Of a stretch of 35,609 nt of DNA, positions 1 through 35,609 are shown one piece after another. The stretch's first letter is position 1. Every line of letters begins with the position of its first letter. The notes under the pieces are model-generated. The model searched no databases, was not told the origin of the DNA, and saw nothing but the letters and a program-made list of their open reading frames with translations. Made by a program: the position numbers and the translations under genes. This stretch comes from Octopus bimaculoides (lineage: Eukaryota), in assembly GCF_001194135.2 (NCBI RefSeq), contig NC_068990.1:74208943-74244551 (forward strand), given 5' to 3'.

Positions 1-224
1 GGCACATGAGATGCACCATTTTGAGCGTGGCCGTTTTCGTGCGGGTGACACGTAAAAGCACCCACTACACTCTCTGAGTGGTTGGCGTTAGGAAGGGCAT
101 CCAGCTGTAGAAACTCTGCCAAATCAGACTGGAGCCTGGTGTTGCCATCCGGTTTCACCAGTCCTCAGTCAAATCGTCCAACCCATGCTAGCATGGAAGG
201 CGGACGTTAAACGATGATGATGAT
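1..224 (+). mobile_element. RTE-tailed retroelement 3' end (family R), (ATG)n tail
   Basis: Contains GGAAGGGCATCCAGCTGTAGAAAC...CCATGCTAGCATGGAAGGCGGACGTTAAACG followed by (ATG)n. About 10 related copies occur in the window, and the copy at 34167-34600 runs into an RTE ORF2 C-terminus. Confidence 0.8.
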
Positions 225-279
225 ATTATATATACCTGTATATATAGATACATATGCACATACAAACATATATACAAAT

Positions 280-313
<34 letters not shown>

Positions 314-345
314 AAACATATGAATTTATACATACATGCATACGT

Positions 346-620
346 ATCATCATCATCATCGTTTAACGTCCGTTTTCCATGCTGGCATGGGTTGGACGGT
401 TTGACTGGGGTCTGGGAAGCAGGGAGGCTGCACCAGGCCCCAATCTGATCTGGCAGTGTTTCTACAGCTGGATGCGCTTCCTAATGCCAACCACTCTGAG
501 AGTGTAGTGGGTGCTTTTTATGTGCCACTGGCGCAGGAGCCAGAGAAGCTGGCATCAACCATGATCAGATGGTGCGTTTTACATGCCACCAGCATGGAAG
601 CTAGTCAAAGCGGCACTGGT
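346..620 (-). mobile_element. Family R copy, tail-to-tail with 1-224
   Basis: (CAT)n-GTTTAACGTCCGTTTTCCATGCTGGCATGGGTTGGACG is the reverse complement of the 1-224 tail; includes two ~65-bp subrepeats. Confidence 0.8.
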
Positions 621-789
621 ATATATATATATATATATATATAGTCCACAGATGATTCTCAGTACACAAGACACTTAGTAGTGGTCAAAAAATTCAAACT
701 TAGACTCCAATGTCTTTACAGGGGATCTATTCCACAATGTAATAGCTATGAGCAGGATCAAGGGACCACTTTAGAAAATCAACCTCAGT

Positions 790-860
790 GAACTCAGTCT
801 AACCCTTGCAAGCATGGAAAAGTGAATATTAAAACAGTGATGATGATGATAACGATGACG
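790..860 (+). mobile_element. Family R short degenerate 3' tail
   Basis: AACCCTTGCAAGCATGGAAAAGTGAATATTAAAAC followed by (ATG)n. Confidence 0.55.
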
Positions 861-1946
861 ACGACATTCATATATATATATATATATATANNNNNNNNNN
901 NNNNNNNNNNNNNNNNNNNNNNNNNNNNNNNNNNNNNNNNNNNNNNNNNNNNNNNNNNNNNNNNNNNNNNNNNNNNNNNNNNNNNNNNNNNNNNNTATAT
1001 ATATGAGTACTGTTGTTCTTGTTTAATTTCAGATACATGATTGGATGTGTTCAAACCATAATGTACTGATCTGTTAATAAATATAGGACTACACTGGCCA
1101 ATGTTTTCTTTTTCTTCTTAGGATAGTAGATTGCAAATTGAAGAAGGTTTAGCTGCTATTTCTAGCAGGTTGAGTAATTATATATACAGAAGCTCTCTTA
1201 TTGTTTTGTAGAGAGAGCGATGCACTTTGTTTATTATGAATGATAAAGGTGAATTTGTGTGAATATGATCTGCAAATGCAAATATTGTTTTTTATAAAAA
1301 AAATATTGTTCTTATTTTTACAAGATGTTTTATTTGTAAAAACCTAAATCAAGACATTCACAAATGTCAAAACAGTTAAAGCTATTAAATTAAAAACATT
1401 AAAAAAACAAGCGAACTATTTCACTATTTCACATCAAACTCATGTAAATTTATAACAATGAAAACCTAGCAACAGACAAAATAATAATAAAGTTAAATAC
1501 AGTTTTTTTTTTTAAAAAAAGAAAACAAAATTATTAATATATTCTACTTTTCATTTAGTATTTAATAAATTCAATTATTGAAAATCAAATTCAATATTCT
1601 TTGGTGTAGACAGTATTAATTTTTCAGACAAAAAAAATTGATATTGTCTGAAAAAAAATTGATATTTTTGTTATATTATTATATAATTTCCTCTGTTTGG
1701 TCCTAAATACATATAATTAAGTATTTGCATATACAATTTAATCAAAAAAATGCACACTTACAACTGACATATTCGTTTTCAATTACTAAGTACTTTTTCA
1801 AGATATTCATTATTTTCTTTGTTTTCATAATAGGAAATGTTAGTCATAAGTCATAAAAAAATTTCAAATTTCCTTATATGGTCAAGACAATGAAAAAATA
1901 TTGGATCTTCGTTTATTGGAGAAATATATTGATTTCTTTCGTTTAG

Positions 1947-2065
1947 GCATGAACTTTCAATAAACTTTGGGAATGAACAGGATATTGTGATGTTCATGGC
2001 TTCCCCAGTGTCACAGCGGCAAAGCTTTTCTTCAACCTATCATTTTAGAAAAAACAAAAATCCAA
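1947..2065 (+). CDS. Candidate internal coding exon, phase 2->1: HELSINFGNEQDIVMFMASPVSQRQSFSSTYHFRKNKNP
   Basis: Acceptor TTGATTTCTTTCGTTTAG|G and donor CCAA|GTAAAT; 119 nt with only one open frame. No homology recognised. Confidence 0.45.
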
Positions 2066-2221
2066 GTAAATAGATCAAGTGATCATTGCTAGAAATGACT
2101 TTGATTACAGACCTGCTCAATTATTTCTGACCTGGGGTTAAATAGAAACTAGAATATCAATACAAATTGTATTGATTTTATGAAAAATTGAACCTACATC
2201 AAGTTAGAAGCTACACTTAGT

Positions 2222-2455
2222 ATATTTATTTCATTATTGCCCACAGGGGGCTAAACATAGAGGGGACAAAAAAGGACAGATAAAGGGATTAAGTCGATTA
2301 CATCGACCCCAGTGTGGAACTGATACTTATTTAATCGACCCCGAAAAGATGAAAGGCAAAGTTGACCTTAGTGGAATTTGAACTCCGAATGTAATGGCAG
2401 ACAAAATACTGCTAAGCATTTTGCCCAGCATGTCCAATGGTTCTGCTAGCTCATC
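2222..2455 (-). mobile_element. tRNA-derived SINE family A
   Basis: Reverse complement of the family seen at 15340-15572 (GGCGAGCTGGCAGAA...GAGTTCAAATTCC...GACTTTGCCTTTCATCCTTTCGGGGTCGATAAA). Confidence 0.85.
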
Positions 2456-2956
2456 AACCTACTATACTGTGATGCTCATTATAAAAATATGTCTCTGCAC
2501 TTTGATAAAGTGTCATCTCTAACTGTAAAAAATTATGCTCGAACAGTTAAAATGGCTTTAATGAAAAACTATCCGGAAGATAATCATTTAAAAGGGTTCC
2601 ACTCCTTTTAAACATCCCTTTCTCATTAAGTATTTCATTGAACAATGAAACATAATTATACTGGAACTGACTGAATAGATAAAATGTCATCTTTCCATGT
2701 CCCATCATTCTGTATTTATGTCTTAGTCACTTTGTTTCTATTGGCTCAATTCACCTAAGTGGAAATATATAGCTTACAAGCAGCTTACTTCCCTTTACAG
2801 CCATCTTCATCAAATTAGTACTTCTCTGCTGACCACTATTATAGTTTCTATAGAACCAAAAATAAATCAATCCAGTGGTTACTAGCTTACTCTTGAAAGT
2901 ATCTTTGAAGCTAATTTTTTTCACATAGTGATAGCAATATTTTACTGTACCTGAAG

Positions 2957-3075
2957 GCAGTGAACTGGCAGAATCATTAGCATGCTGAGCAAAATGCTTA
3001 GTGGCATTTTTTCCACCTTTATGTAGTAAATTCAAATTCCACTCAGGTTGACTTTGCTTTTAATCCTTTTGTAAG
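2957..3075 (+). mobile_element. SINE family A, 5' half
   Basis: GGCAGTGAACTGGCAGAATCATTAGCATGCTGAGCAAAATGCTTAG...GTTGACTTTGCTTTTAATCC. Confidence 0.75.
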
Positions 3076-3351
3076 TGTACCAAAATTTCTCATGATCAGA
3101 ATGCTTGCTGCCCTAAGTTTATGACCAATTCCTCACTCCTTGAGTGTAATGTTAAGTTCAATTTGTATGCCATGGGGTGACATGAGCTTCAACATTTTGA
3201 GTGAAGTTTTTCATCAAAGAAAGAGAGATGGAGGGAAAGAGGGAGGAAGAGTAACAGAAAGAAGAAGGGAGAACATTTTTTTAATGTTTACTTTAGTACT
3301 GAGCATATGATTTTATATACACAGAAATATGTATGCTCAGTGTCACCACTC

Positions 3352-3420
3352 ACCATCATCATCTTCAACGTTTCACATCTGCTTTTCTATTGTGGTATGG
3401 TTTAAACAGCTTCTCTGAGG
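3352..3420 (-). mobile_element. Family R short degenerate tail
   Basis: (CAT)n then ACATCTGCTTTTCTATTGTGGTATGGTTT, a degenerate match to the family tail. Confidence 0.45.
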
Positions 3421-3778
3421 CAGAATATTATGATTGAATATCTCCCATGTGCCGACCTTTTTAGTTGTCTTTTATGGCATGCAGCAATACAATACATCTA
3501 TTCTAAAACTGGGATACACACTGCAAACACTCAATAGAATCATAAACGTTAAAAATGAGTCATCTTTTCTTGAATCATTACTGGTCTTGTCTTTCTGTAA
3601 CATAAGAATTTATAGAAAGCTGCAAACTTTACAAAAAACTTCTAGTATAGAATCAATACTAGTTTCTCTGGAATGTTGTTTTGTTATTTGATTTCTTATG
3701 TCAACCAGAGACGTGTACTATTAACGAGTTTAGAACTCATAATCATATAACCAGTGGTTTAGCACCTTAAGCTCCCAG

Positions 3779-3836
3779 TTATTGTGTTCTTGAAATTAAT
3801 GTCAGAGGTGGATTTGTTCCACCTCTGCAAACATAC
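3779..3836 (+). CDS. Candidate exon (phase 1->2 IVFLKLMSEVDLFHLCKH, or phase 2->0 YCVLEINVRGGFVPPLQTY)
   Basis: Consensus donor AC|GTAAGT at 3837; modest acceptor CTCCCAG|; two open frames, so the frame is ambiguous. Confidence 0.25.
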
Positions 3837-4319
3837 GTAAGTGAGATATATAAATATTGATTAATTTAAGGATTGAATAGAACAACAGAACAAACCTGCT
3901 CAAGATCTGAGAAATCTACTGGCCAGTGGTTACCCAATTAAATTTCATCCCCAGGATAATATTGAATGTAATAATTATCTTAATTCACATGCTTAAACTA
4001 TCAGAATACAAAGTCATGATTGTAATTTACAAACTGGAAGATATCGTTATTACATCTGAAAGTTAAGAAGCTCCGACATTAGTATTAATTCACTAGTAAT
4101 GAGTTGTTTTGTTAGTGAGTTTGTTTAACAGAATAATCTTCTAAATTATATGCTTCAAGAAATTCTATTGAAAGGGAACAGTTAATATTGGCAACTAATA
4201 GTTTGCAGTAAATAGCAGTTGAAATACATTAAGTGAAGTACCAATATATAAAAGATTTAGATATTGACTTCTGCAAATCTGCTTTTAATTTATCACAGCT
4301 AATCTTTGTCTCATATCAG

Positions 4320-4494
4320 CAATTATAAATCTCATTACATCAAACATTGTGAAGTAGCTCTGATCAGAAAAGCCCATAAATTTCTTCTCGCACAAGATCA
4401 ATGCAGTACGCGTAATTGCATTTCTCAGAGAAATTTATCTACAATCAACTATCTTTGGATTGTATCACTGCCTACTAATATCCTGAGTACCAAA
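4320..4494 (+). CDS. Candidate exon, phase 2->0 (NYKSHYIKHCEVALIRKAHKFLLAQ...TNILSTK)
   Basis: Lies inside ORF 4306-4566; acceptor CTTTGTCTCATATCAG| and donor AAA|GTAACT; 58 open codons. Confidence 0.3.
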
Positions 4495-4730
4495 GTAACT
4501 CCCAAATGTTATAATCTGAATTACAGTCACACTAATCTAACTTACATCAATCTATATTTGAAATGATTCTGAAAGCACAATCAACTATCAACAACTCAGA
4601 GATAATTGCCAACTTTTACTAGTTTGACAAATTAGAATAACAAGAGATTCTTCAAGTCATATCAGACACTGCAGTGTCTACACTTGACATCACAAGTAGG
4701 GAAACATTCTCATATGGTGTAATTTTATAG

Positions 4731-4786
4731 GATTTGAGGATTTATCTTTAAATACAGTTGAGAGGCTATTATCTTTCATCATTAGA
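4731..4786 (+). CDS. Candidate exon, phase 1->0 (FEDLSLNTVERLLSFIIR)
   Basis: Acceptor TAATTTTATAG|G and donor AGA|GTATGA; phase-compatible with 1947-2065. Confidence 0.35.
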
Positions 4787-5371
4787 GTATGATATATATT
4801 ACAGAAAAAATAAAAAATAAAACAAAGTTTAAGCTAAAATATAGCAAATTATATATAAGTGTTTTGGAATTGATATAACAATAAACATTGAATGCCATTC
4901 TTAAAGAAAAGGTCCTTCACGTTTTTCTTATACTAAAATTTTCACTTCACATTAAGAAGGAAACAATTAAATTGAGATATATTCAAAAGTATCTTCTATT
5001 TTAATAACAAATTCAAAATGGAAACAAAAAAGTTAGATCAAACATATATAATCTCCTTCACTATTAATAAACACACACATACACACATATATGTAATTTA
5101 TCTTTATATTATACTCCATCATAGATGGTTACTTTTATTTAATTCTTAACCCTTTAGAGCCCAGCTATCTATTTTGGTATGATATTATTGTACAATGGGG
5201 GAAGATGAAAGCACATCATAAGAATAAGACTAATTCTCTTATAATGTATTGCTTTGAAGTTTAAACTTCTAAAATGAACCAGTTTTGAATTTGTTGCTGT
5301 TATGTTAAACAGTCATATGTCCAGGTTTGGCCAAATGCATTTGTTTTTTAATATCTAATTTTTCTTCAGAT

Positions 5372-5585
5372 GGCGAGCTGGCAGAATCGTTAGCATGCTG
5401 GGCAAAATGCTTAGCGTTATTTCATGTCTTTACGTTTTGAGTTCAAATTCCGCTGAGGTCGACTTTGCCTTTCCTCCTTTCGGGGGTCGATAAAGTAAGT
5501 ACCTGTTGCATACTGGGGTCGATCTAATTGACTGGCCACCTTCCCTAAAAGTTTCAGACCTTGTGCCTAGATTAAAAACGAATAT
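5372..5585 (+). mobile_element. SINE family A, full length
   Basis: GGCGAGCTGGCAGAATCGTTAGC head, B-box-like GAGTTCAAATTCC, core GTCGACTTTGCCTTTCCTCCTTTCGGGGGTCGATAAAG. Confidence 0.9.
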
Positions 5586-5677
5586 TTATTTTTTCTTGCA
5601 ATAGCCAATTCTTTTGGTCAAGCTATCATATCTCCAGCTGCTTCAGATGAAAACTATCAAAGTGTAGTACAACGTGT

Positions 5678-6275
5678 GCTATATATAAGAGATGAGGAAT
5701 TATGTACATTATTTATATTATTTGCATTATTTACATTTGACGGATATTTGTCCTCATCTTGTTTGTTGTTAACACAACATTTTGGCTAATATACCTTCCA
5801 GCCTTGATTAAGTGACTTGGGAAATTTCGAACCTGGGTTCTCATTCCTAAAGTATTTTTCGATTTTATTATTATTATTATTATTCAGGTCACTGCTTGGA
5901 ATCAAACTCAAAATCTTGGGGTTAGTAGCCCGTGCTCTTAACCAGTACGCCATATGCCCATTGGCAATTGTGGAGTGAATTTTAGGGTTTATAAATCTAA
6001 TATTTTCCTGTCCTTCCTTAATACCAGTTCCCATATGCTATTCATATCTGAAATCGGTCTGCTTAGGAGGTTGTTGTGTTCTAGCACTTGTGCTGCTTCT
6101 TTTAGTTTTTGTATTTTCCATACATGGTCAGTTATAACTGATTTATCAATATCTCCTCGTATCACAGCTTTGGGGTGTTCCTCTACCCTTATTTTGAGGG
6201 GACAACATGTTTCGCCTTTGTATAGCCTACCACAGCTGCATGGTATGGAGTACACGCAGTTTTTGGTCATATTCT
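5678..6275 (-). mobile_element. Penelope-like element 3' fragment: GIY-YIG endonuclease remnant plus 3' terminal region
   Basis: ORF 5989-6270 reads CVYSIPCSCGRLYKGETCCPLKIRVEEH...DHVWK...KEAA, matching the PLE endonuclease pattern VY.I.C.CG..Y.GET...L..R..EH. Confidence 0.85.
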
Positions 6276-6730
6276 CCTTTGGGTAAAACCACCAACAGAA
6301 AAGAATATGACCAAAAACTGCGTGTACTCCATACCATGCAGCTGTGGTAGGCTATACAAAGGCGAAACATGTTGTCCCCTCAAAATAAGGGTAGAGGAAC
6401 ATCCCAAAACTGTGACACAAGGAGATATTGATAAATCGGGTATAGATAGATGATCATGTATGGAAAATGGAGACCACCTCCCCTTGTGGGATGAAGTTAA
6501 AATAATAGACAGAGAACACCAGTGGAAAATACAAAGACAAAAAAAGAAACAGCACATATGCTAGGACACAACAACCTCCTAAGCAGACTAAGTGCAGATA
6601 TGAGTAGCATATGGGAACCTGTATTAAGGAAGGATAAGAAAATATTAGACTTATAAGCCCTAAAATTCACTCCATAATTGTCTATGGGCATATGATGTAG
6701 TGGCTAACAGCATGGGCTACTAACCCCAAG
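6276..6730 (+). mobile_element. Penelope-like element, inverted second copy with frameshifted GIY-YIG
   Basis: Reads VKPPTEKNMTKNCVYSIPCSCGRLYKGET..., then GDHLPLWDEVKIIDREHQWK after a frameshift; reverse complement of the left copy. Confidence 0.85.
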
Positions 6731-7445
6731 GTGGGGAATATATATTCATGAAAAGCAGAAAACCGGTCCTTATGAGTCAGCATGACTCGAGAAGGTAACT
6801 TTACTTTTTTTTACGATATCTACAGCTCAATGAATAATTCGTTTATGTATGTTTGCTAACGAGTTCAGCTACTTATATTGCCCATTGGTTAATTTATCGA
6901 CCTCTTCTCATGGCACCAACAGACAAAATAGAAAAGGTGTTGTCTTGAAGGCTAGCAAGGGAGATGTACTGGAACAGCTGCTCTGACTCACAGGGCTTGC
7001 ACTTGCAGGATAGCCATCTCTGCCTTGATTGCAGTGAGCAGAGATACGATCCAGGGACCAAGAACACCAGAGGTCTTAAATGACAAAGGCTCAACTATAA
7101 ACTTGTCATAAGGTGACTAATACCTTGACAGCTTGCTTTTCTCAGCCTGACAAGCAGTGGAGAGTGAGCTGGCAGCTGACAACACTAAGTTGCCACTGGA
7201 GAAGGTCTCACAGCATGTGGGATCTCAGATGGGGGGGGGGGTGCTATTATCCTACAGTCTGGCCTTTTACCATCCCCTCAGTCTAGCCACACTGGCTCAA
7301 GCTGGGAAGAGAAGCCTGCAGTGTTTAGGCTTTGCTTTATGATCTTGTTTAGGGTGGTATGGCATGGAAGGCAGCTAGCACTATGATGGCATGACAGTGG
7401 GTGGAGGCTACAAGGTTCCAAAGTGGAGCCACAGTAGTGTTCATT

Positions 7446-7564
7446 TTATTATTCTTTTATTCTACTAAGTTTCTAAGACATAAACACACAAACATTGGTT
7501 GTCAAATGATGGCAGGGAGAGGGATAACACAGACATGCACACATAAATAATACATACATACACA

Positions 7565-7601
<37 letters not shown>

Positions 7602-7612
7602 ATGCACACACA
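7446..7612 (-). mobile_element. SINE family B 3' fragment with (CA)n
   Basis: CTAAGTTTCTAAGACATAAACACACAAACATTGGTTGTCAAATGATG matches the family B 3' half (compare 21880-21950). Confidence 0.6.
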
Positions 7613-7843
7613 TAACCTATATTAAATTAAGAGAAGGAAATGGAGATTTAGTGGCTAATAATTATTTAATAAATAATTATTAACCAGTAACTCTCGATTT
7701 CCTTAATCTAATATGGATTATATACTTAATACATACCTATTGATTGAGGGAAATTTTGTTTCCTAAAGATAGAAGGCATAAAAATCAATGTTTTCTTGGA
7801 TGTAATCATCACTTTGAGATTAATATATCCTCTAATTAACTAA

Positions 7844-7846
<3 letters not shown>

Positions 7847-7888
<42 letters not shown>

Positions 7889-8047
7889 TGTACTTCTTTC
7901 AGGTTTCGTCATCCACTTCCACTCACAAGGCTTTGGTTGACCCTAGGCGATAGTAGAAGACATTTACCCAAGATTCCATACAGTGGGACTGAACCCGGGA
8001 CAATGTGGTTGGAATGCAATCTACTTACCACACAGCCATGCCTGCAC
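7847..8047 (-). mobile_element. SINE family B 5' half with (GT)n
   Basis: CCACTCACAAGGCTTTGGTTGACC...GGGACTGAACCCGGGAC...TTACCACACAGCCATGCCTGCAC. Confidence 0.8.
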
Positions 8048-8399
8048 TTGTTGCATAATATTTCTTACATTCAATAATAATTTCTCACATCCCCTCCATA
8101 TCATATGCCAGAGCTAAATCAATGTCACCAGCATCTACAATAACATATAATTTTAGCAAAAATAAACATTCAATTTATTATTTATGTATGTATTTAATCA
8201 CTTAACATTCATTGGGCAAAATGTCGTTTGTAAGCACCATTAACATTATCATCTGCCACACTCCTGTTTTGCTTTTAATGGGCTTATGCGTGTTACTCAC
8301 AGTAACTTTAATATGATATCAATTATAAATTTAGATTTAAATTCATCTCTGTTTCGTATAGTCCTGTTCAATTCTGATTATATATTAAATAATTTTCAG

Positions 8400-8477
8400 A
8401 TGAATTTATATCCATTGCTTCTGTTCAAAGTGCATTACATGGAGGTTTTTGCTATTAGATTATTAGTTATGTCCTAA
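8400..8477 (+). CDS. Weak candidate exon (MNLYPLLLFKVHYMEVFAIRLL, or DEFISIASVQSALHG)
   Basis: Good acceptor AATAATTTTCAG|A but no convincing donor, so the end is uncertain. Confidence 0.2.
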   Translation: MNLYPLLLFKVHYMEVFAIRLLVMS

Positions 8478-8675
8478 GTTGTTGCTGACTGAATCATATC
8501 TGAAGTTAACTGAAGTGGTGTATGAAAAATTACTTCAGAAATTCATAATGAGAGAAATAACAGTGCACTAAAATTATAAAGTTCTCTTATACAAATTGAT
8601 TTCTTTTGACTAAATATAATAGAGGCAAGTTTTCAAGGAGAGTGTCTGTAGTCAATTGAATATATTCCTGTTTAT

Positions 8676-8681
<6 letters not shown>

Positions 8682-8721
<40 letters not shown>

Positions 8722-8729
8722 ACGCAAAC

Positions 8730-8761
<32 letters not shown>

Positions 8762-8921
8762 ATATGCATATATATATTATATATATATATATAAACACAC
8801 ACATATATGCATATATATACATATATATATATACACACATATATGCATATATATATATATATGTATACATATATATATGTATGTGTATATATATATGCAT
8901 ATATATATGTATGTATGTATG

Positions 8922-8999
<78 letters not shown>

Positions 9000-9000
9000 C
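8682..9000. repeat. Compound (TA)n/(CA)n microsatellite
   Basis: Directly visible; source of five spurious overlapping ORFs. Confidence 0.97.
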
Positions 9001-9181
9001 AGTCATTATGAATTCAACTGTGGGTTGAAAAGTAGTGTTGACCATAATAAAATTCATAAAGGAATGAATCCAGAACATGTACACCAGTAAGCCTCTTGAC
9101 AATTGAAACTTGAGGTTTTCGTCAACACCTTTCATACAATCCATTGTACTCCTGATATGGAGTTCTGTTAAGAAATGTTTG

Positions 9182-9416
9182 TTAACCCACCTGTTACTGT
9201 ATTTTATTTATTTTGAGATGCTCTGTGTTTCTTTCAATTAATTTGAAATATAACAAAGAATTTAGTAAAATAACTTAGTTATCATTAAGCTAGTGTTAGG
9301 AACATAAATTGTGACTAAGGTTTAGTGGAAGATTTTAATTCAAAACTTATGTAAACAAGACATTTATATTACAAAGCCAGAGGTGGTTTCAGCCGGGTTG
9401 GTATCAAAAGGGTTAA
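9182..9416. mobile_element. piggyBac-type MITE (family M1) with TTAA target-site duplication
   Basis: Bounded by TTAA-CCC (9182) and AAAGGG-TTAA (9416); no coding capacity. A right-end fragment recurs at ~31335-31360. Confidence 0.7.
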
Positions 9417-9884
9417 TATACATTTATCGACATCAGTACCATGTAACATCATCCTCATCATTATCATTTCTGTATTCACTTTTCTGTGCTAGCATCGATC
9501 TGGTAGAATTTATTGAGGCAAATGTCCAATAACCTGAGGCCTGCCCTGTTGTCAACTCTTTCGTGTTTTTGAACAGAGTCATATTACCCTAAGAAAGGGA
9601 GACACACATTTAGATTGCATTTTGATTGCATTTAGGATTCCTAAATTGGAAAGAACTTTTATTCTTATTTACAGAAATAGCCCCATGCTTGAGAAGTTTC
9701 TTTTACAACCAAATGGGTTTGAGTTCAAGTTGAAGCACAATGGGTTTGATCCCTCTCTGGTGTTACCTTTGGCAGATATCTTCTTCTATGGATTCAGGCA
9801 AACAATACTTAGAGAAATTTAGTAGCTGGAAACTGTAAGGAAGTCCATCATATATACACAAAGCACTTACAAATGAATGCACGC

Positions 9885-10025
9885 TCTACCACATGGTTCC
9901 TAGTTCATTCCCATGGTATGGTTCCTTGAGCAAGTGTTTTCTACTATGGCTCCCAGATCAACCAAAACCTTTTGTGTGGATTTTGGAAGATAGAAATTGA
10001 AACAAGTCAGTTGCATATATATATA
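9885..10025 (+). mobile_element. SINE family B degenerate 5' half
   Basis: ACCACATGGTTCCTAGTTCATTCCC...CCTTGAGCAAGTGTTTTCTACTAT...GGATTTTGGAAGATAGAAATTGAAAC. Confidence 0.65.
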
Positions 10026-10026
10026 T

Positions 10027-10542
10027 GTTCTTTTATTCTTTTATTCCTTTATTTGTTTCATGATAATCCACTGAGCTATGGGACCCATTGTCTTATGTCA
10101 GACAAAAAAACAAGTCCTCATGTTACATAACCTTTCCTGTGTCTTAATCTTCTTTGTAATTGTTAATGTAAGTGAAGGTACATGGCTTAGTGGTTAGGGT
10201 ATTTGGCTCACAATTGTAAGGTCATGAGTTCAATTTCCAGCAGTGCATTGTGACTAATGCTAGAGCACCACATTTAGTCTAGCATCCTCAGGACTTATTC
10301 TTTGTAAGCCTAGTACTTATTCTATTTGTCTCTTTTACTGAACTGCTAAGTTATGGGGACGTAAACACACCAGCATCGGTTGTCAAGCAATGGTGGGGGT
10401 ACAAACACTGAAACACATACACATAATACATACATACACACATACACACACATACACACACATACACACATGCACGCACACATACACACATACACACATA
10501 CACACACACATACACACACATACACACATGCACGCATGCACG

Positions 10543-10582
<40 letters not shown>

Positions 10583-10590
10583 CATAAATA
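10027..10590 (-). mobile_element. SINE family B 3' half, interrupted by a 192-bp captured segment (10059-10250)
   Basis: Tail TTCTTTTATTCTTTT...TGTTTCA, then the insert, then TGACT...GAGCACCAC...GGACTTATTCTTTGTAAGCCTAGTAC, then a (CA)/(TA) tract. Confidence 0.85.
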
Positions 10591-11229
10591 AATAAATCCT
10601 CACATGTCATAAAATTAAGATATATAAAGGATGTGACTGAAATATTATGTACCCTTATCATTGATTATAAGATATTATTCTAAGTGATAGACATTATTAG
10701 GTTGATCTGAAAATGACAAACTAGAATTAAAGGCTTCAAATGCAGGTTTATAGAGAAGAAACAATTGGTGATATACACATGTCATGTTGATAACAGATAA
10801 AATGACCTTATGATAAATATATCAAATTGGTTTAGCATAGAAACTAGAGGAAAGATGATAATTTCATGAAAACTTGTCATAAGACAGTTAAGAAAACATT
10901 AAGAAGATTGGAAATGACAGAAAATTGAATATGGGTTAAGACAAGAATAATGAAAATTCAGAAATCATACTTATTGAATATGTACAAGTGCAAAGTAAAA
11001 ACAAACAGTGGAAACTATATCTAATCCAGTGAAACTTGTGCACTTTAACATATCACATCTAATTATTAGACATCTTACATGCCTAGAACATATATTGGAA
11101 TCTGATTACCATTATTGTGTTTGTATCAAATTTTTTCATTTTTTTATACGTTCATTTCCAGCTTTCTTTGTATTGTATCTGAAGACATCCAAAGAAAAAT
11201 GGAAAAAAAAAAGGGGGGGAATCCAATAA

Positions 11230-11360
11230 CAGACAAATCAGCAGGTGACTCCTGGTTTGGAGTTTTACCACATACAGTTACAGAAATAGGATTCCATAAT
11301 ATGTCATCTATTTCACTTTGGCATCTTTGCTTCGGCCAAGTCCAGTGTGGAGTAGATTAA
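11230..11360 (-). pseudogene. Possible decayed non-LTR retrotransposon apurinic-endonuclease fragment
   Basis: Minus frame reads HWTWPKQRCQSEIDDILWNP, loosely resembling the LINE APE motif WTW....EIDYIL. Weak. Confidence 0.2.
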
Positions 11361-11702
11361 TAAATTCTGACTCTTGTCATTCGGACTCTAAGCCCTTTGC
11401 AAATTTACTGCTGGTTTTATTTTTGCATCTGGCATTGGTGAAATATTTACATGTCTTTTCTCTCATACTGTGTGGTGACCAGCATGTCAGAGAATAGGCA
11501 TGTGTGTTGTAAAAGCAACTAAAAGAGGTTCAGGTAGGATTTGCACTTTGACCTCATAAAACCCTCACTTGCAATGACTACACAAGCAGACCCATGGGTT
11601 GGAGGGTTATTGCTGAGTGGCGCAAAGGTGTCATCCACCAGGAGTAGGATATTACCAACAGATAGAGGATGCAGTGATGAACTATTACAGCTCATGCCCT
11701 CA

Positions 11703-11703
<1 letters not shown>

Positions 11704-11784
<81 letters not shown>
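11704..11784. repeat. (ACT)n trinucleotide microsatellite, ~27 units
   Basis: Directly visible; produces the poly-Y and poly-T ORFs. Confidence 0.98.
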
Positions 11785-11785
<1 letters not shown>

Positions 11786-11909
11786 TTAACACTAACACTA
11801 CTACTGCCGCTTGCCTTCATAAAATTTTAGGCAGGTAGATTCTTTGTAAATATTTACAGGAATCTACAGGAATGGTGGATATTAATAGATATTTGATAAT
11901 TATCTTTTC

Positions 11910-12115
11910 AATTTTTGCTTGTTTCAGTCATTGGGCTGTGATCATGCTGGGCCACTATCTTGAAGGGGGTTCAGTAGGACAAATGTACCCCAGTACTAAA
12001 TAAAAAATTTTTTTTTTTTTAATACCTGGTACTTATTCTATCAATCTCCTTTGCGAAACAAGTGCTAAGTTACAAGAATGTAAACAAACTAACAACAGTT
12101 GTTAAATGGTGGTAG
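11910..12115 (-). mobile_element. SINE family B 3' half, degenerate
   Basis: CTTGTTTCAGTCATTGGGCTGTGATCATGCTGG...GTACTTATTCTATC...GCTAAGTTAC. Confidence 0.7.
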
Positions 12116-12120
12116 GAACT

Positions 12121-12543
12121 AGTGGTAAGAAGTTTGCTTCTCAACCACATGCTTTTGGGTTCAGTCCCACTGTGATACCTTAGGCAGGTGTCTTCTACTA
12201 TAGCATTGTGCTGATCAAAGCCTTGTGAGTGGATTTGGTAGATGGAAACTGAAACAAGCTTGCCGTATATGTGTGTGTGCATGAGTATGTGTGTGTATGA
12301 GTGTGTGTGTGTGTGTGTGTGTGTATATCTGTGTGTCTGTGCCTGTGTTTGTCCCCCCACCATCGCTTGACAACCGTGTGTTTATATCTCTGTAACGCAA
12401 AGAACTGATAGAATAAGAACTGATCGAATAAGTACTAGGCATACAAAGAATAAATCCTGAGATTGATTTCTTCAACTAAAAAGAACCCTTTAAGGTGGTG
12501 CTCCAGCATGGCTGTAGTCAAATGACTGAAACAACTAAAAGAG

Positions 12544-12545
<2 letters not shown>
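12121..12545 (+). mobile_element. SINE family B, near full length, with internal (GT)n
   Basis: tRNA-like head GTGGTAAGAAG...GGGTTCAGTCCCAC, body AAAGCCTTGTGAGTGGATTTGGTAGATGGAAACTGAAA, tail CAAATGACTGAAACAACTAAAAGAG. Confidence 0.9.
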
Positions 12546-12574
<29 letters not shown>

Positions 12575-12575
<1 letters not shown>

Positions 12576-12740
12576 TGACAGGCTTTTTTCACTTTCCAGC
12601 AACAAAATTCACTCACAAGGCTTTGGTCAGCCTGGGATTTTAGTGGATGATACTTCCCCAAGGTGTTGCACATTAAGACTGAACCCAAGATCAGATGATT
12701 GGGAAGCAAGCTTCTTAACCACACAGCTACGCCTGCACCT
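12575..12740 (-). mobile_element. SINE family B 5' half
   Basis: TTCACTCACAAGGCTTTGG...GACTGAACCC...TTAACCACACAGCTACGCCTGCACC. Confidence 0.8.
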
Positions 12741-12757
12741 ATTTCTAATTTTAACAC

Positions 12758-13215
12758 TTCTCTCTCTCTCTCTCTCTCCTTCTCTCTTTCTCTCTCTCTC
12801 TTTCTCTCTCTCTCTCCTTCTCTCTTTCTCTCTCTCTTTCTTTCTATCTCTGTCTTTTTCTCTCCTCCCACCTCTCTTTTTTCCCATTTCCTCTCCTTTT
12901 ATTGTTCTGTCTCTTTTACTCTCTCTCTGATATAATTTGAACAACTTCACCACCATCACCATCCTCCTCTTCCTCCCCTCTTCCTCCTCTCTTCCTCCCC
13001 TCTTCCTCCTCTCTTCCTCCCCTATTCCTCCTCTCTTCCTCCTCCTCTTCTTCCTCCTCCACTTCATCCTCTCCCTCTTCTTCTTCCTCCTCTTCCTCCT
13101 CCTCCACTTCCTCCTCTCCCTCTCCTTCTTCCTCCTCCACTTCCTCCTCCTCCTCCTCCTCCTCCGCCACCACCACCACCTCCACTTCCTTCTCCGCCTT
13201 CTCTTCTTCTTCGTC
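12758..13215. repeat. Polypyrimidine/polypurine low-complexity tract ((CT)n, (CCT)n, (CTT)n)
   Basis: Directly visible; source of the poly-E, R/K and L/S ORFs. Confidence 0.95.
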
Positions 13216-13305
13216 ATCATCATCATCATCACCATCATTATCATTGTTGTTATTGGCCATCATTTCTATACCTGCTTTTCCATGCTAGCATGGGTTGGAT
13301 GAGGC
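13215..13305 (-). mobile_element. Family R short tail
   Basis: (CAT)n...CTGCTTTTCCATGCTAGCATGGGTTGGATG. Confidence 0.7.
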
Positions 13306-13507
13306 TTCTTAAGACAATATGTTTGTGGCCATTTATCTTTCCTTGTAGCAACCCTTACTTACTTACAAGGAAAGCACTTTATTCAGCTGGTCTTCACATG
13401 ATAATCCACTGAGCTACGGGACCCATTGTCTTATGTCAGACAAAAAACAAGTCCTCATGTTACATAACCTTTCCTGTGTCTTAAATCTTCTTTGTAATTG
13501 TTAATGT

Positions 13508-14010
13508 AAATGAAGGCACATGGCTTAGCGGTTAGGGGTATTTGGCTCACAATTGTAAGGTCATGAGTTCGATTTCCAGCAGTGCATTGAGTCCTTGAGC
13601 AAGACATTTTATTTCATATTGTTCCAGTCTGCTCAGCCGGCGAACATAAGTAGTACTTGTATTTCAAGCAGCCAACCTTGTCACATTCTATGTCATGCTT
13701 AATCTCCCTGAAAACCACGTTAATCTTTTAGCATTCAGATTTCTCTGTCAAATGGAATGCTTATTTATTCATATTGATATGAACTAGTCATGCATTACCT
13801 TATAGCTTCAAGATTTTATGGATGTCATTATTTTTAGAATAATATTGTAGGGTAAGTGTGGGAGGCCAGATCTGGCCAGTGTAAATGTTACACAGTTAAG
13901 AGTTCACGTATCTGTGGAGTACTCAGCCACTTGCCTGTTAATTTCACAAGCAAGCTGTTCTGTTGATCAGATCAACTGGAGCACTCGTCATGATAACTAA
14001 TGGAATGCTA
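13508..14010 (+). mobile_element. tRNA-derived SINE family C, split by a MITE at 13720-13899
   Basis: Head GGCACATGGCTTAGCGGTTAGGG...GAGTTCGATTTCC; 3' part TGTGGAGTACTCAGCCACTTG...GATCAGATCAACTGGA matches the intact copy at 34739-35118. Confidence 0.85.
13720..13899 (+). mobile_element. piggyBac-type MITE (family M2) with TTAA at both ends
   Basis: TTAA-TCTTTTAGCATTCAGAT...CAG-TTAA; related copies at 16543-16712, 19390-19477 and 21418-21620. Confidence 0.7.
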
Positions 14011-14535
14011 GTTAATTGTCATTATCCATTGAATGGGTCTCTTACAAAATCACCTTATTCCACATATAATTACAATTAGTATTATGTTACTGTCACATCT
14101 TTAAGATTTAAAACAGTAGTAAGACACTAAAAAATGTTTACATTCATTTGTATATTCATCGATTCATTCAGCTTTACATCTTATTATTCACCGCATTAAA
14201 ATTATGTAATCCAATTTTGTAATTGCATTTAATTACCTTTATCACCCAACTTAAATCATAATTAACCACTTGAAATCAATTTGGAGATATGAACATTTTC
14301 TCATTTAACTATTATGATCACAGTCCATGATAATAAGTTAACAGACTCTTACTAAGAAAATTATGCAAGACAATATTTTTTTAAAAAGCAAAGAGAGAGA
14401 GAAAAGAAAGAAACAAATATAGAAAACAATTTCTATTGAATAATGAGCTGTTAAATTATGACTACCAAAAATTGTAAAATTTAAAGATAACACTCACACA
14501 CACACATGCATGCACACACACATATGGATGTGAGT

Positions 14536-14579
<44 letters not shown>

Positions 14580-14585
14580 ATATAT

Positions 14586-14780
14586 TATCATCATCGTCGT
14601 TTAACGTTCACTTTCCATGCTGGTATGAGTTGGACGGTTTGACTGAGGACTGGCGAGCCAGAAGGTTGCACCAGGCACTCCAATCTGATCTGGCAAAGTT
14701 TCTACAGCTGGATGCCCTTCATAACGCCAACCACTTCAAGAGTGTAGTGGGTGCTTTAACGGGCCACTGGCACGAGAGCC
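14586..14780 (-). mobile_element. Family R copy
   Basis: (CAT)n GTTTAACG...CTACAGCTGGATGCCCTTC...GAGTGTAGTGGGTGCTTT. Confidence 0.85.
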
Positions 14781-14936
14781 ATGCGATAATGCATGAATAA
14801 TTCAAGGCAATTCAAATAAATAAGCATTATGTTTAACAGAATAATAATCAGAATGCATAAAGAGTTAAAACTCACCCTACAACCAACTTTATGGCATTCA
14901 ACTGTAGCAGTTTTAACCAACCTCTCAAATAAGTTC

Positions 14937-15335
14937 ACTACTTTAAATTGTGACATTTAGACCCTCCCTTTACAATTTTCACTTACTGCCTTATACAGTG
15001 GAATTTAGATTATTGCTCTAACAACTTCACTATCACATTTTGTGAAATTTAGAGTACCATACCATAATAACATTATACTTTTCATTGTGAATCTAACTGC
15101 CACTGTCCCAGCTTTACTATATCTTATTTTGTGGCATTTAGATCACTGATCAACCAGTTTTTCTGCCTTATATTTTGACATTTTAACTACCATTCTACCA
15201 TTTTGCATGCTACTTTGCACTGTGACACTTTAACCATCATGCTATAAATGAACTGCCTTATATTGTATTACTTAGAACACCATTCTAACTTCACTACTTT
15301 ACGTTGCGGAAATAAGACTATTATTCTACCACTCC
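14937..15335. repeat. Degenerate ~44-bp minisatellite, ~9 units
   Basis: Approximate unit CTGCCTTATATTGTGGCATTTAGACCACCATTCTAACAACTTCA, recurring at 41-48 bp spacing. Confidence 0.7.
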
Positions 15336-15339
15336 CTAA

Positions 15340-15572
15340 GGTGGCGAGCTGGCAGAAACATTAGTGCACCGGGTGAAATGCCTAGTGGCATTTCGTCTGC
15401 CGTTATGTTCTGAGTTCAAATTCCGCCAAGGTCGACTTTGCCTTTCATTCTTTCGTGGTCGATAAATTAAGTACCAGTTACACTCTGGGGTCGATGTAAT
15501 CAACTTAATCCCTTTGTCTGTCCTTGTTTGTCCCCTCTATGTTTAGCCCCTTGTGGGCAATAAAGAAATAAG
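15340..15572 (+). mobile_element. SINE family A, full length
   Basis: GGTGGCGAGCTGGCAGAAAC...GTCGACTTTGCCTTTCATTCTTTCGTGGTCGATAAATTAAGTACC...GGGCAATAAAGAAATAAG. Confidence 0.9.
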
Positions 15573-15644
15573 GAACATTAGCACAATGTGGTCGGGAAGC
15601 AAGCTTCTTAGCATATGGCCATGCCTGCGCCCATGATATATTCT

Positions 15645-16338
15645 TTTACTTGTTTCAGTCATTTGACTGTTGCCATACTGGAGCACCACCTTTAGTCGAG
15701 CAAATTGACCCCAGGACTTATTCTTTATAAGCCTAGTACTTATTCTATCAGTCTCTTTTGCTGAAGTGCTAAGTTATGGGGACATAAACACAACAGCACT
15801 GGTTGTCAAGCGATGTTGGGGGACAAACACAGACACACATACACACATACATATATATGTGTGTATATATATCATCATCATCATCATCATCGTTTAACGT
15901 CCGCTTTCCATGCTAGCATAGGTTGGACGATTTGACTGAGGCCTGGTGGACCAGGAGGCGACACCAGGCTCCAATCTGATTTGGCAGAGTTTCTACAGCT
16001 GGATGCCCTTCCTACGCCAACCACTCCGAGAGTGTAGTGGGNNNNNNNNNNNNNNNNNNNNNNNNNNNNNNNNNNNNNNNNNNNNNNNNNNNNNNNNNNN
16101 NNNNNNNNNNNNNNNNNNNNNNNNNNNNNNNNNNNNNNNNNNNNNNNNNNNNNNNNNNNNNNNNNNNNNNNNNNNNNNNNNNNNNNNNNNNNNNNNNNNN
16201 NNNNNNNNNNNNNNNNNNNNNNNNNNNNNNNNNNNNNNNNNNNNNNNNNNNNNNNNNNNNNNNNNNNNNNNNNNNNNNNNNNNNNNNNNNNNNNNNNNNN
16301 NNNNNNNNNNNNNNNNNNNNNNNNNNNNNNNNNNNNNN

Positions 16339-16404
<66 letters not shown>

Positions 16405-16542
16405 CCACACACACAACGGGGTTCTTTCAGTTTCTCTCCACCGAATCCACTCTCAAGGCTTTGGTTGGCCTGAGGCTATAGTGGAAGACACTCGCTCACA
16501 GTACCATGCAGTGGGAGTGAACCCGGAACCATGTGGTTGGTA
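15645..16542 (-). mobile_element. SINE family B carrying a family R insertion (15872-16041, running into the gap) in its internal microsatellite
   Basis: B tail at 15645-15870, R tail starting at (CAT)n 15872, gap, then B head at 16416-16542. Confidence 0.8.
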
Positions 16543-16712
16543 ATTCATATTCTTTTGAAATGATCATATGTTATCTCATAGATTCAGGATGTTGATGATG
16601 TGATTGTTTATTTTTAGGATCACATTGTAAGGTATGTGTGAGAGACAGGATCTGATTGGTTTGAACATAAAACAATATTTTTACTGGATATGGCCGGTTT
16701 AAATAGTAAACT
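16543..16712 (+). mobile_element. MITE family M2, 5'-truncated
   Basis: GATGATGTGATTGTTTATTTTTAGG...GGTTTGAACATAAAACA...GGATATGGCCGGTTTAAAT. Confidence 0.7.
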
Positions 16713-16719
16713 GGCAGTC

Positions 16720-16913
16720 TACCTACTGTTGAAGCATTTAGATACCCACTCTCTTCACTTCACTGCCTTAAATTGTGGCACTTAGACCACCACTCTACTA
16801 ATGTGACTGCTTTATATTTTGATATTTAAGCAACTACTCTAACAACTTCACTGCCTTACACTGTGACATCATTTAACCTGCCAGTCTATCAAATTCACTG
16901 CCTTATATTCCAT
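16720..16913. repeat. ~44-bp minisatellite, second array (~4-5 units)
   Basis: Same unit as 14937-15335, e.g. CTGCCTTAAATTGTGGCACTTAGACCACCACTCTAC. Confidence 0.7.
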
Positions 16914-17534
16914 CAATATAAGAAATCAATATTTGAAAGCTAAATTTATTTGAATTTTAAATAACTTAAATAATCAATGAATCAATCAATCAACCAATTA
17001 ATTGGTTAATTACATTACACCGATAAAAAAAAAAACTACATCACACTAAAATTTACAGAAATTTGCTCATGCTGCACTTATCATTATCATCATCATCATC
17101 GCCGTCGTCATCGTTGTCGTAGTTACCATCATCGTCATCGTCATCATTATCATCATCATGTTCACTATCATTTCAATCACTGACACTATTACAACAGCAA
17201 TAGCAATTATTATAATCACTGACATTATAATTTTTTTAATCTTTTTTTTTCTTTTTTTTCTGATGACTTTTTTTTTTTTTTAAACAATTTTGTTATGCAA
17301 ACATGTTGATGTAATTCATCTCACTGTTTTGTTGTTTGCATCCATGAGGCCTCGGCAATCTGGTATCTGAGATCTGACAACATCACTTCACCACCACCAA
17401 AAATATTTAATACAAATAACTATTTAATACAAAAATATTTAAAGAGGAAATAACACATCAAAATAGTGTTGACTATTACCATAGAAATCACAATCCAAAA
17501 TATTTATAAGTGATTTTAGAATTATTTTTCTTGT

Positions 17535-17650
17535 TGAGAGTGTTGGACAAAATACTTTGTAATATTTAGCTATACCTCATCACATTTTGAGTTTAAATCC
17601 TGCTGGGGTCAAATTTGTCTTTTCATCCTTGTGGAGCTGAGAAAATATAT
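17535..17650 (+). mobile_element. SINE family A, old and degenerate
   Basis: TTGGACAAAATAC...TTTTGAGTTTAAATCCTGCTGGGGTCAAATTTGTCTTTTCATCC. Confidence 0.55.
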
Positions 17651-18329
17651 TACTACTAGTTAGAAACTCTCAAGAGAACTAAACAGTAGAAGCTTATCAG
17701 AGAGGAAACCTTACTCAGGTGAGGGTTTTGGTCCTTAACTTCTTACACTTTCAGGGGTCTGGGTTACATCTAGGTCATGACTGCTGGATGCCCATCTGCT
17801 GACACATTTTCGCTACTTGGATATCCATCCCTATTCCTAACTTTGCTTTGATCTGAGGTGGTAGTACCCATGAAGGGCTCCAGTTATTAATCGATTAGGA
17901 GAAGATGGTCCTATAGTTACGGTAGAGAGGACTTGAAGGAAGGGTGTGTCCTAGACATATGTCTAGACATGCTGGGCCCTAGGCATGCGTTTGGCTCACC
18001 AGAGTGTGGACATGCCTAAGGACTAATTAGGCTCTGTGCCCCAAAAATAAGCTGAGGAAAGTAGGAGACTAGTTGAATAAATGGTAGATAAATCTGAAGA
18101 AGGCATCAGTAAACCACTACTGTGTCTTTCTTAATCATTCTTAATCATTCAGGCTTTCACAAGGAGTCCCATGATTGCCAATGCCTATAGTTACAAGGAG
18201 AGAAGGAGAGAATAAGGAAGAAAGGAAAAGGAAGGAGAGGAAAGGAAAGAAAGAAAGAAAGAAAGAGACGGAAGTAATATAGCTAAATACTGTGACCAAT
18301 GCCAATCTACAACACTGAACTGGTACTAT

Positions 18330-18440
18330 ATTTTATTGACCCCCACCCCCACCCCCGAAGGCAAAGTTGATGTAAGTAAGATTTGAACACAGAATATACA
18401 GAGCTGTACAAATATTCCAAAGCAATATGTTCCATGTTCT
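18330..18440 (-). mobile_element. SINE family A, old and degenerate
   Basis: ATTGACCCC...GAAGGCAAAGTTGA...ATTTGAACACAGAA. Confidence 0.5.
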
Positions 18441-18835
18441 AATGATTCAGCCAATCCATAATTATAATCATGCTTAGTGTAATACTGAGATGAAAGATCT
18501 GCAAATTGTACTTTTTTAACTGGTAACACTTATCAACTGGCTCAGTCTACACAGATATTAGCAGGTACATTATAAGTGCAGCCCACTGTGGGAAGATGTT
18601 CTATTAACTGAGTGAACTCCATCTTATGATTTAACCTTGTTTAATGTTTATGCATGAAATTTCTACTGAATGATAATGATGATGATAATTCGTTAGTTGA
18701 AAGAATCGTTATTGATGATGTTTAACCCTACGTAAGCCCTAATTGAGTAGGTCTTCAAAGCCATTCCATTCATGACCATTCCACAGTTTTATGTATCAGT
18801 AACCACATTGTTCACTACATCCTTCCTTTTTTCAG

Positions 18836-19083
18836 ATTGTGAGGATGTAAATATATGGATATTTGGTTATTTCCAACAGATCAAGTTACCTCATTGGCCC
18901 ATTGATCAGTTGAGTTTTAGGATGATGGATCAACTCCTTGGCTTAATCAATGTCACTTTCGTTATTCCTTATGTCTTGAGATTTCTGGCCAAACTGTGTA
19001 TCAGTGGCCTACAAAATGATATAAATATTTGTTACACTAACTGGAACCTATCATGTAACATAATTCCAAACACCATTAATTAG
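18836..19083 (+). CDS. Candidate exon within ORF 18772-19083 (DCEDVNIWIFGYFQQIKLPHWPIDQLSFRMMDQLLGL...); donor unresolved
   Basis: Strong acceptor CCTTCCTTTTTTCAG| at 18835 and a second acceptor TTATTTCCAACAG| nearby; 103-codon non-repetitive ORF; no recognised homology. Confidence 0.25.
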
Positions 19084-19159
19084 ATATAATTCTAATGATC
19101 ATTTAATAGTATTATTTATTATTTCATGCTTGCTTTTTAAATTAGTTTAGTACTAGCAT

Positions 19160-19250
19160 GTAGGCATGGAATGACCAAATAATTAAAGACCTTGTGGTTT
19201 GCAACCATAAGGTCTTAGGTTCAATGTCACATCATGGCATCTTGGACAAA
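19160..19250 (+). mobile_element. SINE family B head, truncated at a fold-back junction
   Basis: GTAGGCATGG...CAACCATAAGGTCTTAGGTTCAATGTCAC...CATGGCATCTTGGACAAA. Confidence 0.6.
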
Positions 19251-19258
19251 TTTCCAAG

Positions 19259-19477
19259 ATGCCATGAAACGGTATAACACATAGCTAATGAATGAAAGTG
19301 GGAAGATGGAAACTGTGTAGAAGCACATTGAGTAGATTGTTCATGTAATTTCTGAACAAGACAGACACTGATTCTGTCTTAGAATTACATTAACCCTTTA
19401 ATGTTCAGATCATTCTGTCAAATATAATGCCTATTTATTCATATTATTTTGAATTAATCATGCATTATCTTGTAGAT
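19259..19477 (+). repeat. Local inverted duplicate of 21543-21749
   Basis: Manual alignment gives ~6 substitutions and 2 indels over ~207 bp, spanning a composite SINE-like/unique/MITE junction. Confidence 0.95.
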
Positions 19478-20058
19478 AATGCATGTTTGTCAACCAGAAG
19501 AATGCTAAAGACAAGTACTTCACCAACAACATTTTAGGGTAAACTTGTGTTCTGAGGGTGCTACTTTATCCATCTCCAAATGCAAGTGTCAAATGTTCAT
19601 CAGATAGTGAAGCAGCTTCATAAGTGTTTTGGCCCCTTCCACCACAACACCAAAGTGGCCTGGGAACACCCACCAGAGTAGATGACAAAACTCTCACACA
19701 ATAGCATGAGCTTCATTGAGTCAATTATTGCAACTCTGGGCCAGATGTTTCTACCATCCTCAATGCTCATTCCTTCTACACCACTCACCCTCTCTCTTGA
19801 GCTAGATATAATGGTCTGTTTTCTAAGCTACACACCACACTTTTTGCTATATATTAATTTACTCAATATCTACAGCCAAGTTATATGAATATATGGTATA
19901 TATTTATACCATTTAAATAATAACAACAATAAAATTACCTAATGATCTGAAATATTCTACTGATAATAATATTCTTCATTTAAAACTTTGCAAAATATTA
20001 ATCCTTTCTGTGCAGTTGTTTGGCATAGAATTTTTAAAGAAAGATTTATTTATTTCAG

Positions 20059-20188
20059 GTCTTAGACATCCAACTCAGAGAAACGTCTCTAAAAATTCGT
20101 TATTCACTTATTTATGCTTGTTCATGCAGAAAAGACTTATCCAATATGACAAAAGTGGACAGGCTTAAGAGAAGCTTAAATAGTGAAA
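20059..20188 (+). CDS. Candidate exon, phase 0->1 (VLDIQLRETSLKIRYSLIYACSCRKDLSNMTKVDRLKRSLNSE)
   Basis: Acceptor TTTATTTATTTCAG|G; weak donors at 20183 or 20189. Confidence 0.25.
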
Positions 20189-21417
20189 GTACTTATCTTG
20201 CAATATACTGTGCTATACTGTGGTTTTAATATGATTTCTGTTGACAGAAATGCTGAAGTTAGTGAATTGATGTAAATGTATTTACATGATATCCTTCTTA
20301 AAAATATCTAATTCACTTTATATATAAAACTTGGTTGGAAATAAAGTTTTAGTGGGCTGAATATTACTACAATTGTAATAAATTCATATATTTATTTATA
20401 TATTTATGTATTTATTTATTTCATATTAGAAATATGAAAATACTGACAAGTGCATCTATTCTGTATCTTGTCTTCACTTTAGATTGAGATGAAAATTACC
20501 GAAATTGTCTTCTCTTAAATGGACATTTTTCAATTTCAAAAGCTATTGGATGTAATCTTTAATCTAATAAATATGCCAGGCCTAACAATTTCAGTCATGT
20601 AATTTTTTCCTCTTAATGTGTAGTTCAGCTGGTGCACATATAAATCTATGTCTCCTTAATGATATGTGCTCTTTATTCATTGTAAATTACTGTCAGAAGG
20701 GGACAATAGCTGTTCCAGAAAATGGTACTTTCATATGAATATATGAAAAATTAAAAACGAGACACAGCAAACACACACCCACATACCATAGAGAGCAAAT
20801 AATAATAAAATAAAAATTTAAATAAAAAACATAAATAAATAAACGCAATCACTCTCATGCCGTATTTAATTTGCATTTTTCTTCCTGAAATTGATTTAAA
20901 GCAAGGAGGGTGTGAGTCAGAATAATCTATGTTTGTTCTCTGAAGTTAACTCCTACTTAAACTTATTTTATTAATGCATATGTCATTATGCACATAGATT
21001 TGTTTATATTAGCTGAATCTTCATTATAGAAATACTTTGTTTTGAAACTAACCAGCAACCTTACAATAAACTGAGACTCAGTTAATTTACTAGTTGCTCC
21101 GTGCATTGCAAAAAACAAGATATTTGTATATTATTCTGCAAGTTTGTATCTCTATAATGAGGTTTATTATTGTTTTTCAATAAAGTATGAACGATAATAT
21201 ATAACAGCAGAACTGATTTATATTTCATATAACGTATGTGCAAAAATAGATCTGCTCATTGAGAAGATTGGATGTGATTGCTTAGAATGGAAAAAAACCA
21301 AAATACAGATGAGAGTAATATTGGTGAATCTCTGTTATTTAACAATGGAGATTCAGGTCTTTAATCAGCTGAATTATCTGCTCTTGAATTAATGTGTAAA
21401 TGATCGAAAATCCTCAT

Positions 21418-21620
21418 TTAATCTGGCTATATCCGGCCCAAATATTCTATCTGTTTTATGCTCAAACTAGCCAGATCCAGCATTACACACCAACCCACCA
21501 ATGTCCTTCTAAAATTAAACAATCACATCATTGAAATTTCAAATCTACAAGATAATGCATGATTAATTCAAAATAATAAGCATTACATTTGACAGAATGA
21601 TCTGAACACTAAAGGGTTAA
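21418..21620 (-). mobile_element. MITE family M2
   Basis: Ends CTGAACACTAAAGGG-TTAA; reverse complement of the 13720 family. Confidence 0.75.
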
Positions 21621-21749
21621 TGTAATTCTAAGACAGAATCAGTGTCTGTCTTGTTCAGAAATTACATGAACAATCCACTCGATGTGCTTCTACACAGTTT
21701 CCATCTTCCCACTTTCATTCATTAGCTGTGTTATACCGTTTCGTGGCAT

Positions 21750-22119
<370 letters not shown>

Positions 22120-22125
<6 letters not shown>

Positions 22126-22316
22126 TAGGCACAAGGCCCGAAATTTTGCGGGAGGGGGCCAGTCGATTAAATTGATCACAGTTACTTAATTTGTTGAGCC
22201 CGAAAGGATGAAAGGCAAAGTTGACCTCGGCGGAATTTGAACTCAGAATGTAAAGATAGACAAAATACCACTAAGCATTTCACCTGGCATGCTAACGTTT
22301 CAGCCAGCTCTCCACC
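22120..22316 (-). mobile_element. SINE family A, abutting or fused to the family B copy
   Basis: CTACTCTAGGCACAAGGCCCGAAATTTT...GGATGAAAGGCAAAGTTGACCTCGGCGGAATTTGAACTCAG. Confidence 0.9.
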
Positions 22317-22834
22317 TGAATAATGCAACAAATATTGATGATCATATTTGAACCACAGAACTCTCAGCCAACGGATACACTGTAAACTTCTCAATCTCCA
22401 ACTAAATACGTTTACAGAACTATTCTCTACCTACAAATATATTCCTGCTTATACAAATCTTTCAATGGAGAACCAATTATTTGGGATCTATATCATATCA
22501 CAATCTGCGATAGTATTAACAAGTGGATAAAAAAAAAGCAAAACCAAACAAACAAAAATATGCCCAAGGAAAAAATATAAAATAAACATGACTGTTTTCT
22601 TCCTCAATTTGATGTAAAAATTAGTATTTTACATTGAGAGGTTTGTTAAAAGCACTCTGTCAATATTTAAAATCATTAATAATGATCAATAGTCTTCAGC
22701 CATTTTGCTATAAAAATAAACTCAATTGTAGTGTTGGGGTTATTTATGAAGGAGGACACAATATTGAAATTCCTGCCAAGAGATACTATTCCAGATCAAT
22801 ATATTATATACTGTTATTGACGGCTAATTTATTT

Positions 22835-22837
22835 CTG

Positions 22838-22876
<39 letters not shown>

Positions 22877-23069
22877 GTTCACCAATTTATGTATGTATGA
22901 ATGTATGTATTTGTCTGTCTATCTGTCTATGATTCTCTCTATCAATTTATCAATCTATCTATCTATCTATTTATCTATATATTCATATATTCATATATCT
23001 ATTTGTCTGCCTGTCTTTTCGTCTTTCTGTCTGTTTATGCGTGTTTGTCTGTCTGACTCTGTCAATCTG

Positions 23070-23120
<51 letters not shown>

Positions 23121-23138
23121 GCGTGTCTGTCTATGTAT

Positions 23139-23175
<37 letters not shown>

Positions 23176-23789
23176 GTCTGCCTGTATATTTATCTGTGTA
23201 TCTATCAATTTAGCAATCTCTCTCTCTATTTATCTATCTATCTGTCTGCCTACCAATTTATCTTTCTATCTATCCATCTATCGACCAATCGATTGGTCTG
23301 TCTGTCTGTCTGTCTCTGTCTATATACTAATAGTTCATTTGTGTGTCTACTTCCATTCATCCATTTGGCTCACTACATACAGTAAGTTAACTCCACTTGA
23401 GTCTGTTTTCGTCTGTCTGTTTATCTGTCTATCTATCCATTTATATCTAGTAATACATACACACACACACACATGCACACACACACACACATGCATAATT
23501 GTCTGGTCATTTTTTTATATAACCTATTTATATATCTATTTGGCCATGTATCAGTTTATTTCTATTTGTCTATTTCTTTGTCTATTTTTATGACTGTCTA
23601 GGTTTCTGTCTGTCTGTCTGCCTGTCTATCTATCTCTCCCTCTGTTGGTCTACCTGTCTGTCTGTCTGTCTGAGTGTTTGCATCTGTTTGGTGTCTGTGT
23701 GTGTCTATCTATCTCTCTATCTATCTGTCTGTCTGTCTGTCTGTGTGTCTGTGTGTCTGCCTGTCTATCTATCTATTTATTTATCTATC

Positions 23790-23833
<44 letters not shown>

Positions 23834-23919
23834 CGTCTGTCCAACCATCTGTCTGTCTGTCTGTCTATCTATCTATTTATCTATCTATATGTCCGTCTGT
23901 CCGACCATCTGTTTGTTAT

Positions 23920-24005
<86 letters not shown>

Positions 24006-24060
24006 CACATGACTGCCTACCTACATACTCACTTACCAACATACCTACCTCCTCCGATCA
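22835..24060. repeat. Compound (TCTA)n/(TCTG)n (GATA/GACA) array, ~1.2 kb
   Basis: Directly visible; source of the LSIY-repeat ORFs. Confidence 0.95.
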
Positions 24061-24407
24061 ATGCCCCAATGCTATATTCACGTAACCCATGCTGACATGG
24101 AAAAATGGATGTAAAAATGAAGCAAATGAATAAACTACCAAATCCACACTATCAATATGATCACAAAAGGAATATGAGTTGGAAATAATTTTATTTATAT
24201 ATACTTGTCTGCTGTAAATCAAAATGTGAGGCCTTTATTGTAAACAAAATGAATATGTCTTGGATTTCAAGCCAAAACTCTTTAGGGTTTGATTCAATAC
24301 ATCAAAGTGCTTCAGAATTTTGGATATAAAATTTCAAATTTAAGTCACAGAATGTGAGATTTGTCTGTAAATATTTCCAAATACATTGACACACAAACAT
24401 TGGTATC

Positions 24408-24464
24408 TATGTGTGTGCATTTATGTGTGTGTGTGTGTGTCTCTGTGTGTGGTGTGTGTATATA

Positions 24465-24536
<72 letters not shown>

Positions 24537-24604
24537 CATGTATGTATGTATGTATGTATACCCCTTTACATACATGTGTATACACACACGTATGCACACA
24601 CAGA

Positions 24605-24641
<37 letters not shown>

Positions 24642-24645
24642 ACAC
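24408..24645. repeat. Compound (GT)n/(TA)n/(CA)n microsatellite
   Basis: Directly visible. Confidence 0.97.
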
Positions 24646-25560
24646 AGAGAGGCTGTGATGGGTAAATTCTCGCCATTTTATATTTTAATCTTGCACATGT
24701 GCATTGTTTGTTTTTGATTTTGTCAACTACACAGTATAGTAGGGTCAGCTGGGCACTGTCCGTTAGAAAAACAGCACCATGATGCAACTCACTCCGCCAG
24801 AAATTTAGAAATGATATGCTGTACTGCTTGGCCTTCATGCTGGAAGCTCCAATATGAATATTTCAGAGTGTTTGGGTGTCAATCTGAGGACAGTGCAGAG
24901 GATTCAGAAAGAGTTGGATGAGTCTAATGGTGATTATGAAGGTATGGCAGCTCGGAAAACTTACTGATTGTTCTGATAAGAAAAGAACTCCTGAATTTGT
25001 TGCTGAGATCCAGGCCATGATTGAAAACGATCCCTCCAATTCAAACAGGTTATTGCCTGGGATATGGGAGTGTCTGAGTTTCTTATCAAGCAGGTGGCGC
25101 ATGAAGACATTTGGTATTCTTCATACAAGATGAGAAAGAGCCAATTTTTATTCCAAGCCATCAAGGACAAGAGAAAAAATCATGCTACGAAGCTTTTGAA
25201 CAAACTGAAGCATCCCCTCTAACTGAACATGCTTTGTTTTTTTTTTAGGTAAGAAAAATTTCTGCCAGGATCAGATGGTGAACACACAGAAAAACTGCTG
25301 GTTTGCTGTGTCCCCAAAACATGTACCGAGAGTGATAAAAATCAAACATCGAGTCAGCATCAAGGTGTTTGGAGTGATCATTAATGATGGTGACATTATG
25401 CTTCCAGTCATCTTCCCACATGGCCTCAAACTCAACACGGAGGTCTACATCAAGTGCTGAGAAGAGGTAGTCTGGGTCAAGAGGGTAGCTGCTGGAAGAC
25501 CCTATGTCTGGCAACAGGACTCTGCTTCATGCCACAAAAGCAGGAGAGCCCAGCCATGAC
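24645..25560 (+). mobile_element. Tc1/mariner element, 3'-truncated transposase pseudogene (maT/DD37D-like by motif)
   Basis: ATG at 24779; broken frames give MMQLTPPE..., DKKRTPEFVAEIQAMIENDPS, KVFGVIINDGDIM and RPYVWQQDSA.CH (second catalytic D). The third D and the right TIR are absent, so DD37D spacing cannot be verified. Confidence 0.85.
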
Positions 25561-25595
25561 TGGGTTCTCTTGCTTTTGTGGCATGTATCTCTCTC

Positions 25596-26209
25596 TAGAG
25601 TTTGAAACCTTGGTATGGCTGTAAAATACAAGGTAAAAGTTTTTATTTTTCATTCCCTTCGAAATTGCTCTTAAATGTTGTTTTGGACTTTTGACTGCTC
25701 CTTCTAGCATGTAAGGCTGCCTGTAAGGGTCGCAACTTTTGTGTTTAAATGCACACAAATTCTATATGGAAAATATGTTATCTATTGACTTTATATACAT
25801 GCTAGGCCACTGGAAGTGAAATTTCTAAAAATTTTGCTATCCTATATGAATTTATGAATATGATTTTAGTAATTTCGGAAGTTAATTTGGCATTTTTCAT
25901 TTGCTGCCAATTGAAACCGTGCTTGTGCGGTGAATTTGAAAGAGACATGTGTTATTCTATCTCTAAATTATATGTTAGTGTTTTGGCATAGCCACTGATG
26001 AGAACTTCACCTAGCAAATTATTTTATTTGCTAATTAGAGTTCGAAACCTAGGTATGGCTGTAATTAACAAGGTAAAAGTTTTTATTTTTCACTCCCTTC
26101 GAAATTGCTCTTAAATGTGGTTTTGGCCGTTTTGACTGCTCCTTCTAGCATGTAAGGCTGCCTGTTAAGGGTCGCCTCTTTTTGTGTTTAAATGTACACT
26201 AATTTTATA
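25596..26209. repeat. ~440-bp tandem unit (1.4 copies visible, runs into a gap)
   Basis: 25596-25766 aligns closely with 26036-26209 (TAGAGTT(T/C)GAAACCT...CCCTTCGAAATTGCTCTTAAATG...GTAAGGCTGCCTG). Confidence 0.85.
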
Positions 26210-26612
26210 NNNNNNNNNNNNNNNNNNNNNNNNNNNNNNNNNNNNNNNNNNNNNNNNNNNNNNNNNNNNNNNNNNNNNNNNNNNNNNNNNNNNNNNNNNN
26301 NNNNNNNNNNNNNNNNNNNNNNNNNNNNNNNNNNNNNNNNNNNNNNNNNNNNNNNNNNNNNNNNNNNNNNNNNNNNNNNNNNNNNNNNNNNNNNNNNNNN
26401 NNNNNNNNNNNNNNNNNNNNNNNNNNNNNNNNNNNNNNNNNNNNNNNNNNNNNNNNNNNNNNNNNNNNNNNNNNNNNNNNNNNNNNNNNNNNNNNNNNNN
26501 NNNNNNNNNNNNNNNNNNNNNNNNNATATATATATATATATATATATATAAAGCACAATTTATTTGTGATCAGAGTTGTTCGAAAACCGAGGTACTACTG
26601 TATATAAATTCT

Positions 26613-26818
26613 TTTCTACTCTAGGCACAAGGCCCGAAATTTTGGGAGAGGGGGACGGTCGATTAGACTGACCCCAGTGCACAGCTGATACTTAATTTAT
26701 TGATCCTGAAAGGATGAACGGTAAAGTCAACCTTGGCAGAATTTGAACTCAGAACGTGAAGACATAAAATAGCACTAAGCATTTTGCCCAGTGTGCTAAT
26801 GTTTCTGCTACCTCGCCG
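26613..26818 (-). mobile_element. SINE family A, full length
   Basis: CTACTCTAGGCACAAGGCCCGAAAT...GAATTTGAACTCAGAACG...CTACCTCGCC. Confidence 0.88.
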
Positions 26819-26959
26819 CATTGATGTATATATATATATTGACAAACTGTATATATACTTACAGATGCATGCAGATATTTAGACATATAAAAATGTTTAT
26901 ATATACATGTGTGATGATATATATAATAGATTACGTATGTATGTATATATCTGTCTATT

Positions 26960-27070
26960 AATCTATCTGTCCTGTCCTATCCATCCATCCATCCATCCAT
27001 CTATCTGTCTTTCTGTGTACCTGTCCATCCATCCGTCTGTCCATCCGTCCGTCCGTCCGTCCGTCCATCC

Positions 27071-27112
<42 letters not shown>

Positions 27113-27285
27113 GAACTTAGGCTTATCTACCTGTCAGTCTACCTCCCCACCTACCTGCCTGCCTGCCTGCCTGTCTGTCTAGGTATCCATTCATCCATTC
27201 ATCCATTCATCTATCCATCTATCTCTCTGTCTGACCGTCCGTCTGTTTGTATGTCTGTCTGTCTGTCTATTTATCTATCTATCTG

Positions 27286-27352
<67 letters not shown>
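26960..27352. repeat. Compound (TCCA)/(TCTG)/(TCTA)n array
   Basis: Directly visible. Confidence 0.95.
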
Positions 27353-27668
27353 CTGTACACTGACAGATGCATATTTATATATATACATCACAAACTGGAA
27401 ACATATTATTTGGGAATAGAGATTGGACCCACAAGTGGACCAATCCAAGTAAAGGACAGAAAAAAAAAGTCAAAAGACTAATAAAAGAGCGTAGGGTAGG
27501 GTAAGGTTTGATGTTTTACTCTAAGAATGGTATTCACCTTTAGAAACAGCTTTTAAAGAACCAGGCTAATGCTTTTGACTCTTATTTATTTATAAGAATT
27601 TAATGGGAACCTATTTGATTATTAGATTCATCAATGAGATTAGAACTTGGAAACCTTTTGTTATATAG

Positions 27669-27788
27669 GTCAAGTTCTCTGGAATTAGTTCAGATTATGT
27701 TCTATGAAGGGCAAAGCAAATTGTTCATTGTTTCAAAATTGTGTACACATGAAGAAAATCAAAGTCAATTTTTGGCAACGGAAAGAAG
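27669..27788 (+). CDS. Candidate symmetric exon, phase 2->2 (SSSLELVQIMFYEGQSKLFIVSKLCTHEENQSQFLATER)
   Basis: Acceptor CCTTTTGTTATATAG|G and donor AAG|GTATAA; 120 nt with only one open frame. Confidence 0.4.
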
Positions 27789-27847
27789 GTATAAAGAAGA
27801 TTAAAACAGCCACTGTATTTTCAATGTACTTATTAAAATAATGTGAC

Positions 27848-28010
27848 TTGGCAGGCAGAATCGTTAGAGCATTGGACAAAATACCTTGTGGTATTTAAGT
27901 TTCAGTCCTTTATAGTTCTTTACTTGAAATGCTGCCAGTGTCGAATTTGACTTTCGTCTTTCTGGGATCAATGAAATAAAGAACTAGTCAAATACTGGCG
28001 TCAGTTTAAT
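27848..28010 (+). mobile_element. SINE family A, degenerate
   Basis: GGCAGAATCGTTAGAGCATTGGACAAAATACC...GTCGAATTTGACTTTCGTC. Confidence 0.65.
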
Positions 28011-28263
28011 CAATTGATACTGGTAGCTATCACACTTCTTCAAGAATTTCATCATCATCATCATCATTGTCGTCATCATTCTCATCAACATCATCGTCAG
28101 CATCAGCATCATTTAAGCATGCTGGCATGTGATGGATGATTTGACTGGATTAGAAGCTCCTATCATTATACTGCGCACAATAAATGAAATTTATTTCTCA
28201 CTGGATGGAGCACTATTTTTTGTTGATCTTACCTTAGTGGAGCAGTAAACCATATATGTATAT

Positions 28264-28601
28264 ATCATCATCATCATCATCATCGTTTAACGTCTGCTTT
28301 CCATGCTAGCATGGGTTGGACGATTTGACTGAGGACTGGTGAAACCAGATGGCTACACCAGGCTCCAATCTGATTTGGCAGAGTTTCCACGGCTGGATGC
28401 CCTTCCTAATGCCAACCATTCAGAGAGTGTAGTGGGTGCTTTTACGTGTCACCCGCACGAAGGCCAGTCAGGCGGTACTGGCAACGCCCACGCTCAAAAT
28501 GGTGTATTTTATGTGCCACCTGCACAAGAGCCAGTCTAGGGGCACTGGCAACGATCTCGCTCAAAAATCCTACGAAAGCCAGTCAGGCGGTACTGGCAAC
28601 G
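28264..28601 (-). mobile_element. Family R copy with ~65-bp tandem subunits running into a gap
   Basis: Tail as at 15872, followed by three GCCAGTC...G(T/C)ACTGGCAACG units. Confidence 0.88.
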
Positions 28602-29523
28602 NNNNNNNNNNNNNNNNNNNNNNNNNNNNNNNNNNNNNNNNNNNNNNNNNNNNNNNNNNNNNNNNNNNNNNNNNNNNNNNNNNNNNNNNNNNNNNNNNNN
28701 NNNNNNNNNNNNNNNNNNNNNNNNNNNNNNNNNNNNNNNNNNNNNNNNNNNNNNNNNNNNNNNNNNNNNNNNNNNNNNNNNNNNNNNNNNNNNNNNNNNN
28801 NNNNNNNNNNNNNNNNNNNNNNNNNNNNNNNNNNNNNNNNNNNNNNNNNNNNNNNNNNNNNNNNNNNNNNNNNNNNNNNNNNNNNNNNNNNNNNNNNNNN
28901 NNNNNNNNNNNNNNNNNNNNNNNNNNNNNNNNNNNNNNNNNNNNNNNNNNNNNNNNNNNNNNNNNNNNNNNNNNNNNNNNNNNNNNNNNNNNNNNNNNNN
29001 NNNNNNNNNNNNNNNNNNNNNNNNNNNNNNNNNNNNNNNNNNNNNNNNNNNNNNNNNNNNNNNNNNNNNNNNNNNNNNNNNNNNNNNNNNNNNNNNNNNN
29101 NNNNNNNNNNNNNNNNNNNNNNNNNNNNNNNNNNNNNNNNNNNNNNNNNNNNNNNNNNNNNNNNNNNNNNNNNNNNNNNNNNNNNNNNNNNNNNNNNNNN
29201 NNNNNNNNNNNNNNNNNNNNNNNNNNNNNNNNNNNNNNNNNNNNNNNNNNNNNNNNNNNNNNNNNNNNNNNNNNNNNNNNNNNNNNNNNNNNNNNNNNNN
29301 NNNNNNNNNNNNNNNNNNNNNNNNNNNNNNNNTATATATATATATATATATATGTGTGTGGGTTGAACCCCCAACCCCTAACTCTCTCACGCTATATATA
29401 TATATATATATATACATATATTGAGTTCTACACCAGGTTATTAGTCTCACTATGCAGAAGTGAAATATTGATATGTGCGTATGTATATATATGTATATTC
29501 ATTTTGGTTGTTCTATATATATA

Positions 29524-29908
29524 AGCACAAGTGTAGCTGTGTGGTAAGAAGCTTACTTCCCAGTCACATGGTTCCAAGTTCAGTCCCACTACATGGCACC
29601 TTGGCAAGTGTTTTCTTCTATAATCTCAGGCTGACCAAAGCCTTGTGAGTGGATTTGGTAAAAGGAAACTGAGTAAAGCCTGTCGTGTATATATGCATGT
29701 GTGTGTGTGTAACAGTGCCATTACCTGATGCTGGTGTGTTTATGACCCCATAACTTAGTGGTTCAGCAACAGAGACTGATAGAATAAGTACAGGCCTACA
29801 AAGAATAAGTTCCAGCATCGATTTCTTTGATTAAAACCCTTTAAGGCAGTGCTCCAGCATGGCCACAGTTAAATGACAGAAACAAGAAAACGAATAAAAG
29901 AATAAAAG
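29524..29908 (+). mobile_element. SINE family B, full length
   Basis: GCACAAGTGTAGCTGTGTGGTAAGAAGC...GTTCAGTCCCAC...GGCACCTTGGCAAGTG...AAATGACAGAAACAAG, (AATAAAAG)n tail. Confidence 0.9.
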
Positions 29909-30207
29909 ACTAGATATGTATGTATGTATGTGTGTGTGTGGAGAGAGAGAGAGAGAGAGAGAGAGATAGTGACTTAATTTCCAGTATTTACAATGTTTAC
30001 CGGTAGTTCAGAACATGCAAAAAAAATGTTCAGACTGATGCAAAATAAAATCAAAACTTTCTCCCACAGTCGATCTACCAACTGGAAGCAATTATTAAAA
30101 GATATATTCTTAAGACAAAGTAAACCAATTTAAAATTCTGCCAATATACTAAATAAGCTCATTACAAACAAGTCTGTATTTACAGAATTTATCACATGTA
30201 TATGTGG

Positions 30208-30221
30208 TATTTGCATGTGTA

Positions 30222-30290
<69 letters not shown>

Positions 30291-30408
30291 ATGCGCCGCA
30301 TGTATATGTGTGCTCATGTGTGTTTGTCTGTCTATGCATATATTTTTTGTCACATGTAAATAAAGCATAAATAATCTCACAAAACTTACACACAAACAAT
30401 AACAATGA

Positions 30409-30442
<34 letters not shown>

Positions 30443-30445
30443 GCT
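30208..30445. repeat. (GT)n and (ACT)n microsatellites
   Basis: Directly visible. Confidence 0.95.
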
Positions 30446-30559
30446 GATAATGATAATAATCCTATTGTAATCTAGTGTTGAAGATGCATACATGCCTATA
30501 TATGTACATATATATGTCTAGACAATTATTAAAGGATATTCCTTTTACAACAAAAATGT

Positions 30560-30597
<38 letters not shown>

Positions 30598-31855
30598 GCA
30601 TGCACACAGACACACATACACGTGCATGCACACACACACACGTGTACACATGAACATTGATATATACACATGAATACACACGTGTACACACATGTTTATA
30701 TGCTGTTAAACTCTATTTAGCTTTTACACTCATTACATACTGAGGCACCCATGAACAAACTGTATCTGTTGCAACCAATGAATATCTACAGCAACTGATT
30801 TCGTCTCTAACCACATCTCTAATCATCACATAAACATATAGCCATGTTGTTCTATTATTTCTCATCTCCAAATGAATCTTTTCCAGACCCTCACCATCTC
30901 ACCCTCGTTGCACCCATCCATCCATTTACTCATCCACAGACATACTCTGCAATACTCAGTCACTTGGATTCTCCTGCTCATCAAATCAGTTGATTGGTTT
31001 GAAATCTGCTAATTTCTATATGAACAATCTCTGGCAGCATGCATGCTTTATGTGGGGACCATCTGAAACAAAGGACTGAAACTATTTTCTTATGCAAGTT
31101 CCTTCTATATCCTACATACAACAAGAGCACATACACCCAATATTCCAAGTAGTTTACTCATAGCTGCACTGCTATAGCTAAGACAAGAAACACTGCCAAA
31201 TTACCTATTCCTACAAAATAGATAGCTTTTATCTTGTCCCATAACTCATGCAATACCTTCATTTAAATCCTGAAAAATATTATTTTTTGTCATACAACAT
31301 GCAATCTCTTTTTTTGGTTACTTGGACAGTTTCTGGCAGGTTGGTATCAAAAGGGTTATAAAAAATCTTGCCCAGGCCTGAGCACACATGTGCAAATATA
31401 TGGCCAATCTTAACCAATGGATAGAATATTTCAAGAAAAATACAAGAGTTGTTATACTAACTTCATGTTCTAAATACTTTCTGTTCAGCATTAGTCAGCT
31501 AACTATGCTATGCAGCATAAAAATTATTCATCTTTCTTCAACTTTTATGATCATGATATTACTAAGTCATTTAAGAGTAGAGCATATTTAATGTTTCAAC
31601 TATTCAAAAATTGTCTAAGTAATTCTTGAAACTTTCTCTGAATTATGATAGTCAAAATTATTCATGAGTTCCAAGTAGCCCATAATTAAAAGAAAGATTG
31701 CTGAAAGGTTCTTTGAAAATATATCATCTAGAATATTCACTGTTAAAAATAGCTTATATCTTATTCCATATTTTCTTCTATCCATTTCCCCTATCCCATT
31801 TCTGCTGATCCGATATTTATGCTACGATTTCATAAATTTCATTCTCATATCATAC

Positions 31856-32071
31856 CAATATACTCCATCCCCAACATCATTTTTCTGAAGGTACAATAGC
31901 TGTTGTATTTCACTAGATTTTCCATAAAGCACCTGAAACAATTTTATGTTCTTGAAATGGAATCTCTTAAAATGTTCCTCATAAAGATATATTTTCATTT
32001 ACCAAATTGTTATTGAACATTAAGAAAATTAATAAGAAAATGCCATAACAATCCATCAAATAGAGATAAAA
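31856..32071 (-). CDS. Weak candidate two-exon antisense ORF (32003-32071 + 31856-31932): MDCYGIFLLIFLMFNNNL|VLYGKSSEIQQLLYLQKNDVGDGVY
   Basis: 70-nt GT-AG intron (31933-32002) joins the two segments in frame; next donor TG|GTATGA; hydrophobic, signal-peptide-like N-terminus. Confidence 0.2.
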
Positions 32072-32539
32072 CTGTTTCTTAGGGAAAAATAAAAGCCGAC
32101 AAAGATGTATGCGAAAATAAAGTGAAATATATGGGTTGCTGTTATAAATTATTTGGTAGATAAAAATAAATGCTAAATTTTCTTCTCTAAGCATGCTACA
32201 CTATTGAGATTGACACTTAATCTAGAATGGCTTAGACAATCAACTAAGACGACAAATAGAATGGAAATGTGATTTCTTGTTACACAATTGTTTCTGTAAA
32301 GATATATAAGTAAAAGAAGTAAAATATAAATTGGTGATCAAAAGACACAGGAAATCCATTCTTATCAAACAAATATGTGTTCCAGTTTCTAAACAATAAT
32401 TTTCAGAATACTGCATTAAATCAGTGATGAAAAATATTGATTTCTATCATAAGAACAAAGCTGAAAGAATTTTTTAGAGGTGGTAGAGATGGTTAACTGA
32501 TTAAATAAGCCCCAGTACTTAACTGGTATTGTGAAAGTA

Positions 32540-32680
32540 AATGACTTGATGGTTAATGAAGTTGGACTCATGATCATGAGAATGTGATTTCAATCCCTGG
32601 ACTGAGCATACGTTGTGTTTTTGAGCAAAATACTTCATTTCATGTTGCTCCAGTCACCCTCAGTTGTAAGTGAGTTTCTG
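32540..32680 (+). mobile_element. SINE family C-like head, degenerate
   Basis: TGATGGTTAATGAAGTTGGACTCATGATC...TTTCAATCCCTGGACTG...TTGAGCAAAATACTTCATTTCATGTTGCTCCAGTC. Confidence 0.5.
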
Positions 32681-32685
32681 TAGTA

Positions 32686-32903
32686 TGAGATGGTGCAGAA
32701 AATTCCTGGCTTTGGGTAAAGGAAAATGCAAGATGATCAGTTAATTATGATTTCATTCAATATATCCCCCTCTCAGATTCATATGCTTAGTGCAGCAGTT
32801 TTTCAGCTTTTCTAAGCCCTGTAAAAGAACTCAGAAGGTTGGGCCTCCAACCGGGCTTTTCCCGATACTCTTAAGGCCAGGAACTTTTCAACCCACCCAA
32901 CCC

Positions 32904-32904
<1 letters not shown>
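32686..32904 (-). mobile_element. mariner-derived MITE, copy 1
   Basis: TIR-like ends GATGGTGCAGAAAATTCCTGGC and GCCAGGAACTTTTCA; aligns with copy 2. Confidence 0.7.
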
Positions 32905-32934
<30 letters not shown>

Positions 32935-32972
32935 CACATATATGTATGTAAGTATATATATACACATACACT

Positions 32973-33182
32973 CGATGGTGCTGTCAAGTTCCTGGATCTA
33001 GGTAAAAGTAAATACGAAAGGATTAATTATGATTTTATTCAGCATATTCGCCTCTCAGATTCACACACTTAATGCAGAAGTCTTTCAGTTTTTCTAAGCC
33101 CCGTAAAAGAATTTGGAGGGGTTGGGCCTCAAACCAAGCCATTCCCAATACTCTTACAGCCAAGAACTTTTCAGCACCCCGT
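32973..33182 (-). mobile_element. mariner-derived MITE, copy 2, retaining the transposase C-terminus
   Basis: Ends GATGGTGCTGTCAAGTTCCTGG and GCCAAGAACTTTTCAGCACCCCGT; minus frame LRGLEKLKDFCIKCVNLRGEYAE* resembles the mariner C-terminus GI..L..RW.KCI...G.YVE*. Confidence 0.75.
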
Positions 33183-33691
33183 TGTAGCTGGGAAGTTAAC
33201 CCTATGATGGATCTGTGTCCCATTTGATGGAGGAAGTTTGTATCATAATCTCAGTCACTTATATGCTGTGAAAATTCAGTTAAATTCTAACTTTGTGAAT
33301 CTTTGGGATCATGACTGACCCTAACTTAACTGGTACTATATTCTATTGACCCCCAGCATTGCCACCAACAAAGTTGAAAGGCAACATTGACTTTGACAGG
33401 ATTTGAACCCTAGATACAAAGGACACTTGCTAGTTACAGTGCTTTAACAATTCTACAAATCCATTACCATGGTAACAAATTATAATAATTTTTATCTGTC
33501 TCTCTCTCTCTCTATCCCATCTTTCTCTTTTTCTCTCACTATCTCACTTGTTGCTCATATGTGACCACCATCCATCATTCTTTTCTTCACATGACTGTCT
33601 TACTTTTCCTGCATGGACATTTAAAAGAGCAGAGGTGTTTTTCACTCTATCATCTATCTTTTCTCTTTTCAAAAAAATGTTTTTTTCCCAG

Positions 33692-33818
33692 CATTTACTA
33701 TTTTCCTCTCATCCTGTGTCACTGTCTACTGGTTGCATCCCTAGGACTTTTTGCATATACCATCTGCAAATTACATAACTATGAGCTTCCTGAAACAGCT
33801 GTCAAGTTAATAGATTAT
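33692..33818 (+). CDS. Candidate exon, phase 2->0 (IYYFPLILCHCLLVASLGLFAYTICKLHNYELPETAVKLIDY), TM-like stretch
   Basis: Acceptor TGTTTTTTTCCCAG|C and donor TAT|GTAATT; 42 open codons; phase-compatible with 27669-27788. Confidence 0.4.
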
Positions 33819-34166
33819 GTAATTTCTTCTTGCTGTTCTGTATATTTTTATGCTCTACATGTATATATTTGCATATATATGTATGTGTTTATATGTGCAT
33901 GTGTGTGCGTATATACATGCACACACACGCACACACACACACACACACACACATATAATGATAATTTATGAAGTAACCAGAAGATTGATTTGGTCATTAT
34001 CTCAGCTAAAACTGCAGAGTTCCTGAAGTAGATCCAACAGAAATATATCCCGACTGCAGATGACACCAGGTAGCCCAAACTGTGCCAATGTTCTACTCAA
34101 CACTTCAACACACTAATTGACATATACCCATTAGTCCAAAACATTAAATATATATATGTGTATATA

Positions 34167-34600
34167 TCATCATCATCATCATCATCATCATCGTCAACCT
34201 TTAATGTCCATTGATCATGTGGCATGGGTTGGCTGGTTTGACAGGACCTGGCAAGATCAGGGGTTGTACCAGGTTCCTTAGTTTGTTTTGGCTTGATATC
34301 TATGGCTGGATGCTCTTCCTAAACCCAGCCACTTGACAGAATGTACTGGGCGCTTTTAATGTGGCCCCATCACCATTGGTTTTACATAGCACCAGCATTC
34401 ACACCAATGCATTTTATGTAGCACCTCGGTTTTAGGATCTCAGCTCTGTTATAGTGGGTGTGAAGCAATGCATTACATATCTAGGTCCTCTGTAATCCCT
34501 GTGATAAGGCTCAGCTATTTGAGGTCAGCCTTCAATACTTTGTCTCCATCTCTTCCTGGTCTTCCTTTTCCACAGCTTAAATCCACTTTAAGTGATTGGC
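34167..34600 (-). mobile_element. RTE-clade LINE 3' remnant: ORF2 C-terminus plus the family R tail
   Basis: Minus frame CGKGRPGRDGDKVLKADLK*LSL...TEDLDM resembles the RTE C-terminus GRGRP.KTW...VK.DL..L.L....DR..W; continues into the family R 3' UTR and (ATG)n. Confidence 0.7.
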
Positions 34601-34626
34601 ACCATGTTCTTCTTTCTGAATATGTG

Positions 34627-34720
34627 TACTTGGCAGAACTTGAACTCAGGACATAAGGACAGATGAAATGCCACTAAACATTTTATCTAGCATGTAAATT
34701 ATTCTACCAGCTCACTTCCT
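34627..34720 (-). mobile_element. SINE family A head, degenerate
   Basis: GGCAGAACTTGAACTCAGGAC...GATGAAATGCCACTAAACATTTT...TTCTACCAGCTCAC. Confidence 0.65.
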
Positions 34721-34738
34721 TTTTGTAAAAACAGAGAA

Positions 34739-35118
34739 CTGGCACTCTGTCGCTTATGACGTCGAGGGTTCCAGTTGATCCGATCAACGGAACAGCCTGC
34801 TCGTGAAATTAACATGCAAGTGGCTGAGCACTCCACAGACACGTGTACCCTTAATGTAGTTCTCGGGGATATTCAGTGTGACACAGTGTGACAAGGCTGA
34901 CCCTTTGAATTACAGGCACACCAGAAACAGGAAGTAAGAGTGAGAGAAAGCTGTGGTGAAAGAGTACAGCAGGGTTCGCCACCATCCCCTGTCGGTACGT
35001 CGCGGAGCTTTTAGGTGTTTTCACTCAATAAACACGCACAACGCCCAGTCTAGGAATCGAAACCGCGATCCTATGACCACGAGTCCACTGCCCTAACCAC
35101 TGGGCCATTGCACCTCCA
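34739..35118 (-). mobile_element. tRNA-derived SINE family C, intact
   Basis: Minus-strand head GTGGAGGTGCAATGGCCCAGTGGTTAGGGCAGTGGACTCGTGGTCATAGGATCGCGGTTTCGATTCC (A and B boxes); TGTAAAA on both flanks is a possible TSD. Confidence 0.9.
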
Positions 35119-35262
35119 CCTGTAAAATCATACTAATAGCAAAACAGCAACCTAAAATGATAGCAGCTTTTTCAATATGTATTGTACACTTTTAAATTCC
35201 TGTTCTATTCTTCTTTAATTCTATTTTGTGAAAACAAATACAAGAATTCTCAATCTTTTCAG

Positions 35263-35280
35263 GTTTGCCAAATTTATAAG
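35263..35280 (+). CDS. Candidate 18-nt micro-exon (VCQIYK in phase 0)
   Basis: Acceptor TTCTCAATCTTTTCAG|G and donor AAG|GTAAAC; in phase after 33692-33818. Confidence 0.3.
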
Positions 35281-35541
35281 GTAAACGGAAAAATAAAAAA
35301 GAATGTCTGCTTTTATATAAATATACCAAATTTTTCTTACCTTATTGTATTTGGAATTCCCAATAAACACAAGCTTCAGATTTTTAATCTGAAACACAAA
35401 ATATACGTTTTCTGCAAATTCTGCATTATTTTCATAAGCCTTATTATTTGTCATTCAGGAGGGATAATCTGAAAATGATAAATGTATAAAATCAGAATAG
35501 GCATATTCTTTTAGTTATGAAATTAAAACATTCATTTTTTC

Positions 35542-35544
<3 letters not shown>

Positions 35545-35609
<65 letters not shown>
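35545..35609. repeat. (TA)n(GT)n microsatellite at the window end
   Basis: Directly visible. Confidence 0.98.

What the first reader, a model, noticed from the sequence alone, without database searches (positions are those of the whole stretch)
19232..21749. Inverted local duplication with perfect fold-back hairpins at both junctions
Seen: 19259-19477 is an inverted ~96% copy of 21543-21749. Left joint: TCATGGCATCTTGGA-caaatt-TCCAAGATGCCATGA (15-bp stem, 19232-19267), whose last bases ATGCCATGA match the donor's ATGCCACGA. Right joint: CATGCATTATCT-tgt-AGATAATGCATG (12-bp stem, 19459-19485). The donor's MITE continues intact; the copy interrupts a SINE B head. Inference: one repair event with three consecutive switches - snap-back, microhomology jump 2.5 kb away, snap-back - as in MMBIR/FoSTeS or polymerase-theta repair. 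A 10-nt stretch present in the copy and in the 13720 MITE is missing from the donor, so both have evolved since, which argues against an assembly artefact.
Basis: partly seen in the sequence, partly recalled or inferred. Interest (0 to 1): 0.7.

Follow-up and report, generated by a model that had tools for sequence, protein, structure and literature searches.

The report
Small inversion with duplicated, hairpin-scarred breakpoint
The inverted 219-base duplicate and its two perfect junction hairpins are real and unique in the genome, but they mark a roughly 2.3-kb DNA inversion that duplicated its own breakpoint, a known kind of repair scar in non-coding repeat DNA, rather than a copy pasted in from 2.5 kb away.

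Summary
Block X (19259-19477) is an inverted copy of X' (21543-21749): 202 of 207 aligned bases match, with three indels. The block occurs only twice in the 2.34-Gb assembly. Its two ends carry the only two perfect hairpins in the window that are not low-complexity.

The left flank (19159-19252) and X together form one collinear copy of a rare SINE, which I call E. X' plus the end of the spacer form one intact piggyBac-type MITE followed by E's 3' region.

The order left flank + X + reverse complement of the spacer end aligns in single BLAST matches with E copies on other chromosomes. So both "old" joints are ancestral, and one E element has been split. The 2.07-kb spacer is therefore inverted, and X was duplicated at the breakpoint. 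This is the structure of the staggered-break inversions described in Drosophila.

The new joints are:
- 19477/19478, which carries an 8-nt snap-back insertion.
- 21749/21750, a blunt joint that falls exactly at the end of a young SINE unit of about the same age as the duplication. This hints at a retrotransposition-linked break.

Both copies have mutated since the event, so an assembly artefact is unlikely. This is a clear example of a known mutation class, of modest interest.

The parts
19159..19252 (+). L: the head (5' part) of SINE copy 'E', a rare subfamily of the abundant tRNA-type SINE-A. It is ancestrally contiguous with X.
   Evidence: A MAFFT alignment with SINE-A and E-family copies and the nhmmer SINE-A profile hit at 19195-19316, model 26-145, both place it here. 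L shares subfamily-specific bases with the head of L065 (TTTGCAA.CATAAG.TCT.AGGTTCAAT).
19232..19267 (.). Hairpin 1: a perfect 15-bp stem with a 6-nt loop. The left arm matches the SINE family consensus. The right arm (19253-19267) has been rewritten as the reverse complement of the left arm. Its last 9 nt are the first 9 nt of X.
   Evidence: Family copies read tcttgta-tcatagc or similar at the right-arm position. The profile alignment shows almost no matches there, but the length is conserved.
19259..19477 (+). X: one copy of the duplicated breakpoint block. It consists of the SINE E body and spacer (19259-19389), a TTAA (19390-19393) and the first 84 nt of a piggyBac-type MITE (19394-19477).
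19459..19485. Hairpin 2: a perfect 12-bp stem with a 3-nt loop. Bases 19478-19485 (AATGCATG) are absent from X'/MITE and are the reverse complement of 19459-19466. They extend a 4-bp ATCT/AGAT mini-hairpin that already exists in X'.
   Evidence: The MITE consensus and X' both continue with TTGAAATTTC instead.
19478..21542 (-). M: the 2,065-bp spacer, inferred to be inverted relative to its ancestral orientation. Its right end carries, in reverse orientation, the rest of the MITE (about 21410-21542) and the 3' region of SINE E (about 21326-21409).
   Evidence: The reverse complement of 21542->21250, joined to L+X, aligns collinearly with paralogous copies L003, L073, L063, L069 and L075. The MITE is collinear across position 21543.
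21543..21749 (-). X': the second, inverted copy of the breakpoint block. It is contiguous with the rest of the MITE on its left. It carries private deletions of 10 nt and 2 nt.
21750..22090 (+). A young SINE-type unit ('SINE-2') with its microsatellite. Its terminal ACTCTT(TT) repeat begins exactly at the X' boundary, so this is the right-hand new joint (21749/21750) with no microhomology.
   Evidence: Genome copies are 94-98% identical and start at query positions 1-2. The number of terminal repeat units varies among copies. This copy differs from the consensus at 3 of 183 positions.

Best explanation
One copy of a SINE about 400 bp long (E), with a piggyBac-type MITE embedded at a TTAA, once lay intact as L - X - rest of MITE - E 3' region - about 1.8 kb of downstream DNA.

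A single break-and-repair event then inverted the roughly 2.3-kb stretch that begins at X. The break on the X side was staggered, or was re-synthesised, so X was retained at the left and also carried along in inverted form. This gives L-X-[spacer inverted]-X'-R.

The tract of new synthesis that recreated X at the left is bounded by two snap-back scars:
- At its start, the 3' end folded back on the SINE's own quasi-palindrome. It wrote 15 nt complementary to the left arm, then continued into X.
- At its end, the 3' end ...ATCTTGTAGAT folded on its 4-bp mini-hairpin and added AATGCATG. It was then joined to the flipped far end of the segment, possibly through an ATG/CAT microhomology.

The other new joint, X' to R, is blunt and lies exactly at the terminus of a young SINE unit of similar age. 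The initiating break may therefore have been a retrotransposition (target-primed reverse transcription) break whose end was resected and remodelled.

What is shown: the structure, the two ancestral contiguities, the uniqueness of the block, the hairpins, and mutation after the event.

What is inferred: that it was one event rather than two, the polymerase or pathway involved (Pol-theta-like end joining versus replicative template switching), and the link to the SINE insertion.
For: 1. X and X' are the only two copies in the genome. They are the only inverted repeat of >=88% identity within 11 kb.
2. L+X is one collinear SINE. The profile hit covers 19195-19316 = model 26-145, and the MAFFT alignments agree.
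3. M-end + X' is one collinear MITE of about 207 bp, with the consensus TIR CCCTTTAGC... and TTAA.
4. The reconstructed order L+X+rc(21542->21250) matches paralogs in single HSPs. L003 covers reconstructed positions 72-506 (E = 1.5e-55) and L073 covers 176-513 (E = 2e-59). MITE-less copies L063, L069 and L075 join 19350 to rc21400-21314.
5. The right flank 19478-19760 has no E or SINE-A homology. A query made of the two joined flanks finds no paralog that spans the joint.
6. Hairpins occur only at X's two ends. They are far above background and are absent at the ends of X'.
7. X carries >=3 private transitions. X' carries private 10-nt and 2-nt deletions.
8. X' ends at the exact terminus of a repeat unit that is 1.6% diverged. 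X and X' differ by 2.4%, or about 1.2% per lineage.
9. Precedents exist in the literature. Inversions with inverted breakpoint duplications of median 321 bp are explained by staggered breaks (PMC1885836). L1 insertions are accompanied by local inversions and inverted duplications through resected, self-annealed ends (bioRxiv 10.1101/2024.12.14.628481).
Against: - No orthologous pre-event allele could be examined. The ancestral order rests on paralogous repeat copies of 67-73% identity.
- Only the last ~230 nt of the spacer can be shown to be inverted. Orientation of the other 1.8 kb is inferred.
- In a pure staggered-break model the L|X joint is not a new joint, so hairpin 1 needs an extra assumption: either snap-back at the start of fill-in, or an earlier template-switch mutation that then became the break site.
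- No target-site duplication was found for the young SINE unit in either the present or the reconstructed arrangement. The same search found none in typical copies either, so the test was uninformative.
- The orientation of that unit, and so whether 21750 is its 5' or 3' end, is unresolved.
- The age match rests on 5 and 3 substitutions.
Confidence: 0.7

Rival explanations
1. Two-step origin. First, an inverted copy of X was made by templated (snap-back or template-switch) repair and inserted about 2 kb downstream, at the end of the then uninverted spacer next to the SINE unit. Later, homologous recombination between the two inverted 219-bp copies flipped the spacer.
For: This gives exactly the same final structure. 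Inverted repeats of 219 bp at 97.6% identity and 2 kb apart can flip their spacer. The 8-nt snap-back joint would be the joint of the first step.
Against: It needs two events where one suffices. It does not explain why hairpins flank X rather than the supposedly new copy X'. No priming microhomology for a fold-back of the spacer's end onto X could be found by reading the sequence.
Confidence: 0.12
2. X is a copy of 21543-21749 inserted into the head of an unrelated SINE through snap-back, a microhomology jump (ATGCCAYGA) and a second snap-back. The spacer was never inverted.
For: Hairpins flank X on both sides. There is an 8/9 microhomology at the left joint, and the one mismatch in X pairs perfectly with the hairpin's left arm. 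The MITE is intact only on the X' side.
Against: It requires that a head-only copy and a headless copy of the same rare SINE subfamily lie 2.3 kb apart in opposite orientation. Only 15 candidates for that subfamily were found genome-wide. It also requires that the insertion restored collinearity to within about 2 nt. By my estimate the chance of this is 1e-3 or less. There is no remnant of the target SINE's body to the right of X. The coincidence of X' ending at a repeat terminus stays unexplained.
Confidence: 0.07
3. A fold-back (palindromic) duplication of X plus the spacer, followed by an asymmetric deletion across the palindrome centre. The deletion removed the original spacer copy.
For: Fold-back inversions from hairpin-primed ends are well known. 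The 19477/19478 joint with its 8-nt templated insert would be a typical deletion joint.
Against: It needs a 2-kb palindrome intermediate plus a deletion that removes one arm exactly back to X. Hairpin 1 remains unexplained. It takes more steps than an inversion.
Confidence: 0.05
4. An assembly or amplification artefact, meaning a chimeric inverted join.
For: Inverted chimeras with short hairpin joints are typical of strand-displacement amplification and of some long-read library artefacts (from my own knowledge).
Against: The two copies differ by 5 substitutions and 12 nt of indels. The private changes are polarised against the MITE consensus. Both copies sit in unique, coherent contexts.
Confidence: 0.03
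5. A foldback-type transposon with 219-bp terminal inverted repeats and structured ends.
For: The outline is two inverted terminal blocks around a 2-kb core.
Against: The block is not multicopy, with exactly two copies in 2.34 Gb. There is no target-site duplication (TCCAAG on one side, ACTCTT on the other). The 'terminal repeat' is made of pieces of a SINE and a MITE.
Confidence: 0.01

Closest known systems
Inversions flanked by inverted duplications of breakpoint sequence (staggered-break model; Ranz et al. 2007, PMC1885836)
   Same: An inverted segment is bounded by two inverted copies of sequence that was single-copy before the event. The duplication is at one breakpoint only, a case that paper also describes. 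The size of 219 bp falls within their 46 bp to 1.9 kb range, with a median of 321 bp. As in their cases, the copies then diverge by substitutions and small deletions.
   Different: Here the inverted segment is only about 2.3 kb, whereas theirs are chromosomal inversions. It lies wholly in repeats. Perfect hairpin scars are preserved at both ends of one copy. No ortholog was available to prove the ancestral order.
Retrotransposition-associated local inversions and inverted duplications from remodelled ORF2p-induced break ends (bioRxiv 10.1101/2024.12.14.628481)
   Same: Genomic DNA of hundreds of bp to a few kb is inverted or inversely duplicated directly next to a retroelement insertion. That work explains this by resection and self-annealing (hairpins) of the 3' overhang, followed by a blunt end-joining step. 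Here X' abuts the exact terminus of a young SINE unit with 0 bp of homology.
   Different: Those cases are somatic or experimental human L1 events with the TSD-like overlap preserved. Here the case is a fixed germline SINE in an invertebrate. No TSD-like overlap was found, the element's orientation is unresolved, and simultaneity is only suggested by similar divergence.
Snap-back synthesis in alternative end joining (SD-MMEJ / polymerase theta; PMC5728401, PMC4912351, PMC2943611 listed)
   Same: The inserted bases at the joint are the reverse complement of the adjacent flank and are primed from a short pre-existing inverted repeat (ATCT-tgt-AGAT). Synthesis is short, at 8 nt, and a new microhomology may have been used for the final join.
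   Different: The left scar, with 15 nt rewritten, is followed by continued synthesis of at least 219 nt. That is longer than typical templated inserts. Enzyme dependence cannot be tested from sequence.
Short template-switch mutations that turn quasi-palindromes into perfect hairpins (Loytynoja & Goldman 2017, PMC5453318; Monttinen & Loytynoja 2022, PMC8794818)
   Same: Hairpin 1 is a clustered, length-conserving replacement of about 15 nt by the reverse complement of the neighbouring sequence. It creates a perfect stem inside an otherwise diverged SINE.
   Different: Here the rewritten arm coincides with the boundary of a 219-bp duplication, and a second hairpin sits at the other boundary. 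So it is probably part of a larger rearrangement rather than an isolated event.
MMBIR / FoSTeS complex rearrangements
   Same: There are several consecutive template changes, an inverted copy of nearby sequence, and short or no homology at the joints.
   Different: The net product is an inversion with breakpoint duplication, not an insertion of a distant copy. A replicative origin cannot be told apart from break-and-join using this sequence.

Membership tests
Inversion with inverted breakpoint duplication (staggered-break type) | Two inverted copies of one block bound the rearranged segment. | tested here: met
   X (19259-19477) and X' (21543-21749) are 97.6% identical. They are the only inverted repeat of >=88% identity within 11 kb.
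Inversion with inverted breakpoint duplication (staggered-break type) | The block was single-copy before the event, and each copy keeps one ancestral neighbour. | tested here: met
   L+X forms one collinear SINE, and M-end+X' forms one collinear MITE plus the SINE 3' region. Paralogs show the undivided order. This rests on paralogs, not an ortholog.
Inversion with inverted breakpoint duplication (staggered-break type) | The intervening segment is inverted relative to an outgroup. | tested here: inconclusive
   This is shown only for the last ~230 nt of the spacer (21326-21542), through the repeat structure. The other 1.8 kb has no orientation marker, and no related genome is available.
Snap-back templated insertion (SD-MMEJ / Pol theta type) | The junction insert is the reverse complement of the adjacent flank and is primed from a short inverted repeat. 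| tested here: met
   AATGCATG (19478-19485) is the reverse complement of 19459-19466. The ATCT/AGAT primer hairpin pre-exists in X' and the MITE.
Snap-back templated insertion (SD-MMEJ / Pol theta type) | Dependence on polymerase theta or another named polymerase. | not testable with these tools
   Sequence alone cannot identify the enzyme.
Retrotransposition-associated inversion or inverted duplication | A retroelement terminus lies exactly at a rearrangement breakpoint. | tested here: met
   Family copies begin at query positions 1-2, which is 21750-21751, with variable ACTCTTTT units.
Retrotransposition-associated inversion or inverted duplication | The insertion and the rearrangement are simultaneous. 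| tested here: inconclusive
   The element is 1.6% diverged from its consensus, and X/X' are about 1.2% per lineage. These are compatible, but they rest on 3 and 5 substitutions.
Retrotransposition-associated inversion or inverted duplication | A TSD-like overlap between the two break ends. | tested here: inconclusive
   No TSD was found for the present or the reconstructed flanks. None was found for typical copies with the same search, so the test lacked power.
MMBIR / FoSTeS | Microhomology at each template switch. | tested here: inconclusive
   The left joint has 8/9 nt (ATGCCAYGA). The 19485/19486 joint has at most about 3 nt (ATG), which is not verifiable. The 21749/21750 joint has 0 nt.
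Short template-switch mutation (quasi-palindrome correction) | A cluster of changes is explained by the reverse complement of nearby sequence, with length conserved. | tested here: met
   The right arm 19253-19267 differs from the family consensus at most positions but is perfectly complementary to the left arm. The profile alignment shows a net indel of about 1-2 nt.
Foldback / long-TIR transposon | Multiple genomic copies with the same ends and a target-site duplication. | tested here: not met
   Only two copies of the block exist in 2.34 Gb. The flanks TCCAAG and ACTCTT are unrelated.

The most novel reading that the evidence does not exclude
The inversion, the 219-bp breakpoint duplication, both snap-back hairpins and the young SINE insertion were all made in one germline event. 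A retrotransposition-induced break end was resected, folded back and re-synthesised before being joined to, or priming, the SINE cDNA.

That would be a naturally fixed, non-mammalian example of the break-end remodelling so far described for human L1 in cell lines and tumours. It would point to SINE/LINE activity as a source of micro-inversions in a repeat-rich genome.
Probability: 0.3. Interest if true: 0.55.

Novelty: new member of a known kind. Interest (0 to 1): 0.35.

Why it matters
This is a well-preserved natural record of how a small inversion forms. All four joints can be read base by base:
- two ancestral contiguities that repeat structure can prove;
- one joint with an 8-nt snap-back insert;
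- one blunt joint at a retroelement terminus.

It shows that nested repeats, here a MITE inside a SINE, can stand in for an outgroup when reconstructing a rearrangement. It also gives a concrete search pattern for finding more such events: a short inverted local duplicate, junction hairpins and a young SINE end.

There is no sign of a gene or regulatory function. The value lies in the mutational mechanism, not in biology of the locus.

Tried and rejected
- **Continuation of the interrupted SINE to the right of X.** By eye, GTCAACCAGAAG...AAAGACAAGTAC resembled the SINE body. Neither the nhmmer SINE-A profile with filters off (--max, E<=10) nor BLAST against E-family loci finds anything in 19478-19760. 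Rejected.
The joined flanks were searched genome-wide. No hit spans the joint.
- **ACTCTT ACTCTT at 21750 as a templated insert.** Rejected, because it is the normal terminal repeat of the SINE-2 family.
- **TSD of SINE E.** AGTACTAGCAT before 19160 matches ATTACTCTCAT after about 21326 (reverse complement) at 8 of 11 positions (by eye). Given the search space this is not significant.
- **TSD of the young SINE unit.** Nothing was found for the window copy or for 11 other copies. Inconclusive.
- **RNA gene scans.** The tRNA scan and Rfam scans of the region gave nothing meaningful: a mir-9449-like hit at hairpin 2 has E = 0.96.
- **Orientation of the SINE-2 unit.** In the best 11 copies it is followed by a reverse-complement SINE-A at about 96% identity, which suggests a minus-strand composite with an (AAAAGAGT)n tail. 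But window copy 10180-10464 has the same body behind a plus-sense tRNA-like head. The window's right-hand head is an older family at 82-87% identity. Unresolved.
- **Fold-back priming of the spacer's 3' end on X.** The required complementarity is not there, judged by reading the sequence.
Full report
**Setting.** The window is G000:C10:74208943-74244551 of a 2.34-Gb, 145,327-contig animal assembly. The window is AT-rich (24-44% GC per kb) and packed with SINEs, MITEs and microsatellites. From memory the SINEs look like those of octopus. No tool confirmed the species, and nothing below depends on it.

**Observation.** A local alignment puts 19259-19477 against the reverse complement of 21749-21543.
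- 202 of 207 aligned bases are identical.
- There are gaps of 2, 8 and 2 nt.
- I call the two copies X and X', the 2,065-bp spacer M (19478-21542), the left flank L and the right flank R.

- 19232-19267 has a 15-bp stem and a 6-nt loop.
- 19459-19485 has a 12-bp stem and a 3-nt loop.

They are the only perfect hairpins in the window that are not low-complexity. Markov simulations expect 0.07 per window. Folded as single-stranded DNA they give -16.6 and -11.1 kcal/mol, with z-scores of -7.1 and -5.8, while the two ends of X' do not fold. In 233 kb of other loci from the same genome such hairpins occur about once per 39 kb. Two of them at the two ends of one 219-bp block is not chance.

**Copy number.** Whole-genome searches find the block only twice. 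These used X with flanks, X' with flanks, and the non-MITE part of X (19262-19392).
- The last ~85 nt of X belong to a MITE family with thousands of copies.
- The non-MITE part of X (searched as 19262-19392) has only about a dozen relatives, at 73-87% identity.

This is not a transposon.

**What the pieces are.**
- *The MITE.* The consensus from 34 copies is about 210 bp and flanked by TTAA. Its ends are CCCTTTAGC... and ...GCTAAAGGG, which is the piggyBac type. It is full length and collinear at about 21410-21616, running across the X' boundary at 21543. X contains only its first 84 nt (19394-19477) plus the TTAA (19390-19393).
- *The SINE across the left joint.* A profile built from 47 copies of the abundant tRNA-type SINE-A was trained with the locus masked. 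It aligns 19195-19316 to model positions 26-145 in one piece. It runs straight through the supposed left joint with a net length difference of about 2 nt.
- *The subfamily.* MAFFT alignments with the relatives found show that L and X belong to one rare subfamily, which I call E. E has a characteristic 3' extension, GGAAACTGTGTAGAAGC...GTAATT...CTGATTCTG..GAATTACATTAA.
- *The 3' region.* Copies that lack the MITE (L063, L069, L075) continue after that TTAA into sequence which, in the window, lies at 21409->21326 in reverse orientation. It ends in ...CTGAATCTCCATTGTTAAATAACAGAGATTC, followed by a CA-type tail in other copies.

**The key test.** I joined L + X + the reverse complement of 21542->21250 and compared the result with the paralogs.
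- L003 (C5:33.51 Mb) matches positions 72-506 in one HSP (E = 1.5e-55).
- L073 (C3:44.12 Mb) matches 176-513 in one HSP (E = 2e-59).
- L065 covers head, body and spacer across the L|X joint.
- L063, L069 and L075 bridge from 19350 to rc21400-21314 without the MITE.

So L|X and M|X' are both ancestral contiguities of one E element that carried the MITE. Today that element is split into a head-plus-X part in plus orientation and an X'-plus-remainder part in minus orientation, with X present in both. The right flank 19478-19760 has no E or SINE-A homology. A query made of the two joined flanks finds no paralog spanning the joint.

That model needs a head-only copy and a headless copy of the same rare subfamily lying 2.3 kb apart in opposite orientation. 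It also needs the insertion to have restored collinearity to within about 2 nt. I estimate the chance of this at no more than about one in a thousand.

The parsimonious history is L-X-N-R -> L-X-M-X'-R, where M is the reverse complement of N. That is an inversion of about 2.3 kb with X duplicated at the breakpoint. This structure was described for 17 of 29 Drosophila inversions. There the duplications ranged from 46 bp to 1.9 kb (median 321 bp), often at one breakpoint only, and were explained by staggered breaks with fill-in (PMC1885836).

**The joints.** The new joints are X|M and X'|R.
- *X|M.* Here X' and the MITE consensus continue with TTGAAATTTC. X instead continues with AATGCATG, the reverse complement of 19459-19466. 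This extends the ATCT-tgt-AGAT mini-hairpin that already exists in X'. It is a textbook snap-back templated insert (literature listed). The spacer sequence that follows, TTTGTCAACC, could have been reached through an ATG/CAT microhomology, but that cannot be verified.
- *X'|R.* This joint is blunt. R begins with ACTCTTACTCTTTTACTTG, which I first took for a templated 6-nt repeat. Genome copies at 94-98% identity start at the same base and carry one to three ACTCTTTT units. So it is the true terminus of a young repeat unit. This copy differs from the consensus of its nearest relatives at 3 of 183 positions, or 1.6%. X and X' differ by 2.4%, or about 1.2% per lineage.

**Hairpin 1.** Its left arm matches the family consensus. 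Its right arm (19253-19267) matches the consensus almost nowhere, yet it is a perfect complement of the left arm, and length is conserved. So the right arm was rewritten from the left arm, as in quasi-palindrome correction or short template-switch mutation (PMC5453318, PMC8794818).
- Its last 9 nt are shared with X', as ATGCCACGA. So either the rewriting preceded or accompanied the duplication, or those 9 nt are ancestral and served as the landing microhomology after snap-back.
- In the second case the single T/C difference would be mechanistic, since X pairs perfectly with the left arm. One of five substitutions falling in 9 nt is not significant, however.

My preferred reading is that both hairpins bound the tract of new synthesis that recreated X on the left fragment: snap-back at its start and snap-back at run-off. 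Alternatively, hairpin 1 pre-existed and was the break site.

**Link to retrotransposition (inference).** A breakpoint falling within 1 nt of a repeat terminus has roughly a 1% chance. The ages agree. Recent work on human L1 describes exactly this class: insertions accompanied by inversions of genomic DNA, for example 917 bp, or by inverted duplications. That work explains them by resection and self-annealing of break ends, followed by blunt joining (bioRxiv 10.1101/2024.12.14.628481).

I could not find a TSD-like overlap. I also could not settle the unit's orientation.
- In the 11 best copies the unit is followed, after the microsatellite, by a reverse-complement SINE-A that is equally young. 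This suggests a minus-strand composite whose 3' tail is (AAAAGAGT)n.
- Yet the same body follows a plus-sense tRNA-like head at 10180-10464.
- To the right of 22127 the window copy switches to an older head family.

Either orientation is compatible with the published class.

**Age and artefact.** Polarising against the MITE consensus and the E family gives the following.
- X has at least three private transitions.
- X' has private 10-nt and 2-nt deletions.

It still deserves a long-read check.

**Rivals.**
- A two-step path gives the same structure: an inverted copy of X placed at the far end of the spacer, then a flip by recombination between the copies. It cannot be excluded (0.12).
- A fold-back palindrome followed by an asymmetric deletion is possible but needs more steps (0.05).
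- An artefact (0.03) and a foldback transposon (0.01) are nearly excluded.

**Verdict.** The feature is a micro-inversion with a duplicated, hairpin-scarred breakpoint, in repeat DNA with no identified function. It is a new example of a known kind of structural mutation. The possible coupling to a SINE insertion is interesting and testable. Interest is 0.35.

Noticed in passing
window 19390-19477 and 21410-21620; L003 (C5:33.51 Mb) 1382-1829; L073 (C3:44.12 Mb) 1486-1842: The piggyBac-type MITE sits at the same TTAA of SINE E in three copies on different chromosomes. Three other E copies (L063, L069, L075) have the empty TTAA. Either a SINE kept amplifying with a DNA transposon embedded in it, or that TTAA is a hot insertion site.
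   Followed up: partly
window 21750-22127 and loci L077-L087: The young 'SINE-2' unit, its microsatellite and a reverse-complement SINE-A body are copied together at about 96% identity in 11 of 11 best genomic copies. The ACTCTTTT terminal units vary from 1 to 3. This looks like a composite SINE built tail-to-tail. Its transcription sense is unresolved.
   Followed up: partly
window 22127-22317 (minus strand): To the right of the microsatellite, the window copy switches to a different tRNA-like SINE head family (rc: ...GCTGAAACGTTAGCATGCCAGGTGAAATGC...). It is only 82-87% identical to its genomic relatives, so it is older than the adjacent unit.
   Followed up: partly
window 25528-25585: An imperfect palindrome with arms of about 27 bp (CATGCCACAAAAGCAGGAGAGCCCAG / CTGGGTTCTCTTGCTTTTGTGGCATG) and a short loop. 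Its origin is unknown.
   Followed up: no
window 19346-19389 (and its copy in X'): A quasi-palindrome inside SINE E's 3' extension (GTAATTTCTGAACAAGACAGA ... TCTGTCTTAGAATTAC). It is present in degraded form in other E copies, so it belongs to the family and is not part of the rearrangement.
   Followed up: partly
window 19524-19844: A repeat family of about 300 bp, with genomic copies at 70-76% identity. It begins about 46 nt to the right of the X|M joint. It was not classified.
   Followed up: no
window 10180-10464: A SINE with a clear tRNA-like head (A- and B-box-like motifs). It shares its body (GGACTTATTCTTTGTAAGCCTAGTACTTATTC...) with the SINE-2 unit, which points to modular SINE families that swap heads and bodies.
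   Followed up: no
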